Assembly: GCA_016932595.1 (NCBI GenBank)
Contig: JAFGCP010000019.1
Location: forward strand, 1-47,149
DNA length: 47,149 bases
Reading direction: 5' to 3'
Source of the DNA: Deltaproteobacteria bacterium
GTDB lineage: Bacteria; Desulfobacterota; WTBG01; CAIYCZ01; CAIRTM01
The position numbers and the translations under genes were made by a program. The notes below the pieces were generated by a model. That model saw nothing but the letters and a program-made list of their open reading frames with translations, did no database searches and was not told where the DNA came from. Numbering within the stretch: position 1 is the first letter of the stretch; the number at the start of each line of letters is the position of its first letter. Positions 1-47,149 of the stretch are shown here, piece after piece.

Positions 1-1032
1 GGATGAAAGACCCATAAAATAGCTTCCCACCCACACCATAAGTCCCGCTTCCTGCAGCAGGCCGCATTTTCCGGCTGTTTTATTAAGCTCGGCATAGCCT
101 TTCATGGTGGGCAGCAATGCCAGTTCAGACACCAGCATAAACCGGGCGCTCAGATCCACAAGCGGATTATAGGCTGCGTCAAACAGCTGGCTCGACCCCA
201 TGATCTGCTGCCAGACCAGGTTGCCCATAGAGACAGAACCCTCGCCCGTTATCTTTATTTTGTGGTACATGTCGCAATATTTCACCGCAGCCGGGTCCCA
301 GAATTTCCAGCACTGCGGATTCAGCAAGCGATCTCCCACCGGCTTGTACTGGTTCAGTGTCGTCAACTCGAAGCCGGTCATGGTGCAGTCCATAAAGCGG
401 TCGCACTGCAGGGTATTAACCGGCGTAACGCCCGGCGGCGGGTTATTAATAAGATAATAATAGTATCCGTAATCATAGCCGTAAATCATAAGAAACATGT
501 CAACCGACATATAATTATGGTGGATGATATCAAGCAGCGATCCTTTCAGGCCGAGGTCGACAGCGCCGCCGCCAAGATTTGCAACCCCCTTAAAAACAAG
601 CTCATCGGCTCCGAGGGCCATAATGTCTTTCATGGCTTGCGGCATCATTTTCATGAGCATGGCAATCAGCCCGTTAGCACTGGGATCGGCAGGGTTTGAA
701 AACAGCATGTCCCGCAGCCATAGGCCCCCGTAAAAGCCTGAAATATACATAGCGCCCAGATGCCTGCGCATCTGCTCCTTATCGGGAGAGGTCGTACAGA
801 ACTGGTCAACGGTCTTAAGCGGCAGATAGCCGAGAAAAAACTTAAGCGGATTGGCGCCGGAGCCTGCTTCGGCCATATAGTCTGCAGCCATGGTGTTGAT
901 TAAGGCGACATCGATTGTGATATGATTATTTTCCCAGAATGGCGTATCCTGCGGCAGCGACACCGACTGCGCGCCGGCGTGCTGAAACGAGAAAAAAATC
1001 GCAAGAACAATACAACTGATTTGTAGCTTCAT
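1..1032 (-). CDS. secreted hypothetical protein, C-terminus cut off by the window edge
   Basis: Absent from the ORF track because it runs off the left edge. My own translation starts at the ATG at 1032-1030, which follows a GGGGAGGG Shine-Dalgarno. It reads MKLQISCIVLAIFFSFQHAGAQS... and stays open for all 344 codons down to position 1. There is a signal-peptide-like N-terminus. No family recognised. Confidence 0.6.
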   Translation of the reverse strand, partial: MKLQISCIVLAIFFSFQHAGAQSVSLPQDTPFWENNHITIDVALINTMAADYMAEAGSGANPLKFFLGYLPLKTVDQFCTTSPDKEQMRRHLGAMYISGFYGGLWLRDMLFSNPADPSANGLIAMLMKMMPQAMKDIMALGADELVFKGVANLGGGAVDLGLKGSLLDIIHHNYMSVDMFLMIYGYDYGYYYYLINNPPPGVTPVNTLQCDRFMDCTMTGFELTTLNQYKPVGDRLLNPQCWKFWDPAAVKYCDMYHKIKITGEGSVSMGNLVWQQIMGSSQLFDAAYNPLVDLSARFMLVSELALLPTMKGYAELNKTAGKCGLLQEAGLMVWVGSYFMGLSS

Positions 1033-1090
1033 GACATGCCCTCCCCTGTTTGCTTAATATTTTTCCTTTGATTTCAAAAATGAATTCAAG

Positions 1091-1147
1091 AAAGCGCCTG
1101 CAACATATATGTTGCAGGCGCTTTCGGAAATGGGCTGAAAGCCCATT
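1091..1147 (-). terminator. tandem hairpins downstream of the 883-aa gene (likely intrinsic terminator)
   Basis: A perfect 13-bp palindrome, GCGCCTGCAACAT/ATGTTGCAGGCGC, lies at 1091-1124 and is flanked by A/T runs. A second hairpin, AATGGGC-tgaaa-GCCCATT, lies at 1128-1147. Both sit 60-115 nt after the stop at 1206. Confidence 0.55.
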
Positions 1148-1205
1148 GAAATTTAAAAAAAAGCAGGAGCGATTCCGGAATGGGATCACCCCTGCCGGGT
1201 AGGAC

Positions 1206-3857
1206 TTACGGGCAGAGCGGGGTACAGAACGGTCCGTTTGCAAAACCGCTGCCGCCGCCGAATGAACAGCCGATAGACGGCATGCCATAGGCATACCAAT
1301 TCTTGCTGCTTTGCGTAAATGTGCAGCGGGTAGCGTCGCTGGTCATACCATTGGATACCTGGCAGCTTTCGCCGCGGGTACACACGCAGTTTGCAGCGCC
1401 ATTGCCTGTGGCCAGACAGGCGGCTTCAATAGCTGCCTGGTCATTGGGCCAGCCGTCGCATTCAGCAAAGTCGGCGCAGGAGGTGTCGGAATAATCATTT
1501 TCAAACCGGCAGCCCCAAACCGTGTCGTCATTGGGCAGGGGCTGGTTGTCGCCGCAGGTCGGACACTGGTCAGCGCTTGCAGCGCAGGTGCCGTCTGAGC
1601 AGCGGGCAGGCTTGTCGACCGGGCAGCACTGCGAAGCGTCAGCCACGCACTCATTGTTCGGGCATTGAACAGGCAGCGCAGGATTCGGGCAGGCAGCAAG
1701 ATTGCACTCGCCGTTTTCGCACTTATCAAGCGTGATGTCCATGCTCAGGTTCTGCTGCGGTCCGCCGCCAAGGGTGATGGCAGGCTGGTCCTTGCCCCAT
1801 ACATAGTCGCCGTCTGCTGGCAGCGGCGGCCAGTCGGTTGAGTAGTACAGGCCGACATAGAGCTGGTAATTACCGGCAAGGCAGCTTTCCCGGTAATAGG
1901 TGCAGCCGGGAAGTACCATGGTATAGGGATTGTCTGCATTGATATCAGGATTCTGAACGAGATTGTAGTCCGTGCCTCCGTCGGGCGGGCCCTGCGGCGG
2001 GAAGGTCCAGGATGCTGCTTCATAGAAAAAAGCCATGAGCTGAGCAGGCTGTGCTGTCAGCTGCTCGGGAACACGAATAGTAAGCGTCAGCTGATCGCAC
2101 TGGTCGCAGACATCCGAGGGACGCGGGGTCGGCGTGAAACCGCCAAAATCGCAGGGGCCCCAGCAGGTGCCGGCAGCATTGCAGGTCTGTGAGCCGATGG
2201 CGGTCTTGGGATCATCACCAATCTGCGCACGGTTGCACTGCCTGGTCTCACCCGGCGTACAGTTTTCAGCCTCATCGCAGGAAACCGGCGTTGCCGGGCC
2301 ATTTCTGATGCAGCGCACATCTGCATAGCTGTTGATATGATTGTAGCAGACGCCGCCGATATCAAACAGAATGCTGGCGATCCAGTCGGGACGGTTGGAA
2401 GCTGCTTCAAGGGCCCAGAATTCAAGGGAGTGAACGTTCTGGGTGCCGATATCAGGCCTGTGGCAGGAACCGGTAAGCTCTGCCGGCCAGTAACAGCCTT
2501 CAATACCGGGGCCGCCTGCATCGGGCGCTCCGAGGCATGCCGCATCCTGGCCCTCTTCAAATGAGCTGCCATCCGTGAGCGGGCAGTCGCCGCTGGGCAT
2601 TGTGTCGGGATTGCCTCTGACAAGGCTTCTCAGCTCAGCAATAGTCGGCACTCTCCAATCGTCATAGCCTGCAATCTGCAGGCCGTCGCAGTAGCGCGGC
2701 GCATCCTGGGAGGCGATGCCAAGGTCTGCGCCCTCGCCGCTGATCGGATAGGCGTCTTTCTGAGGATCCTGCCAGCAGATATTCGTGTCCGGATCGCACC
2801 AGAAGGAATAATTGGTGCACTGGCACTGTTCCCAGCCTGAGCCGTCTGCCTTGGCAAGCTGGGTGCTGGTCGTACCGTTGGGACAGTAACATGACTGGCT
2901 GCCGGCATAGCGAATTATAATGCCGCCATTGGCGACCATGTAGATTTCATTTGCCGAGGCGCCCCAAATTTTATTCAGCTGCTGTGTCGTGGGCACCGTA
3001 ATCGTGCTCCAGGAGGTACCGTTGAATTTAAGCAGTGTTCCTGCAGCGCCAACAGCGTACACATTGTTCATGTCGGTGCCCCAGACTGACCTGAGGTTCT
3101 GCGTGGTCGGGCTTGTCATTTTAGCCCAGTTGCCGCCGTTCTGACGCCGCAGGATAATGCCGCCGTCGCCGACTGCAAAAAGATTATCAGCATCAATTCC
3201 CCATATCCCTCTAAGTGTTGAAGACACAGGGGATTTCCAGGTGTCGATATTTCTATGGCCCCAGAAATCATCTTTTACCATATAGCCCAGTATGCCCTTG
3301 GAACCGGTAACAACCTGATCACCGTTTGGCAAAGTCCAGGAACCATACAGGTCATTACTGTGCTCATGCTGCTCCTGGGAGCTGAAGCTGCTGTCAGTGC
3401 CATTGACAATATTATAGTACTGGGGCACAAAAAATACCCATATGGTATTGTTTTTACCAAATGCATTTATTTTTCCATTGCTCGGATCAGGCCCGCCAAT
3501 CGCGTACAGCGGATAATTGAGCGACTGGCTGTTGGCCTTTGACCAGCCGCTGCCCGTATTGCGAAAAATGCCACGATAATCACCAACGGCATACACATTT
3601 CCCGCGCTGGGTCCATAAACATCATTAAGGTTCCACGTTGTGCCGGAAGGCTGTGTGCTCCAGGAACTGCCGTCAAAATGCAGAATCAAGCCGGATGCAC
3701 CCACAGCATAAATATCATTTCCTCCAAAACCATAAATACTGTTGAGATTTGCCGTTGTGCCTGATGACATGGTTTCCCAGCCGGGCTGAGCAGCAAAAAC
3801 AGAACCTGAAATAATAAAAGCAAATAATAAAATTAAAAAAGCTATTTTTTTATACAT
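1206..3857 (-). CDS. large secreted cysteine-rich protein: N-terminal beta-propeller-type repeats + DUF1566 (Lcl C-terminal-like) domain + Cys-rich C-terminal modules
   Basis: 883-aa ORF with signal peptide MYKKIAFLILLFAFIISGSVFAAQ. It has about 8 repeats of the form W..(S/T)SGTT.NL..(I/V)(Y/W)G....(I/V)YAVG..G.I. The motif GYDDWRVPTIAELRSL is typical of DUF1566. The last 560 aa contain about 45 Cys. Confidence 0.8.
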   Translation of the reverse strand: MYKKIAFLILLFAFIISGSVFAAQPGWETMSSGTTANLNSIYGFGGNDIYAVGASGLILHFDGSSWSTQPSGTTWNLNDVYGPSAGNVYAVGDYRGIFRNTGSGWSKANSQSLNYPLYAIGGPDPSNGKINAFGKNNTIWVFFVPQYYNIVNGTDSSFSSQEQHEHSNDLYGSWTLPNGDQVVTGSKGILGYMVKDDFWGHRNIDTWKSPVSSTLRGIWGIDADNLFAVGDGGIILRRQNGGNWAKMTSPTTQNLRSVWGTDMNNVYAVGAAGTLLKFNGTSWSTITVPTTQQLNKIWGASANEIYMVANGGIIIRYAGSQSCYCPNGTTSTQLAKADGSGWEQCQCTNYSFWCDPDTNICWQDPQKDAYPISGEGADLGIASQDAPRYCDGLQIAGYDDWRVPTIAELRSLVRGNPDTMPSGDCPLTDGSSFEEGQDAACLGAPDAGGPGIEGCYWPAELTGSCHRPDIGTQNVHSLEFWALEAASNRPDWIASILFDIGGVCYNHINSYADVRCIRNGPATPVSCDEAENCTPGETRQCNRAQIGDDPKTAIGSQTCNAAGTCWGPCDFGGFTPTPRPSDVCDQCDQLTLTIRVPEQLTAQPAQLMAFFYEAASWTFPPQGPPDGGTDYNLVQNPDINADNPYTMVLPGCTYYRESCLAGNYQLYVGLYYSTDWPPLPADGDYVWGKDQPAITLGGGPQQNLSMDITLDKCENGECNLAACPNPALPVQCPNNECVADASQCCPVDKPARCSDGTCAASADQCPTCGDNQPLPNDDTVWGCRFENDYSDTSCADFAECDGWPNDQAAIEAACLATGNGAANCVCTRGESCQVSNGMTSDATRCTFTQSSKNWYAYGMPSIGCSFGGGSGFANGPFCTPLCP

Positions 3858-4068
3858 AACAACCCCGCCTTAAAGATTTATCTCAAGGTACATTCTGGAA
3901 CTCTGGTCTGGCTGCAGCATGATAATGAAGCTGCTGTGAAAGACACCTCCTTTCAGTCCAAAGACTCGACACATAAGTTCCGTCTGCAAGTACCTTAGAG
4001 TATGGCAGAGGCATATAAGGATTACAATACCCCTTAATTGCTCAATAAATACGTATAAATATTAAGTA

Positions 4069-5727
4069 TTAATCGAGAGAGAAAAGATGGGTTCTGAGAT
4101 TGGCTTTATTTTTTTTGAGGTTGAGTTTTCTTCTGATGCTGTCGCGATGACCTTCGACCGTGCGCGTGGAAAGGCTGAGTAACTCAGCAATTTCCTTAGT
4201 GTTTTTTCCATGCTTGATAAAATTAGCAACCTTGATTTCAGTTGGGGTAAGGTTGAAATATTTCACCTTTTTAAGAAAAGGAGAAATAATGTCACTCAGG
4301 TTATTGTCAATAATTTCAATATACATTTTCTGTGTAGCATCAAGCCGCAACTGCCTTATTTTTTCAATATAGGGCGATACCAGTTCCCTGACATTGCTGA
4401 CCATTTTTTCTTCAAGCGCCACGCGGTCCTCGTCACGGGCCTTTAATAAAACGCGCAAAGCAGTATTAACCTCCTCAAGATTACGGGTCCGTTCCTCGAC
4501 CTTTTGCTCAAGCTCGTCATTAGCAGCTTTTATCTCGCGCTCAAAAAGCTTGCGCTCGGTAATGTCGCGCACCGACACGATAATGGACGTGTTTGCCTGG
4601 CTGCCATACTGAATATTGGTAACTTTAGCCTCGACAGGCAGTATGGAGCCGTCTTTGCACTGGTAGAGACACTCAAAATAGTTCGAATAGTCCTTGGCAT
4701 ACATTTCCTGTACCATGCGCCCGTACTCATCGGACCCTGCCAAATCGGGCATGATTTCAACAGCCGGCTTGCCTATAAGCTCGCCTGCGGAATAACCGAA
4801 CATGTTCAGCAGAGAACTGTTGGCAAATATGATATTGCCGATCTCATCGGTGACGTATATGCCGTCGCCGGCCATATTGAATACATTTTCAAAAAAATCG
4901 CGCGACCGCTGCAGTTCGTCATATGCCTTGTGAAGCTGCTCGGCTGCGCGTTTCCGCTCGGTAATATCGCGCACGGAAACAATAAGAGCCTCGGAATCCT
5001 GGCTGCCGTACTGCACCGTGGTAACCCTTGCTTCCACGGGCAGAATCGTGCCGTCCTTTCGTTGATAAATAACTTCAAAATAATCAGAAAAATCCCGCGC
5101 ATAGATATCACGCAGCAGAGCCTGCTCTCTGTCCTCTATTGCCTCCTGCGACATAAGGCTGATAGCAGGCCTGCCCATCAGCTCGCTTAAAGCATAGCCG
5201 AGCATCTCGCACATTGCCTTGTTGGCAAACACTATAGCGCCGGATGCATCGACAATATGCAGGCCGTCGCCTGACATATTGAAAACATTTTCAAAAAAAT
5301 CACGCGACCGCTTCAGCTCATCGTTGGCCATCCTGAGCGCATCGTCCGCCTTCTTGCGCTCGGTGATATCGCGCACCGATACAATAACGCCGGCGGAGGA
5401 TTCTGACGGGTAGTGCATATTGGCTATTTTCAAATCGACCTGAAATTGAGTCCCATCTTTTCTAAAATATGCCGCTTCATATGCATTGTCTGCATCGTCA
5501 AAAAGATTGCTGAAAAACGCTTCGAATGAGGGCAGGGAACCTGGTGCGACAAGATCTGCGCCGTATCTGCCGATAAGTTCGTCAGAACTAAAGCCGGTCA
5601 TGTCGCACAACGCCCTGTTGACCATGATGATGCAGCCCATCTCATCGGTCACAAAAATACCGTCTCCGGCCATATTGAAAATATTCTCAAGGAATTCCCT
5701 TGGGAAAGTGCCCTCTTGCATTGTCAT
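4069..5727 (-). CDS. triple-PAS LuxR/GerE-family transcriptional regulator
   Basis: 552 aa. Three PAS-like modules each end in (I)VSVRDITERK. A coiled-coil linker follows. The C-terminal HTH reads LTPTEIKVANFIKHGKNTKEIAELLSLSTRTVEGHRDSIRRKL. Confidence 0.85.
   Translation of the reverse strand: MTMQEGTFPREFLENIFNMAGDGIFVTDEMGCIIMVNRALCDMTGFSSDELIGRYGADLVAPGSLPSFEAFFSNLFDDADNAYEAAYFRKDGTQFQVDLKIANMHYPSESSAGVIVSVRDITERKKADDALRMANDELKRSRDFFENVFNMSGDGLHIVDASGAIVFANKAMCEMLGYALSELMGRPAISLMSQEAIEDREQALLRDIYARDFSDYFEVIYQRKDGTILPVEARVTTVQYGSQDSEALIVSVRDITERKRAAEQLHKAYDELQRSRDFFENVFNMAGDGIYVTDEIGNIIFANSSLLNMFGYSAGELIGKPAVEIMPDLAGSDEYGRMVQEMYAKDYSNYFECLYQCKDGSILPVEAKVTNIQYGSQANTSIIVSVRDITERKLFEREIKAANDELEQKVEERTRNLEEVNTALRVLLKARDEDRVALEEKMVSNVRELVSPYIEKIRQLRLDATQKMYIEIIDNNLSDIISPFLKKVKYFNLTPTEIKVANFIKHGKNTKEIAELLSLSTRTVEGHRDSIRRKLNLKKNKANLRTHLFSLD
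4552..5706. repeat. three tandem ~400-bp intragenic repeats (PAS modules)
   Basis: The string CGCTCGGT(A/G)AT(A/G)TCGCGCAC recurs at 4553, 4955 and 5357, an exact 402-bp period. The stretches encoding SRDFFENVFNM are nearly identical at the nucleotide level. Confidence 0.8.
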
Positions 5728-5921
5728 TGCAAAGCTCCCTCAGCTCAGGCTTCCAGGCCGTAAAGGTGAAATGAGAACATTAGGTCCGGACGGAGTACTG
5801 AACATGAAATTTTTTTTAAACATTTCTAAATGTGAGTAATTATACCATATGCTGAATAGTTATTGGATAGAGGCAATTAAAAAAACCGATCATTCGAGCT
5901 GCATTTGATATGTTTCACATC

Positions 5922-6115
5922 CAGGGCTGCAGGGTCATTGCCCTGCTGCGCAGCTGGATCAGCGATACGCGCAGTCAAAAACCACCCGCATAGCGGGTAG
6001 CTTGGTGTCGCCCTGAAAGGGCGAAATCAAAAAACTCGGCGTTTTTGCTTTGCCTTCTTGAGGAACCATCGCCATAGGGATGGTTCGCGAAAAACAATAA
6101 AGGATGCTATAGCAT
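5922..6115. repeat. cluster of four short hairpins plus a 12-nt palindrome (REP-like, non-coding)
   Basis: CAGGGC..GCCCTG 5922-5945; ACCCGC-ata-GCGGGT 5984-5998; TCGCCC-tgaaa-GGGCGA 6008-6024; GAACCATC-N8-GATGGTTC 6063-6086; ATGCTATAGCAT 6104-6115. Confidence 0.5.
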
Positions 6116-6165
6116 GCAGGGAGGCTTGATGTACAAGGAATAAAAAAGGAGGTTCCGAACACAGG

Positions 6166-7593
6166 TTAATAATTGTAGTTCAACATGAAAAACACACGCT
6201 GGTCTGGCCTGCTGCCTGCGCGCAAGTCGGCTGCTATATCAGTGACTGAGCTGCGCAGCCCCATAAGGGTAAGCTGCATACTGTCTGTCACGCGCTGTGA
6301 ATAGGTAAGTGACATATCAAGCAGGCTGGAATCGCCGGAACGGGAGGCTGGCCCCAAAGCTGCACTGCTCAGCGAAGCGTATTTCAGCCCTGTCGAAAGC
6401 GACCAGCCAGCATCGGCGAGGGATCCGAGGCTCACATCAACACCAAGGGATCGGGTTGGCATTTCAAAAGCATCAAGCTCAGGCCCGTTATTGTAATATA
6501 TGAAAGATGGCGTAATACTCATCCATTGAAACGGTTTAATATCGCTGGCGATGCGAATTCCCTGGCTGTAGCTATAGGTTGAATACGCGCTAAACGGATC
6601 ATACACCGAAAGAGCCGCCTCTGAATCATCGCCATAAAGGTCAAATTCATCTCGAAAGGCGCCAAGGTGAAAGTTGCCGTATTTTCCGAGAATCGGCCGA
6701 ACATAGTCAATCTCGACGGACTGGGGCTTTTTCCCCTGACTTTTTTTCACCGCAGTGCGGTCAGCGGCAAAGGGGCTTTTTTCTATAGAGGAATAGCGCA
6801 CGTGCATGCCTGTATCGGGAGGAACATCCTCATCCTCATCCTGCTCATCCTCCCAATCCGAGAATTCATCAAAAGATCCGGGCCGCACCCCGGCCGTATG
6901 CTCAAGCCGTTTTGCCGACACCAGTCGTTTGCGCCAGTAATCGTCGTCCATGTTTGAGATCACGACACCACGCTTTGACTGGGCATGGATAAATTGCCCG
7001 CCGTCAAGATAAATTCCAACATGATCGATTCTCTTCTTTTTTGCCGAGGAAGCAAAAAATACGAGGTCGCCGGTTTTAAGAGCTTTTTCATTGAGTTTTG
7101 CAAACATGGGAAGATGGAACTGAGACTGTGCATTGTGCGGCAGATCCACCCCGAAAAGCTTCCGGTACATGCTGCGTGCAAAACCCGAACAGTCAAAGCC
7201 GTCGCCGCCGGTGCCGCCCCATTTATAACGTATGCCCAGATACCTTTCAAGCTCACTTTTCAGCTGCAGGTCTGCAACACGCCTGTTTACAGAAACGCCG
7301 GAAAAAGGCTTTATGCTGTTTTTTGTAAAAAATCCAGGAGGGGCCGCGGGAAGCTCGGAATTCCCTAATTTGACGGATTTCTTTGGTTTTGCTTTTGATT
7401 TTGCTTTTTTCTTAGTGTTTACAGTCTGCTTTTTAACGTTTGAGTGTTTCGAAACGGAAGGCTTTTGGCGAGCCTCTGCACCTGTGGCCATAATAGCAAC
7501 ACTAACAAACAGAAACACCATGTGAATTGTCAGCCGCAAAAACCGCTTGGTCTGCCATGATGCAATCCTGAAACATATTCTTTCTACCGTCAC
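6166..7593 (-). CDS. NlpC/P60-family peptidoglycan endopeptidase with acidic linker and beta-barrel-like C-terminal domain
   Basis: The NlpC/P60 core reads YKWGGTGGDGFDCSGFARSMY ... IDHVGIYLDGGQFIHA. The C-terminal ~190 aa show alternating hydrophobicity and end in FFMLNYNY. The true start may be the internal Met at 7521 (MVFLFVSVAIMATGAEA signal peptide). Confidence 0.8.
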   Translation of the reverse strand: MTVERICFRIASWQTKRFLRLTIHMVFLFVSVAIMATGAEARQKPSVSKHSNVKKQTVNTKKKAKSKAKPKKSVKLGNSELPAAPPGFFTKNSIKPFSGVSVNRRVADLQLKSELERYLGIRYKWGGTGGDGFDCSGFARSMYRKLFGVDLPHNAQSQFHLPMFAKLNEKALKTGDLVFFASSAKKKRIDHVGIYLDGGQFIHAQSKRGVVISNMDDDYWRKRLVSAKRLEHTAGVRPGSFDEFSDWEDEQDEDEDVPPDTGMHVRYSSIEKSPFAADRTAVKKSQGKKPQSVEIDYVRPILGKYGNFHLGAFRDEFDLYGDDSEAALSVYDPFSAYSTYSYSQGIRIASDIKPFQWMSITPSFIYYNNGPELDAFEMPTRSLGVDVSLGSLADAGWSLSTGLKYASLSSAALGPASRSGDSSLLDMSLTYSQRVTDSMQLTLMGLRSSVTDIAADLRAGSRPDQRVFFMLNYNY

Positions 7594-7824
7594 CGATACT
7601 CCCGTTTCTCTTGATTAATTTTGCGAGAATACAGCTCTAGATTCAGTATCACAATCAGTGGTGGATTGAGTCTTGCGAAAGCACAATACAATGCTTGTCA
7701 GTTTGGCCTGGTCTTTAATTAATGGTAAATATAAGCCACCTTAGTCAGCCATGTCAACTTAAAATCTTGTAACAGTGACCTAAAAAATATTATTTACTAT
7801 ATAAATATATATATAAATCACTAG

Positions 7825-9177
7825 TTATTGGTTATATTTAAATCGATTAAGATCAGGCACAAACTCCCGCCGCCGATCGCGTTCATATTCATACACTGTT
7901 CGGCCAAGCTCGGCAAGAAAAGGCATACCGACCGAATCATACTCATATCTGCCGTCCTTGAGAACCTGATCGCTGTTGACATAAATAACAGCACTCAGAA
8001 AAAATTCAATGCCGCATTCAAAGTCGGCGATATAGGCGCAGTCTGAAAGATACCCGTCGGACTGACCAACGATATTAAAAATCCGCATCTGGCCAGAGCG
8101 CATACCGGCACGGGAGCCGGCGGCATCGCCAAAAACAAAATACTTTTTGTAATTGTCGGGGTATTTACTTTTTGAAGCATAGGACGATATACCGGACTCG
8201 CCGGGCAGCATGCACAGATAGCGTCTAATAAACCGGTAATCGTCGGGGGTGAGCCCGAAGCGCTGGTGAGGGGGAAACGCTTCGGGAAAAAGTACCGCCA
8301 TAAGCATTGTGTTCACATCGGCAAGGCTCAGGTTGTTGGAATAGGTGTAATCATAGGGCTCGGCTGTATATCTGCCCCTGCAGTCAAGATAGCCCCTGCC
8401 CCGCTTTAAATTCGGCAGCGGATTGACAAAGGGCTTCAGATTTACCTGCTGGGGCTGGGAATACACCAACTGGCCCAGATCACTGTAAAAAAAGAACGGA
8501 TTGGTGTACCTGTTCTCATCGTAGTCGCAGTTGCAGAAACGGCGGATGATGCGCACATCGGGGTATCCCATGGCGCGAAGATTTTCATGAATATATGCCT
8601 GACCGAGAAATTCATACAGGCGGTTATAGGCATCATTGTCGCTGACAAGCAGCACTTTCTTTATATAGTGCGCTATGCTTGCCCGGCCGCCGGGGGCGGT
8701 GGCGTCCTGGGAAACGGCAGTCTGGCAAGCCTGCTGCTTGCCGATGGTAAGGCGCGTGCTTTTATCAAGCCCCGGTATATTCAGCTGATTGAGCTTTTGC
8801 AAAGCAAGGCACAGAACGGGCAGCTTTACCATGCTGGCAGGATTAAAATAGGCGCGCGGGTTGAGCCGGTAGACATACTCCTTGAAAGAGGGCCTGTTTT
8901 CCCGGTCACGGTTTATCTGGGTATAGAGAATCTGCACCTCATACCTGCCCGGATTGTCCAGAATATTTCTGAATTTTGCAGGCCGGGAGGCAAGCAGATC
9001 AGAGAGCAAATGCGGCGTGTCCGGCACGCGTGAAGGTTCCGGAGAGCAGCGGCTGGGCGAGCGCACAGCCGCTGTCTGCAAAGGCTGCTGTATATCGGGG
9101 GCTCTACAGGCTCCAAGTGAGATTGCCAGAGAGCAAAGGAGTATGCCGGTAAAAAATCTTCTTTTAGCAATGTTCAC
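7825..9177 (-). CDS. lipoprotein, class A beta-lactamase-like serine hydrolase
   Basis: GTG start. Lipobox LAISLGAC. SxxK motif (ASMVKLP) and SDN motif (LLVSDNDAYN). The start overlaps the upstream stop by 4 nt (GTGA). Confidence 0.75.
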   Translation of the reverse strand: MNIAKRRFFTGILLCSLAISLGACRAPDIQQPLQTAAVRSPSRCSPEPSRVPDTPHLLSDLLASRPAKFRNILDNPGRYEVQILYTQINRDRENRPSFKEYVYRLNPRAYFNPASMVKLPVLCLALQKLNQLNIPGLDKSTRLTIGKQQACQTAVSQDATAPGGRASIAHYIKKVLLVSDNDAYNRLYEFLGQAYIHENLRAMGYPDVRIIRRFCNCDYDENRYTNPFFFYSDLGQLVYSQPQQVNLKPFVNPLPNLKRGRGYLDCRGRYTAEPYDYTYSNNLSLADVNTMLMAVLFPEAFPPHQRFGLTPDDYRFIRRYLCMLPGESGISSYASKSKYPDNYKKYFVFGDAAGSRAGMRSGQMRIFNIVGQSDGYLSDCAYIADFECGIEFFLSAVIYVNSDQVLKDGRYEYDSVGMPFLAELGRTVYEYERDRRREFVPDLNRFKYNQ

Positions 9178-10373
9178 TGCTGCGCCTGTGTTTTTTTGCG
9201 GGCAACCAGCATATTTGATTGATTGGCATAGCCCAGACGGAAGCCGAGTTTTTTTGAATCCTGGGCATAGGCTTCCTTCAAATCCTTTTCAAGATGCACC
9301 TTGAAAAGCTCTATGGGAGCGGAGTACGTGCCATAGAGCCTGATATCCCATGCATCCTTATCAAAAAAACGGTACGGTATGGCCGAATCATCCTGCACAA
9401 CAGCAGCGCTTTTTTCCAGTATCAGGGAGCGTATGTTTGAAAAATAGTTCTTGTGCATCAGATACGAGGCTGATTTCACATAGGTAATGCTGCCCGGCTG
9501 AAGATGCTGAAGGAACGCCCGCACATTCCCCCTGCGTTCGAGACCCTTGTCTGAAATATCGGCGCTGATATATATAAGATTGCGCATATGCGTATCGCCC
9601 CTGCCTTGAAATGCAAAGGCAACTCCCCGCGGAACATGTTTATAGCCTTTACTTCCTGGTCCGGCATCGCGATAAACGATTGTTCCGTTATCTGTGAGAT
9701 CAATAAAACGCATGTCTGCAATGTGATTTCCCGTGCGGGCAAGAAACAGCATCAAAACCGGTGTTGTGCCGGTTATAAGCTTATGATTGATCTCTTCGGC
9801 CATATCGTTTGTTCTAAAAAAGCTGAGGGTAAGCGCATCGGATATGGAGAGATCAAGCATTTTAAAGAAAGGGCCGAGTTTTGCTCCTTGCAGCTTTTCG
9901 GGTTCTGGAGCGCAGCCCACCGGCTCAAGCCCCACTAAGATATACGTGTCGGCATAAGGGAAAAACGAATGGGCATACAGAAAATCCGGGCCGCTGAAGG
10001 GATAAAAAAGCGTCCGGCAGTCCCTGCTCAAATCGGGTATTTCAGCCTGTGCCCAGCCTGTGATCTTTTTAATTTTTGTAGCGGAGAAATGTTTCCATGT
10101 ACCTCCGGTAACAGAAGCATAGTTAATCCAGATGGCGTTTTTTGTCAGGCTGTACAGTCCGCTCCCAGCGGAAATCTTCATGCCCGCTATGTACCGGGCA
10201 ATATCATTAAACCGAACAATAGTCGGCTCCGGTGTTTTAACGTCAGCAGAAAACCGGGGGGTTGAGTTGTTGTCCGGGGCAACCGGCATGACCTGTTGCG
10301 CACGGCAGAACGCAGCAGGCAGGGCTAGAAGCACCATCAGCATGATATAAAAAAAAATTTTTCTTTTTTCCAT
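9174..10373 (-). CDS. secreted conserved-looking hypothetical protein
   Basis: 399-aa ORF with an N-terminal signal peptide. It is tightly packed between the permease (11-nt gap) and the hydrolase (4-nt overlap). No motif I can assign. FYPFSGPDF is a distinctive stretch. Confidence 0.7.
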   Translation of the reverse strand: MEKRKIFFYIMLMVLLALPAAFCRAQQVMPVAPDNNSTPRFSADVKTPEPTIVRFNDIARYIAGMKISAGSGLYSLTKNAIWINYASVTGGTWKHFSATKIKKITGWAQAEIPDLSRDCRTLFYPFSGPDFLYAHSFFPYADTYILVGLEPVGCAPEPEKLQGAKLGPFFKMLDLSISDALTLSFFRTNDMAEEINHKLITGTTPVLMLFLARTGNHIADMRFIDLTDNGTIVYRDAGPGSKGYKHVPRGVAFAFQGRGDTHMRNLIYISADISDKGLERRGNVRAFLQHLQPGSITYVKSASYLMHKNYFSNIRSLILEKSAAVVQDDSAIPYRFFDKDAWDIRLYGTYSAPIELFKVHLEKDLKEAYAQDSKKLGFRLGYANQSNMLVARKKTQAQQ

Positions 10374-10384
10374 AAAAACCCCCG

Positions 10385-11716
10385 CTAAGCCTCATTGCCT
10401 GCAGTTGCAGACCTGCTTATATAATAAAACACAAGCCCCAGAATCATGGTTAATACTCCTGACAGCGAAGCAACGGGCCGCTCCACAAGCAGGTACACAA
10501 GATTCCATCCCATAATGACCAGAAAAATAATCGGCACCACCGGATAGCCCCAGGTCTTATACGGACGGGGCAAATCGACAAATCGCCTGCGGCTGACAAA
10601 AACTCCCAGCACGGTCAGAAACGTGCATAAATTAAGCGCAAAGCCGACATAGATGAGGACGGTTTCAAACGATGAGGTGAGTATAAGCACGAGGCTGACC
10701 ACCGATTGAAACAGCATTGCCGTCAGAGGGACACTGCGCCTGGTGCGGAATGAAAAAAGCCTCAAAAGCGGATAGTCCTCACCTATAGCTTGTGTTATCC
10801 GGGGGCCGACAAAAACAAATGCGCTTATGGATGAAACCAGCAGCACGGATATAATGCACCCGACAATATCCCGGCCACGGGGGCCAAAAATATTGCCGGC
10901 AGAAATATAGCCGACTTCGATCTGGCCGGCAAGCTCACTGACGGTTGCTGTTGCCAGAAACGTATAATTAAGCAGCAGATACAGAACAGCCACCACTGCC
11001 GTTCCAAGCAATAATGACAGCGGTAAATTTTTCTGGGGCCGTTCGATCTCTCCAGCAATATAGGCTGATGCATTCCAGCCTGAAAATGCATACGATACAT
11101 ACACGAGTGAGACGGCAAAAGCAGGAGATGCAATATCCTTGAAAAAGCCCGTATCCAAGACAAGCGGCACGGGAATGCGTGTGTCCGAAAAAAACAGTCC
11201 GCAAATGACAAAAAAAAGTATCAGGATGATGGTGCAGGATGAGAATATATTTTGGAAGGATGTACCGACGTTGAAACCCGTTGCCTGTATAAGCGTAATA
11301 ACCACAAGGACCGCTACAGCAAGCGTCTGCGGCGGTGCTAGAGGGAATACGCCAGAGAAATACGCCCCGAAAGCCATAGAGGCGAGTGCGATAGGCGCCG
11401 GAAAACCGACAAAAACCGAAACCCAGCCTGAAAGAAAGCCGACCGACGGATGATAAATTCTGGAAAGATACTGATACTCCCCGCCGGAGCGCGGCATGCT
11501 AGCCCCAAGCTCGCCATAAACCATTGCTCCGCACAGTGCGGCCAGCGCTCCTATACCCCACAGGAGCAGCACTGCCAGGGGGTGCTTGATTCCCTCAAGC
11601 TGAAACCCCAGGGAAGTAAAAACTCCCGTACCTATCATGTTTGCGATCACAAGCGCAAAAGCGCCTGCAACACTTACTTTCCGGGAAACATTGTCAGCTG
11701 ACACATACCACCGCAC
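10385..11716 (-). CDS. APC-superfamily amino-acid permease
   Basis: 443 aa with about 12 hydrophobic segments. The N-terminal signature is ALVIANMIGTGVFTSLGFQ. Confidence 0.85.
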   Translation of the reverse strand: MRWYVSADNVSRKVSVAGAFALVIANMIGTGVFTSLGFQLEGIKHPLAVLLLWGIGALAALCGAMVYGELGASMPRSGGEYQYLSRIYHPSVGFLSGWVSVFVGFPAPIALASMAFGAYFSGVFPLAPPQTLAVAVLVVITLIQATGFNVGTSFQNIFSSCTIILILFFVICGLFFSDTRIPVPLVLDTGFFKDIASPAFAVSLVYVSYAFSGWNASAYIAGEIERPQKNLPLSLLLGTAVVAVLYLLLNYTFLATATVSELAGQIEVGYISAGNIFGPRGRDIVGCIISVLLVSSISAFVFVGPRITQAIGEDYPLLRLFSFRTRRSVPLTAMLFQSVVSLVLILTSSFETVLIYVGFALNLCTFLTVLGVFVSRRRFVDLPRPYKTWGYPVVPIIFLVIMGWNLVYLLVERPVASLSGVLTMILGLVFYYISRSATAGNEA

Positions 11717-11865
11717 TATCAGGATACCGGCACATTTTCACATGGCTAAACATTGAACATCCTGCCGTACCGTTAGATTCCAAGAAGAACAGATTTGAAA
11801 TACGCCACCGTTAAACAACGTATACGCATAACACTGCAATGCGGCAAAAACATACGATCTGCTCT

Positions 11866-11995
11866 AGTGGGTCATGACAGTTGTTTTTGATGGGTCTCTC
11901 CTGTAGGAGCGGCTTCAGCCGCGAAACAATCGCACCTAAAGGTGCTCCTACAATGCAAACCATATGACCACCAATTTAAAAAGTCATAAGCCACC
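11866..11995. repeat. MITE/REP-like element with a Y-shaped palindromic core
   Basis: Imperfect terminal inverted repeats GTGGGTCATGAC (11868-11879) and GTCATAAGCCAC (11983-11994). The core (11902-11952) is TGTAGGA[GCGGC-ttca-GCCGC]gaaacaatc[GCACC-taaa-GGTGC]TCCTACA. Confidence 0.5.
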
Positions 11996-12006
11996 AGGGA
12001 GACTGA

Positions 12007-12372
12007 TTACATCATTGATAAATTTTTGATCTCCTTGAGGTTGGACTGAACATAGGTCTTTATTTTGTCCTGATGCTCGGGCAGAAGTTTAGTAAATTGA
12101 ATGCCCATACCTGCAGGGAAAACTTTTGACTTTGGATTTGTCCATACCACACGGCCTTCAATCGTCATGGTTTCCTGATCATCCGGCAACCGTATATGCA
12201 TGGTAACTTCGGCATCGATGGTCAAGGGTTTATCCGTCTTTAGAAAAAGGCCGCCATTATTAACATTCAGCATATAAGACCTTACAAAAGAACCCTTTTC
12301 CCGGAACTTAATTTCTATGTTTGTTGCTATCCGGGGGCTTTCTCGTGTCTCCTTAACCATTATCTGCTCCAC
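12007..12372 (-). CDS. PilZ-domain protein (putative c-di-GMP receptor)
   Basis: 121 aa. RESPR (RxxxR) is followed about 30 aa later by NVNNGG (a D/NxSxxG-like motif). The C-terminal GMGIQF is typical of the single-domain PilZ/TIGR02266 type. Confidence 0.75.
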   Translation of the reverse strand: MEQIMVKETRESPRIATNIEIKFREKGSFVRSYMLNVNNGGLFLKTDKPLTIDAEVTMHIRLPDDQETMTIEGRVVWTNPKSKVFPAGMGIQFTKLLPEHQDKIKTYVQSNLKEIKNLSMM

Positions 12373-12518
12373 AAAAATTATTTGAGCTGTTGTTATTTGT
12401 GATATAGTTTAAATAACCATTTCAAATACTTGAATACACTGGTTGTTCACTAAAAATCAAATTCCAGGGCGTTTTTGCATGTCGTGCATACATATAATTT
12501 CAGCCACTTACTCCACAC

Positions 12519-12534
12519 TGGCACTACCCGAGCA
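12519..12534 (+). promoter_or_regulatory. possible sigma-54 promoter (TGGCAC-N5-GAGCA)
   Basis: GG at 12520-21 and GC at 12532-33 have the canonical -24/-12 spacing. The site is 235 nt upstream of the STAS gene. The -12 element is imperfect. Confidence 0.3.
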
Positions 12535-12767
12535 TGAAAATTTTTTATAACAAACATAAGGCCAGACCATAGTAATTCTGTGATATAATAGGTGAAAGAC
12601 TCAGGCCAGTCAATTGATAAATCAGGCAGTTGTCGACAGTTGATTGTTTTGGCGGCAGGGCATATACGGCAGACGCCATACAATACTTGGGCTCTAAAAA
12701 AATACTATTCCAAGGACACCTGGACTGCTATAATAAAATTTAAACCGATACAGATGGCGAGGTGCAC

Positions 12768-13109
12768 ATGGATACAAAAACCACAAGGAACGCCCATTCC
12801 ACCGTCAAAATCGAAGGGAACCTCGATGGTCAAAAATCCGATGAACTGATGATCGCCGTTGAACAAAAGATAGTTCCCGGCAATGTCGATATTCTTGTGG
12901 ATTTCGAAAATGTCGAATACATCTCCAGCATGGGGATCGGAACGCTTATTTCACTGTACCGTGATATAAAGGAAAAAAACGGGCGCCTGATCATTTACGG
13001 CATCAGGGATGTGGTAAAAGATATTTTTGACCGTACGCAACTTAATAAACGGCTGCTCATCTGCGAAACTGAAAAAGAGGCCCTCGATCTGCTGTACAAT
13101 AAACCATAA
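12768..13109 (+). CDS. STAS-domain anti-sigma-factor antagonist (SpoIIAA/RsbV-like)
   Basis: VDFENVEYISSMGIGTLISL contains the conserved phosphorylatable Ser context. I prefer the ATG at 12768 (GAGG 6 nt upstream) over the track's GTG at 12762. Confidence 0.85.
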   Translation: MDTKTTRNAHSTVKIEGNLDGQKSDELMIAVEQKIVPGNVDILVDFENVEYISSMGIGTLISLYRDIKEKNGRLIIYGIRDVVKDIFDRTQLNKRLLICETEKEALDLLYNKP

Positions 13110-13155
13110 GTAACAAAACAGTGCTGCGCATGCGTCATACGGACCTTAGTTCATA

Positions 13156-14088
13156 ATGCTCTCATCACTAAACACCACCAAGCCAGCTGCTCCTCTTCAT
13201 GTTCTCATTGTGGACGATAATCCGACAATCACCCGTCTTATCGAACTGCAAATGAGCAAAGCGGGCTACTGCTGCGCCACCGCAGCAAACGGTGAGGAGG
13301 CACTGCAAAAAATAAATAAAAATAATTTTGATCTTGTCATAAGCGATATTTCCATGCCGGGAATAAGCGGCCTGGAGCTTCTCACCTCGATTAAAAGGAA
13401 AAAACCGCATCTGCCCGTACTTATCATAACCGGCCATGCAACCATCGAAAATGCTGTAAAGGCGCTTCGCCTTGGAGCGATCAACTTTATTACAAAACCC
13501 ATCAGATTTGATGAAGTATTTGAGACAATCAACAAAGTTCTCGACATCTACAAGCAAAAAAAAGCCATTCATGCATCGGCCAAATACCTTATTCAGGAAG
13601 CCCGGCATTTTGTCATCCCGACAAGCCAACTGTATGTCAGCGACCTTGCCACCTATTTGACCGAACCCCTCGAACAAATCTCCCTGGTAGATACAGCCTG
13701 CAGAAAAAGCGTGACAATGGCCATCTATGAAACGCTCACCAATGCTGTTGAGCATGGGAACCTGGAGCTGGATTCATCGCTTAAATTCAAAAAAAATGGC
13801 GGCATGGCTGCTTTCAAAAACATGAAGGAACAACGCATGCATGATCCGGCTTATGCCTCGCGCAAAGTGACCATCCAGAGCGCCATTACCGCGACGATGG
13901 CTCAGTTCACCATAGCCGATGAAGGAGCAGGTTTTGATTATAACGCTCTCGTCAACCCCACGAGCGAAGACTGCATTGAAAAGCCTCATGGCCGCGGCAT
14001 TTTTCTTATACAGCAAATATTTGACGAGGTCAGATTCAATCACTCCGGCAACAGCATCTCACTTGTACTGCGCAAAAAAAACATCTGA
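13156..14088 (+). CDS. response-regulator receiver fused to an RsbW/SpoIIAB-like HATPase (serine kinase / anti-sigma) domain
   Basis: REC domain: VLIVDDNP...DLVISDISMPG...ITKP. C-terminal N-box ETLTNAVEHGN, G1 ADEGAGFD, G2 HGRGIFL. Confidence 0.8.
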   Translation: MLSSLNTTKPAAPLHVLIVDDNPTITRLIELQMSKAGYCCATAANGEEALQKINKNNFDLVISDISMPGISGLELLTSIKRKKPHLPVLIITGHATIENAVKALRLGAINFITKPIRFDEVFETINKVLDIYKQKKAIHASAKYLIQEARHFVIPTSQLYVSDLATYLTEPLEQISLVDTACRKSVTMAIYETLTNAVEHGNLELDSSLKFKKNGGMAAFKNMKEQRMHDPAYASRKVTIQSAITATMAQFTIADEGAGFDYNALVNPTSEDCIEKPHGRGIFLIQQIFDEVRFNHSGNSISLVLRKKNI

Positions 14089-14267
14089 AAATAACGTAAG
14101 GCACGCCAAAACATCAGCAAATAAATAAGGCGATAAAAATTTTTTATTTGAAAAAAACTGTTTATTATGATAGGTTTTATTGTTTTTAGAGGCTGCAGCA
14201 CTGTGGTTAAAAACAACCTGTACCGATAAAAATCAATTTACTCAATAACATGGAGGTGTATCGAACA

Positions 14268-14495
14268 ATGTCACGTATATGCAGTATTTGCGGCAAAGGC
14301 CGTCAGGTTGGAAACCAGGTAAGTCATGCCAACAATAAATCCAAAAAAGTCTGGCAACCAAACATACAAAAAGTCCGCACCGTGAACAACGGTACGACCA
14401 AACGCGCATATGTCTGCACGAGATGCATACGCTCCGGTTTTGCCCAGAAGCCTGTTCGCAAAGCAGCCCCAAAAGCAGAGACAGCAACAGCATAG
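14268..14495 (+). CDS. rpmB: 50S ribosomal protein L28
   Basis: [39 protein letters not shown] lies 9 nt upstream of the ATG at 14268. The track ORF begins at an upstream in-frame ATG that lies within the RBS region. Confidence 0.92.
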
Positions 14496-14500
14496 CGGCA

Positions 14501-16660
14501 TCAGGAGCGCAGCCGGGTCACCTTTATAACGCCCTTGACTTGCCTGATGGTTGTCATGACCGCATCAAGCTGCTTCAGACTGCCGATCTCAACCTCAAAA
14601 ATATTGATGGCTTTTTTTTCAGGCGTTGTGCGAATTCGGGCGTTAATAATATTGACTCCCGTAGTTGAAATGGCTGCCGTAATGTCTGCAAGAATGCCTT
14701 TCATATCATCACAGATCACCTCAACGGGAACGGAGGCCAGATGTTTGGAGCTCACATCCCATTGGGCATCAAGAATCCGGTCAGGATCGGAACTCTGCAA
14801 AAAGGGGCACTCAACGGTATGAACCGTAATGCCCCTTCCCCGCGTAATAAATCCGCGAATATCATCTCCATGAACAGGGTTGCAGCATTTACCGTATCGA
14901 ACCATAAGATCATCTATGCCATTGACGCTGATGCCCCTGCCTGCCTTGTCAGTTGCTTTTTTAACAACTGAAGCGTTATATTCCTTATCTTGTTTTTTTT
15001 CATCAGTGAGTTCTTTAGGCAAAATGCGGTTGATCAATTGTTTGACACTCACCCGGCCCTGGCCGACTGCGGCAAAAAGATCATCCAGTGTTTTCACATC
15101 CCGGCCTGCAGAGGAAAAAAGATCCGCACCCTTGTGAAGGCTTGCAATACCCAGCTTATGCTTGCGCAACTCCCGCTCACAGATATCGCGCCCAAGCGTC
15201 AGGCTCCTTTCACGCTCCTGCGACTTGACGCACTGGTGAATCTTGTTGCGCGCGCGCGTGGTTTTTACAAATTTCAGCCAGTCCCGGCTGGGCATATGGT
15301 TCGCCTGGGTGAGAATTTCAACCACGTCGCCGGTTTTCAGCTCATAGCGCAGCGGAACTATTGCGCCATTGGCCTTGGCGCCTATACACTTATTGCCGAT
15401 GCTGGTGTGAATGCGATACGCAAAGTCAACGGGTGTTGCCCCCTTGGGCAGTTGAACCACTTCGCCGGCCGGCGTAAACACATACACCTCATCCGGGAAA
15501 ACATCCACCCGAAATGTTTCTAGAAAATCCCGTGAATCCTTCAGCTCACTCTGCGTTTCCATAACCTGCTGGAGCCAGGCAAATCGGTGGTCGTCCTTCT
15601 GTTGAATATAGCGGCCTTCCTTATAGCGCCAGTGAGCGGCAATGCCCTGCTTGGCTATGCGGTCCATATCCTCGGTGCGGATCTGAATTTCAATGCGCTG
15701 GCCATAGGGACCGATCACCGTGGTATGCAGGGACTGATACATATTGGTTTTGGGCATGGAAATATAGTCTTTAAACCGTCCGGGAACCGGCTTCCAGATC
15801 GAGTGAATCATGCCGAGAACTTCATAGCATTCCTGCCGCGACAAAACGATGATGCGAAAGGCCGTGATATCATAGATTTCCGTAAAATTCAGGTTCTGAT
15901 CGATCATCTTGCTGTAGATACTGTAAATGTGCTTGGGCCGCCCCTGCACCAGTGCCTTAATCCCGAATTCCTGAAGCTTTTCTTCAATGATGCCGATCAC
16001 TTCGGCAACATATTTCACCCGCTGTTCTGCCGTAACAACGAGGTTGCTCTCAATATCCTGATACACCTCCGGATGCGTATAGCTCAGGCCCAGGTCTTCA
16101 AGCTCGCTCTTAATCTCATAGAGCCCCAAACGATTTGCAAGCGGCGCGTAAATATCAAGGGTCTGCTGGGCTATTTTCTTCTGCTTGTCTGCAGGCACAT
16201 ATTGCAGGGTGCGCATATTGTGCACACGGTCCGCCATTTTTACAAGTATCACGCGAATGTCTTTCGACATTGCTAAAATCATTTTCCGGAAATTTTCAGC
16301 CTGGCGCTCCTCATGGCTTGTACTGGCAATTTTGCTGATTTTAGTTACGCCATCGACTAAAAACGCCACTTCATGACCAAAAATCTTTTCGATTTCATCA
16401 AGAGTGGCGTAAGTGTCTTCAACCGTGTCGTGCAGAAGGCCGGTGGAAACCGTATATTCATCAAGGTTCAAATCGGCAAGAATTTTTGCCACGCCCAGCG
16501 GGTGTATCAGATAGGGTTCGCCCGAAAGGCGTGTCTGCCCGTGATGCACTTTGGCAGAATAGACATAGGCTCTCTGCACGAGTCCCGTATTAGCCTCAGG
16601 ATGATACGAGACAACCTGCTCTATGATATCATTTATGCGGGCAATGACCGGCTTGTTCAT
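14501..16660 (-). CDS. relA: bifunctional (p)ppGpp synthetase/hydrolase (RelA/SpoT homologue)
   Basis: 719 aa. HD hydrolase motif HHGQTRLSGEPYLIHPLGVA...HDTVEDT, then synthetase, TGS and ACT regions. Confidence 0.95.
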   Translation of the reverse strand: MNKPVIARINDIIEQVVSYHPEANTGLVQRAYVYSAKVHHGQTRLSGEPYLIHPLGVAKILADLNLDEYTVSTGLLHDTVEDTYATLDEIEKIFGHEVAFLVDGVTKISKIASTSHEERQAENFRKMILAMSKDIRVILVKMADRVHNMRTLQYVPADKQKKIAQQTLDIYAPLANRLGLYEIKSELEDLGLSYTHPEVYQDIESNLVVTAEQRVKYVAEVIGIIEEKLQEFGIKALVQGRPKHIYSIYSKMIDQNLNFTEIYDITAFRIIVLSRQECYEVLGMIHSIWKPVPGRFKDYISMPKTNMYQSLHTTVIGPYGQRIEIQIRTEDMDRIAKQGIAAHWRYKEGRYIQQKDDHRFAWLQQVMETQSELKDSRDFLETFRVDVFPDEVYVFTPAGEVVQLPKGATPVDFAYRIHTSIGNKCIGAKANGAIVPLRYELKTGDVVEILTQANHMPSRDWLKFVKTTRARNKIHQCVKSQERERSLTLGRDICERELRKHKLGIASLHKGADLFSSAGRDVKTLDDLFAAVGQGRVSVKQLINRILPKELTDEKKQDKEYNASVVKKATDKAGRGISVNGIDDLMVRYGKCCNPVHGDDIRGFITRGRGITVHTVECPFLQSSDPDRILDAQWDVSSKHLASVPVEVICDDMKGILADITAAISTTGVNIINARIRTTPEKKAINIFEVEIGSLKQLDAVMTTIRQVKGVIKVTRLRS

Positions 16661-18375
16661 ACCTCTGGCTGTTTCAGCCGGCGCTCAATGACGGCAACCG
16701 CATCGTCAATCGCCACCTGCTGGGCCTCTCCGCCCTTTCTTTCCTTGATATCAAGATATTTTTTTTCTACTGCATTTTTGCCGACCGTCACGCGGAGGGG
16801 TACGCCAATCAGGTCCGCATCCTTAAACTTGCTGCCGGGGCGCTCGTCACGGTCATCAAGCAGCACGTCCACTCCCTTGGCAGCAAGACCGTTGTACAGA
16901 TTAACTGCTATTTCCATCTGCACGGCATCATTGGTGTTGACCGGAACCACAATAACGGAAAACGGCGCTATCGGTTCAGGGAAAATAATGCCGTTTTCAT
17001 CATGCGACTGCTCAATTGCAGCGGCGACCGTGCGCCCCACACCAATACCATAACAGCCCATGATCATCGGCTGGGCTTTGCCCTCACGGTCGAGATAGCT
17101 GCAGTTCATTGCCTTGCTGTATTTCGTTCCAAGCTTGAAAATATGCCCGACTTCGATGCCGCGCGTGGTAGACAGGAGCTTATTGCAGCGTGGGCAGCTA
17201 TCCCCGGCCTGCGCAGAGCGAAGGTCGGCAAACTCATCTACCGATACATCCCGTCCGAAATTCACGTTAACGACATGCACATCGCGCTCATTGCCGCCAG
17301 TCACCATGTTGCAGCAGCCCTGGAGGCCGTAATCTGCAATGATGCGGACATTTTTCATGCCAATCGGGCCGGCAAACCCCCGTGGCGCACCGGTGATTTT
17401 TTCAATCACCTCCTCCCCGGCAAGCTCCAGGCTATCGCACTTGAGATAATTGCGCAGCTTCACCTCATTGATATCATGATCGCCCCGCACCAATGCGACA
17501 ACAGGGCCCTGCGAGCTGGTGAAGACCAGTGTTTTAATCAAATCTTCAGGCAAAACGTTCAGGAAGCCGGCAACCTCCTCAATGGTTCGCATATCAGGGG
17601 TTTCGACACGTTTAAGGGCCTGAAACTTTGCGGGATCGGCATCACTGACAACAGGTTTCGCAATCTCAGCCTTTTCCGTATTTGCGGCATAATCGCAGCC
17701 CGTGCAGGTAACGATAATATCCTCTCCAGTGTCGGCAAGAACCATAAACTCATGTGAAAAATTGCCGCCGATAGGTCCTGTATCAGCCTCCACCGCCCTG
17801 AAGGTAAGGCCAAGGCGGCTAAAAATCCGGCTATAGGCTTCATACATCTTTCGGTAGCTTTCCTCAGCTCCATTCTCGTCGATGTCGAAGCTGTAGGCAT
17901 CTTTCATTATAAACTCGCGGGCGCGCATCATGCCGAAACGCGGGCGAATTTCATCGCGGAATTTGATATGTATCTGATAGAGATTAATTGGCAGCTGGCG
18001 GTATGAATTTACCGTCGAACGCACAAGATCGGTAATAACCTCTTCATGCGTTGGGCCCAGGCAAAACTGGCGATCGCCGCGGTCCCTGAGGCGGAGCATT
18101 TCCTTGCCGTACACCTCCCAACGGCCGCTTTCCTCCCAAAGCTCGGCAGGCTGAATAAAGGGGAGAAAAACCTCCTGGCCGCCCGCCCTGTTCATCTCCT
18201 CACGAATAATCTGTTTGGTCTTCTGAATGACCCGCTGCCCCAGGGGCAGTGTAGAATAAATTCCTGCAGCAACCTTGCGAATCATGCCTGAGCGCATCAT
18301 CAAACGATGGCTGGCAACCTCCGCCTCCGCTGGATCTTCGCGAAGTGTGGGAATCAATAACTGGGAATAGCGCAT
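16657..18375 (-). CDS. proS: prolyl-tRNA synthetase
   Basis: MRYSQLLIPTLREDPAEAEVASHRLMMRSGMIRKVAAGIY. 572 aa bacterial type with an editing insertion. Confidence 0.95.
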   Translation of the reverse strand: MRYSQLLIPTLREDPAEAEVASHRLMMRSGMIRKVAAGIYSTLPLGQRVIQKTKQIIREEMNRAGGQEVFLPFIQPAELWEESGRWEVYGKEMLRLRDRGDRQFCLGPTHEEVITDLVRSTVNSYRQLPINLYQIHIKFRDEIRPRFGMMRAREFIMKDAYSFDIDENGAEESYRKMYEAYSRIFSRLGLTFRAVEADTGPIGGNFSHEFMVLADTGEDIIVTCTGCDYAANTEKAEIAKPVVSDADPAKFQALKRVETPDMRTIEEVAGFLNVLPEDLIKTLVFTSSQGPVVALVRGDHDINEVKLRNYLKCDSLELAGEEVIEKITGAPRGFAGPIGMKNVRIIADYGLQGCCNMVTGGNERDVHVVNVNFGRDVSVDEFADLRSAQAGDSCPRCNKLLSTTRGIEVGHIFKLGTKYSKAMNCSYLDREGKAQPMIMGCYGIGVGRTVAAAIEQSHDENGIIFPEPIAPFSVIVVPVNTNDAVQMEIAVNLYNGLAAKGVDVLLDDRDERPGSKFKDADLIGVPLRVTVGKNAVEKKYLDIKERKGGEAQQVAIDDAVAVIERRLKQPEV

Positions 18376-18400
18376 CTGTGTTCTCCTTTACTGTTTCAGC

Positions 18401-19465
18401 TCATCTACCTTTTGAAAAATCAATAATCTCTTTCATAAACTCTTCCATCAGCCTGTCCTTGGGGCATTTCCTGACGATTTTCCCTTTCTTGAACAGCACG
18501 CCGAAGCTCCGGCTGCCGGCAATGCCGATATCTGCCTCTTTTGCCTCGCCCGGGCCATTCACTTCGCAGCCCATAATGGCAATTTTGATAGGATAGGGGA
18601 AATCAGCCAGTTTTTTTTCGACCTGCCGCGCCATGCTGATAACGTCAATCTGCCTCCTGCCGCAGGTAGGGCAGGATATAAGTTCCGGCCCGCGGCGCCG
18701 TATACCGAGGCATTTAAGCATCTCATAGGCCACGCGAACTTCCTCCACCGGATCGGCGGAAAGCGATACGCGCAGGGTGTCGCCAATGCCCTCGGCAAGG
18801 AGAATACCAAGACCGATGGATGATTTTATTGTGCCCGAAAAAAGCGTCCCCGCTTCCGTAACACCAATATGCAGGGGATAGCGCGTTTTCTTTGACAGCA
18901 GCCGGTAAGCTTTAACGGTTGTGAGAACATCGGAAGATTTTATGGAAATTTTAATCTGGTTAAAATCCATATCCTCCACAAGACGCACATTGGCAAGAGC
19001 GCTTTCCACAAGGGCCTCGGCAACCGGGTGGCCGTATTTCCTTAAAATATGTTTCTCAAGCGAGCCGGCATTGACGCCGACGCGAATGGACAAATTACTG
19101 GCCCCCGCCTGTTTGACGACTTCGGCAAGGCGCTGCCTGCCTCCTATATTGCCGGGATTGATGCGTATGCCGTGCACGCCGGCATCAATGGCAGCCAGCG
19201 CAAGGCGGTAATTAAAATGAATATCTGCTATCACGGGAATAACGGAACCTTTGACAATTGCAGGCAACGCCGCCGCGGCAGTTTCATCGGGTACGGCAAC
19301 CCGTATTATCTCGCAGCCTGCCCGAACAAGCCGCCGGATCTGAGCAACCGTTGCTTTGGCGTCGCGGGTATCGGTATTTGTCATGGACTGCACGCTCACC
19401 GGCGCACCGCCGCCGACCGCAACAGAACCGACTTTTATTTGACAAGTCTTTTTGCGCTGTATCAT
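18401..19465 (-). CDS. ispG: 4-hydroxy-3-methylbut-2-en-1-yl diphosphate synthase
   Basis: RKKTCQIKVGSVAVGGGAPVSVQSMTNTDTRD. C-terminal CPTCGR and GCEVNGPGE. Confidence 0.95.
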   Translation of the reverse strand: MIQRKKTCQIKVGSVAVGGGAPVSVQSMTNTDTRDAKATVAQIRRLVRAGCEIIRVAVPDETAAAALPAIVKGSVIPVIADIHFNYRLALAAIDAGVHGIRINPGNIGGRQRLAEVVKQAGASNLSIRVGVNAGSLEKHILRKYGHPVAEALVESALANVRLVEDMDFNQIKISIKSSDVLTTVKAYRLLSKKTRYPLHIGVTEAGTLFSGTIKSSIGLGILLAEGIGDTLRVSLSADPVEEVRVAYEMLKCLGIRRRGPELISCPTCGRRQIDVISMARQVEKKLADFPYPIKIAIMGCEVNGPGEAKEADIGIAGSRSFGVLFKKGKIVRKCPKDRLMEEFMKEIIDFSKGR

Positions 19466-20385
19466 TGCTGCAGGGTTCCTATCACTTCAGAAAGTGCTGA
19501 GAGGTTTCTCTTCTGCAAATAGCTCTCAATCCCGTTCAAAATTTCATACGGGGCTTGGGGATTTACGAATAAGGCCGTACCGATCTCAAAAGCCCGGGCG
19601 CCGGCAATCAAAAACTGCAGCGCATCCTGAGCATTCATGATGCCGCCGAGGCCTATGACGGGAATTGACACCCGCTTAAGGGTTTCCCACACCATGCGAA
19701 GCGCAAGCGGACGTATGGCAGGGCCTGAAAGCCCTCCCGTGATATTGGCAAGTACCGGCTTGCAGGTATCAACGTCAACTGCCATGCCGGTGAAGGTATT
19801 GATCAGCGACAGGGCATCTGCACCTGCGTCCTGCACGCTTTTGGCAATGGCGCCTATATCAGTTACATTCGGTGTCAGCTTGACAATAAGAGGAAGCGTG
19901 GTTGCCTTGCGGATTCCTTCAGTGACTCTTGAAGCCATGGCCGGGTCCGTGCCGAAGCTGATGCCGCCCTCTTTAATGTTGGGGCATGAAATATTGGCCT
20001 CAAGGCCTGCTATGCCGTCGACGCCAGTCAATCTTTCTGCAAGCTTGATGTAATCGGCAATTGAAGTACCGTAAAAATTAACAATGACCGGCGTAGCAAA
20101 TTGTCGAAGGTACGGCATCTTCTCTTTGATGAAGCATTCAAGACCGACATTCTGCAAACCGATGGCATTCAGCATTCCGGAAGGAGTTTCCACTATACGG
20201 GGCGGAAGATTGCCCTGTGACGGCTCAAGCGATATGCCTTTCGTGACAATGGCGCCAAGAATATTATTATCTATAAACGATGCATATGCCTCACCGTAAC
20301 CGAATGTACCTGATGCCACCATCAGGGGGTTTTTCATCCTGATACCTGCTATGGTGACGCTGAGATCAAGAGCTTTGTCAGTCAT
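19462..20385 (-). CDS. pyrD: dihydroorotate dehydrogenase B, catalytic subunit
   Basis: MTDKALDLSVTIAGIRMKNPLMVASGTFGYG. I chose the internal ATG at 20385, which overlaps the pyrK stop (ATGACTGA). The track's longer ORF extends into pyrK. Confidence 0.9.
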   Translation of the reverse strand: MTDKALDLSVTIAGIRMKNPLMVASGTFGYGEAYASFIDNNILGAIVTKGISLEPSQGNLPPRIVETPSGMLNAIGLQNVGLECFIKEKMPYLRQFATPVIVNFYGTSIADYIKLAERLTGVDGIAGLEANISCPNIKEGGISFGTDPAMASRVTEGIRKATTLPLIVKLTPNVTDIGAIAKSVQDAGADALSLINTFTGMAVDVDTCKPVLANITGGLSGPAIRPLALRMVWETLKRVSIPVIGLGGIMNAQDALQFLIAGARAFEIGTALFVNPQAPYEILNGIESYLQKRNLSALSEVIGTLQQ

Positions 20386-21181
20386 AGTTCCATTCCAATG
20401 CCCTGCTGTCAAAAACCGGCCCATCGGCGCAGACCCGCTTAAAGCCGCCCCTGGCCTCAACCACACAGCCAAGGCAGGCGCCAACGCCGCAGGCCATATG
20501 CGCCTCAAGGGAAACCTGGCACGGGATGTTATATGCCGCAGCTATTCGCGCAACTTTTTTTAGCATGGAAGAAGGTCCACAGCTGTAGATACATGCTCCT
20601 TTAGCATTAATTTTTTTTCTTTCAAGCTCGCCAGCCAATGTATCAGTAACAAAACCCTGAAATTTTTGAGTGCCATCTTCAGTCACAAATACATACTCAA
20701 AATCCTCATTAACAATACACCCCTCAACAAGAGCTCTTTCCTTACCGGTTTTTGCGCCAAAAAAGAACTCGCGTTGTAAATCTCGCGATTCAACAAGGAT
20801 TTTTGCAAGATACAGCAGTGGTGCGGCACCAATACCACCGGCAACAAGTACAGCTGTCTTAATAACATCGGGAATTATAAAACTATTTCCTAGCGGACCA
20901 ATCAGACTGACTGAACGGCCCGGTTCCCACGCAGCCATGAGCTGCGTACCCCTGCCCTTCACCTGGAACAGCAGCTCCACCGTATCGCCGCAGGTCCCGC
21001 TCAGGCTTAGCGGCCGTCGAAGGAGCGGATCGGTACCGTCCTGCACCTGAATCATGACAAACTGACCTGGCCGTGATTGTCGGGCAAGCGCAGGTGCATG
21101 AAGCACAAAATGAAACGTGCCGGGAATGACCTCACGCTTGGAAACAAGCTCAGCAGTATGGGTAGTAGCATTATGTATCAT
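20378..21181 (-). CDS. pyrK: dihydroorotate dehydrogenase B, electron-transfer (FAD/2Fe-2S) subunit
   Basis: Ferredoxin-reductase-type fold. C-terminal cluster motif MACGVGACLGC. Confidence 0.9.
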   Translation of the reverse strand: MIHNATTHTAELVSKREVIPGTFHFVLHAPALARQSRPGQFVMIQVQDGTDPLLRRPLSLSGTCGDTVELLFQVKGRGTQLMAAWEPGRSVSLIGPLGNSFIIPDVIKTAVLVAGGIGAAPLLYLAKILVESRDLQREFFFGAKTGKERALVEGCIVNEDFEYVFVTEDGTQKFQGFVTDTLAGELERKKINAKGACIYSCGPSSMLKKVARIAAAYNIPCQVSLEAHMACGVGACLGCVVEARGGFKRVCADGPVFDSRALEWNYD

Positions 21182-21197
21182 TTCGGCACGCCTGCTT

Positions 21198-21647
21198 TCA
21201 GCTAAAAACGGTCATACTCATAAGGACGGCATCTTCTCGAGTATCGGAATAATAGGCCTTCCGCAGCCCGGCTTTTATAAAACCCGCTTTTTCGTAAAAT
21301 CGCAGGGCTGCCATATTGGACGCACGCACTTCGAGAAAAAATGTCTTCATCCCCCGGCACGCCGCCTCTTGCATGACATAAGAAAGAAGCGTTGAACCGT
21401 TGCCGAGGCGCTGCTTTTTTTTACTGAAAGCGATACGATTCACGGTGCATTCGTCACAAACAAACCAGGCATCAACATAGCCGATAACCACGTCATCCTC
21501 CACCGCCACATAGCAGTGCGCGCAGTCGGCTTGCATATCCTGAAAAAACATTGCCCGCGACCACGGATCCGAAAAAACCTCCGCCTCAATTGCAACAACA
21601 GCATCGAGATGTTTCTCGCGCATCGCAGTAATCGTCATGCTGTTCAT
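21198..21647 (-). CDS. rimI: GNAT acetyltransferase, RimI-like
   Basis: 149 aa. ITAMREKHLDAVVAIEAEVFSDPWS ... RLGNGSTLL ... LEVRASNMAALRFYEKAGF. Confidence 0.8.
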   Translation of the reverse strand: MNSMTITAMREKHLDAVVAIEAEVFSDPWSRAMFFQDMQADCAHCYVAVEDDVVIGYVDAWFVCDECTVNRIAFSKKKQRLGNGSTLLSYVMQEAACRGMKTFFLEVRASNMAALRFYEKAGFIKAGLRKAYYSDTREDAVLMSMTVFS

Positions 21648-21671
21648 GGCAGTCTATCAGCAGTGCTGAAG

Positions 21672-22091
21672 CTACTTGCCAGTGAGCTTTTGCTGCTGAA
21701 GCAGTTCGCTGGCTATGCAAATATTCTTCTGACCATATGCTTTCAATTCACTTGCGAGCTCTGCCAGCTTCCTGCCATTGCTCCGCAGCGTAATCAGGCG
21801 TATCAGCATGGGCAGGTTCACCCCCGTGAGCACCTCGACTTTGCCTTCTTCCAAAAACGACAGGCTCAGATTCGAAGGCGTTCCGCCAAACATATCGGTC
21901 AGCACCAGAACACCATTTCCCCTGTTCACCTTTTGAATGGCAGCGGCCACCTTCTTCATGGAATCATCAGGGGATTCGTCAGGCTCAAAATTAACCGGGC
22001 AGATATTATCAATGTCGCCGACGATATTTTTTACGATACGGTACAATTCATCGGGAAGTCTGCAGTGACCGACAAGCACTATTCCAATCAT
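21672..22091 (-). CDS. PTS EIIA component, mannose/fructose family
   Basis: MIGIVLVGHCRLPDELY ... VLVLTDMFGGTPSN. The internal ATG at 22091 has AGGAG upstream. Confidence 0.8.
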   Translation of the reverse strand: MIGIVLVGHCRLPDELYRIVKNIVGDIDNICPVNFEPDESPDDSMKKVAAAIQKVNRGNGVLVLTDMFGGTPSNLSLSFLEEGKVEVLTGVNLPMLIRLITLRSNGRKLAELASELKAYGQKNICIASELLQQQKLTGK

Positions 22092-22144
22092 CCGGCAGGT
22101 ACTCCTTTCAACCATCCCTGTTGCCGCAGGTATGGATGCGGGGT

Positions 22145-23011
22145 TTACTCTTTATCTATATCCCTGTGTTGAGCATAAACACCTGGGCGATGCTCCAGGA
22201 AAAAGGCCTGCAAAATATTTACGACCGCAACGGACCGGTGCTTCCCCCCCGTACACCCGATAGCGACGGTTAAATACGATTTGCCCTCCCGCTCAAACAA
22301 GGGCAGCTGAAATAATAAGAAATCGCGCAGCCGATCAACAAACTCACGTGCATCCTGTCTGCTCAGGACATACTGCACAACAGCATCGTCATTGCCGGTA
22401 AAATTTTTCAGCTCAGGTACAAAATGGGGGTTCGGCATAAACCGAACATCTATCACGATATCAGCTTCATGCGGCACGCCGTATTTAAAACCAAATGATA
22501 GGAACGTCAAAATCATGTCGCGTTTTGAAATACCGTGAAAATAATCTTCAATTGTTTTTTTTAATTCATGGATATTCCATGCGGATGTATCGACTATATG
22601 ATCTGACATGGATTTTATTTCTTTGAGCATCGAGCGCTCCCGCATGATTCCATCCAGAACCGTGCCGCCTTCGCTTAATGGATGCTGCCGCCGCGTTTCA
22701 CTGAAGCGCTGCACAAGAATGGAATCCTCACACTCGAGAAAAATAAGAACGGGCGCATGATGCGCCTGAAGCAGCTTTTCAAAGATGTGCTTAAAATCCT
22801 TTAAAAAACTGCGCTCCCGCACGTCCATAACAAGCGCGACCCGGGAAATCTCAAAAGTAGAATTCTGGCAAAGTTCAATAAACATGGGCAGCAGCAGAAT
22901 CGGCAAATTATCAACACAAAAAAAACCAAGGTCTTCCAGAGTGCGCAAGGCCGTACTTTTTCCGGAGCCTGAAAGCCCGCTTAAAATTATAATATCTATT
23001 TTCTTTGCCAT
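22145..23011 (-). CDS. rapZ: RNase adapter / nucleotide-binding protein RapZ (YhbJ)
   Basis: P-loop ILSGLSGSGKSTALRTLEDLGFFCVDNLP. C-terminal GCTGGKHRSV. Confidence 0.92.
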   Translation of the reverse strand: MAKKIDIIILSGLSGSGKSTALRTLEDLGFFCVDNLPILLLPMFIELCQNSTFEISRVALVMDVRERSFLKDFKHIFEKLLQAHHAPVLIFLECEDSILVQRFSETRRQHPLSEGGTVLDGIMRERSMLKEIKSMSDHIVDTSAWNIHELKKTIEDYFHGISKRDMILTFLSFGFKYGVPHEADIVIDVRFMPNPHFVPELKNFTGNDDAVVQYVLSRQDAREFVDRLRDFLLFQLPLFEREGKSYLTVAIGCTGGKHRSVAVVNILQAFFLEHRPGVYAQHRDIDKE

Positions 23012-23095
23012 AGCCTTCAGGGAAGGAAGTCACCCCGCCAGATGCAGCTGGCGGGGTGGCAAAAGATGCAGGTTAATTTCACAAGCATGCAGCAG

Positions 23096-23563
23096 TCATG
23101 CAGTTATTCTTTCATCTTCATCGACCACGATAGTATAAAGAGCTGCAGCGTCTGGCGCACCAAGCAGGTCGTCGCGAAAATTTTTCTCTTTCAGAAGCCG
23201 GGAAAGGCGCGCAAGAGCCTTGAGGTGAACACCCGCAGAGTTGGATGGAGCAACCAGCAAAAAAATAAGGTGGGCGGGCTTACCATCAAGCGAATCAAAC
23301 TCAATGCCAGCTGTGCTGCGGGCAAACACGAGGCAGATATTTTCAAGACCGTCAAGCTTGCCATGTGGTATGGCAATGCCGTTGCCGATACCGGTGCTTC
23401 CGAGTTTTTCCCGCTCTATCAATACATTGTATAAATCCTTTAAATCTATGCCATGCCTGTTGGCCGCAAGACAGGCCACCATTTCTTCCAGAGCCATCTG
23501 CTTGGTCCCGGCCTTTAAGTCTGCAATAATCAGTTTTTCGCTCAAAAGTTCGCTTATTTTCAT
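23096..23563 (-). CDS. ptsN: PTS-Ntr EIIA (nitrogen regulatory IIA)
   Basis: MKISELLSEKLIIADLKAGTKQMALEEMV ... GNGIAIPHGKL. Start set at the internal ATG at 23563. Confidence 0.88.
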   Translation of the reverse strand: MKISELLSEKLIIADLKAGTKQMALEEMVACLAANRHGIDLKDLYNVLIEREKLGSTGIGNGIAIPHGKLDGLENICLVFARSTAGIEFDSLDGKPAHLIFLLVAPSNSAGVHLKALARLSRLLKEKNFRDDLLGAPDAAALYTIVVDEDERITA

Positions 23564-23595
23564 AAAGTAACCCCTGTCAAATCGCAATGCTATCT

Positions 23596-24129
23596 TTAAA
23601 TATTTTCCGGCTCAATAAGCCCGAAATCACCATTCCGCCGCTTATACAAGACATTAACATTGTCCGTATCGATATTTTTAAAAACGAAAAACTCATCATC
23701 GTTCTGCCCTATGTGTACCAAAGCGGTGTCAACACTCATCGTTTTGATCGATATGCTCTCGGACTTAACAATGCTCTGCTCACGTGATGCCGTGAGCTGA
23801 TCGGCTGAAAAAACATTATGGAGAGCTTTTTTATGTTCTTTATGGCTGGTAATTTTATCCTTATGCTTTTTAACCTGCCGCTCGATCTTATCCACCACTA
23901 AATCAATGGAGGCATACATATTGTCTTCATGCTTTTCTTTTGCGGTAATTTTAGCCCGGTTTGCATGCACGATCACTTCGGCGATATGAGCACGCTTTTC
24001 ATGAGAAAGAATAATATGCACTTCTGTTATATTGCCCAGGTACTTTTCAATCCGCGAGACCTTATCCATGGCATAATCTTTCAATGCATCGCTTGGCTCA
24101 AGGTGGCGAAAAGTTACTGTTATTTCCAT
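23596..24129 (-). CDS. hpf: ribosome hibernation promoting factor (long form)
   Basis: MEITVTFRHLEPSDALKDYAMDKVSRIEKYL. GAAAGGAG RBS before the ATG at 24129. The longer track ORF would overlap rpoN. Confidence 0.9.
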   Translation of the reverse strand: MEITVTFRHLEPSDALKDYAMDKVSRIEKYLGNITEVHIILSHEKRAHIAEVIVHANRAKITAKEKHEDNMYASIDLVVDKIERQVKKHKDKITSHKEHKKALHNVFSADQLTASREQSIVKSESISIKTMSVDTALVHIGQNDDEFFVFKNIDTDNVNVLYKRRNGDFGLIEPENI

Positions 24130-24142
24130 AACGGCTCCTTTC

Positions 24143-25576
24143 TCAAGGTTGATAAATATGTTTTTTCCTCTTTGACGAGGAAAGAACCCCCAGCATCTCA
24201 CGATACTTTGTTACCGTACGACGGGCGATGTTTACACCCTTTGCTTTCAACATTTTAACAATTTCCTGATCGCTGCAGGGCTTGCGCGCATCCTCATTGT
24301 TGACGAGTTCTCTAATCATGTTTTTTACACTCTCCGAGGCAATAGAATCCCCGTCATCGGAAGAAAGGCCGCTGTTAAAAAAATATTTCAGCTCAAAAAT
24401 ACCATGTGGCGTCAACACATACTTGTTGGTCGTAATGCGGCTCACATTGGATTCATGCATTCCCACATCCTCGGCAATATCCCGCAGCACCAGCGGCTTC
24501 AGGTAGCCTGTGCCGTAATCAAAAAAATCATGCTGAAACTTGATAATACTTTTCATGACATTGACAATGGTCGACTGGCGATGATACACGCTTTTAATGA
24601 GCCAGACAGCCGAGCGAAGTTTATCCTGAATGTACTCTTTTGTTTTATCAGAACCGCCCTTATTGCCGGATAGAATGTTCTTGTAAAATGAATTAATGCG
24701 GAGCTTGGGCTGGCCGTCCTCGTTGAGCATAACGACATACTCATCTCCGGACTTGTAAACGTATATGTCGGGAGTAACATACTGCGTTTCATTGTCGTTA
24801 AAAGCCCGTCCTGGTCGCGGCTCCATATTGGCAATAATCTCGCAGGCTTCGAGAACCTCCCTGAGCGGCACCTTTAAATCCCGGGCAATGACTTGATACT
24901 TCTTTCGTTCAAGCTCCTTCATGCAATGCGTCAGTATCTGCTTAATAAGTCCGCTGTCGCAGGGAAGCAGCTCCGTCTGGGCGAGCAGGCACTCGGCAAG
25001 ATTAAGGGAGGCAACCCCTACAGGATCAAACCGCATAATTCTTCTGCGAACCTCCTCGACGCACTGTCTCTCGACACCAAGATCAGCTGCAACCTCATCC
25101 GGCGTCAGGAGAAGATAGCCGTCTTTATTAATGTTGCCTATGATATATTCGCCAATCTCCATTTCCTGATCGCTGAAATCATGCAGATGCAGCTGCCAGA
25201 GCAGATGATCTGCAAAAGAAGTTTTTTTGGTAATGGACGGGGAATACTCCTCTCGCTCACCCCCATCAAAATATCCGCCGCCGGAAGGGCTGAATGAACG
25301 ATCGACATAGTCACGCCAGTCAAAATCATCGGCAGGCTCGGGCTTACGGTCTTCAAGCACCGCTGCTTCATCAACGCGCTCCCCACGTTCATCTTTTGCC
25401 TCAAGCTCCGGCTCCAGCGCTTCGTCAAGAACGGGGTTTTCATTAATCTCCTGTGTAATAAGGTCGGATAGCTCGAGGCGAGAGAGCTGCAGGAGCTTAA
25501 TCGCCTGCTGCAGCTGGGGAGTCATCACGAGCTGCTGAGTAAGTTTGAGTTGCTGCTTGAGTTCCATGCCGGACAA
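24143..25576 (-). CDS. rpoN: RNA polymerase sigma-54 factor
   Basis: N-terminal LKQQLKLTQQLVMTPQLQQAIKLLQLS. C-terminal RpoN box ARRTVTKYR. Confidence 0.96.
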   Translation of the reverse strand: MSGMELKQQLKLTQQLVMTPQLQQAIKLLQLSRLELSDLITQEINENPVLDEALEPELEAKDERGERVDEAAVLEDRKPEPADDFDWRDYVDRSFSPSGGGYFDGGEREEYSPSITKKTSFADHLLWQLHLHDFSDQEMEIGEYIIGNINKDGYLLLTPDEVAADLGVERQCVEEVRRRIMRFDPVGVASLNLAECLLAQTELLPCDSGLIKQILTHCMKELERKKYQVIARDLKVPLREVLEACEIIANMEPRPGRAFNDNETQYVTPDIYVYKSGDEYVVMLNEDGQPKLRINSFYKNILSGNKGGSDKTKEYIQDKLRSAVWLIKSVYHRQSTIVNVMKSIIKFQHDFFDYGTGYLKPLVLRDIAEDVGMHESNVSRITTNKYVLTPHGIFELKYFFNSGLSSDDGDSIASESVKNMIRELVNNEDARKPCSDQEIVKMLKAKGVNIARRTVTKYREMLGVLSSSKRKKHIYQP

Positions 25577-25579
25577 CCA

Positions 25580-26305
25580 TTACATGCTGAATTTTTCGCC
25601 CAGATAAATAGCGCGGGCACTGCTGCTTTCGACAATCTTCTCTGGCTCACCCTCTTCAAGCACGCGGCCTTCATATATAATATAAGCACGCTTACAGATA
25701 TTGAGCGTTTCACGCACATTATGGTCTGATATGAGAACGCCGATGCCTCGTGAGCTCAGCCGCAGTATTATATTCTGAATATCCTGAACCGCAATCGGGT
25801 CAACTCCGGTGAAAGGCTCATCGAAAAGAATAAATTGGGGTGACGTTACAAGAGCTCGGGTAATCTCAACGCGGCGCCGCTCGCCGCCGGAGAGAAGATA
25901 TGCTTTGCGTTTAGCAATATGCGCAATAGTGAGCTCCCGCAGATTCTCCTCAAGACGTTCCTGCATTTCCTCGCGGGTTATCGGCAGGGTTTCAAGCACG
26001 GCCATGATGTTTTCCTCGACCGTAAGCTTTCGAAAAATGGAGGTTTCCTGTGGCAGATAGGTTATTCCTTTGCGCGCCCGCTGATACATCGGGTACTCGG
26101 TTATATCTTCCGAGTTAAAGTAAACTTTGCCGGCATCAGGCTTGTAAATTCCCGTGAGCATATAAAAAGTAGTTGTTTTGCCGGCGCCATTCGGGCCAAG
26201 CAGCCCCACAACCTCGCCCTTGTTTACCTCAATGGAGATATTGTCAACAACCCTTTTTTTACCGAAATTTTTTATAAGACCATGTGATCTAAGCTGACTC
26301 ATCAA
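25580..26305 (-). CDS. lptB: LPS export ABC transporter ATP-binding protein
   Basis: Walker A GPNGAGKTT, signature LSGGERRR, Walker B ILFDEP. Sits in the conserved position between lptA and rpoN. Confidence 0.93.
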   Translation of the reverse strand: MMSQLRSHGLIKNFGKKRVVDNISIEVNKGEVVGLLGPNGAGKTTTFYMLTGIYKPDAGKVYFNSEDITEYPMYQRARKGITYLPQETSIFRKLTVEENIMAVLETLPITREEMQERLEENLRELTIAHIAKRKAYLLSGGERRRVEITRALVTSPQFILFDEPFTGVDPIAVQDIQNIILRLSSRGIGVLISDHNVRETLNICKRAYIIYEGRVLEEGEPEKIVESSSARAIYLGEKFSM

Positions 26306-26377
26306 TACCTTTCAAGTCAAAGTACTCATCTGGAAACTGGCTGTGAGTCCATTGCACTGAGTACAATATAGTATTTT

Positions 26378-27556
26378 TTACTTCTTTTTTCCCTTCTTTT
26401 CTTTAGGTTGGATGGTAGCGCTGACCCGGGCCTGAGGGGTTCCCTCAACAACACTCCGATCCTGCTTCAAATAGACGGTGATTTTATTGCCGACAATAAC
26501 ATTGTCGCCCTGCCAGACGCGGGGATTACCCGTTGCGACAATTTTTTGCTCATCGCCGTAGAATACTATTTTCTGTCCGGTAGCGATACGGTCTCCTTGT
26601 ATAATTTTCACATTTCCGGTTGCTGCAAGCTCCTTGATGCCGCCCTTTTCATTTTTGCCGCCAGCCTTGCCGGCATAGGTGGCTTCCATCTGATCGGCAA
26701 ACATGGACATATCACCTTGCCGGGCCACGACATTACCGCGAAAAATGGCGGTATTATCCTTGTTGCTGTACTCCAGAGAATCAGAGCTTATATTCACCGG
26801 CTGATCAAGCTTTAACGGCTTGCCGTCTTCTTTTCTATCACTGCCCGGCTTTTTCTTCTTTCCTGGCATCGCCTGCTTTGGCGGGCTGTCTTCCACCAGC
26901 TCTTCGAGCTGCTGAGGATCATCTGAAGCCTTTAACTGCCGCGCTTCTGCGTCAGCCATCTCCTGCTCGTCAGCCAGTTCACGTTCAACCGCTTTTTCAT
27001 AGTCCGCTGCACCGGCCTCACCTGCGGGCGCCGAATATTTTTTTCTTATTTTCACTTTCGGAAGCTGTGCCGGGGGAATAAGCGGCGCCTTGTCAAGCAG
27101 TTCCTGCTCAATTTTTCCGGCGAGCTCTTCAATAGCTCTGTCAGCATCCGGGCCTTCGGCATAGGTCTTAAAATAGTTGTCACCAGGAAAATTATAAAAG
27201 ACCTGGGCATCAACACTGACTGCATCCTGAACGGACGTTACGCTGCCAAACAGCACAAAATTTACGTTCAACTGCCTGGCAACCTCCCGCAGCCGCTCCT
27301 CGCTTGGCGCTGCAGCCTCATCAATGTCGATAACCGCTTTCAGATCATCAATAGCAGGCGTCACGATAAGAGGGTTGGCGGAAAGCTTCTGCAGAAGCTT
27401 CACCGCCACATCTCTGCCCAGAGATGTTTTCTGCTCTCCGCTGAATGATTCAAACGGCAGCACAGATGCACTCACCGCAATATCCTGCTCCGCCCGGCCC
27501 GTAAAGGGCACTAGCAGCGCAACCAGCACTACACCAAAAAAAATATTTTTTTTCAT
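26378..27556 (-). CDS. lptA: LptA-like periplasmic LPS transport protein with ~230-aa N-terminal extension
   Basis: The C-terminal ~150 aa are OstA/LptA-like (ISSDSLEYSNKDNTAIFRGNVVARQGD...ATGNVKIIQGD...ATGNPRVWQGD) with a Lys-rich tail. The N-terminal half carries a signal peptide, a VLPFESFSG motif and an acidic linker. Confidence 0.8.
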   Translation of the reverse strand: MKKNIFFGVVLVALLVPFTGRAEQDIAVSASVLPFESFSGEQKTSLGRDVAVKLLQKLSANPLIVTPAIDDLKAVIDIDEAAAPSEERLREVARQLNVNFVLFGSVTSVQDAVSVDAQVFYNFPGDNYFKTYAEGPDADRAIEELAGKIEQELLDKAPLIPPAQLPKVKIRKKYSAPAGEAGAADYEKAVERELADEQEMADAEARQLKASDDPQQLEELVEDSPPKQAMPGKKKKPGSDRKEDGKPLKLDQPVNISSDSLEYSNKDNTAIFRGNVVARQGDMSMFADQMEATYAGKAGGKNEKGGIKELAATGNVKIIQGDRIATGQKIVFYGDEQKIVATGNPRVWQGDNVIVGNKITVYLKQDRSVVEGTPQARVSATIQPKEKKGKKK

Positions 27557-28125
27557 TTGCTCCCCAGCGCCTTTACATTACTCGAAATTGTCAATTTTTC
27601 TTTAGCCATATCTATTATCATGCCCTTGCCTTCCAATGCAAACTTACTATTGCGGCGGATGAAAACCTTATCCTGCGTCGTTATAAGCCGTTTCGCATGA
27701 TTATAATCGACAGACTGTGTCTGTATGGTTGTGTTGTCCGGCATGGAACCCCAAATGTCGCCATGCATCTTGATGTCACGGGATTCCGTATTGAATTCGC
27801 CCTGCCGGCCGCGTATTTTAAACACCTTCCCGTTGGGACGATAGACGCTGACAGAAAGATTTTCAAGAATAACGCGCTTTTCTTTTTGCAGATACTGCGC
27901 TGACTCGGCCTCCAAATCCCACTCTTTAAAATTATCATTGTTTGTGGTTGAGTATGCAACATTTTTCAGCGCAACACTCGGGCCGGCGGCCTTGACGGCC
28001 GCGGGAAGGTCTGTTTTAATAACAATCTGTTGTTTTTTGCTGCCAATAGCCATTCCGACAACGACCGAAACAGCAACGGCGGAAACAAACAGAAGCGCAA
28101 AACGTATTCTTTTAATGGTTACCAT
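27553..28125 (-). CDS. lptC: LPS export system protein LptC
   Basis: 190 aa with a single N-terminal TM anchor. Positioned between kdsC and lptA, with a 4-nt overlap with lptA. Confidence 0.8.
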   Translation of the reverse strand: MVTIKRIRFALLFVSAVAVSVVVGMAIGSKKQQIVIKTDLPAAVKAAGPSVALKNVAYSTTNNDNFKEWDLEAESAQYLQKEKRVILENLSVSVYRPNGKVFKIRGRQGEFNTESRDIKMHGDIWGSMPDNTTIQTQSVDYNHAKRLITTQDKVFIRRNSKFALEGKGMIIDMAKEKLTISSNVKALGSK

Positions 28126-28191
28126 AATCGTCTCACAATGGTGTATACAAGCATGCCGCGACGGTTAGTCCGGCAGGATGAGCTTTAACCA

Positions 28192-28710
28192 TCAGTAATA
28201 TCTTGATGTTACAGCCTGCCAGGTACCCTGAGCTTTCATAATCATATCGCACACTTCCCGTACAGCCCCATCACCGCCGGCATGCCGTGTCGTATAATGG
28301 GCCAGCAGACGAACCTCATCGACCGCTCCAGGAACGGCAACCGCTAACCCCGACCGGCGCAAAAGAGGCGCATCGGGCAAATCGTCGCCAACCGCACAAA
28401 TATCCTCATCGGCAAGGCTTTTCCGGGCGATAATTTCCTCATAGGCCTCAATCTTGTTTAAGGCTTTTTGATAGACCATTTCTATGCCCAGATTGGCTGC
28501 CCGGTGCCCGACAGCCTTTGACATCCGGCCGGTAATTATCGCAACGTCTATACCGGTACGCATAAGCATCTTGATGCCATGCCCGTCGCGGCTGTCGAAA
28601 AACTTCAGCTCTTCGCCGCTGTCAGTATAAACAACCTTGCCGTCAGTCATGACGCCGTCGACATCAAGGATGAGCAGTTTAATTTTTTTTGCCTTGTGCG
28701 AGATATCCAA
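28192..28710 (-). CDS. kdsC: KDO 8-phosphate phosphatase
   Basis: HAD motif IKLLILDVDGVMTDG ... GDDLPD. Confidence 0.92.
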   Translation of the reverse strand: MDISHKAKKIKLLILDVDGVMTDGKVVYTDSGEELKFFDSRDGHGIKMLMRTGIDVAIITGRMSKAVGHRAANLGIEMVYQKALNKIEAYEEIIARKSLADEDICAVGDDLPDAPLLRRSGLAVAVPGAVDEVRLLAHYTTRHAGGDGAVREVCDMIMKAQGTWQAVTSRYY

Positions 28711-28729
28711 CGGAAAATGTCCTCAAGAA

Positions 28730-29692
28730 TCAGACAACACCGGCCTTCAGTATATCATGAAGGTGAATCAGACCTTCAACCTTTTTCGGCACCGACTCCG
28801 AAAGCACAAAAAGCGATGTAATCGCATGCCGCTCCATCAGCCGGAGCGCAGTGGCGGCAAGAGCCGTTTTTGTTATGGTTTTTGGCGACAGGGTCATAAC
28901 GTCGCGGGCTTTTTTTGCCAGAACATCACTGCGCTTTTCAAGATTCCGGCGCAAATCACCGTCTGTTATGACGCCGGTAAAATTACCGTCGGTGTCGCAT
29001 ACGCCGGTTATGCCGAGCCGTTTTGATGTCATCTCGATAAGCGCGATGCTCATCGAATCGTCCTGCGAAACCATGGGGACGGCATCTTTTACATGCATCA
29101 GGTCCTCGACACGCAAAAGCAGTTTCTTGCCGAGCGCACCGCCGGGATGCAGCAGGGCGAAATCTTCTTCTTTGAAACCGCGGCGCTCAAGCACGGTTAT
29201 GGCAAGGGCATCACCCATAGCCATGGTGGCAGCCGTTGAAGCGGTAGGAACGAGGTTTAAAACACAGGCTTCCTCTGTAACCCCGATATCAAGAACGACA
29301 TCGCCGTTGCGCGCAAGCACAGATTCAGCATTGCCCGTCAGCACGATAAGGGGCAGGCCCATGCGCTTCACCACCGGCAGCACCTTGAGAACTTCATCAG
29401 TCTCGCCGCTATTGGATATGGCAAGCACCACATCATCCTGAGACATCATGCCGATATCTCCATGCATGCCCTCGGCAGGGTGTAAAAAAAAGGCCGGCGT
29501 TCCCGAGCAGGCAAACGTAGAAGCGATTTTCCGACCGATGATGCCGGATTTCCCGATACCGGTGACGATCACCTTGCCGCTGCAGGCAAGCAGCATATTC
29601 ACCGCTTGAATGAAATTCTCATCGAGTCTATCCTGCAATTTCAGTATCGAATCGGCTTCGATTGCAAAAACTTTCTTCGCACGTTCCAGCAC
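28730..29692 (-). CDS. kdsD: arabinose-5-phosphate isomerase (SIS + tandem CBS)
   Basis: VIVTGIGKSGIIGRKIASTFACSGTPAFFLHPAEGMHGDIG, followed by a CBS pair. Confidence 0.93.
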   Translation of the reverse strand: MLERAKKVFAIEADSILKLQDRLDENFIQAVNMLLACSGKVIVTGIGKSGIIGRKIASTFACSGTPAFFLHPAEGMHGDIGMMSQDDVVLAISNSGETDEVLKVLPVVKRMGLPLIVLTGNAESVLARNGDVVLDIGVTEEACVLNLVPTASTAATMAMGDALAITVLERRGFKEEDFALLHPGGALGKKLLLRVEDLMHVKDAVPMVSQDDSMSIALIEMTSKRLGITGVCDTDGNFTGVITDGDLRRNLEKRSDVLAKKARDVMTLSPKTITKTALAATALRLMERHAITSLFVLSESVPKKVEGLIHLHDILKAGVV

Positions 29693-29695
29693 TGT

Positions 29696-30520
29696 CTACC
29701 TCTTCCCTGCTGTATAAATATTCACAATTTGCCTGAGCAGCTCCGGCAGATCGCTCATCAACACGGAGTTCGGGCCGTCGCACAGTGCTGCATCAGGATT
29801 TTCATGCACTTCCAGAAACAGTGCGTCGATGCCTGCTGCAGCGGCAGCACGCGCCAGCGGCGCGACAAACTGCCGGTCTCCTCCTGAAGCAGCACCCTGC
29901 CCTCCCGGCAGCTGAACGCTGTGCGTAGCGTCAAAAACAACAGGATATCCCATGGCGCGCATGATACCCAGGCCGCGCATGTCAACCACGAGGTTATTAT
30001 ACCCGAAACAGGTCCCCCGCTCAGTCACCATGATGTTCCGGTTACCGGTTGATACAGCCTTGTCGATTACGGGCATTATATCATGAGGGGCGAGAAACTG
30101 CCCTTTTTTAATATTGACTGTTTTTCCTGCACGGGCAACCTCGATTATAAAATCGGTCTGACGGCATAAAAATGCCGGAACCTGCAGCACATCAAGCACC
30201 CCGGCTGCCGGTCCTATTTCTTCAAAACGATGGACATCGGAAAGAACCGGAAGGTTGAAGGCATCTTTTATCCCCTTGAGAATATCCAGGCCCTGCTTCA
30301 TGCCGGGTCCGCGATAAGAATTAAGAGACGTGCGGTTGGCCTTATCATAGGATGCTTTAAAAACAAGCGGTATGCCGGCTTCAGCAGCAATGGCCTTGAG
30401 TCTTTCAGCAGCTGCAAAAGCCTCTTTTTTTCCTTCAATAACGCAGGGGCCGGCTATAAGCGCCAGGGGGTTTCCTCCGCCTATAGTCACAGAACCAACC
30501 TTAATTTCACGTGTAGTCAT
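29696..30520 (-). CDS. kdsA: 2-dehydro-3-deoxyphosphooctonate aldolase (KDO8P synthase)
   Basis: LALIAGPCVIE ... FKASYDKANRTS ... VFDATHSVQLPGG. Confidence 0.95.
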   Translation of the reverse strand: MTTREIKVGSVTIGGGNPLALIAGPCVIEGKKEAFAAAERLKAIAAEAGIPLVFKASYDKANRTSLNSYRGPGMKQGLDILKGIKDAFNLPVLSDVHRFEEIGPAAGVLDVLQVPAFLCRQTDFIIEVARAGKTVNIKKGQFLAPHDIMPVIDKAVSTGNRNIMVTERGTCFGYNNLVVDMRGLGIMRAMGYPVVFDATHSVQLPGGQGAASGGDRQFVAPLARAAAAAGIDALFLEVHENPDAALCDGPNSVLMSDLPELLRQIVNIYTAGKR

Positions 30521-30562
30521 AGCGCTGACCTTTAAAAATACGGCTTAGATGTAAAGTCCGGC

Positions 30563-31303
30563 TCATCCCGCCATTCCCTGCTGATGCAAAAAACTTTCAA
30601 CCATGGCAATGTCCTCGGGCGCGTCAACCCCTATGGGCTCATAATCGGTTTCTGCAACATAAATAGTAAACCCATTTTCAAGGGCCCGCAACTGCTCGAG
30701 GCTTTCAGCCTTTTCAAGCTCGGATTGCGGCAGGCCGGTTAAGTGAAGCAGAAAATCCCGGCGATACACGTAGAGCCCGATATGGCGATACAGAGCGGCG
30801 CCTGCAGTGCGGCTGCGGAAAAACGGTATCGGGGAACGGGAAAAATAAAGAGCTCTGCCGCGGGCATCCGTTACGACCTTGACAACATTAGGGTTTGCCA
30901 TATCCTGATCGGTTTTGATCTTTGCTTTTAGAGTGCCCATGGGAATGCGTTCATCCGCCAGCAGGGGCCGGACAGCCAGATCAATAGTCTGGGGCTGCAG
31001 CAAAGGTTCATCACCCTGCACATTGACAATAAGGTCGGCTTCCATAGCCTGAGCTGCCTCCGCAATACGGTCGGTTCCGGTTTCATGCCTCTCAGAGGTC
31101 AAGCATACTTCTCCGCCAAAAGCCTGAACCGCCCGGACAATCGCGGCACTGTCGGTTGCGACAACCACCCGGTCAAGCACTGCGCATCTGCGGGTGTTTT
31201 CATAGACATGCTGAATCATCGGCTTGCCGCAAATGCTGGCCAGCGGTTTGCCGGGAAACCGTGTAGATGCATAGCGCGCAGGTATGACCGCAACGATCTT
31301 CAT
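30563..31303 (-). CDS. kdsB: 3-deoxy-manno-octulosonate cytidylyltransferase
   Basis: [21 protein letters not shown] ... NVQGDEPL. Confidence 0.95.
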
Positions 31304-31515
31304 GGCTATGTAGTTAATAATACGATAATTTTAATAAATTAAATAAAGTAGTATAGTTTAATTGAACTTCCAAGGCAAGAATAAAAGGATAGAAAAGCAA
31401 CGGTGAATTAAGCCAAATTAAGGAGACTCAGAGGCGATCAGGGCCGATTCAAACAAGGCATCGCAGCATCATACTGCAGGAGGAAAAAGCATGGCATCGA
31501 GCGATGATCGGGATA

Positions 31516-31935
31516 CTAGACGGTGCCTTTTTGCGTCTCTCTGTCTTTATGTATGCTACGCTGCAAATACTTCATGGTCGCTTTCATCAGATGGGATTTT
31601 TTGAAGGGTTTATTCACATATCCCTCATACAGGCCGTTGATCCGGTCCTCTACCTCCCCATGTTCATGACTGGTAATGACAACAATAGGAATATCTTTCA
31701 CATCTTTGTCATTTTTGAGGATAGCTGCAACCTCATATCCGTTTAACAACGGCATCTGTATATCCAGCAATATCAAATCGAATATGCAGGTACGGACCAT
31801 CTCAACTGCTTCCTGTCCGTTAACAGCCTCAATCAGCTCAAAGTTATAATCCTCGTAAAAAGATTTTATCAAATCACGGATGACGAAATTGTCATCGGCA
31901 ATCAGTATGCGCGGCTTTATAAAATTTCCAGCCAT
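31516..31935 (-). CDS. single-domain CheY-like response-regulator receiver
   Basis: 139 aa. ILIADDNFVIRDL ... DLILLDIQMPLLNGYEV ... NKPF. Confidence 0.88.
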   Translation of the reverse strand: MAGNFIKPRILIADDNFVIRDLIKSFYEDYNFELIEAVNGQEAVEMVRTCIFDLILLDIQMPLLNGYEVAAILKNDKDVKDIPIVVITSHEHGEVEDRINGLYEGYVNKPFKKSHLMKATMKYLQRSIHKDRETQKGTV

Positions 31936-32023
31936 AACAATCCGTTAATCAGCGCTCTATGCAAAAGTTAAGAAACAAGGGCACGGTAGCAGTGACGGTA
32001 TGAGCAAATCAGCGAGCTCCTGC

Positions 32024-32055
32024 AATAAAAAACCCCTCCTGAAAATACGGAGAGG
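32024..32055 (-). terminator. intrinsic terminator (expression platform of the candidate riboswitch)
   Basis: The minus strand reads CCUCUCC-guauuuuca-GGAGGGG followed by UUUUUUAUU. Confidence 0.7.
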
Positions 32056-32074
32056 CCGGGTGTGATACATTAAT

Positions 32075-32160
32075 TTCACTACCGGCAGCCCCGCTGTCCT
32101 TACATTTCAGGACCGGTAACTTTGCGACCTACTCTTACGAAGTAGTGTGCTCTTTTCGGT
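32075..32160 (-). promoter_or_regulatory. candidate c-di-GMP-I (GEMM-I) riboswitch aptamer
   Basis: The minus strand reads AAAAGAGCACA CUACUUC-GUAA-GAGUAG GUCGCAAAG UUACCGGUCCU-GAAAUGUA-AGGAC AGCGGGGCUGCCGGUAG. It matches the remembered GEMM-I layout: GNRA-capped hairpin, CGCAAAG junction and AGCGGGG-N3-CCG. Confidence 0.6.
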
Positions 32161-32175
32161 TTTGTACTTTGAAAA

Positions 32176-32204
32176 AGTTTATTTATATTCAGTTGCTATT
32201 ACAA
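32176..32204 (-). promoter_or_regulatory. sigma-70-like promoter for the riboswitch leader
   Basis: TTGTAA-N17-TAAACT on the minus strand, inside an AT-rich stretch just upstream of the aptamer. Confidence 0.4.
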
Positions 32205-32522
32205 TACATGCTACTGATGCATATAGAAACTATTATAACATATTAAACTTCAGGTCAATAACTTTTATGCTTTATGTATATTTAAATTAAGGATGCCCAA
32301 ATTGAACCTGTGAAAACATGAACCATCCACGTGCGCCCCAAGTTTACTTCAACCCTTGATTTTTCAGTATATGTATGTGGCGCATACAGATGTTAAAAAA
32401 TGCAAGTTGCAGTCATGTGTGGCGGCTTTCAGCATATGTCTATGACCGACTGCATGGCGCAACATAGCATAAAGGCTTAAAAATTCCGGCACGTTTTCAA
32501 TTAAACCAAGTCAAAGATATGC

Positions 32523-33185
32523 TCATGCCTGCATGCCAAGATGCCTGCCGGTATCATAACAGCGCTGCAGCAATTCCCGATTGCGGCAGCTGTCGCCAAC
32601 GGCAAGGTATGCGGGAAGGCCTAATTTTTCATACAGGGCTGCAAGCTCGCCTGCCGGCCTTGCCACTTGTCCGGCAACGGCAAGCCTGGTGCCTGAAATA
32701 ACCTCGAGAGTAGTATCATTGCCGAGTATACCGGTCATAAATTTAAAAAGTTCTATCACGGGCTGAGCATCTGCCGCGTCTGATGATCCCATGCTCAGCA
32801 GCAGCACAAAGCTCTTGCTCCAGGGCTGCCATGGCGTGTGCCGGATGCTCTCCGGCGTAAGCTGCACTTGAATAAATGAGCGGAAACGATCGATAATTTT
32901 TTTAAGCGGGGCGGTAAGATGATGAAAGTAGACAGGAGAAGCAAAAACCAGGGCATCAGCAGCCAGAATCTTTTCACTCAGAGCTTGCCAGTCATCTCCG
33001 CTCAGCGCGCAGCGCCTGAGCACATTGCAGCGCAGGCAGCCCGCGCAGTATTTAAGATTCAAATCCTGGGCGACAAGCACCTCGGCCTGCCCGCCGGCGT
33101 CACGCACGCCGCGCAGCAGCTCTGCCAGCAGCAGCGATGTGTTGCCTTTTCTGCGGGGGCTCCCGTTAAAAGCAAGAACGTTCAT
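32523..33185 (-). CDS. iron-sulfur flavoprotein-like NAD(P)H-dependent FMN reductase
   Basis: MNVLAFNGSPRRKGNTS (flavodoxin-like) plus the compact motif CAGCLRCNVLRRC (CX2CX2CX5C) typical of Isf proteins. Confidence 0.8.
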   Translation of the reverse strand: MNVLAFNGSPRRKGNTSLLLAELLRGVRDAGGQAEVLVAQDLNLKYCAGCLRCNVLRRCALSGDDWQALSEKILAADALVFASPVYFHHLTAPLKKIIDRFRSFIQVQLTPESIRHTPWQPWSKSFVLLLSMGSSDAADAQPVIELFKFMTGILGNDTTLEVISGTRLAVAGQVARPAGELAALYEKLGLPAYLAVGDSCRNRELLQRCYDTGRHLGMQA

Positions 33186-33194
33186 AGTCCAAAC

Positions 33195-33564
33195 TCAGGC
33201 ATTTTTGATAAATGATGTGTCCTTGAAATAGTCGCTGAGGGACACAATGCGGCTGCCGGAGAAATGCATAAAGGTCAGGCCGCGGTTGCGGTATGGATCG
33301 CCTTCAGCCGTCTGCCCCTCATTGGTCCATACAACACAGGCCCGCTCCGCATCGGCCAAAACTTCCTGAACCGTAAACACAAGCCGCGAATATTTCGCGA
33401 AACAGCAGTTTCAAAAAAAGAAGCATCCGCCTCGACCCGTCGATGGCGCCGGCACCCGGGAAATCGAAGGCAACGTCAGGGGCAAGATGAAGCTCCAGAT
33501 CAGTAAAATCGCGTTTATTCATGGCATCAAAAAAAGTTCTAGCCTGCAGCACGGGTGTTGACAT
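33195..33564 (-). pseudogene. SnoaL/NTF2-like protein interrupted by a 1-nt frameshift
   Basis: An AGGAGAG RBS precedes the ATG at 33564. MSTPVLQARTFFDAMNKRDFTDLELHLAPDVAFDFPGAG... continues in the +1 frame as KYSRLVFTVQEVLADAERACVVWTNEGQTAEGDPYRNRGLTFMHFSGSRIVSLSDYF. The junction is at about 33385-33400. Confidence 0.6.
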
Positions 33565-33690
33565 GCCTGCTCTCCTGTTGTCTGCAATCCTTTGTGCGGA
33601 CATGGCTGGCCCGCATGCATGAGATGTGCTATACATCTAGCATAAACAATCGTTGAATACCACCTGCGGATTATCCCGCAAAGGGGCTGT

Positions 33691-34770
33691 ATGACTCGAA
33701 CAATGCAATATATAGCTTTTTATTCAGTCTTTTTTACCTTGCTCTGGGCCATGCATCTGTATGTAGGGCTGCGTTTGGGCCGGCTGTACGGCTGTCAGAA
33801 CACATGGGCGCTCATCAGCGCCTTCACGCTTGCAGCCCTGAGCTTTCCCGCCTTCAGCCTTTTGGAAAAATTCAACCCGACGACATTCTCCATGGTTCTC
33901 TACGGCGCAGCATCAGTCTGGCTGGGCATGGTATTTCTACTGCTGAGCATACTGCTTGTCTATGAAGTGCTCCGCCTTTTCATGCCGCTGCAGTCGAAAA
34001 CGGCCGCTTACGGCATTACCGGTATAGCAGCCGCACTTTCCATATACGGCGTTGTCAACGCGCTTTTTTTAACGGTTAAAACTGTCGACATTCCCATGCC
34101 GGGGCTGCAAAAACCCATCAAAATCGTTCAGCTGTCAGACATTCATGTCGGCACTATACACAATTCCGGTTTTCTCACCCGCATCGTTGACAAAACTAAC
34201 GCCCTTGCTCCCGACCTTGTGCTCATAACCGGCGATCTGTTCGACGGTATCGGGCCCGTTACCAGGCATACCGTCCAGCCTCTGGCAAAAATCAAAACAA
34301 AAACATATTTTGTTATCGGCAATCATGAGCGGTATGACGATATGGGGAAAATACAGTCCATCCTTCCGGACACCGGAGTCGAAATACTGCGAAACCGCAT
34401 AGTGAATTTCCGGGATGTGCAGATCGTGGGCGTCGATGCTGCCAGCAGGGACGGTGAAAAGGGAAACCCTGTGGTCGGCACGCTGCCGATAGACCGCACA
34501 AGGCCTTCCATACTTATGTTTCATGTGCCTGTGGGCATAGAAGACGCTGCCAAAGCCGGCATCAAGCTTCAACTTTCGGGCCACACGCATAACGGCCAGC
34601 TGTTTCCCTTTACGCTGTTTGCAAAGATGCTCTACGGCCATGTACAGGGCCTCTACACCATAAACGGCATGCGCCTGTATGTTTCACCGGGAACTGGCAC
34701 CTGGGGACCGCCCATGCGCATCGGGTCAAGCAATGAAATAACCCTCATTAATCTCCTGCCGGAACACTAG
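33691..34770 (+). CDS. membrane-anchored metallophosphoesterase (calcineurin-like)
   Basis: Four N-terminal TM segments, then QLSDIHVG, ITGDLFDG, IGNHE, SGHTHNGQ. Confidence 0.88.
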   Translation: MTRTMQYIAFYSVFFTLLWAMHLYVGLRLGRLYGCQNTWALISAFTLAALSFPAFSLLEKFNPTTFSMVLYGAASVWLGMVFLLLSILLVYEVLRLFMPLQSKTAAYGITGIAAALSIYGVVNALFLTVKTVDIPMPGLQKPIKIVQLSDIHVGTIHNSGFLTRIVDKTNALAPDLVLITGDLFDGIGPVTRHTVQPLAKIKTKTYFVIGNHERYDDMGKIQSILPDTGVEILRNRIVNFRDVQIVGVDAASRDGEKGNPVVGTLPIDRTRPSILMFHVPVGIEDAAKAGIKLQLSGHTHNGQLFPFTLFAKMLYGHVQGLYTINGMRLYVSPGTGTWGPPMRIGSSNEITLINLLPEH

Positions 34771-34784
34771 CCCACTGCGCGCAT

Positions 34785-34820
34785 AAAAAAAAGGGCGTCC
34801 GCTGCGACGAAAGCCCTTTC
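34785..34820. terminator. bidirectional intrinsic terminator between convergent genes
   Basis: AAAAAAAAGGGC-N16-GCCCTTTC. There is an A-run on one side and a T-run on the other. Confidence 0.65.
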
Positions 34821-34839
34821 ATCATGCACCTGTGTTTTT

Positions 34840-36723
34840 TTACTGCTGCGGCTTATGCCGTATGGTCTCTATATACTGTTCAAATTTAAATTTCGGGTCA
34901 TCATCGGGCCCATGACAGGTTCGGCATATCTGCTCGACAACACAGCTGTCGCATGAACCGCCCAGGCCGACGATATAGTCCTGCCCCTTTTTCTCGGGAT
35001 TCTGTATATGCCGCTCGCCAGGACCGTGACAGGCCTCGCACTGAACACCCTCTCTGCCGGGGGCTGGATAACCGCCGGGACTGCCCGAACCCGTAGTAAA
35101 CCGATATTTTTTCTCCGGCGGCGCCGCTGCAGCCGCCGGAGAATGTGCTACAGCCGCATGGGCTGTTGTTGACCACTGTGCATACTCATGCTCATGGCAT
35201 TTTTTGCATGATTCCGCCCCGATATACGCAGCCGGATTTCCGAAAAGATCATTTTTCCGCTTATGCTCGCTTAGCAGTTTCACCCGCTGCTCCCGGCTCA
35301 TGGATGCAATGCCGGATGCAGCGCTATGCAAAACTTTCGGAAAGCGGCGGGCGAAATTGAAGTTGAGCGATTCCTTTTCCGTATGGCAGGACAGGCACAG
35401 GGCCTTCCATTCTTCTGAACTTTTCTTGTGCGGCTTTATGCCGGTAAATGCCGCGCAGGCTTCATAGCCGGGGCCATGGCAGGATTCGCACTGTACGCCT
35501 TCTAAGAAGCGTCTATTCATTTTGTCATTAATCGCATAGCCGCCTTGCTGACCCCAGCCCGTTACATGACAGCTGACGCATGCAGGGTCATCCTCCCTGC
35601 CTTTGCGGTACACAGATTTAAATGCATCGGCGTGTCCGGTAAGGCTCCACTGTATATGCTCCTTTTCGTGACAAATTACGCAACGGTCCTGGCCAGAATA
35701 GCCTTTGGGATTTAACAGAGGCTTATTCGGCAAACCGCACAGTTTGCGCAACTCCATAAAATACAAATCCATCATCCTGCCTGAAAAGCCTGTATGCTTG
35801 GCATAAATACGGCCAGAACGGTCTATGATAAACCCCATCGGCACAGAGCCGGCAAAAGACGGAAACAAAGAAGAAATGCTGTTGTCCGTATCCGCTATAA
35901 CAGGAAAAGAATAGCGCTGCTGCTTGATGAACAGGTTTGTCTGCTCCTGATTGAAACGGCTCACGGCAACAACAAAAAACTTGCCCTTGAATTCATCTCC
36001 CATAAGCAGGCTGTTAAGAAAGGCCAGTTCATCACGGCAATGGCCGCAGGTTGGCGACATGAACACAATAACAACAGGCATCATGGCGTACAGCTCTTGT
36101 ATGCTCATCTTCGTGCCATCGAGTTTCGGCAGATCAAAAACAGGGGCCATCGGCCTGTCGCCAAGAACAGGCTCGTCAGCGGGGATAAAGCCCGTCTTGA
36201 TGCTGCGATTGACGAAAACATGCAACGCCTGCGTGAAATTTTTCTGCGGCGGAATATTTACAGCAGCCAGGCTGCTCATGAGTCCGCCCTGTTTGTTAAA
36301 TATATACAGAGAAAGATCACCCGCTAGATTCAGGCTTTTAGCTGCCACTTTTGGGTTTTCAAGCAGCAGGGGGAAAGTGGCGTTATGATTCTGGTTGAAT
36401 TTAACAACTTCATCAGTGCGGTTGTCATTGATATTGAGGCCCAGCACCTCGAAATTATATTCTCCTCTGATGCGATACATGTCCTGCATAAACTTGACAG
36501 CCTCGCCCGCGCGGGGATTGTCGATGGAATAGGCAAGCAGCAGAATTGTTTTGCCCTTGAAGCGCTCCGCATCAAAAGGCGCGGACACCGGCTGATGAGG
36601 CACAATGCGCTTGACGGGGGCAGGAACATTGACGGGAGGACGAGCAAAGGGTTGTGAATAAACGCTCTCCGCGGTGGGGAATACTAACCATAATAGAACA
36701 GCCGCAACAATTTTTTTTCTCAT
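34840..36723 (-). CDS. periplasmic fusion: two TlpA/thioredoxin-like domains + heptahaem cytochrome c
   Basis: 627 aa with a signal peptide. The second redoxin domain carries CGHC (SPTCGHCRDE). The first has no CxxC. The C-terminal half has seven CxxCH motifs: CVICH, CVSCH, CESCH, CLSCH, CKKCH, CEACH, CRTCH. Confidence 0.85.
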   Translation of the reverse strand: MRKKIVAAVLLWLVFPTAESVYSQPFARPPVNVPAPVKRIVPHQPVSAPFDAERFKGKTILLLAYSIDNPRAGEAVKFMQDMYRIRGEYNFEVLGLNINDNRTDEVVKFNQNHNATFPLLLENPKVAAKSLNLAGDLSLYIFNKQGGLMSSLAAVNIPPQKNFTQALHVFVNRSIKTGFIPADEPVLGDRPMAPVFDLPKLDGTKMSIQELYAMMPVVIVFMSPTCGHCRDELAFLNSLLMGDEFKGKFFVVAVSRFNQEQTNLFIKQQRYSFPVIADTDNSISSLFPSFAGSVPMGFIIDRSGRIYAKHTGFSGRMMDLYFMELRKLCGLPNKPLLNPKGYSGQDRCVICHEKEHIQWSLTGHADAFKSVYRKGREDDPACVSCHVTGWGQQGGYAINDKMNRRFLEGVQCESCHGPGYEACAAFTGIKPHKKSSEEWKALCLSCHTEKESLNFNFARRFPKVLHSAASGIASMSREQRVKLLSEHKRKNDLFGNPAAYIGAESCKKCHEHEYAQWSTTAHAAVAHSPAAAAAPPEKKYRFTTGSGSPGGYPAPGREGVQCEACHGPGERHIQNPEKKGQDYIVGLGGSCDSCVVEQICRTCHGPDDDPKFKFEQYIETIRHKPQQ

Positions 36724-36899
36724 GAGAACACATCCTTAACAAGGTAATTTAGAAAACACTATAATTACTAGCGTTTTTTTTGTCAAGCAGGCGTGATGTA
36801 ACAGCGGGCATGATGTGCGCAGACAGCTGCTAACTAAGTCTTTGAATTCCGGCTCACCACGAGCAGCACAATCGCAATAAGTGGCGTCCTGATGGGCGA

Positions 36900-36928
36900 T
36901 TGCAAATAAGGATCATTTAGTGTATAAA
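36900..36928 (+). promoter_or_regulatory. sigma-70-like promoter TTGCAA-N17-TATAAA
   Basis: The hexamers have exact 17-nt spacing and lie 105 nt upstream of the ATG at 37034. Confidence 0.45.
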
Positions 36929-36944
36929 ATACAAGTACGGAACC

Positions 36945-36984
36945 GGACACTTTTTCTGCAATTCAAAAGAAAAGTGTCCTTTTT
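36945..36984 (+). terminator. leader hairpin + T-run (attenuator-like) between promoter and CDS
   Basis: GGACACTTTT (36945-54) pairs with AAAAGTGTCC (36970-79). The loop is 15 nt. TTTTTATT follows. Confidence 0.4.
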
Positions 36985-37033
36985 ATTCAGGCGCGACCAG
37001 GAAATCCGAACACATATTTTGAAAGGAACCGGT

Positions 37034-37480
37034 ATGACAGACAACCCTTCATGCTGCGAACCCGCAGTAAAGACATACAGCACATTTGAAGAATTTCGGG
37101 GACTCGCCGTTCGGAGCCTTGATACCACGGATAAATGCATCTTTTACTGCGGCGCTGTTGAGAACCTTGCCGCGGTGTTTGATGAAGAATTCGACCGGGG
37201 CTTTTACATTCCGACACGTGCCAAACGCGGCATCGCCCTGCAGATGCTCATTCCTGATCGGCCGGAATTATATGACTACAAAAGCCGCGACAGCCACGAA
37301 AACCGCGAAACCAGATTCCTGCGACCGGACATGCCCATGGACACATCGTTCATGATCTATGACGACACGGTCATTTTCTTTTCCGATGCCGGTACGCGAC
37401 GCGCCTTTGAAGTCACTTCGCCCTATGTAGCACAAACCATGAAAGTTCTTTTTAACGATATCTGGCGAATGACGCCCTAA
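37034..37480 (+). CDS. hypothetical protein (148 aa) with N-terminal CC pair
   Basis: GAAAGGAA RBS before the ATG at 37034. MTDNPSCCEPAVKTYSTFEEF... No family recognised. The track ORF starts further upstream, inside the leader. Confidence 0.6.
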   Translation: MTDNPSCCEPAVKTYSTFEEFRGLAVRSLDTTDKCIFYCGAVENLAAVFDEEFDRGFYIPTRAKRGIALQMLIPDRPELYDYKSRDSHENRETRFLRPDMPMDTSFMIYDDTVIFFSDAGTRRAFEVTSPYVAQTMKVLFNDIWRMTP

Positions 37481-37500
37481 ATTAACGAAAGGATGATCGC

Positions 37501-37677
37501 ATGAAAATAATCGTCGATCCAAAAAAATGCAGGGGCTCTCTTGAATGCATCAAAATCTGCCCGCAGCAAGCAATAAAGCTGGTGAACGGAAAAGCCGTCA
37601 TCGACCAGACAAAATGCGATGGTGACGGTATCTGCATACCGGCCTGCCCCAATGGCGCTATTCAGCCCGACGTATAA
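37501..37677 (+). CDS. 58-aa 4Fe-4S ferredoxin-like protein (below the ORF-track cutoff)
   Basis: My own translation: MKIIVDPKKCRGSLECIKICPQQAIKLVNGKAVIDQTKCDGDGICIPACPNGAIQPDV*. There are two C-X5-C-X3-CP motifs. It starts 20 nt after the preceding stop. Confidence 0.7.
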   Translation: MKIIVDPKKCRGSLECIKICPQQAIKLVNGKAVIDQTKCDGDGICIPACPNGAIQPDV

Positions 37678-37789
37678 TCCCGTCGGCACAAACCCCAGAG
37701 CAGGTTTCCATACCTTACTGGCCGATATGGCAGCCTGCAGTATCTCAGGGGCGGCGCAGCATGTGAAACTACTGTGATACAGTCAGCTA

Positions 37790-37818
37790 CCTCCGGCAAA
37801 GCCGGAGGCTTGCCTTTT
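37790..37818 (+). terminator. possible intrinsic terminator of the 37034-37677 operon
   Basis: CCTCCGGC-aaa-GCCGGAGG followed by CTTGCCTTTTGC. Confidence 0.4.
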
Positions 37819-37888
37819 GCTGGCCCCTCAAAGAGGCCTATTCGCAAACGGTGAAGAACAAAAACAAGCTCAGTTACGTTTTGCAGTT

Positions 37889-37962
37889 GCAGGGTGGGTG
37901 TAGCAAAGCGAAACCCACCAAATGTATTTATGCCCGTCAATGGTGGGTTTCACCCACCCTGC
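37889..37962. repeat. nested palindromic REP-like element
   Basis: The outer arms are GCAGGGTGGGTG (37889-37900) and CACCCACCCTGC (37951-37962). The inner arms are AAACCCACCA (37911-20) and TGGTGGGTTT (37941-50). A further hairpin, CCCCCAGC-aga-GCTGGGGG, lies at 38043-38061. Confidence 0.55.
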
Positions 37963-38124
37963 CGTTTCATCTTTCGGGTTTAACATCCATCATTTTTCCA
38001 AATTGCCTCTACATACTCCCGTAACTGTCAAACTCTTAGAGTCCCCCAGCAGAGCTGGGGGGTTACCTATTATTAATTAAATTTTCCTGGCTTTTCCAAA
38101 GCATGCCCCATAGCAAAGCTTGCC

Positions 38125-38164
38125 AAAAAAAAAGGGCCGACTGTGCGATTCTCAGCCGGCCCTT
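38125..38164 (-). terminator. intrinsic terminator of the TRL-like lipoprotein gene
   Basis: The minus strand reads AAGGGCCG-N17-CGGCCCTT followed by TTTTTTT. Confidence 0.7.
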
Positions 38165-38186
38165 GTATGCTTACTGATTTTTAAAA

Positions 38187-38495
38187 TCAATCACCATAAA
38201 CAGTGGTGGTATATTTACCGATAACGCCAAGTATGTTCTCAACATGATAATCGACGTATTTAATCGATTTGATACCGCCGTTCTTCACCGCTGTCTGAAT
38301 GCTGGCGTCACCTGTTGCGACCAAACCGAGCACCGACGAGGCTTCAGACTTGCCTACCTTTGTATAGCCCACAGGGCCGTCAGCAGAGGCAATGCCGGCA
38401 TCAACCTTCGTGTAGATAACGCCCATGGGCTGATACGATGCACAACCCGCAAAAACAAACCCTGTCAAAATAACAATTGCCATCAGCTTTTTCAT
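38187..38495 (-). CDS. small lipoprotein, TRL-like family
   Basis: MKKLMAIVILTGFVFAGC lipobox. Motifs G.IYT......A..G, GKSEASSVLGLVATGDASIQTA and KNGGIK.I..VD resemble the TRL domain. Confidence 0.7.
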   Translation of the reverse strand: MKKLMAIVILTGFVFAGCASYQPMGVIYTKVDAGIASADGPVGYTKVGKSEASSVLGLVATGDASIQTAVKNGGIKSIKYVDYHVENILGVIGKYTTTVYGD

Positions 38496-38936
38496 TGGTA
38501 CCTCCTTTATGTAATTAAAATGGATTTTTTACTCGATAAAACCTAAGTTTATTTATAATAGTGTATCAGTAGTGTCCCAACGTTTGAAAAATTGGCGAAT
38601 AAAATTAGCTAACCCATTGTTTTTTCATAGCGCTATCATGCGTTTAAAATTCAAATCGATGCAGGTCTGAAAAACGCTAAAACCCTTAATAAATAAGCTT
38701 ATAATCATTTTTTGTCATTCAACATTGGGACGTTTCTGATAGTGTATTATTTCAAAAAATTCAACCATGTTTCTTTACTTTTAGACACATATTATCCGTC
38801 AATTCACGAAAATTTTCTTTGTCATTCTTCCTCGTAAAAAATGACCACCCAGCGGCAATATCAGAGGCTGTTCAAGTGTTTTTGGCCTGTAATAATGCAA
38901 ACAGATTGTAGTCGGTGCAGGCCTTAAAGTCCGCTA

Positions 38937-38965
38937 TTGACAAAGGTTACTTTAACAATTAAACT
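38937..38965 (+). promoter_or_regulatory. sigma-70-like promoter TTGACA-N17-TAAACT for the AOR operon
   Basis: Consensus -35 with exact 17-nt spacing. The site lies about 40 nt upstream of the ATG at 39007. Confidence 0.5.
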
Positions 38966-39006
38966 TTTATAAAACAAACTATTCATAAGCTAAAGAAGGG
39001 AGCGCC

Positions 39007-39690
39007 ATGAACTGGGACACAGAAGAAATTAAAAACCAGCTACTAGCTGTTTCGCGGCGGGACTTTATCAAATTTTCAGGAATGGCCGTCGTTGGCATCT
39101 ATATGACCGGCTGCACCCCCGGGCTGGGCTTTAAAAAAGCCTCCTGGGGGTTCATCCTCGTTGATATGAATAAATGTCAGGGCTGCCAGTCCTGCATGCT
39201 GGCCTGCTCCCTGGTGCATGAGGGCGCCATAAACCTTTCCTCTTCACGCATCCAGGTGCTGAGCGACCCTTATGGCAAGTTCCCCGATGACATAACGATC
39301 TCGCAATGCCGCCAGTGCACGAAACCGGCCTGCCTGCAAGCCTGCCCCACGGGGGCCCTTGCCCGTGACCGCAGGCACGGCAATGTTGCCACCATTGACC
39401 CAGCCAAATGCATAGGCTGCCAAAAATGCATCAATGCATGCTCCTGGGCGCCGGCACGGGCTATCTGGAACAATGAAACAGGAAAATCGCAAAAATGTGA
39501 TCTATGCGCGAGCGCTTCATACTGGGATGAAACAGGCGGCCCAAAGGGCAAAAAGGCCTGTTTGGAAATATGCCCGATGGGGGCCATCGCCTTTTCACAT
39601 ATCATACCCGCTCAGGATGATCCGGACAGCTACAATATCGATCTGGATAACACTACCGCCCAGGCAGCTGGTGCTGCCCGCGCAGGATAA
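39007..39690 (+). CDS. Tat-signal 4x[4Fe-4S] ferredoxin-type subunit (DmsB/YdhX-like)
   Basis: Twin-arginine motif SRRDFIKF plus a hydrophobic stretch ending in MTGC. Cys clusters: CQGCQSCMLAC, CRQCTKPACLQACP, CIGCQKCINAC, CDLC...CLEICP. Confidence 0.85.
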   Translation: MNWDTEEIKNQLLAVSRRDFIKFSGMAVVGIYMTGCTPGLGFKKASWGFILVDMNKCQGCQSCMLACSLVHEGAINLSSSRIQVLSDPYGKFPDDITISQCRQCTKPACLQACPTGALARDRRHGNVATIDPAKCIGCQKCINACSWAPARAIWNNETGKSQKCDLCASASYWDETGGPKGKKACLEICPMGAIAFSHIIPAQDDPDSYNIDLDNTTAQAAGAARAG

Positions 39691-39771
39691 TCCATACCTG
39701 TCACCATGAACGGGCGTCAGTAGCGCAAGCACAGCTATAGGCGATTTCAACTCACAGTGGAGGACATCGAT

Positions 39772-41862
39772 ATGTACGGCTATACGGGCAAGCTGCTCAG
39801 AATTAACTTAACGACCAGAGCCGTTTCTGAAATGGCAACGAACGATTATACACAATGGGGAGGTGGTCACGGCATTGGCTCAGCCGTTTTTTTCGACCTT
39901 GTACCCGACAAAACAATCGGCTGCTATGACCCGGCAAATGTCGTTACCATCATGACATCGCCCCTGTCAGGAACCCTCACCCCGGGCTGCTCATCACGCT
40001 CCGAAGTTCAGGGCATCGGCGCACAGGCCTACCCTTACAGCTGGTTTACCAGAAGCGGCTTTGGCGGCAGATTTTCATCCATGCTGAAATTTGCCGGCTG
40101 GGATGGAGTGATTATTGATGGCGCTGCAGACCAACCGGTGTGGGTCGATGTCAGAAATGATTCAGTCACCATCCGCAACTGCTCGGATCTTTCCCTCTGG
40201 GGTAAAGATACCTGGGATTGCCAGGCAACACTTTGGAACTATGTACGAGGAACAGACGCTACCAATGCCTGGAGCACCCCGCAGACAGGCTCCGGCGGGC
40301 GCACAACGCAGCGGCCGGCCGTTCTTGCCATAGGGCCTGCCGGCGAGAATCTCAGCCGTTCTGCCGTCCTCATCCACGATGCAGCCTGCGCTTCGGGACA
40401 GGGCGGCTTTGGCGCTGTATGGGGCTCAAAAAAGCTCAAGGCCATAAGCGTTATCGGCACGGGAAGCATCCCTATTTATGACCCCAAGGCGCTCATGAAA
40501 ACACGCATTGATCATGTTCGCAAGTATGCCAATCATACCGATAACCCAATTTCCACCTCGATTCCGAACAATTTTCAAAGCCCGCCGGGCGCCGGGGTGG
40601 TATGGGAAATGATACCTGGATTCAAACATACTTCAGGCATGCGGCCTTCGGCATGCATCGGCTGTCACAGTGCCTGCAAGTTGCGCTATGCGGACGGGCT
40701 TGGCAATGATGCTGTCTGTTCAGATTCAGCATTTTATTGTCTGGGAGCAAAAAGCCCTGATATCGCCTATCGCGCTACCGACCTTTTGAATACATTAGGG
40801 ATCAATTCCCTTGAAGCATACTATTGCATAGGTTATGTCCTGGAACTGCTCAAAATAGGTATTATCGGCCCGGGCACGGCCATCGAATGCCCCAGCTTCA
40901 TCACCTTAGATAATTACGGAACCTATGAGTTTATTGAGCAGTTTTTAAAAATGCTGGCCTACGGAGATGACGGAAAGGGCAACCCTTCTCAGTTCGGGCA
41001 GGATATCGAACAAGGCGCCCTGCGTGCCGCTGCAAAATGGGGCAGGCTCGATGAGGATCTCGCCTCAGGTCTGCTGAACTACCCCTACTGGGGATACCCG
41101 TATCATTATGACCCCCGTGCGCAGCTTGAGTGGGGCTACGGCTCTATTCTCGGTGACCGTGACATAAATGAGCACTGCATCTACCGGCTCAAATACCTGG
41201 GTGGCGGAGCTTTTTACGGTAAGAATGAAGCGCCCATTACCATGGGAGAAGCTGTGAACATTATACTGGCTAAAATGGCCCCCTTTAACGATGATGAACT
41301 CATACTGGATTTCAGTGAGACAAATATGTATTCCGAACACATGGCAAAGTTCGTGTCGTGGCACCGTTATTATACGCGGTTCTGGAAGCAGTCTATGCTC
41401 TTCTGCGATTCGCGGTGGCCGGATTTTGTGAACCCGTATGCCGATGATTTCGTCGGCTCCACAGGTCAGGCAGAACCTGCATATCTGAAGGCAGTGACCG
41501 GCAATGATTTTTCTTTTGAGGACGGCATCGAGCTTGGCAAAAAAATCTGGAATCTTGATCATGCCATCTGGACACTGCAGGGCCGCCATCGCGACATGGT
41601 GAACTTTTCAGAATTTTATTATACGAACACCTGTAAAGATGCTGCTAAGAATTATTTTGGTAAAGTCGATGGCACATGGACCTACATAAGCGCTGAAGGA
41701 AGAACGGTTGACCGGGTAAAATTCGAGGAGTTTAAAACGGCCTTTTATGAGCTGCAGGGCTGGGATACGGCTTCGGGCTATCCGACCAGAGCAACCCTTG
41801 AATCACTCGGCATGAAAGACGTTGCCGATGAACTGTCTGCAAAAGGAAAACTCGGCTCGTGA
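39772..41862 (+). CDS. aldehyde:ferredoxin oxidoreductase-family (W/Mo-pterin) enzyme, long YdhV-like form
   Basis: MYGYTGKLLRINLTTRAVSE is the N-terminal AOR signature. GPAGENLSR, GFGAVWGSKKLKAISV and C-terminal LQGWDTASGYPTRATLESLG are also present. GGAGGA lies 7 nt before the ATG at 39772. Confidence 0.88.
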   Translation: MYGYTGKLLRINLTTRAVSEMATNDYTQWGGGHGIGSAVFFDLVPDKTIGCYDPANVVTIMTSPLSGTLTPGCSSRSEVQGIGAQAYPYSWFTRSGFGGRFSSMLKFAGWDGVIIDGAADQPVWVDVRNDSVTIRNCSDLSLWGKDTWDCQATLWNYVRGTDATNAWSTPQTGSGGRTTQRPAVLAIGPAGENLSRSAVLIHDAACASGQGGFGAVWGSKKLKAISVIGTGSIPIYDPKALMKTRIDHVRKYANHTDNPISTSIPNNFQSPPGAGVVWEMIPGFKHTSGMRPSACIGCHSACKLRYADGLGNDAVCSDSAFYCLGAKSPDIAYRATDLLNTLGINSLEAYYCIGYVLELLKIGIIGPGTAIECPSFITLDNYGTYEFIEQFLKMLAYGDDGKGNPSQFGQDIEQGALRAAAKWGRLDEDLASGLLNYPYWGYPYHYDPRAQLEWGYGSILGDRDINEHCIYRLKYLGGGAFYGKNEAPITMGEAVNIILAKMAPFNDDELILDFSETNMYSEHMAKFVSWHRYYTRFWKQSMLFCDSRWPDFVNPYADDFVGSTGQAEPAYLKAVTGNDFSFEDGIELGKKIWNLDHAIWTLQGRHRDMVNFSEFYYTNTCKDAAKNYFGKVDGTWTYISAEGRTVDRVKFEEFKTAFYELQGWDTASGYPTRATLESLGMKDVADELSAKGKLGS

Positions 41863-41880
41863 AAGCCTTCGCTGAGGGTA

Positions 41881-42882
41881 TCAGGCTCCTGCCCTGCCTC
41901 GGGACATCTGCACCGCCATTTTAATGGCGCTCACCAGGCTGGCCGGGCTGGCAATTCCCTTGCCGGCAATATCATAGGCTGTGCCGTGGTCAACCGAGGT
42001 GCGGATGATGGGAAGGCCGAGGGTAACGTTCACTCCCGTATCAAAATGCAGGAGCTTCAACGGAATCAGCCCCTGGTCATGATACATGCAGACAACAGCA
42101 TCATAGCGGCCCCGGGCAGCATAATAAAAAAGGGTATCTGCCGACATTGGACCGACGACATCTATACCCAGCCGACAGGCTTCAGCCACCGCAGGAGCTA
42201 TCACATTTTTCTCTTCTTCACCAAAAAGCCCGCCCTCCCCTGCATGGGGATTAAGCCCCGCAACAGCAAGACGCGGATTTTTGCCCCCAAGCACTTTCTT
42301 CAGGCTCTCGTGTGTTATCGTAATTGTCTTGAAAATTTTTTCAGTGGTGAGAAGTTGCGGCACATCGACATACGCGCAGTGTATGGTCGCCAGCACCACA
42401 CGCAGGGTTTCTCCGGCAAGCATCATAACAACATCTTTTGTGCCGGTAAGCTCGGCAAGCATCTCGGTATGGCCGGGATACTTATAGCCGGCATCATGCA
42501 GCACCATTTTATTAATGGGCGCGGTGACTATGGCATCAATCTTTGCGGCCTTTGCCATGGCAACCGCCTCGATGATGCTCCCGGCCATGGCCTTGCCGCC
42601 AGCAACTGAGGGCTTTCCATAGGATATTTCCGAAGGATTCAGGCAGGAAATTTGAATAAGCCCTGCAGCGCCGAAAGCAATTTCAGGTGGAGCAGCAGCA
42701 TCAAAAAAACAAGGCAGTCCAAGCCGGGCTGCCTCCCGTTCAAGAATACCTTTATCTCCAAAGACTACCGGGCGGCAGATCGATATAACATTTTTTTCCT
42801 GCAGGGCTTTCATTATAATTTCTGGCCCGATACCGGAAGGGTCGCCCATGGTGATGCCGATAACAGGCAGTTTGTCAGACAT
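41881..42882 (-). CDS. pdxA: 4-hydroxythreonine-4-phosphate dehydrogenase
   Basis: MSDKLPVIGITMGDPSGIGPEII ... TSVDHGTAYDIAGKG. I chose the internal ATG at 42882. The longer track ORF would overlap hisE. Confidence 0.9.
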   Translation of the reverse strand: MSDKLPVIGITMGDPSGIGPEIIMKALQEKNVISICRPVVFGDKGILEREAARLGLPCFFDAAAPPEIAFGAAGLIQISCLNPSEISYGKPSVAGGKAMAGSIIEAVAMAKAAKIDAIVTAPINKMVLHDAGYKYPGHTEMLAELTGTKDVVMMLAGETLRVVLATIHCAYVDVPQLLTTEKIFKTITITHESLKKVLGGKNPRLAVAGLNPHAGEGGLFGEEEKNVIAPAVAEACRLGIDVVGPMSADTLFYYAARGRYDAVVCMYHDQGLIPLKLLHFDTGVNVTLGLPIIRTSVDHGTAYDIAGKGIASPASLVSAIKMAVQMSRGRAGA

Positions 42883-42925
42883 AACGCACCCACAAAAAAA
42901 ACCGGGACAACGCCCCGTCTCCGGC

Positions 42926-43279
42926 CTAGTAAGCCTTTGTTTTCCTGCTCTCTTTTTCAGCAATGCCGGAAACGCCCCAGCGGCGTTGCAACTCGGCATA
43001 GACCTCATCAGGCTCTATTTCCCACTGACCCAGCAGCACCATGGTATGAAAAATAAGGTCAGCTGTTTCGTGAACAATATGGCCCCGATCCCCAAGCTCG
43101 GATGCCTCGACCAGTTCGCCGGCTTCCTCAACGATCTTGGAATGTATCTTCTTCGTTCCTTTTACGAACAGCGATGCCACATAGGAATCCGGACTGGGGC
43201 TTTCCTTGCGCTGCCGTATAACTTCATACAACCGGTCCAGAATTGCGGCGTCACTTTTTATAGACTGCTTCTTCATCAA
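42926..43279 (-). CDS. hisE: phosphoribosyl-ATP pyrophosphatase
   Basis: [46 protein letters not shown]. Confidence 0.88.
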
Positions 43280-43646
43280 AAAGCTTCTCCCCTATTTCGT
43301 CAAATGAGGCGCCGTTCCACTTGCGATAGAAACATGAGCGGTACCCGGTGTGACATGCCGCTACAATCTGCTCGACCTTCATGAGAATGCAGTCTGCGTC
43401 GCAGTCGACAAACACTTCCTTGACCTGCTGCGTGTGGCCGGAGGATTCGCCCTTCATCCAGTATTTCTGCCTCGAACGGCTCCAAAAATGTGTTTTGCCT
43501 GTTTCAAGGGTGGATTTAAGAGACTCCCGATTCATGTAGGCAACCATCAGCAGTTCGCCGTTTTGATAATCCTGAACCACCACGGGCACCAGTCCGTTTG
43601 CATCGTACTTTACCGCATCTAAAATTTCCATAGCCGTTGTCTCCAA
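43251..43646 (-). CDS. hisI: phosphoribosyl-AMP cyclohydrolase
   Basis: [27 protein letters not shown]...[20 protein letters not shown]...DCD.D. An alternative start lies at 43631. Confidence 0.92.
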
Positions 43647-43708
43647 AAAAATATTTAATATGTCCGCTGAAGCGGAATTATTTTGCAGGAGCAGTTGCCG
43701 AAATAAGG

Positions 43709-44485
43709 TTATACCAGCCGTACAGGAACACCCTTTGCATGCAGGTACTGCTTGACCTCCCTGATAGAGTGCGTGCGATAGTGAAAAATAGAGGCTGCCA
43801 GGACTGCATCGGCCTCGCCCTGAACGATGCCGTCATAGAGATGCTCCATGGTTCCCACCCCACCCGAGGCTATCACCGGTATGGTGACGGCCCGGGATAT
43901 TGCCTGCGTCATGGGCAGATCAAAGCCTTCCTGCGTGCCGTCGCGGTCCATGCTGGTCAGCAGTATCTCCCCTGATCCAAGGGTTTCCATCTTTCGGGCC
44001 CAGGCAACGGCATCGATGCCGGTAGGGGTTCTGCCGCCATGGATGAAAACCTCCCACGGGCTTTCGGAGTCGCTGCCGGCACGGGTACGTTTTGCATCTA
44101 CTGCCACCACAATGCACTGGCTGCCGAACTTTTCTGCGGCAGCCCGCACAAAGTCCGGTTTATTGACCGCGGCGGTATTTATGGACACCTTATCCGCCCC
44201 GGCATTGAGAAGATTGCGTATATCATCAAGGTCACGAATGCCGCCGCCAACCGTCACCGGCATAAACACCTCGGCGGCCGTGCGTTCAACCACTTCCAGA
44301 ATGATATCTCGGCGCTCATGGGAAGCGGTGATGTCGAGAAACACCAGTTCATCGGCGCCCTCGGCATCGTAAAATCTGGCATTGTCAACCGGGTCGCCGG
44401 CATCGCGCAAATTGACAAAATTGACGCCTTTCACCACACGGCCGTCCTTCACGTCGAGGCAGGGAATGATACGTTTTGCAAGCAT
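43709..44485 (-). CDS. hisF: imidazole glycerol phosphate synthase, cyclase subunit
   Basis: [23 protein letters not shown]. Confidence 0.96.
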
Positions 44486-44547
44486 AAAAAAAGTTTTATT
44501 AATTCTATTGGTTACATTGGTTGAACTAATTCAACTAATTGAACAAA

Positions 44548-45279
44548 TCAAACATGATTTTGCGTCAGTGCAATTGCTTCTGTAAGGTCAAGGCCGCCCG
44601 TGTACAGGGCACGTCCGATAATAATCCCCATAATGCCTGATGATTCCACGGATAGCAGATTTTTAACATCCTCGATGCGCGACATGCCGCCGGAGGCAAT
44701 AACGGGAATTGAAATCGAGGATGCAAGTTTTGCCGTTTCTTCTACATTGGGGCCTGTAAGCATGCCGTCACGGCTGATGTCGGTATAGACGATTGACTCA
44801 ACAGCCTCAGGATCAAGCTGGCGGGCAAGATCAACTGCGCTCAGCTTGGTGCTCTCTGTCCAGCCTTGTACCGCTACCATGCCGCTCTGAGCATCTATGC
44901 CGATAATGATCCGGCCGGGATATTTTTTGCAGCATGCATCCCTGAACGCTGGATCGCGCACGGCAGCAGTTCCGAGAATCGCGTATTTCACGCCGGCGGC
45001 AAGGTATTCATCAACCGTTCTGATATCGCGGATGCCGCCGCCGAGCTCTACCTCCATGCCCACCGACGCGCATATCCTTTTCACCAGCTCCCTGTTGCGC
45101 GGCTCGCCTGACACAGCGCCGTCGAGGTCAACAATGTGCAGCCGTTGTGCGCCCAGGGACTCCCAGCGCCTGGCCACTTCCACGGGGTCGCTGGAATACA
45201 CCGTCGCATCCTCCATGCGCCCCTGCGAGAGGCGGACGGCCTGGCCGTTTTTCAAATCAATTGCGGGAATAATGATCAT
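44548..45279 (-). CDS. hisA: ProFAR isomerase
   Basis: MIIIPAIDLKNGQAVRLSQG. GAAAGG RBS before the ATG at 45279. Confidence 0.93.
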   Translation of the reverse strand: MIIIPAIDLKNGQAVRLSQGRMEDATVYSSDPVEVARRWESLGAQRLHIVDLDGAVSGEPRNRELVKRICASVGMEVELGGGIRDIRTVDEYLAAGVKYAILGTAAVRDPAFRDACCKKYPGRIIIGIDAQSGMVAVQGWTESTKLSAVDLARQLDPEAVESIVYTDISRDGMLTGPNVEETAKLASSISIPVIASGGMSRIEDVKNLLSVESSGIMGIIIGRALYTGGLDLTEAIALTQNHV

Positions 45280-45305
45280 TGAAGACCTTTCAGAAACTGG
45301 CCGCA

Positions 45306-45944
45306 CTATGCACGGTCAGCAAAAGAGGTGAAATTTTTCAGAAGCTGAAGGCCCACAGCCTGACTCTTTTCAGGATGAAACTGGCAGGCGAAAATATTGT
45401 CCTTCCAGATACTTGAAACAAATTCAGCGCCATAGCCGGTAGTGGTGGCAATGACCGCCGGGTCATCAGGAGCAACATAATAGGAATGGACAAAATAAAA
45501 ATGGGCCCCTGCTTCGATGCCGCTCAGATGCGGAGCCTGTTTTCTGACGCTCAGGACATTCCACCCCATGTGGGGAATTTTCAGGAGCCTTCCGCCTGAA
45601 TCGCGCTGTTCCGCGGGAAAGCGTACCACCCGGCCTTTGATCACATCAAGGCCGGGGCATGACCCGAATTCCTCGCTGTCTGAAAACAAAATCTGCAGGC
45701 CGAGGCAAATGCCCAGAAATGGCTTGCCAGACCTGATGGATGAAACAATGGACGATATGAGCCCGAGGCGATCGAGATTTTCAAAGCATTTTCTGAAGGC
45801 GCCGACACCGGGCAGAACAAGGGCTCGCGCATCGTCAACGGCCTGCGCCGAAGTTACTATCCCGGCAGTGCATCCGGATTTCTCAAAAGCCTTTTGAACG
45901 CTTCGCAAATTGCCCATGCCGTAGTCGATGATGGACACATGCAT
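45306..45944 (-). CDS. hisH: imidazole glycerol phosphate synthase, glutaminase subunit
   Basis: IIDYGMGNLRSVQKAFE ... PGVGAF ... GICLGLQ ... FHPEKS. Confidence 0.95.
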   Translation of the reverse strand: MHVSIIDYGMGNLRSVQKAFEKSGCTAGIVTSAQAVDDARALVLPGVGAFRKCFENLDRLGLISSIVSSIRSGKPFLGICLGLQILFSDSEEFGSCPGLDVIKGRVVRFPAEQRDSGGRLLKIPHMGWNVLSVRKQAPHLSGIEAGAHFYFVHSYYVAPDDPAVIATTTGYGAEFVSSIWKDNIFACQFHPEKSQAVGLQLLKNFTSFADRA

Positions 45945-45947
45945 TGA

Positions 45948-46535
45948 CTAGAGCACTCCCTTGGTCGAGGGCACGCCCGTTATGCGGCCGTCAAGCTGCG
46001 TGGCGCGATCCAGAGCACGGCCAAGGGCCTTGAATACCGCCTCGATAATATGATGACTGTTCTTGCCATAGGGGACATTAATATGCAGCGTTGCCCTGCA
46101 GTTATTGACAAGGGCCTGCAAAAACTCCTCAACCAGCTCGCTGTCGAACTCGCCGACTTTGCTTTTCAGGTCTGGGGCATTATAGACCAGACATGGCCTG
46201 CCACTGAGGTCAAGCGTTACATCTGCCAGCGCCTCATCCATGGGCACAGCAGCCTGACCATAGCGGCAAATGCCCGCCTTGTCGCCCAGTGCCTTCACAA
46301 TCGCCTGTCCGAGGCATATACCGATATCCTCGACCGTATGATGAAAGTCAATGGCCGTATCGCCCTTGGCCAGCACGGTCAGATTGAAGAGCCCGTGCCT
46401 TGCGAAAAGCTCAAGCATATGGTTGAGAAACGCCACTGGTGTCTGAACGCTATAGGAGCCTGCTCCGTCGATGTCAAGGGCAACCGTAATCTCGGTTTCT
46501 GTTGTTTTTCTTTCAATACGGGCTGAACGTTCCAT
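45948..46535 (-). CDS. hisB: imidazoleglycerol-phosphate dehydratase
   Basis: [16 protein letters not shown] ... [11 protein letters not shown] ... [11 protein letters not shown]. Confidence 0.95.
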
Positions 46536-46567
46536 ATGATCTCCTGTGTCACATTAGATGTTTTGCC

Positions 46568-46597
46568 ATCTTACCACGTACTGGCCGTAATATTCAA
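46568..46597 (-). promoter_or_regulatory. sigma-70-like promoter TTGAAT-N18-TAAGAT upstream of hisB
   Basis: The hexamers are read on the minus strand. The -10 lies about 30 nt before the hisB ATG. Confidence 0.35.
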
Positions 46598-46677
46598 GAC
46601 AGTTCAGCAGTGATTCCAGTATGCACGTTTCCTGCTGGTTTTTCGACCGGTCCGATTGCGGCCAGGCCAGGGGCTGC

Positions 46678-46998
46678 CTACATATTTGCTGCTTCACCAT
46701 TGATGCTGAAAAGCGAATAAAAACGAAAAAAACGGGCGACTTTTACAAACTTCTCTCCGGCATTAATGATCTCGAAGGTTTTGGATTCGGCTGCCGACTG
46801 CCGGTACATGCCGATAATAAGATTCACCCCCAGTGAATCCACTATTTCAATGCCCGCCGCATCAACAACAATGCCAGTCACACCGGGATATTTTTTCATC
46901 TCGGCAAGCACAGTTTCACGAAGCGGTTCAATATGGCTCGCAATAAGGTCGGTTTGCGGCTGCAGTACAAGCCGGTTCTCCTGAATAATCACATTCAT
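46678..46998 (-). CDS. STAS-domain protein (anti-sigma-factor antagonist-like)
   Basis: 106 aa. VVDAAGIEIVDSLGVNLIIGMY has the conserved D-S-x-G context. GGGAGG RBS. Confidence 0.75.
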   Translation of the reverse strand: MNVIIQENRLVLQPQTDLIASHIEPLRETVLAEMKKYPGVTGIVVDAAGIEIVDSLGVNLIIGMYRQSAAESKTFEIINAGEKFVKVARFFRFYSLFSINGEAANM

Positions 46999-47149
46999 GC
47001 ACGCTGCCTCCCTCGTGAATTAATCTGTTTATAGCCTGAAATACCACTTATGCGCCTTTCTAAGTACGCATCCCCACTGAAAAGGCTACAAAAAAACCGT
47101 AGGACGGACAAAGAACCTGTTTAACCTGCAAAACCTTTTTATGCCGGAC

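Follow-up and report, generated by a model that had tools for sequence, protein, structure and literature searches.

The aptamers of the GEMM-I fold read their cyclic-dinucleotide ligands with a triad of contact residues, G20/A47/C92 in Vc2 of V. cholerae, G12/A39/C104 in Vc1 and G11/A38/C81 in Bc1 (PMC4744006, PMC11218506). In Vc2, A47 intercalates between the two bases of the ligand and C92 forms a Watson-Crick pair with its G-beta base, and G20 reads G-alpha of c-di-GMP, a position that is A instead in cGAMP riboswitches (PMC6140456). Exchange of this one base (A20G) turns Gmet_0970 from a cGAMP-selective into a c-di-GMP-selective RNA (PMC6456294); RNAs with A20 can also take up c-di-GMP when the adenine is protonated, and bispecific examples occur among the natural ones (PMC6140456). 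As to polarity, many GEMM terminators overlap the 3' hairpin of the aptamer, an arrangement that gives ON switches (PMC1950547), and the characterized Geobacter riboswitches of the cGAMP-binding GEMM-Ib subclass are all ON (PMC6456294). The hairpin formed by one of these, pilM, has been reported as its ligand-free form, in which the ligand-pairing C75 is sequestered. OFF polarity has been reported for c-di-GMP riboswitches, namely Cd1 (C. difficile flgB) and Bc1 (B. thuringiensis), in both of which the bound ligand promotes termination and the 3' part of the aptamer is contested by an antiterminator. In the literature that we searched, we found no report of an OFF-type GEMM-Ib riboswitch, which is weak negative evidence.

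Here, we describe a real, conserved riboswitch of this established class on a 47,149-nt stretch of DNA, the whole of which is referred to below as the window. The riboswitch lies in the 5' leader of a gene for a free-standing receiver domain. By its pocket, and as far as sequence can tell, it sorts with the GEMM-Ib (cGAMP) RNAs and not with the c-di-GMP-selective Vc2, Cd1 and Bc1; by its predicted platform, it is like the OFF-type Cd1 and Bc1, with a switching hairpin that resembles that of pilM. The explanation that we favour for the locus as a whole, to which we assign a probability of roughly 0.55, is a terminating riboswitch of the GEMM-I fold that likely senses 3',3'-cGAMP and acts as an OFF switch on the receiver gene. 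Since the riboswitch class, its control of termination and its association with cheY-like genes are already established, this is a refinement and not a discovery; what we find most interesting is that a cGAMP-type aptamer is predicted to have OFF polarity, and that the receiver family is recurrently linked to PilZ and HD-GYP genes.

The aptamer and its leader

The minus strand from 32204 to 32024 reads letter for letter as an earlier note on this DNA had quoted it, and the structural reading given there, a GEMM-I aptamer with an intrinsic terminator (a hairpin followed by U6) ahead of a single-domain receiver gene, is right. The note had suggested scoring the element against the covariance model of RF01051 (c-di-GMP-I). 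With cmscan and Rfam 15, the match at 32161..32081 (-) reaches 55.6 bits, above the gathering score of 35 (E = 2.7e-8); it covers the model in full length (1-87 of 87) and is the sole match above the gathering score across the whole 47 kb window, and a permissive local scan gave no other credible Rfam match besides it. The original description of the GEMM family lists a GNRA/GYRA tetraloop and an AAA linker after CGC (PMC1950547), and both traits are found here, as a GUAA loop on the first hairpin and as the junction CGCAAAG. The likeness to Vc2 extends over the A-rich junction, the P2 hairpin with a GNRA-type cap, the CGCAAAG junction, P3 and the AGCGGGG..CCG segment. Vc2 has a GAAA tetraloop with its receptor, whereas the loop here is of the GYRA type and has no receptor, and a P1 of only 3-4 bp sets the RNA apart from the Geobacter GEMM-Ib riboswitches.

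DNA from eight further loci of the receiver family was compared, and in six of them (L001, L161, L162, L164, L166 and L167) the same aptamer lies 220-240 nt ahead of the start codon. In the alignment of the seven aptamers, 96.4% of the pair cells in 24 pairs are standard pairs, compared with 24-46% when, as a control, the 3' partners were slid by 1-3 columns. P2 is paired throughout (100%, with both-sided changes in two pairs), P3 is paired to 95.2%, with one pair seen as U-G, U-A and C-G, and P1 to 92.9%, with one C-G to U-G change; compensatory, both-sided changes occur in four aptamer pairs in all, in a sample of seven sequences that is small and whose members are related. The ligand-contact and junction nucleotides are invariant without exception. 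The GCACA that the earlier note had pointed out as a deviation from GCAAA is present, and this position varies inside the clade, being C in five of the seven aptamers and A in two. One might take the C in this conserved loop, the 1-nt bulge in P2 and the very short P1 as signs of a chance match or of a decayed, non-functional relic, but neither the E-value of the window aptamer, nor the invariance of the contact and junction nucleotides, nor the retention of the element with compensatory changes in seven loci with differing flanking genes agrees with such an origin, which we consider extremely improbable; that this is a genuine riboswitch is close to certain. The features of the locus are collected in Table 1.

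Table 1. Features of the riboswitch locus, in coordinates of the window; stems are given with their 5' strand first
Feature	Coordinates	Strand	Remarks
Candidate sigma-70-type promoter	32232..32258	-	TTGACC (32258-32253)-N15-TATAAT (32237-32232); perfect TATAAT
Promoter-like pair of the earlier note	32176..32204	-	TTGTAA (32204-32199)-N17-TAAACT (32181-32176)
GEMM-I-fold cyclic-dinucleotide aptamer	32081..32161	-	RF01051; GYRA (GUAA) tetraloop type, without tetraloop receptor
P1, 5' strand	32157..32160	-	ACCG; pairs with 32084-32081 (CGGU); short helix, 3-4 bp
Specificity nucleotide	32151	-	A; equivalent of Vc2 G20, Cd1 G11 and Gs1761 A14; model position 11
P2 hairpin	32129..32145	-	CUACUUC-GUAA-GAGUAG; 1-nt bulge
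A47 equivalent	32123	-	First A after CGC; invariant in orthologs
P3 hairpin	32087..32121	-	Bulged A; both-sided changes in two pairs
C92 equivalent	32085	-	Invariant in orthologs
Switch hairpin (proposed antiterminator)	32047..32094	-	Three tiers
Switch hairpin, outer stem	32094-32089 / 32052-32047	-	GCGGGG (P3 3' strand) / CUCCGU; then 2x2 internal loop
Switch hairpin, middle stem	32086-32082 / 32059-32055	-	GCCGG / CCGGC; includes C92 equivalent and P1 3' strand
Switch hairpin, inner hairpin		-	GUGA..UCAC
Intrinsic terminator	32027..32055	-	CCUCUCC-N9-GGAGGGG-U6; arms 32055-32049 / 32039-32033, U6 32032-32027
Rest of 5' leader	31936..32026	-	Sequence-conserved: ATTGCA..TTTGCTCATAC..CACTRCT
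Receiver gene	31516..31935	-	139-aa single-domain response-regulator receiver; Pfam Response_reg

The intergenic gap that holds the leader measures 587 nt, from the end of the upstream FMN_red flavoprotein gene (32523) to the receiver ATG (31935). The TTGTAA-N17-TAAACT pair that had been proposed as a promoter is there to the letter, but its role as a promoter finds no support: it agrees with the consensus at 8 of 12 positions, falls under the threshold of our promoter scan and is not conserved. Promoter-like sites are altogether about as frequent in this region as in shuffled sequence (three found against 3.4 expected). On its sequence, TTGACC-N15-TATAAT appears to be the better candidate. 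The scan paired this TTGACC (32258) with AATAGT at 18-nt spacing; the candidate aligns with TTGACA-N17-TATATT and with TATACA in L161 and L164, where box and spacing are kept, and in the other orthologs a TGGCAC-N5-TTGT box is found at the same place. In the conserved 90 nt of leader that follow the terminator, we found no second structured element (consensus structure energy -0.02 kcal/mol), and a GGA ribosome-binding site lies ~8 nt before the receiver ATG. A 40-aa open reading frame that overlaps the platform (32079..31957) was considered as a leader peptide and rejected, because 1-2-nt indels between the orthologs break the frame, which is thus not conserved.

The ligand pocket

Among the ligand-contact positions, the cmscan alignment contains a single mismatch, at model position 11, which is A and not the G of the consensus (AAAAG-A-GC). 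That this position corresponds to G20 of Vc2 was checked in three ways. The first two contact residues are 27 nt apart in Vc2, Vc1 and Bc1 alike, and the interhelical C is found at A47-3; this spacing makes the first A after CGC the equivalent of A47 and position 11 of the Rfam consensus the equivalent of G20. In the published G11C and G11A mutant sequences of Cd1, the altered base is the one immediately 5' of GCAAA (PMC9262584 supplement). Finally, the window, L166 and L001 were aligned with two validated sensors; in the specificity column, the c-di-GMP sensor Cd1 has G, and the cGAMP sensor pilM has A, as do the other three. All seven loci carry A here, and the G at the Vc2-G20 position that goes with c-di-GMP selectivity is found neither in the window nor in any of the six orthologs. 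The pocket triad A32151/A32123/C32085 corresponds to A20/A47/C92, which, together with the GEMM-I fold, is common to the Geobacter GEMM-Ib RNAs (Gs1761/pgcA, Gmet_0970 and pilM), whereas Vc2 carries G20 and discriminates against cGAMP.

Because an A/A/C pocket is the signature of GEMM-Ib, we infer that the most likely ligand is 3',3'-cGAMP, possibly with weaker binding of c-di-GMP, and a preference for cGAMP seems to us probable. The earlier note had headed its entry with c-di-GMP, a label that does not suit an RNA with A at the Vc2-G20 position and thus with the GEMM-Ib/cGAMP signature; it had also left the ligand open, but it had overlooked the base that decides. Some A20 RNAs are bispecific, so that sequence alone is no proof of cGAMP selectivity, and we have therefore weighed the possibility of a canonical c-di-GMP riboswitch, or of a bispecific one with c-di-GMP as its physiological ligand, built on the same terminator-based platform. 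The best Rfam family does bear the name c-di-GMP-I, but RF01051 also holds the cGAMP subclass, whose members were first annotated as c-di-GMP riboswitches. Binding of c-di-GMP through a protonated adenine, with its natural bispecific examples, provides a chemical route for such an RNA, against which stand the conservation of A in seven of seven loci and the fact that G or A at position 20 flips the selectivity of the RNAs in which it has been tested. Genomic context can be read in favour of c-di-GMP, in that paralogous receivers share operons with PilZ and HD-GYP genes, classically parts of c-di-GMP networks, and in that the riboswitch of L166 precedes a receiver-PilZ pair; a preprint, however, links HD-GYP enzymes also to the turnover of cGAMP (bioRxiv 10.1101/600031). 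On balance, we regard c-di-GMP as an unlikely physiological ligand, although by no means a far-fetched one, and retain 3',3'-cGAMP as the preferred reading. A cGAMP synthase would be a Hypr GGDEF such as GacA or a DncV/CD-NTase, and neither a GGDEF nor a CD-NTase gene was found among the window ORFs scanned.

A different family assignment arises for some of the orthologs. L001 and L167 score 60.3 and 63.6 against RF03167 (c-di-GMP-I-GGC), for which the gathering score is 59, and RF03167 is the best family for L001, L166 and L167, RF01051 being the best for the window. We reject membership in RF03167, since this variant calls in its consensus for G at the G20 as well as at the A47 position (CGCGAA), whereas L001, L166 and L167 have A at both; the best match is thus a scoring artefact, and the scores of L001 and L167 express overall similarity and not membership. 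For annotation, the locus is a further illustration that a match to RF01051 should not be called c-di-GMP until position 20 has been checked.

Terminator, switch hairpin and polarity

The earlier note had read a clean intrinsic terminator downstream of the aptamer, and it is present, starting 25 nt past the aptamer end, with a 7-bp stem, a 9-nt loop and a predicted local dG of -10.8 kcal/mol; a consensus terminator scan missed it because the scan permits loops of at most 8 nt. A hairpin with U6 is found in all seven loci; its paired arms are longer in L166 (GCCUCUCCC/GGGAGAGGC), and the changes in its stem across loci are one-sided (U-G to C-G or U-A). Neither arm overlaps the aptamer. What we find is hence not the ON-type platform with a terminator that overlaps the aptamer, which is usual, although not strictly defining, among the Geobacter GEMM-Ib riboswitches. 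[quoted passage not shown] Cd1 and Bc1 differ in having G at the specificity position (G11 in both) and sensing c-di-GMP, in their occurrence in Firmicutes, in the genes that they control and in their much longer platforms.

The 3' edge of the aptamer is sequestered by downstream sequence, and this is conserved: the segment GCCGG pairs downstream with a probability of ~1 in all seven loci, including L001 and L166, in which the 3' arm differs in sequence and register, still pairs with the aptamer edge and reaches the terminator arm. In the window, the pairing is part of the three-tier switch hairpin (Table 1), whose outer stem takes up four nucleotides of the 7-nt terminator 5' arm. A hairpin with the same three tiers is formed by the 3' half of pilM (outer stem of 6 bp, 2-nt loop, middle stem of 5 bp and inner hairpin), the fold of the pilM half having -25.4 against -23.9 kcal/mol; there, too, the ligand-pairing C and the 3' strand of P3 are sequestered. 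In pilM, a U-tract directly follows the hairpin, which is therefore the terminator of an ON switch, whereas here the hairpin is followed by an extra arm, GGAGGGG, and U6. Because this arm and its U6 come after the switch hairpin, we propose that the hairpin acts as an antiterminator and the riboswitch as an OFF switch.

We examined this proposal by fold calculations. In the window, L001 and L166, no fold of the nascent RNA is lower in energy than the three-tier hairpin; L161 and L164 come close to a tie, and in L162 and L167 the hairpin is not favoured, their lowest-energy nascent fold leaving the terminator arm uncovered. A length profile of the window leader has P1 and the aptamer present from about nt 80 to 104 and P1 gone at nt 107, gives an antiterminator probability of 1.0 at nt 116-125, and becomes bistable once the terminator 3' arm appears, with probabilities of 0.57 for the terminator and 0.37 for the antiterminator. 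When P1 was forced, which served as our proxy for ligand binding, the terminator probability was 1.00 in seven of seven loci (unforced, it was 0.51 in the window and 0.22 in L166), and in no locus did it fall. At equilibrium, the lowest-energy fold of the full-length leader holds the terminator in every locus, so that regulation would have to be kinetic. Compared with composition-matched shuffles, the duplex of aptamer edge and terminator arm is better in L001 and L166 only (p ~0.015 and ~0.03; ~0.26 in the window), and the G-rich versus C-rich composition alone accounts for much of this pairing.

In the mechanism that these calculations suggest, the aptamer would be complete and competent for binding when the leader is about 80-104 nt long. 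Bound ligand would hold the short P1, the C92 equivalent and P3 in place and leave the downstream C-rich segment free; this segment would then pair with GGAGGGG, forming the terminator before U6, and transcription would stop (OFF). In the ligand-free RNA, the emerging CCGGC, followed by CUCCGU, would invade the 3' strand of P1, the C92 equivalent and the 3' strand of P3, and the resulting three-tier hairpin, by covering its share of the terminator 5' arm, would permit read-through into the receiver gene. OFF polarity is in our judgement moderately supported by this modelling.

The polarity might also be ON, or the terminator might not switch at all, and might attenuate constitutively or mark where a short, stable leader RNA ends; the ligand would then act via RNA stability, or through a released C-rich strand that competes for the terminator 3' arm. 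Such schemes would agree with the ON polarity of every characterized Geobacter GEMM-Ib riboswitch, with the presence of the terminator in the full-length equilibrium fold of most loci whether or not P1 is constrained, and with the weakness of the antiterminator extension in L162 and L167. They are harder to reconcile with the position of the terminator, for, with neither arm overlapping the aptamer, ligand binding cannot directly block it. The strand that the ligand would release is, moreover, C-rich like the terminator 5' arm and could form ~4 bp (ACCC/GGGU) against the 7 bp of the terminator, and the P1 constraint never reduces the terminator probability in our calculations. Taken together, ON polarity and a non-switching terminator appear improbable to us, and we keep to the OFF reading. 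Its fullest version, a natural OFF-type 3',3'-cGAMP riboswitch that arose from a pilM-like ON platform by the gain of one downstream arm, through which the former terminator hairpin became an antiterminator, and that represses a stand-alone receiver, is a tentative proposal, of which we remain somewhat doubtful. If it is true, an existing platform would have had its polarity inverted by the gain of just one helix arm.

The receiver family and its neighbours

The Geobacter GEMM-Ib riboswitches serve cytochrome, pilus and polysaccharide genes, whereas the gene here encodes a single-domain receiver. The protein matches Pfam Response_reg (PF00072) with 78.2 bits vs 30.2, and 32 family members agree without exception in D14/D15/D58/K109, which provide the acidic pocket, the phospho-acceptor Asp and the conserved Lys. 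Among solved structures, DivK is the nearest (1.3e-15), followed by CheY; none of the NCBIfam models passes its cut-off on the receiver, and no che genes were found near it among the window ORFs scanned. The term CheY-type, used in the earlier note, can thus stand in its generic sense. The pairing of such a riboswitch with a receiver had been thought undescribed, which is not the case, as cheY and signal-transduction genes are already among the GEMM-regulated genes of the first GEMM paper (Weinberg 2007; PMC1950547).

The receiver belongs to a family of ~45 proteins with 55-85% identity from uncultured 'Deltaproteobacteria', beyond which identity drops abruptly to ~40%. The riboswitch is absent from L163 and L165 even at E up to 10 and is therefore not universal in the family; the receivers of these two loci have 64-67% identity and are followed by PilZ. 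Flanking genes vary between the riboswitch-bearing loci, so that the conserved unit is the leader with its receiver. Scans of genome and metagenome contigs with the receiver alignment returned nearly exclusively distant receivers (30-41% identity), owing to generic peptide patterns, with L001 as the sole true ortholog, and the remaining orthologs were fetched by exact-protein look-up. A covariance model built from the seven aptamers had no match in ~159 loci of distant single-domain receivers, a null result that bounds only close relatives of the aptamer, since the model, with an effective sequence number of 1.13, is narrow.

Members of the receiver family often adjoin PilZ and HD-GYP genes. 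The window does contain a PilZ gene, as the earlier note had pointed out (12372..12007), but of another type than the PilZ that adjoins the family elsewhere: it falls outside the receiver-adjacent group and shares 85% identity with the second PilZ of L163 (TIGR02266 family), and we rejected it as a partner of the receiver. GacA, the cGAMP synthase of Geobacter, is under the control of a receiver, and if the tentative OFF-type cGAMP reading applies, the receiver here could serve as a phosphate sink or competitor and so close a feedback loop between phosphorelay and cGAMP signalling. Should our reading of the locus be correct, the amount of a free-standing phosphorelay receiver, with relatives that share operons with PilZ and HD-GYP proteins, would depend on a cyclic-dinucleotide signal, and cGAMP riboswitch signalling would reach past the cultured Geobacter into an uncultured lineage of the Desulfobacterota (formerly Deltaproteobacteria), the broad group to which the Geobacter hosts belong as well. 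The host of the window is an uncultured member of the Thermodesulfobacteriota/Desulfobacterota; among the best 120 matches of its ProS, the names are generic (Thermodesulfobacteriota, Desulfobacterota, Deltaproteobacteria) and none is that of a cultured Geobacter. The window itself is chromosomal; its genes include an rpoN-lptB-kdsAB cluster, relA/spoT and one for a multiheme cytochrome.

Distribution of riboswitch and PilZ neighbours

The distribution of the riboswitch and of adjacent PilZ genes across loci suggests that the receiver is wired to cyclic-dinucleotide signalling by two alternative routes, a riboswitch or a PilZ operon: the riboswitch is present and an adjacent PilZ absent in the window and in the orthologous loci L161, L162, L164 and L167, the related loci L163 and L165 carry a receiver-PilZ operon and lack the riboswitch, and L166 has both.

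As judged from the coordinates of L163, L165 and L166 and from the gene tables of the contigs encoding the family proteins P0030, P0024 and P0027, a PilZ gene recurs 3' of receiver-family genes. The adjoining PilZ proteins form a single group (55-73% identity), sometimes followed by an HD-GYP or PAS-GerE regulator.

The PilZ protein of the window belongs to TIGR02266, shares 85% identity with the second PilZ of L163 and is not of this receiver-adjacent type; it therefore lends weak support to a local c-di-GMP link. Beside it lie a STAS protein and a protein in which a receiver is joined to an RsbW-like HATPase_c_2 domain, a pair that resembles a partner-switching module.

Features of the window and of the compared loci
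Feature	Locus	Position	Strand	Assigned family
Orthologous aptamer	L001	3779-3858		Rfam RF03167
Orthologous aptamer	L167	433-513		Rfam RF03167
Orthologous aptamer	L166	1691-1774		Rfam RF03167
Receiver-PilZ operon	L163	5426-5812 and 5957-6310
Receiver-PilZ operon	L165	1224-1562 and 1666-2388
Receiver-PilZ locus	L166	2465-2851
PilZ protein	Window	12007-12372	-	TIGR02266
STAS protein, adjoining PilZ	Window	12762-13109
Receiver-HATPase_c_2 fusion, adjoining PilZ	Window	13156-14088
kdsB	Window	31303..30563	-
Promoter-like sites, receiver-kdsB gap	Window	31497..31468 and 31378..31350
627-aa AhpC/TSA peroxiredoxin-multiheme cytochrome protein	Window	34840-36723	-

Aptamers and leaders of the orthologous loci

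Rfam assigns the aptamers of L001, L167 and L166 to RF03167 (c-di-GMP-I-GGC), not to RF01051; that variant, however, has G at its two distinguishing positions (the equivalents of Vc2 G20 and A47), whereas these three aptamers have A at both and would be mislabelled by automatic annotation.

Promoter types may also differ among the leaders. In the leader alignment (A4, columns ~37-52), a TGGCAC-N5-TTGT box lies ~110-125 nt upstream of the aptamer in L162, L001 and L167, resembling a sigma-54 promoter but with GT where the -12 GC is expected; the window, L161 and L164 have a sigma-70-like TTGACM box at this site.

Directly 3' of the switch hairpin (window 32019-32048, minus strand, GUAUUUUCA), some loci are rich in U but L001 (AUUCAGUCA) and L166 are not; this stretch may be a relic of a terminator U-tract like that of the Geobacter pilM riboswitch. 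AUUGCA, which follows the actual U-tract, hardly varies across the loci, and the leader from terminator to start codon (31936-32026, minus strand) is kept in sequence across orthologs (ATTGCA..TTTGCTCATAC..CACTRCT); RNAalifold found no consensus structure in this segment and its orthologs (-0.02 kcal/mol).

Downstream and upstream genes in the window

A search of the minus strand from the receiver stop codon to kdsB (31304-31515) gave no terminator-like site, so the riboswitch-controlled transcript could conceivably read through into kdsB-kdsA, a downstream context not common to the orthologous loci; the same gap holds two promoter-like sites. Elsewhere in the window, a 627-residue protein unusually fuses an AhpC/TSA peroxiredoxin to multiheme cytochrome domains (Cytochrome_C554, MtrC/MtrF-like).

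Follow-up and report, generated by a model that had tools for sequence, protein, structure and literature searches.

A conserved fusion of thioredoxin-fold domains with a heptahaem cytochrome c as a candidate for haem-coupled thiol-disulfide chemistry in the bacterial periplasm

Introduction

Whether periplasmic thiol-disulfide chemistry can be wired directly to a multihaem cytochrome is the question raised by a gene in a 47,149-nucleotide stretch of deltaproteobacterial DNA (assembly GCA_016932595.1, contig JAFGCP010000019.1), referred to here as the window. Three routes for the redox control of such thiols are known. In the bacterial periplasm, they are served either by quinone-dependent enzymes of the membrane (DsbB, VKOR and, as a recent addition, MauE) or by the transmembrane relays DsbD, CcdA and ScsB, which are fed by cytoplasmic thioredoxin; in mitochondria, a flavoenzyme passes the electrons to cytochrome c. 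Direct attachment of a thioredoxin-fold enzyme to a multihaem cytochrome would, if confirmed, be a further solution and one that suits cytochrome-rich anaerobes. Two-electron disulfide chemistry would then be coupled to one-electron haems with neither flavin nor iron-sulfur centres, and the fusion provides a test case for haems that drive a disulfide or accept electrons from one.

According to a recent preprint, which cites Dutton et al. 2008, some bacteria possess DsbA-like proteins and disulfide-bonded exported proteins together with no known disulfide generator (bioRxiv 10.64898/2026.03.05.709764). The genus from which the window derives is a case of DsbA-like proteins without a known generator, and a haem-coupled enzyme of the kind considered here could fill part of this gap in anaerobes with DsbA-like proteins.

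Results

A secreted fusion protein conserved as a family

The gene encodes a protein in four parts: two redoxin domains, of which the first is degenerate and Cys-less and the second has a ResA/TlpA fold and a CGHC site, are followed by two cytochrome c554-like modules (Table 1). A preliminary description of this DNA had reported a secreted 627-aa protein with seven CxxCH motifs and one CGHC, and the reading frame, the motifs (CxxCH at residues 348, 382, 412, 443, 506, 562 and 600; CGHC at 226–229) and the signal peptide were all confirmed. At the N-terminus, MRKKIVAAVLLWLVFPTAESVYS can be read as a Sec signal peptide without a twin-arginine motif, and the AF2 model has pLDDT <50 for residues 15–41. 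Approximately 35 nt 5' of the ATG lies a candidate promoter that would be compatible with a monocistronic gene, a match that is weak alone since three such sites were found against 2.6 expected in shuffles. No conserved operon partners of the gene were found across distant orthologues, and its 148-aa divergent neighbour is kept within the genus only.

The full architecture recurs in about 80 protein clusters (43–84% identity) from independent assemblies and is found on long contigs (308 kb and 1.27 Mb), so the possibility, considered from the outset, that the gene is an assembly chimera of two genes was rejected. Orthologues of the fusion were present in 20 of 41 related genomes, and a profile search returned 173 representatives at E ≤ 1e-30 in long, short (~470 aa) and TPR-extended (1082 aa) forms, the shorter and longer variants coming from MAGs named Pseudomonadota and Planctomycetota. 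The family is widespread, extending over several phyla by record names, and uncharacterised; its labels are generic or misleading ('peroxiredoxin', 'cytochrome c-554 precursor', 'redoxin domain-containing protein'). We found no other architecture that contains the double-redoxin half, which was seen only in combination with the cytochrome. A selenoprotein variant suggested by an in-frame TGA in one orthologue was dismissed, as this codon sits upstream of the gene start. Full-text literature searches and surveys of multihaem cytochromes yielded no description of a thioredoxin-fold/multihaem fusion, and no characterised homologue of the family was found.

Table 1. Positions in the window of the fusion gene, its upstream element and the protein features discussed in the text.
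Feature	Position	Strand	Basis
Whole ORF, redoxin-redoxin-heptahaem cytochrome fusion	34840..36723	-	ATG start, 627 aa + stop
Candidate sigma-70-like promoter, TTGACA-17-TATAGT	36758..36786	-	consensus match, 11/12
Sec-type signal peptide, residues 1–23 (MRKK + hydrophobic core + AES/VYS)	36655..36723	-	sequence reading
Domain 1, degenerate redoxin fold without Cys, residues ~45–177	36193..36591	-	profile match, alignment
Domain 2, ResA/TlpA-fold redoxin, residues 181–328	35740..36183	-	Pfam, NCBIfam, PDB and fold matches
Active site C226-G-H-C229	36037..36048	-	both Cys invariant
Pro295, presumed cis-Pro of thioredoxin fold, after Val or Ile	35839..35841	-	invariant in alignment
c554-like module 1, residues 336–470, haems 1–4 (CVICH, CVSCH, CESCH, CLSCH)	35314..35718	-	Pfam, alignment
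Cys423, candidate distal haem ligand (His/Cys haem)	35455..35457	-	invariant 63/63
c554-like module 2, residues 494–627, haems 5–7 (CKKCH, CEACH, CRTCH)	34843..35244	-	alignment
Extra CxxC, proposed relay disulfide, in C591-D-S-C594-VVEQI-C600-R-T-C603-H604	34912..34953	-	conservation, AF2

Fold and active site of the redoxin domains

Both the profile searches and the predicted structure give the N-terminal half a thioredoxin fold, which disposes of the concern that this half might not belong to that class. In Pfam, the whole protein matched AhpC-TSA (E 1.3e-19, 70.8 bits; cut-off 26) over two stretches, the better at residues 192–307, and Redoxin (E 2.3e-10, 40.9 bits against 26.6). The AF2 model of the full-length fusion (pLDDT 84.4, pTM 0.82) was matched by Foldseek to 3gl3 of the DsbE/ResA type (TM 0.87–0.88) and to ResA 1st9 (~0.79; both target-normalised, E ~1e-8), and thioredoxin folds alone made up the best 50 matches of the full-length model. 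Domain 1 taken alone (residues 24–186) scored 26.6 bits for AhpC-TSA (cut-off 26, E 6.4e-6), so that its description as a degenerate TlpA-like domain without CxxC was right, though barely over the Pfam threshold. These data support a redoxin fold for domain 1, and its lack of Cys would exclude redox activity; the former active-site stretch, YSIDNPRA (family consensus YSIDDPRA), is conserved in alignment with the active-site position.

Because AhpC-TSA is the best Pfam match, and because several sources including JGI name members 'peroxiredoxin', the protein might be taken for a periplasmic thiol peroxidase that is reduced by its own cytochrome, and defence against oxygen and peroxide would be useful to an anaerobe. 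The top structural neighbours are, however, of the ResA/DsbE/TlpA type, AhpE being the sole peroxiredoxin in the best 50 matches (ranks 36–49, TM ~0.70). We rejected the assignment on its motif, as PxxxT/SxxC is missing and the site, SPxCxHC, is a CxxC of the thioredoxin type, and we give a peroxidase function almost no credence.

Domain 2 resembles ResA, TlpA and CcmG (DsbE) in being exported, in its fold, in the CxxC that opens helix 1 (predicted helix 227–241 in the AF2 model), in the invariant Pro that occupies the cis-Pro position and in an acidic residue three positions past the second Cys. This residue, Glu232, is invariant in full-length members and occupies what we take to be the position of ResA Glu80, the residue used to recognise apocytochrome. 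In contrast to those proteins, the fusion has no Trp before the CxxC, carries a CxHC site of the DsbA/PDI type and includes a Cys-less twin domain and a multihaem cytochrome. The site reads FSPxCxHC instead of WCxxC, with R, K, N or T preceding the first Cys. Among 63 full-length members, the third active-site residue was His in 44 and Asn in 14. The active site is of the CPHC type known from DsbA, in the form of CGHC here and of CSHC in most members; CPHC itself occurs in deeper branches and is the commonest motif of the superfamily (28/60), and the ancestral active site is CPHC, of the DsbA type. No DSBA or Thioredoxin_4 profile matched the whole protein at E ≤ 1 in Pfam. The biochemistry of DsbA and PDI associates CxHC sites with high redox potentials. 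The residue before the presumed cis-Pro is Val or Ile in full-length members, Val being found in DsbA too, and Thr in short-type relatives, as in reductases and isomerases.

The cytochrome modules

The C-terminal half matched Pfam Cytochrome_C554 (PF13435) over two stretches (E 4.5e-18, 66.4 bits against 20.8). Module 1 aligns with Nitrosomonas cytochrome c554 (CycA) over haems 1–3 (E 4.5e-10) and has four CxxCH motifs spaced as in c554, among them the 'CxxCHVTG' of haem 2, whose counterpart in c554 is five-coordinate. Unlike c554, the fusion has tandem modules, of which the second carries three haems and has lost its second haem relative to 8-haem relatives; in addition, a further CxxC precedes the last haem, and in module 1 Cys423 replaces the conserved His of 'GPGxxH'. 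The fusion is no CycA equivalog, its NF043010 score being 58.8 bits where the curated cut-off is 400, and nothing connects it with hydroxylamine oxidation.

The best NCBIfam match of the cytochrome half was NF041198 (E 8.8e-41), the family of UshA-like (seleno)proteins; at 140 bits against 275, and with the match limited to profile positions 403–518 (the cytochrome tail), the protein lies outside this family. Members of NF041198 are likewise exported and pair a Cys/Sec motif with a C-terminal c554-like tetrahaem, but their catalytic domain has a metallophosphoesterase/SoxB-like fold where the fusion has redoxin. A bona fide member (376 bits) is encoded in the same genome. This SoxB-related UshA-like protein, with its fused c554-like tetrahaem, has CGC where the PCGU family name has CGU.

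Invariant cysteines outside the haem motifs

Beyond the motifs in the preliminary description, three further Cys are invariant, namely C423, C591 and C594. The last two form a CxxC five residues ahead of the last haem motif, and, together with C226 and C229, they are invariant in all 63 full-length members. Beyond the family, 58 sequences span both regions, and 56 of them contain the redoxin CxxC together with a Cys at the 594 position; 47 of these 56 keep the whole relay CxxC and nine a single relay Cys. The motif CxxC-x5-CxxCH is missing from almost all c554-like proteins that have no redoxin domain, and in a few relatives (the P0145 type) the relay CxxC is retained but an active redoxin domain is lacking. 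In the AF2 model, residues 591–603 form one helix that carries haem 7, which would place the extra CxxC at the helix N-terminus about 1.5 turns from the haem-7 cysteines. Redox-active CxxC pairs of thioredoxins are likewise found at a helix N-terminus. The family-wide Cys or CxxC directly before the last haem motif lends indirect support to the view that thiol-disulfide chemistry may be wired to the haem chain, and we consider functional coupling between the haems and the Cys pair of the redoxin domain likely.

Two other roles for these cysteines were considered. An eighth haem at CDSC was rejected, as the motif is followed by an invariant Val in place of an axial ligand and the conserved His are too few. 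An Fe-S cluster on C423, C591 and C594 is unlikely because the signal is of the Sec and not the Tat type and because maturation of c-type haems takes place on the unfolded exported chain.

Cys423 lies one residue past the His position of 'CxxCHGxGxxH', at which 38 of 63 remote modules have His. We infer that this conserved His of related modules is a distal haem ligand, and the adjacent Cys423 is therefore a candidate for His/Cys ligation of a haem. Only five non-motif His are conserved for seven haems. An aligned Cys is found in a Planctomycetota clade, and the superfamily's deeper branches carry the canonical His where Cys423 stands here.

His/Cys ligation of haem has a recurrent tie to S-S bond chemistry. 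In MccSep, such a haem acts with selenocysteine to catalyse S-S chemistry (bioRxiv 10.1101/2025.11.18.688581). The fusion is similar to TsdA, SoxXA, DsrJ and MccSep in that a candidate thiolate-ligated haem would lie near other redox-active chalcogens in a periplasmic multihaem protein, but it has no detectable homology to them, and Cys423, whose ligation is a prediction, is subfamily-specific. The protein might accordingly be a sulfur-compound oxidoreductase, acting at the Cys423 haem on polysulfide, thiosulfate/tetrathionate or organic polysulfanes as TsdA, SoxXA and MccSep do, with C591/C594 and the CxxC of the redoxin domain serving either to carry sulfur or as resolving thiols. The invariance and position of Cys423, the Planctomycetota Cys, the shortage of conserved His, the reduction of polysulfide by a His/Cys haem with a second chalcogen in MccSep and the SoxB-related tetrahaem protein of the same genome would all fit such an enzyme. 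The canonical His in deeper branches argues that a His/Cys haem is not a family-wide catalytic centre, sequence homology to TsdA, SoxA or MccSep was not detected, and the gene has no conserved sulfur-metabolism neighbours. In addition, dsrA was absent from the fusion-bearing relatives, which are therefore not sulfide-producing sulfate reducers. We regard this function as improbable.

Disulfide generators and CcdA in related genomes

DsbB, VKOR and MauE were missing from all five genomes of the genus, in which DsbA-like proteins are present; among the 41 relatives, DsbB was found in two and VKOR in none. A DsbA-like protein was encoded in 20/20 fusion-bearing genomes against 11/21 without the fusion, an association that is confounded by phylogeny. 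In eight genomes, a DsbA-like protein occurs with none of DsbB, VKOR, MauE and the fusion, so the fusion is not the general answer to the missing generator. The proposal in the preliminary description that a Dsb-like site could operate without a DsbB/DsbD partner was borne out in part: the genus lacks DsbB, VKOR and MauE, but CcdA is encoded together with a canonical ResA-like redoxin, and complementarity between the fusion and DsbB/MauE across the 41 relatives was not significant (8/12/12/9; Fisher p = 0.35).

The CcdA-linked ResA-like protein, whose site is WCPYC, also bears on the idea that the redoxin half is a built-in maturation helper like ResA or CcmG, which would keep the protein's own 14 haem-binding Cys or other apocytochromes reduced while the haems, with no connection to the CxxC, carry electrons in the ordinary way. 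ResA, StoA and DsbE are indeed the best named matches, and Glu232 lies at the presumed apocytochrome-recognition residue of ResA. Yet a separate CcdA-ResA pair is at hand, many other multihaem cytochromes do without such a fusion, and CxHC with no WCxxC is atypical of ResA and CcmG. As this explanation also leaves both the extra Cys/CxxC beside haem 7 and the additional, Cys-less redoxin domain unaccounted for, we consider it very unlikely.

Discussion

The reading that we prefer, with a probability of roughly 0.4, is that the fusion may be a haem-coupled periplasmic thiol:disulfide oxidoreductase that works in the oxidising direction through an internal cysteine relay. We infer the electron-transfer steps, their direction and the haem ligation as follows. 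The C226–C229 disulfide of the ResA-fold domain would oxidise a substrate dithiol and would be re-oxidised by thiol-disulfide exchange with C591–C594. This second pair, at the N-terminus of the haem-7 helix, would pass the two electrons singly to the haem chain, from which they would leave for soluble periplasmic cytochromes or respiratory complexes. One haem of module 1 may be His/Cys-ligated through Cys423, and the Cys-less first redoxin domain could provide a platform for docking or for the substrate, as domains without redox activity do in PDI. The cytochrome half would thus play in cis the role that DsbB, VKOR or MauE plays for DsbA, with haems instead of quinone.

As to the direction of electron flow, if the two halves are coupled, oxidation seems to us only slightly the likelier. 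It is favoured by the active-site dipeptide, since CPHC, CSHC and CGHC are of the oxidising type, and disfavoured by the fold, since the ResA/TlpA/CcmG class is mostly reductive. Moreover, in the periplasm of an anaerobe, low-potential haems are probably for the most part in the reduced state, and this speaks for the opposite direction.

With the wiring reversed, electrons would enter the seven haems from a reduced pool of periplasmic cytochromes and run through C591/C594 to C226/C229, and the protein would be a cytochrome-fed disulfide reductase. This route would bypass cytoplasmic thioredoxin and CcdA and might serve protein disulfides (in isomerisation or repair), thiol peroxidases, methionine sulfoxide reductases or small disulfides. 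The best NCBIfam and PDB matches of this ResA/TlpA/DsbE-type fold are reductive enzymes; the invariant Glu232 and the Thr ahead of the cis-Pro in short-type relatives point the same way, the anaerobic lifestyle with its many low-potential multihaem cytochromes would suit a reductase, and the conserved relay Cys are compatible with either direction. Against this, CxHC and CPHC sites are poor reductants in DsbA and PDI, the Trp of the WCxxC typical of reductive TlpA, ResA and CcmG is lacking, and the genomes already encode CcdA with a canonical WCxxC ResA-like reductant. We think a reductase somewhat unlikely.

If the preferred reading of haem-coupled oxidation is correct, the closest functional parallels are the DsbA-DsbB, DsbA-VKOR and DsbA/MauD-MauE pairs, in which a CxHC/CPHC thioredoxin fold is likewise combined with a module from whose own Cys pair electrons pass to a respiratory cofactor. 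Fusions of VKOR or MauE with a thioredoxin-like partner are frequent (bioRxiv 10.64898/2026.03.05.709764). The known generators are four-helix quinone membrane proteins, whereas the proposed one is a soluble multihaem c cytochrome; no Pfam match to DsbB, VKOR or MauE was found in the fusion protein, which has no sequence or fold relation to them, and the likeness would be one of functional analogy. The comparison with ResA, TlpA and CcmG differs in its electron source, in that known members are fed by CcdA or DsbD, while here CcdA is separate and has its own ResA-like partner. We put forward only as a tentative suggestion, itself rather doubtful, that the family might constitute a fourth and quinone-independent route to bacterial periplasmic disulfides: a soluble multihaem cytochrome, joined to a DsbA-like partner of its own, would take the place of DsbB, VKOR or MauE through its haem-adjacent CxxC and empty thiol electrons directly into the network of periplasmic cytochromes.

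A further parallel is the mitochondrial Mia40-Erv1-cytochrome c relay, in which thiol electrons reach cytochrome c and the FAD of Erv1 converts two-electron into one-electron chemistry. The fusion would likewise deliver the electrons of thiol oxidation to a cytochrome, but it has no flavin domain, and the conversion would have to be made by the haem-adjacent CxxC, possibly with a His/Cys haem.

A second Cys-rich secreted protein is encoded elsewhere in the window. ORF 1206-3857 (-), which the preliminary description had listed as secreted with about 45 cysteines, indeed carries a signal peptide and contains 45 Cys.

Architecture and predicted structure

The gene matches the preliminary description exactly in position (Table), starts with ATG and encodes seven CxxCH haem motifs (residues 348, 382, 412, 443, 506, 562 and 600) and a CGHC motif at residues 226-229. 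Both halves were matched by Pfam in the whole protein, with AhpC-TSA (E = 1.3e-19, 70.8 bits) and Cytochrome_C554 (E = 4.5e-18) each aligned over two stretches and Redoxin at E = 2.3e-10. Domain 1 alone (residues 24-186) scores 26.6 bits against the AhpC-TSA cut-off of 26; as it lacks any cysteine, it is a degenerate redoxin fold, as had been proposed, and it carries a conserved patch at the former active site (YSIDNPRA; family consensus YSIDDPRA). The AlphaFold2 model, built from a 66-sequence alignment, has a pLDDT of 84.4 and a pTM of 0.82, values that are high for a four-domain protein and suggest a defined arrangement of the domains. Its best Foldseek matches in the PDB are ResA, DsbE, StoA, TlpA and related extracytoplasmic thioredoxin folds (E of about 1e-8, target-normalised TM up to 0.87-0.88), which, with the Pfam matches, identifies the N-terminal half as thioredoxin-fold; the whole architecture is absent from the solved structures searched.

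The cytochrome half is an internal repeat of module 1 (residues 336-470, four haems) and module 2 (residues 494-627, three haems), the former aligning over haems 1-3 with Nitrosomonas cytochrome c554 (E = 4.5e-10). Because both modules have four haems in deeper relatives, one haem was lost in this subfamily. Domain by domain, the protein thus consists of known folds, a ResA/TlpA-type redoxin and a c554-like multihaem cytochrome, and every NCBIfam match falls far below its cut-off, leaving it outside any curated equivalog. At the N-terminus, MRKK is followed by a hydrophobic core and AES/VYS, a putative Sec signal; c-type cytochrome maturation needs Sec-type export. Some 35 nt upstream, the same strand carries a putative sigma-70-like promoter close to the consensus (TTGACA-17-TATAGT), and the gene looks monocistronic, as the downstream metallophosphoesterase gene is convergent.

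Table. Coordinates of the features discussed (G000, genome of the window; other G numbers, related genomes; C, contig; L, locus)
Feature	Location	Positions (strand)	Size or description
Redoxin-cytochrome fusion	window	34840-36723 (-)	627 aa
Cysteine-rich secreted protein	window	1206-3857 (-)	883 aa, 45 cysteines
Gene divergent from the fusion	window	37034-37477 (+)	148 aa
2x[4Fe-4S] ferredoxin	window	~37503-37680 (+)	58 aa
Poly-ferredoxin-like protein, then aldehyde:ferredoxin oxidoreductase-family protein	window	39007-41862 (+)	Tat signal RRDFIKFSG; 701 aa
DsbA-like protein	L094	4953-5975	genome of the window; CPYC, N-terminal beta-propeller-like extension
Copy of the 148-aa gene	L095 (G000:C407)	1427-1897	78% identical
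CcdA, directly followed by ResA-like lipoprotein	L096 (G000:C75)	2636-3864 (-)	234 aa (CcdA)
UshA-like lipoprotein	L097 (G000:C430)	2167-3546 (+)	459 aa
DedA/VTT-fused form	L004	8001-10541
DsbA-like gene with in-frame TGA	G007:C109	14236-14715
DsbA-like gene with in-frame TGA	G008:C17	8180-8656
DsbA-like gene with in-frame TGA	G009:C61	128-607

Distribution and variants

When 5.8 billion proteins were searched with a word index, about 80 clusters (43-84% identity) shared the architecture over the full length; those that carry a name are called only 'redoxin domain-containing protein' or 'peroxiredoxin'. Because they stem from independent assemblies, with contigs of 308 kb and 1.27 Mb among them, an assembly chimera is ruled out. 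By record title, all full-length orthologues come from uncultured Thermodesulfobacteriota or 'delta proteobacterium' MAGs; orthologues occur in 20 of the 41 related genomes, and a second paralogue (56% identity) lies on another contig of the window's own genome. A profile search of 1.84 billion representatives yielded 173 proteins at E <= 1e-30, with three conspicuous forms: the long form found in the window; a short form (about 470 aa) that has a single redoxin domain and eight haems, one member of which, from a Pseudomonadota MAG by title, is named 'Cytochrome c-554 precursor'; and a TPR-repeat form of 1082 aa, likewise with a redoxin domain and eight haems, that comes from Planctomycetota/Phycisphaerae MAGs. 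The searches recovered no double-redoxin half joined to another C-terminal partner, and neither full-text literature searches nor the surveys of multihaem cytochromes consulted described a fusion of a thioredoxin fold with a multihaem cytochrome.

Three clusters, all belonging to close relatives, carry an additional DedA/VTT membrane domain (PF09335) joined in frame to the N-terminus; the stretch that was the signal peptide persists inside the protein as a hydrophobic segment. These forms (846-894 aa; P0005, P0007 and P0008; loci L004 and L007) include one at L004 that is directly preceded by a tatA gene; more VTT-domain genes and genes for ArnT-like glycosyltransferases lie close by. Four retrieved proteins of about 480 aa (P0145, P0153, P0154 and P0163) have eight haems, a CxxC-x5-CxxCH motif and a thioredoxin-like N-terminal domain devoid of cysteine, but no active redoxin domain; any partner of theirs must be the product of a separate gene. 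The genome also encodes a second Cys-motif enzyme joined to a c554-like module, the distantly SoxB-like lipoprotein at L097, a true member of the NCBIfam 'UshA-like (seleno)protein' family NF041198 (376 bits), whose ENCGC motif has Cys in place of the Sec of the family name (PCGU) and which ends in a c554-like tetrahaem; similar frames of 450-480 aa occur in most relatives.

Conserved cysteines beside the haem motifs

Among 63 full-length members, C226, C229 and all haem cysteines are invariant, and so are C423, C591 and C594, which the preliminary description had overlooked. The C591-x-x-C594 pair stands five residues ahead of the last haem motif (CDSCVVEQICRTCH). As residues 591-603 form a single helix in the AlphaFold2 model, this CxxC lies at the N-terminal end of that helix, where redox-active CxxC pairs classically sit, and roughly one and a half turns separate it from the cysteines holding haem 7. 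The motif is retained in relatives at 31-35% identity ('DKCDSCVILQICGSCH'). In 58 further superfamily sequences spanning the redoxin and C-terminal regions, the redoxin CxxC is accompanied by the whole extra CxxC in 47 and by a single Cys at the 594 position in nine, and two have the extra CxxC with a Cys-less N-terminal domain; only one of some 70 c554-like proteins from other phyla that have no redoxin domain carries a comparable motif.

CExCHGxGxxH is the form of the third haem motif in module 2 (H572) and in 38 of 63 remote c554-like modules; its conserved His is presumably a distal ligand of a neighbouring haem, as judged from its conservation and from what is known of multihaem cytochromes. 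In module 1 of the fusion subfamily this His is replaced by Ala or Ser, followed by the invariant Cys423; deeper branches retain this His ('CHGRGGPH'), and the Planctomycetota clade has an aligned Cys as well ('CHGPxSGC'). Only five non-motif histidines (H364, H466, H522, H572 and H623) are conserved for seven haems. The Cys423 replacement, the branch pattern and the five histidines suggest one five-coordinate haem, as haem 2 of c554 is, and one candidate His/Cys haem. A sulfur-compound enzyme built on the latter is a minor alternative, with a precedent in the MccSep work (bioRxiv 10.1101/2025.11.18.688581).

A cysteine relay coupled to the chain of haems is the simplest model, drawn from sequence, predicted structure and distribution, in which each conserved element has a role. 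In it, C226/C229 would exchange with the thiols or disulfides of substrates on one side and with C591/C594 on the other; the latter pair would trade electrons singly with haem 7 and the haem chain, which would be linked to the pool of periplasmic cytochromes. Domain 1, without cysteines, would provide docking or substrate binding, by analogy with the inactive domains of PDI. That the redoxin domain is instead a cis-acting helper of cytochrome maturation is a further minor possibility.

Direction of the proposed relay

The active-site motif is FSPxC-x-[H/N]-C, His being present in 44 and Asn in 14 of 63 members. The minor reading of the fusion as a peroxiredoxin fails on this motif and was discarded. 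CPHC is the commonest superfamily form (28 of 60), also in deeper branches. CPHC is the motif of DsbA and CGHC that of PDI, and a His here shifts the redox potential upwards and is characteristic of oxidases and isomerases. The site lacks the Trp of the WCxxC context known for ResA, CcmG and TlpA; the CcdA-linked ResA-like protein of the same genome has WCPYC. The residue before the invariant Pro295 is Val or Ile, and DsbA has Val before its cis-Pro. Against these oxidase-like traits stand the reductase-like invariant Glu232, at what we take to be the position of ResA Glu80, and the Thr-Pro of short-form relatives, so that the active-site sequence is mixed in character. CcdA and the ResA-like protein, the canonical reductive pair of the genome, are adjacent at L096, an arrangement that recurs in many relatives.

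CcdA (DsbD_TM) is present in 40 of 41 related genomes, DsbA-like proteins (Thioredoxin_4) in 31, MauE in 19, DsbB in two and VKOR in none. The five genomes of the own genus have CcdA and DsbA-like proteins, and DsbB, VKOR and MauE are absent from all five, although the genome of the window is 76% complete. The proposed independence from a DsbB/DsbD partner is borne out only in part: the genus lacks DsbB but has the DsbD-type CcdA. With DsbA-like proteins, no known disulfide generator and one or two fusion copies, the genus is a gap case. A recent report describes MauE as a replacement for DsbB in Thermodesulfobacteriota, and VKOR-Trx and MauE-Trx fusions exist (bioRxiv 10.64898/2026.03.05.709764).

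Across the 41 genomes, however, the suggested survey against disulfide machinery gave no significant association of the fusion with DsbB or MauE (8/12/12/9, Fisher p = 0.35); the fusion is present in 12 of 20 gap genomes and missing from the other eight. DsbA-like proteins accompany the fusion in 20 of 20 genomes and occur in 11 of 21 others (p = 0.0005, phylogeny ignored), an association that largely reflects one family lacking both. No dsrA was found in fusion-bearing relatives, which are therefore not sulfate reducers with a sulfide-rich periplasm.

The oxidising direction is slightly favoured by the CxHC/CPHC motif, by the genus having no known generator and by the VKOR-Trx and MauE-Trx fusions as a parallel; the reverse, a cytochrome-fed periplasmic reductase, is nearly as likely, in keeping with the Glu232 and Thr-Pro traits. 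The logic resembles that of the DsbA-DsbB, VKOR and MauE pairs and of the mitochondrial Erv1-cytochrome c route, but the parts differ. Were the oxidase reading proven, the fusion would represent a new route of bacterial disulfide bond formation.

Several relatives' DsbA-like genes contain a single in-frame TGA (Table) and may encode selenoprotein forms. The secreted protein noted earlier for its roughly 45 cysteines has all of them in its C-terminal 560 residues, together with an Lcl_C (PF07603) domain; it is probably an exported protein with many disulfide bonds, and its genome lacks DsbB, VKOR and MauE.

Genomic neighbourhood

No neighbour gene is conserved across distant orthologues, and the fusion therefore probably works with general partners. 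The divergent 148-aa gene has no match in Pfam or NCBIfam and is followed by the ferredoxin gene; a copy of it takes the same divergent position at the second paralogue (L095) and in genus relatives, and it is absent beside distant orthologues. Farther along, the Tat signal of the poly-ferredoxin-like protein and the 701-aa aldehyde:ferredoxin oxidoreductase-family protein after it (AFOR_N/AFOR_C domains at the syntenic locus L001) suggest an exported or membrane-associated tungsten/molybdenum AOR-type enzyme.

Follow-up and report, generated by a model that had tools for sequence, protein, structure and literature searches.

The stretch of DNA analyzed here (the window) is 47,149 nucleotides long and includes, on its forward strand, two adjacent genes. 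The upstream one (39007–39690) encodes a 227-aa ferredoxin of the WorS/YdhY type with four [4Fe-4S] clusters (P0001; hereafter, S), and the downstream one (39772–41862) a 696-aa pterin subunit of the AOR/WOR family (P0002; hereafter, L). ORF calls, translations and Pfam matches agree with the original prediction that both ORFs exist. The ATG of S is preceded, at a distance of 4 nt, by AGAAGGGAG. The 81-nt spacer between the two genes (39691–39771) includes the sequence GGAGGA (39759–39764), 7 nt before the start codon of L. Although the ORF listing includes GTG at 39757 as an alternative start for L, the ATG at 39772 is the better choice, both because of the location of GGAGGA and because it gives an N-terminus, MYGYTGK, that lines up with the first residue of solved AORs. 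Upstream of S, a sigma-70-like promoter candidate (TTGACA-N17-TAAACT, 38937–38965, forward strand, 10 of 12 matches) is located 41 nt from the start codon. The site, which had been predicted as a consensus promoter, is indeed present and is the top-scoring one between 38400 and 42100, but promoter-like sites are no more numerous in that region than in shuffled sequences (5 against 4.5 ± 2.0); it is a plausible promoter that is not statistically distinguished from them. No terminator-like site was found on the forward strand between S and L, and an Rfam scan of nucleotides 38300–39900 gave no riboswitch or other RNA match at E ≤ 1. We consider it likely, jointly with the rest of the explanation proposed below, that S and L constitute a two-gene operon. 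A 163-nt contig from an RNA library, belonging to the same study as the best DNA match, covers nucleotides 40096–40234; it does not prove transcription.

The S protein contains 17 cysteines, 16 of which are arranged in four groups of the CxxCxxCxxxC type (residues 57/60/63/67, 101/104/109/113, 135/138/141/145 and 164/167/185/189), and it matches Pfam Fer4 dicluster families. The 17th, Cys36, closes a leader (39007–39114, forward strand) in which, as read from the sequence, an n-region is followed by a twin-arginine motif (S16-R-R-D-F-I-K22), a 13-residue hydrophobic stretch and M-T-G-C36. The protein is hence, as originally described, a four-cluster ferredoxin with a twin-arginine leader. The leader conforms to the Tat substrate motif (S/T-R-R-x-F-L-K plus a hydrophobic region), and the genome encodes the Tat machinery (TatC and three TatA/B/E genes). 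M-T-G-C36 fits a relaxed form of the lipobox pattern [LVI..][ASTVI][GAS]-C, M at −3 and T at −2 being permitted, not the commonest, residues. The closest solved relatives of S are 8c0z_C (E 8.1e-20), 9mqx_E (E 4.2e-17) and 6x6u_B (E 5.5e-16), all of them small subunits of AOR-family complexes. The likeness to E. coli YdhX proposed earlier for this partner has to be corrected, as S is closer to YdhY (E 2e-24) than to YdhX (E 3e-17). YdhY shares the layout of the S leader (Tat-like motif, hydrophobic stretch and LLGC) and differs from it in having a degenerate R-L where S has R-R, which indicates that Tat-like leaders can decay in this family.

L includes the AFOR_N and AFOR_C domains of the AOR/WOR superfamily, both above their Pfam gathering scores (PF02730, E 5.7e-44, 150.7 bits, cut-off 29.8; PF01314, E 6.7e-21, 75.3 bits, cut-off 27). 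As predicted, this 696-aa AOR-family protein has no signal peptide; the AOR fold begins without any N-terminal extension, residue 1 being aligned with residue 1 of cytoplasmic AORs. The ligands of its [4Fe-4S] cluster follow the pattern CxxCxxxC plus a distal Cys (C295, C298, C302 and C545), and the first three align with C288, C291 and C295 of 1aor. These four cysteines and C316 are invariant in all 26 clade members aligned. The MAFFT alignment puts Cys316 in one column with YdhV Cys336; that column contains Cys in 56 of 57 non-canonical rows and also in two of the four "canonical" paralogues present in the alignment. The available part of the corresponding study (PMC12096430) presents YdhV Cys336 and BamB Cys322 as ligands of the metal; Cys316 is accordingly a candidate metal ligand of a YdhV/BamB-type site. 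Two residues beyond this invariant cysteine lies the column of P. furiosus AOR Glu313, occupied by D318 in P0002 and, in the 26 clade members, by T (10), E (6), S (4), D (3), A (2) or another residue (1). L differs therefore from AORs sensu stricto, which have the catalytic Glu and no protein ligand at the metal. With the canonical Glu not conserved, L is unlikely to be an aldehyde oxidoreductase of the ordinary kind, and a cysteine-ligated site would likewise make generic aldehyde oxidation an improbable reaction.

An AlphaFold2 model of L was built from 26 sequences (mean pLDDT 65.8, pTM 0.70). Residues 263–323, around the active site, scored below 50, so that it is the alignment that places Cys316 at the metal. 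Foldseek searches with the model gave nine matches at E ≤ 0.001, all of them AOR-family chains with TM values of 0.46–0.54. They did not separate BamB from AOR, and the model was not used for residue-level claims. With respect to the metal itself, the genome encodes ModA and ModB above their NCBIfam cut-offs, and TupA-like (252 bits) and TupB-like (169.5 bits) proteins, both below theirs.

We then compared 79 related loci, from many phyla. Of the 64 loci in which S is present, 58 have it directly upstream of L, on the same strand and at most 300 nt away. S is lacking in 15 loci, 11 of which are truncated by the end of a contig; L063, L064, L065 and L085 have at least 890 nt of upstream sequence in which no S was seen. 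Every one of the 60 S proteins whose N-terminus is intact retains the RR motif; they are encoded in Thermodesulfobacteriota, Planctomycetota, Chloroflexota, Aminicenantes, Gemmatimonadota, Latescibacterota, Bacteroidota and others. Both the S-L arrangement and the Tat motif, on which the original prediction depended, are thus conserved. The possible lipobox noted in that prediction extends to part of the clade only: a lipobox-like Cys is present in 16 of the 60 orthologues, including L010, L012, L013 and L016. In these four loci (S 57–91% identical), and also in L086 and L087, [GAS]-C occurs in the lipobox register, 20–21 residues past the start of the RR motif. Among the other close relatives, L014 and L058 have no lipobox Cys, L015 shows a near-miss (FNGC), and in other lineages the h-region ends in an A-x-A-like sequence instead of a lipobox. 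A second S-L pair is encoded in the same genome on another contig (G000:C116), with L 49% and S 56% identical to those of the window and a leader of the form TRRDFLK...AAGC. The clade of the window includes at least 221 species-level genomes from many phyla, and 1859 clusters at 90% identity among 8000 candidates scored. It is common in uncultured anaerobes of sediments, soils and wastewater.

As L had been likened to E. coli YdhV, the relation between both proteins was analyzed. The motifs behind that likeness, WGYPYHYDP and GWD..SGYPTRATLESLG, do occur in L, but the second (C-terminal GWD...LG) is found throughout the AOR family and is no specific mark of YdhV. L is a YdhV-type subunit in the sense of a probably exported AOR-family protein, but several results rule it out as a YdhV orthologue. 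Identity by BLASTP is 26%. L scores 213.4 bits with NF007354, the YdhV equivalog model, the cut-off of which is 868. The clade of the window and that of YdhV are separate, each with 100% support. Within the same genome, YdhV scores 185, 176 and 176 bits against three other paralogues, compared with 153 bits against L. In the trees, which contain no BamB sequence, L clusters with proteins of the cysteine type (57 rows, SH-aLRT 99) and outside the canonical AOR branch, a position that leaves standing the original proposal of a non-canonical enzyme. For a sister relation between the window clade and the YdhV clade, AU tests gave p 0.037 (marginal rejection) with the careful tree and p 0.69 (no rejection) with the larger, quick one. 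The possibility that a paralogue of the same genome (C255) could be a close BamB orthologue was ruled out by the paralogue check.

The enzymes that most resemble the S-L pair are the Class V WORs (clade 41 of the 92 into which the WorL tree is divided). According to the available text of Putumbaka et al. (2026; PMC13328260), this class includes E. coli YdhV, with YdhY as its WorS partner, and CsWOR41-LSW from Cetobacterium somerae, and is defined by a WorS with a Tat signal, a transmembrane domain or both; every Class V enzyme is said there to have at least one further subunit beyond L and S, and Tat-linked WORs are stated to occur only in clade 41. To the extent that the class is described in that text, the S-L pair coincides with it in the size of L (about 700 aa), in a polyferredoxin S with a Tat signal (SRRDFIK plus h-region, with the RR conservation given above), in the Cys at the metal-ligand column and in the periplasmic orientation that the Tat signal on S suggests. 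Unlike the Class V enzymes of that description, it has no conserved third subunit, as no other gene family is present in more than 10 of the 79 loci. When 35 of the 37 representative Class V genera of that text (PMC13328260) were compared, none was found among the organisms of the 79 loci.

Homologues of YdhW, YdhU and YdhT were not detected at E ≤ 1e-3 either in the loci or in the genome, which is 76% complete, so that a partner encoded elsewhere is possible. On the other strand, 2.3 kb upstream, lies a thioredoxin-heptahaem cytochrome gene; it is found again in only two of the 79 loci (L010 and L012, with L 87% identical), and hence the statement that no membrane or cytochrome partner is encoded beside the pair holds, in the sense of a conserved one. 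Other neighbors in the related loci are a beta-lactamase-family serine hydrolase (10/79), an alpha/beta hydrolase (9/79) and a Tat-signal aldo/keto reductase (6/79). A link to the Pho regulon was also considered, and is not supported for this clade. The Pho-box-like pattern has five matches in the window (3.35 ± 1.78 in shuffled sequences), none of them with fewer than 3 mismatches, and among the six loci with an ABC-ATPase neighbor only L027 has a pstSCAB-like set, the other five encoding unrelated ABC systems according to Pfam.

Beyond Class V, BamB is like L in belonging to the AOR family, in having a protein cysteine at the metal and in lacking the AOR catalytic Glu, as far as the available part of PMC12096430 describes it; its partner, BamC, is likewise a polyferredoxin. 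Unlike the S-L pair, BamB is cytoplasmic and is found within the BamB-I complex of about 1 MDa; its similarity to L is weak and limited to the N-terminal domain (E 1.5e-22), and no bam-type genes were found beside S-L in the window or in the related loci. The Aromatoleum AOR (8c0z), P. furiosus WOR5 (6x6u) and the bifurcating AOR (9mqx) have the same L-S module as the pair, but are cytoplasmic enzymes, without Tat signal or cysteine ligand, that perform aldehyde chemistry via a conserved Glu. In a literature search, we came across no report of a Tat-WOR encoded by two genes and bearing a lipobox.

Taken together, these data make it likely that S and L form a heterodimeric W- or Mo-pterin oxidoreductase that acts outside the cytoplasmic membrane. 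The core of the original prediction, i.e., that a Tat ferredoxin would carry a signal-less L to the periplasm, is supported by the invariance of RR and by the position of L outside the canonical clades. In the working model, S, with its four [4Fe-4S] clusters, and L, with the pterin and one [4Fe-4S] cluster, would fold, acquire cofactors and associate while still in the cytoplasm; we infer binding from homology, given that the solved proteins closest to S are the small subunits of L-S complexes in the AOR family. The twin-arginine signal of S would then take the complex through TatABC, with L as a hitch-hiking passenger. In [NiFe] hydrogenases (small and large subunits) and in DmsAB, a subunit with an RR signal exports in this way a cofactor-loaded partner that has no signal. 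Those enzymes belong to unrelated catalytic families, and in the S-L pair it is the ferredoxin subunit that bears the signal. Taking into account that a lipobox-like sequence ends the signal in this lineage, S is probably cleaved and lipidated at Cys36, which would tether the enzyme to a periplasm-facing membrane surface. The pair has no conserved membrane or quinone subunit, and electrons would most likely move between the cluster chain of S and soluble carriers in the periplasm, for instance multihaem cytochromes c. Sulfate reducers have soluble periplasmic hydrogenases and formate dehydrogenases that use carriers of this type.

It might be argued that the RR leader is a non-exporting remnant, that the enzyme is cytoplasmic and that the N-terminus of S serves only as a chaperone-binding tag or as a membrane tether at the inner face. 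Remnant Tat leaders do occur on cytoplasmic molybdoenzymes, and the twin arginine is replaced by R-L in YdhY, which among named relatives is the closest to S. Nevertheless, remnants drift, whereas RR is retained in all 60 orthologues across many phyla together with a full n- and h-region, a lipobox or an A-x-A-like end follows the motif and the genome encodes the Tat machinery, all of which renders this explanation very improbable. A different reading accepts export but not lipid modification: S would be cut by signal peptidase I and released as a soluble protein, or would keep an uncleaved N-terminal anchor, the Cys of MTGC being incidental. The family evidently works without a lipobox, since 44 of the 60 orthologues have no lipobox-like Cys, and the residues at −3 and −2 are atypical; against this, [GAS]-C recurs in the six loci named above and in the C116 paralogue, and we regard export without lipidation as a somewhat doubtful alternative to lipidation at Cys36.

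A further alternative concerns the reaction, and would have the periplasmic complex act as a broad-spectrum aldehyde oxidoreductase that detoxifies or harvests aldehydes, and so carries out the usual chemistry of AORs in a different compartment. Compatible with it are the AFOR_N and AFOR_C domains, the annotation of relatives as aldehyde:ferredoxin oxidoreductases and the exported hydrolases or reductases beside some of them, which would fit a periplasmic breakdown of esters to aldehydes. However, those hydrolase neighbors occur neither in the window nor in the majority of loci, the Glu313 column varies among the 26 clade members, and the column of the YdhV and BamB cysteines is invariantly Cys, a residue that in BamB shields the metal from first-shell binding of the substrate, according to the available part of PMC12096430. 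Moreover, CsWOR41L, the sole Class V large subunit assayed in the text available (PMC13328260), oxidized none of 46 aldehydes. Aldehyde oxidation by the exported S-L enzyme is hence unlikely.

Going further than the exported heterodimer, we put forward, as a tentative possibility, that the clade of the window represents a second family, very widespread and distinct from YdhV/clade 41, of W/Mo pterin enzymes that are exported via Tat and have a cysteine-ligated metal. Its members would be free or lipid-tethered periplasmic S-L heterodimers, without a membrane subunit, that exchange electrons with soluble cytochromes c and catalyze a non-aldehyde reaction on an extracytoplasmic substrate, for instance a BamB-like low-potential reduction. 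If this were the case, it would extend the view, as published in the available part of PMC13328260, that Tat-linked WORs are restricted to clade 41 and always have a third subunit. Exported AOR-family enzymes were recognized only in 2026, and no reaction has yet been assigned to any of them. With only two genes and an export signal that is always kept, the S-L pair may offer the simplest version for expression and assay. Once its substrate and metal are identified, thousands of genes that now bear the annotation "aldehyde ferredoxin oxidoreductase" would gain a function, and it would become clear whether cysteine-ligated pterin sites run low-potential chemistry outside the cytoplasm.

The two ORFs are arranged as originally predicted, with matching coordinates and sizes: two co-directional genes, the small subunit S (P0001) followed by the large subunit L (P0002). 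S (39007–39690, +) encodes 227 aa and is preceded by the Shine-Dalgarno sequence AGAAGGGAG, 4 nt 5′ of its start. L (39772–41862, +) encodes 696 aa counted from ATG, has a Shine-Dalgarno sequence (GGAGGA) 7 nt 5′ of its start and contains the domains AFOR_N (E 5.7e-44) and AFOR_C (E 6.7e-21). Alignment of L with solved cytoplasmic AORs begins at residue 1 on both sides, so L has no signal peptide, as had been proposed. The TTGACA-N17-TAAACT sequence (38937–38965) put forward as the operon promoter is indeed the best match of the region (10/12), but promoter-like sites are not enriched there (5 vs. 4.5 ± 2.0 in shuffled sequence), and we retain it as a candidate. On one side of the pair lies a TRL-family lipoprotein gene (38187–38495, −); on the other, convergent with L, come pdxA and then histidine-biosynthesis-like ORFs, named from reading the ORFs (41881–46535, −); only 18 nt separate the stop codons of L and pdxA. 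The spacer between the lipoprotein gene and S (38496–39006) is unusually long (511 nt) and AT-rich. It includes a 30-nt imperfect inverted repeat (38555–38584/38721–38750, 77% complementary); TTTGTCATTC occurs in it twice, at a distance of 107 nt. The spacer gave no Rfam match.

S matches Pfam dicluster Fer4 families, and 16 of its 17 cysteines fall into four ferredoxin-type groups (57/60/63/67, 101/104/109/113, 135/138/141/145 and 164/167/185/189). Its N-terminus reads MNWDTEEIKNQLLAV-SRRDFIK-FSGMAVVGIY-MTGC36, that is, a match to the Tat consensus S/T-R-R-x-F-L-K, a hydrophobic stretch and a lipobox-like M-T-G-C. The twin-arginine motif is present in 60/60 S homologues with an N-terminus in the 79 related loci examined, a count that leaves out three homologues truncated by the contig start (loci L011, L017 and L031) and a split one (L068); this supports the predicted Tat leader on the ferredoxin subunit. 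As to the suggestion that MTGC may be a lipobox, 16 of the 60 homologues have a lipobox-like Cys 20–26 residues after the motif start, two others being near-misses. Such a Cys is found in S of loci L010, L012, L013, L016, L086 and L087 (56–91% identity to the window S); it is missing from the other close relatives in L014 and L058, and L015 is a near-miss (FNGC). In most other lineages the hydrophobic region ends in sequences such as AVAAIPAS.

Relatives of L constitute a large family of proteins of 675–730 aa (1859 clusters at E ≤ 0.001 among 8000 candidates scored). The best 120 relatives show 55–100% identity, the first row being the window's own protein, and full-length coverage in all but one. 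A pattern scan using one genome per species yielded 221 loci encoding an L relative, from which 79 distinct ones were kept, almost all of them from MAGs of Thermodesulfobacteriota, Planctomycetota, Chloroflexota, Aminicenantes, Gemmatimonadota, Latescibacterota, Bacteroidota and others. Within the order to which the window's organism belongs, matches at E ≤ 1e-100 occur in 12/21 genomes and 7/12 genera (its own genome included), often in two copies. An S homologue (>100 bits) is present in 64/79 loci, and in 58 of these 64 it lies directly upstream of L, on the same strand and within 300 nt. S is located farther upstream in two loci (355 and 1021 nt) and downstream in three (L037, L041 and L043), and in L053 it abuts an L truncated at its N-terminus. 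A contig end cuts 11 of the 15 loci without S; in the other four (L063, L064, L065 and L085) S is absent from the available DNA despite at least 890 nt upstream of L. Locus L065 (11 kb, no S homologue) carries a tandem pair of L genes (5956–10137), 54 and 53% identical to P0002. A relative with 87% identity has its L in two overlapping pieces in two records, as two ORFs in L012 (5974–7873) and with an in-frame TGA in another genome, G006 (C13:79660–81523); frameshift, pseudogene and assembly error are all possible explanations.

When crude gene calls in the 79 loci were clustered by all-against-all BLASTP, the main clusters were those of L, in all 79 loci, and of S, in 60, and no third gene family was present in more than 10/79 loci. 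Homologues of E. coli YdhW, YdhU and YdhT were not found at E ≤ 1e-3 either in the window's genome or in the 79 loci. A gene 2.3 kb upstream of the pair (34840–36723, −) encodes an exported 627-aa protein with two AhpC/TSA (thioredoxin-fold) regions and a multiheme cytochrome c part matching Cytochrome_C554 and MtrC-like; this thioredoxin/heptaheme cytochrome gene recurs in just 2/79 loci (L010 and L012, L being 87% identical in both). The claim that no membrane anchor or cytochrome partner is encoded next to the pair thus stands, in the sense that no partner is conserved. Minor recurrent neighbors are mostly exported proteins: a beta-lactamase-family serine hydrolase (10/79 loci; in seven, its gene comes directly downstream of L), an alpha/beta hydrolase (9/79), a Tat-signal aldo/keto reductase (6/79), DUF6599 (5/79) and a Tat-signal old-yellow-enzyme-like flavoprotein (3/79), with such proteins encoded downstream of L in, among others, L023, L028, L037, L038, L053 and L055. 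In subsets of loci they may point to degradative processes in the periplasm; the window has none of them. Of the six loci whose neighbors were scanned, only one, in a Gemmatimonadota MAG (L027:282–4415), has a pstSCAB-like phosphate transporter operon directly upstream of the pair.

The window's genome (G000) is a MAG of 460 contigs, 76% complete, with 13 AFOR_N matches. Among its genes are those for TatC and three TatA/B/E homologues. It also has a TupA/TupB-like pair that stays below the NCBIfam cut-offs, as well as ModA/ModB, which exceed theirs. A second S–L pair is located on contig C116 (3764–6547, −; L 49% and S 56% identical to the window pair), its S leader reading TRRDFLKYSG...SAAGC with an AAGC lipobox.

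L had been likened to E. coli YdhV, and S to YdhX. BLASTP aligns L and YdhV end-to-end (26% identity, 19% gaps, E 3e-43), yet at 153 bits L scores below three other G000 paralogues (185, 176 and 176 bits), and the NCBIfam YdhV equivalog model gives it 213 bits, the cut-off being 868. Among the 120 best hits of YdhV, members of the named YdhV clade (Proteus, Cetobacterium, Oxobacter, Alkaliphilus and others) share 54% identity or more with it. Trees were built leaving out representatives below 600 aa, with no BamB or other PDB sequence. With FastTree (112 rows) the window clade comprises 39 rows (support 100) and YdhV is a single long branch. Leaving out 58 of these rows and adding seven named YdhV-clade proteins, a quick IQ-TREE search (61 rows) recovers the window clade (18 rows) and the YdhV clade (8 rows) with support 100 each; both fall within a 57-row cysteine-type group, apart from four canonical-type paralogues (SH-aLRT 99), which places L outside the latter. 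A careful IQ-TREE search on 44 rows (17 further rows left out, including the long-branch C57, C311 and P0262) again yields both clades (11 and 6 rows, 100/100 each). The window clade groups there with P0158 and P0168 (96/88) and YdhV is nested with P0185 and P0217 (97/98), the backbone being weak (29/12). AU tests of the two clades as one group conflict: p was 0.69 on the 61-row quick tree, the constrained tree being 24.95 log-likelihood units better than the free search, and 0.037 on the careful 44-row tree, the constrained one being 49.9 units worse. We conclude that L and YdhV belong to distinct clades of one cysteine-type superclade, a sister relation not being established. The likeness to YdhV is hence one of superclade and not of orthology. 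As to the partner, S is of the YdhY type (E 2e-24; YdhX, 3e-17); YdhY reads LTRLEFLRISG...SLLGC, the same layout as S with a degenerate R-L.

In all 26 clade members compared, the [4Fe–4S] ligands C295, C298, C302 and C545 are invariant, as is Cys316. A MAFFT alignment of 112 family members puts Cys316 in one column with YdhV Cys336. In the 61-row alignment, 56/57 non-canonical rows have Cys in that column, as do 2/4 canonical-type paralogues, so that alone it is not fully diagnostic. According to the accessible passages of a 2025 review (PMC12096430), the metal is ligated by a protein cysteine in YdhV (Cys336) and in BamB (Cys322), no other AOR/WOR clade has these ligands, and the YdhV and BamB clades lack the second-shell residues of aldehyde-oxidizing AORs. 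Consistent with the latter, the residue in the column of Pyrococcus furiosus AOR Glu313 varies among the 26 members (T 10, E 6, S 4, D 3, A 2, one other), and P0002 has Asp there. On the Cys316 evidence and the non-conserved Glu313 column, L is, as judged from its sequence, a cysteine-type AOR-family enzyme that is unlikely to be a generic aldehyde oxidoreductase.

The gene anatomy, the conserved motifs, the S–L linkage and the Tat machinery lead us to a scheme that, as a whole, we consider likely. In the cytoplasm, S and L would be put together along with their cofactors, and the complex would be exported through Tat by the S signal; S would then be processed at the lipobox, tethering the enzyme in the periplasm, where the S four-cluster chain would form the link between the pterin site and soluble carriers. 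We infer S–L binding from homology to solved L–S complexes; export, lipidation, electron partner and chemistry are predictions of the scheme. The core of the original prediction, a Tat ferredoxin presumably exported together with a signal-less AOR-family subunit, is supported, with the corrections that L is not a YdhV orthologue and that S is of the YdhY type.

Class V WORs are defined, in the accessible text of Putumbaka et al. (2026; PMC13328260), by a WorS small subunit that has a Tat signal, a transmembrane domain or both. The same text places them only in clade 41, gives no known activity for the class, describes the C. somerae L subunit as binding mostly W and oxidizing 0/46 aldehydes, and states that YdhV prefers Mo. 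The window pair agrees with the operational definition but departs from that text's statement that every Class V enzyme has one or more additional subunits. None of the 35 genera checked, out of the 37 representative ones in its Table S3, is named in the record title of any of the 79 loci, and other literature searches turned up no account of a two-gene or lipoprotein-anchored form. Set against the accessible part of that work, the window pair is a variant, minimal (S–L), with a lipobox-like motif and in a clade separate from that of YdhV, of an enzyme kind described in 2026.
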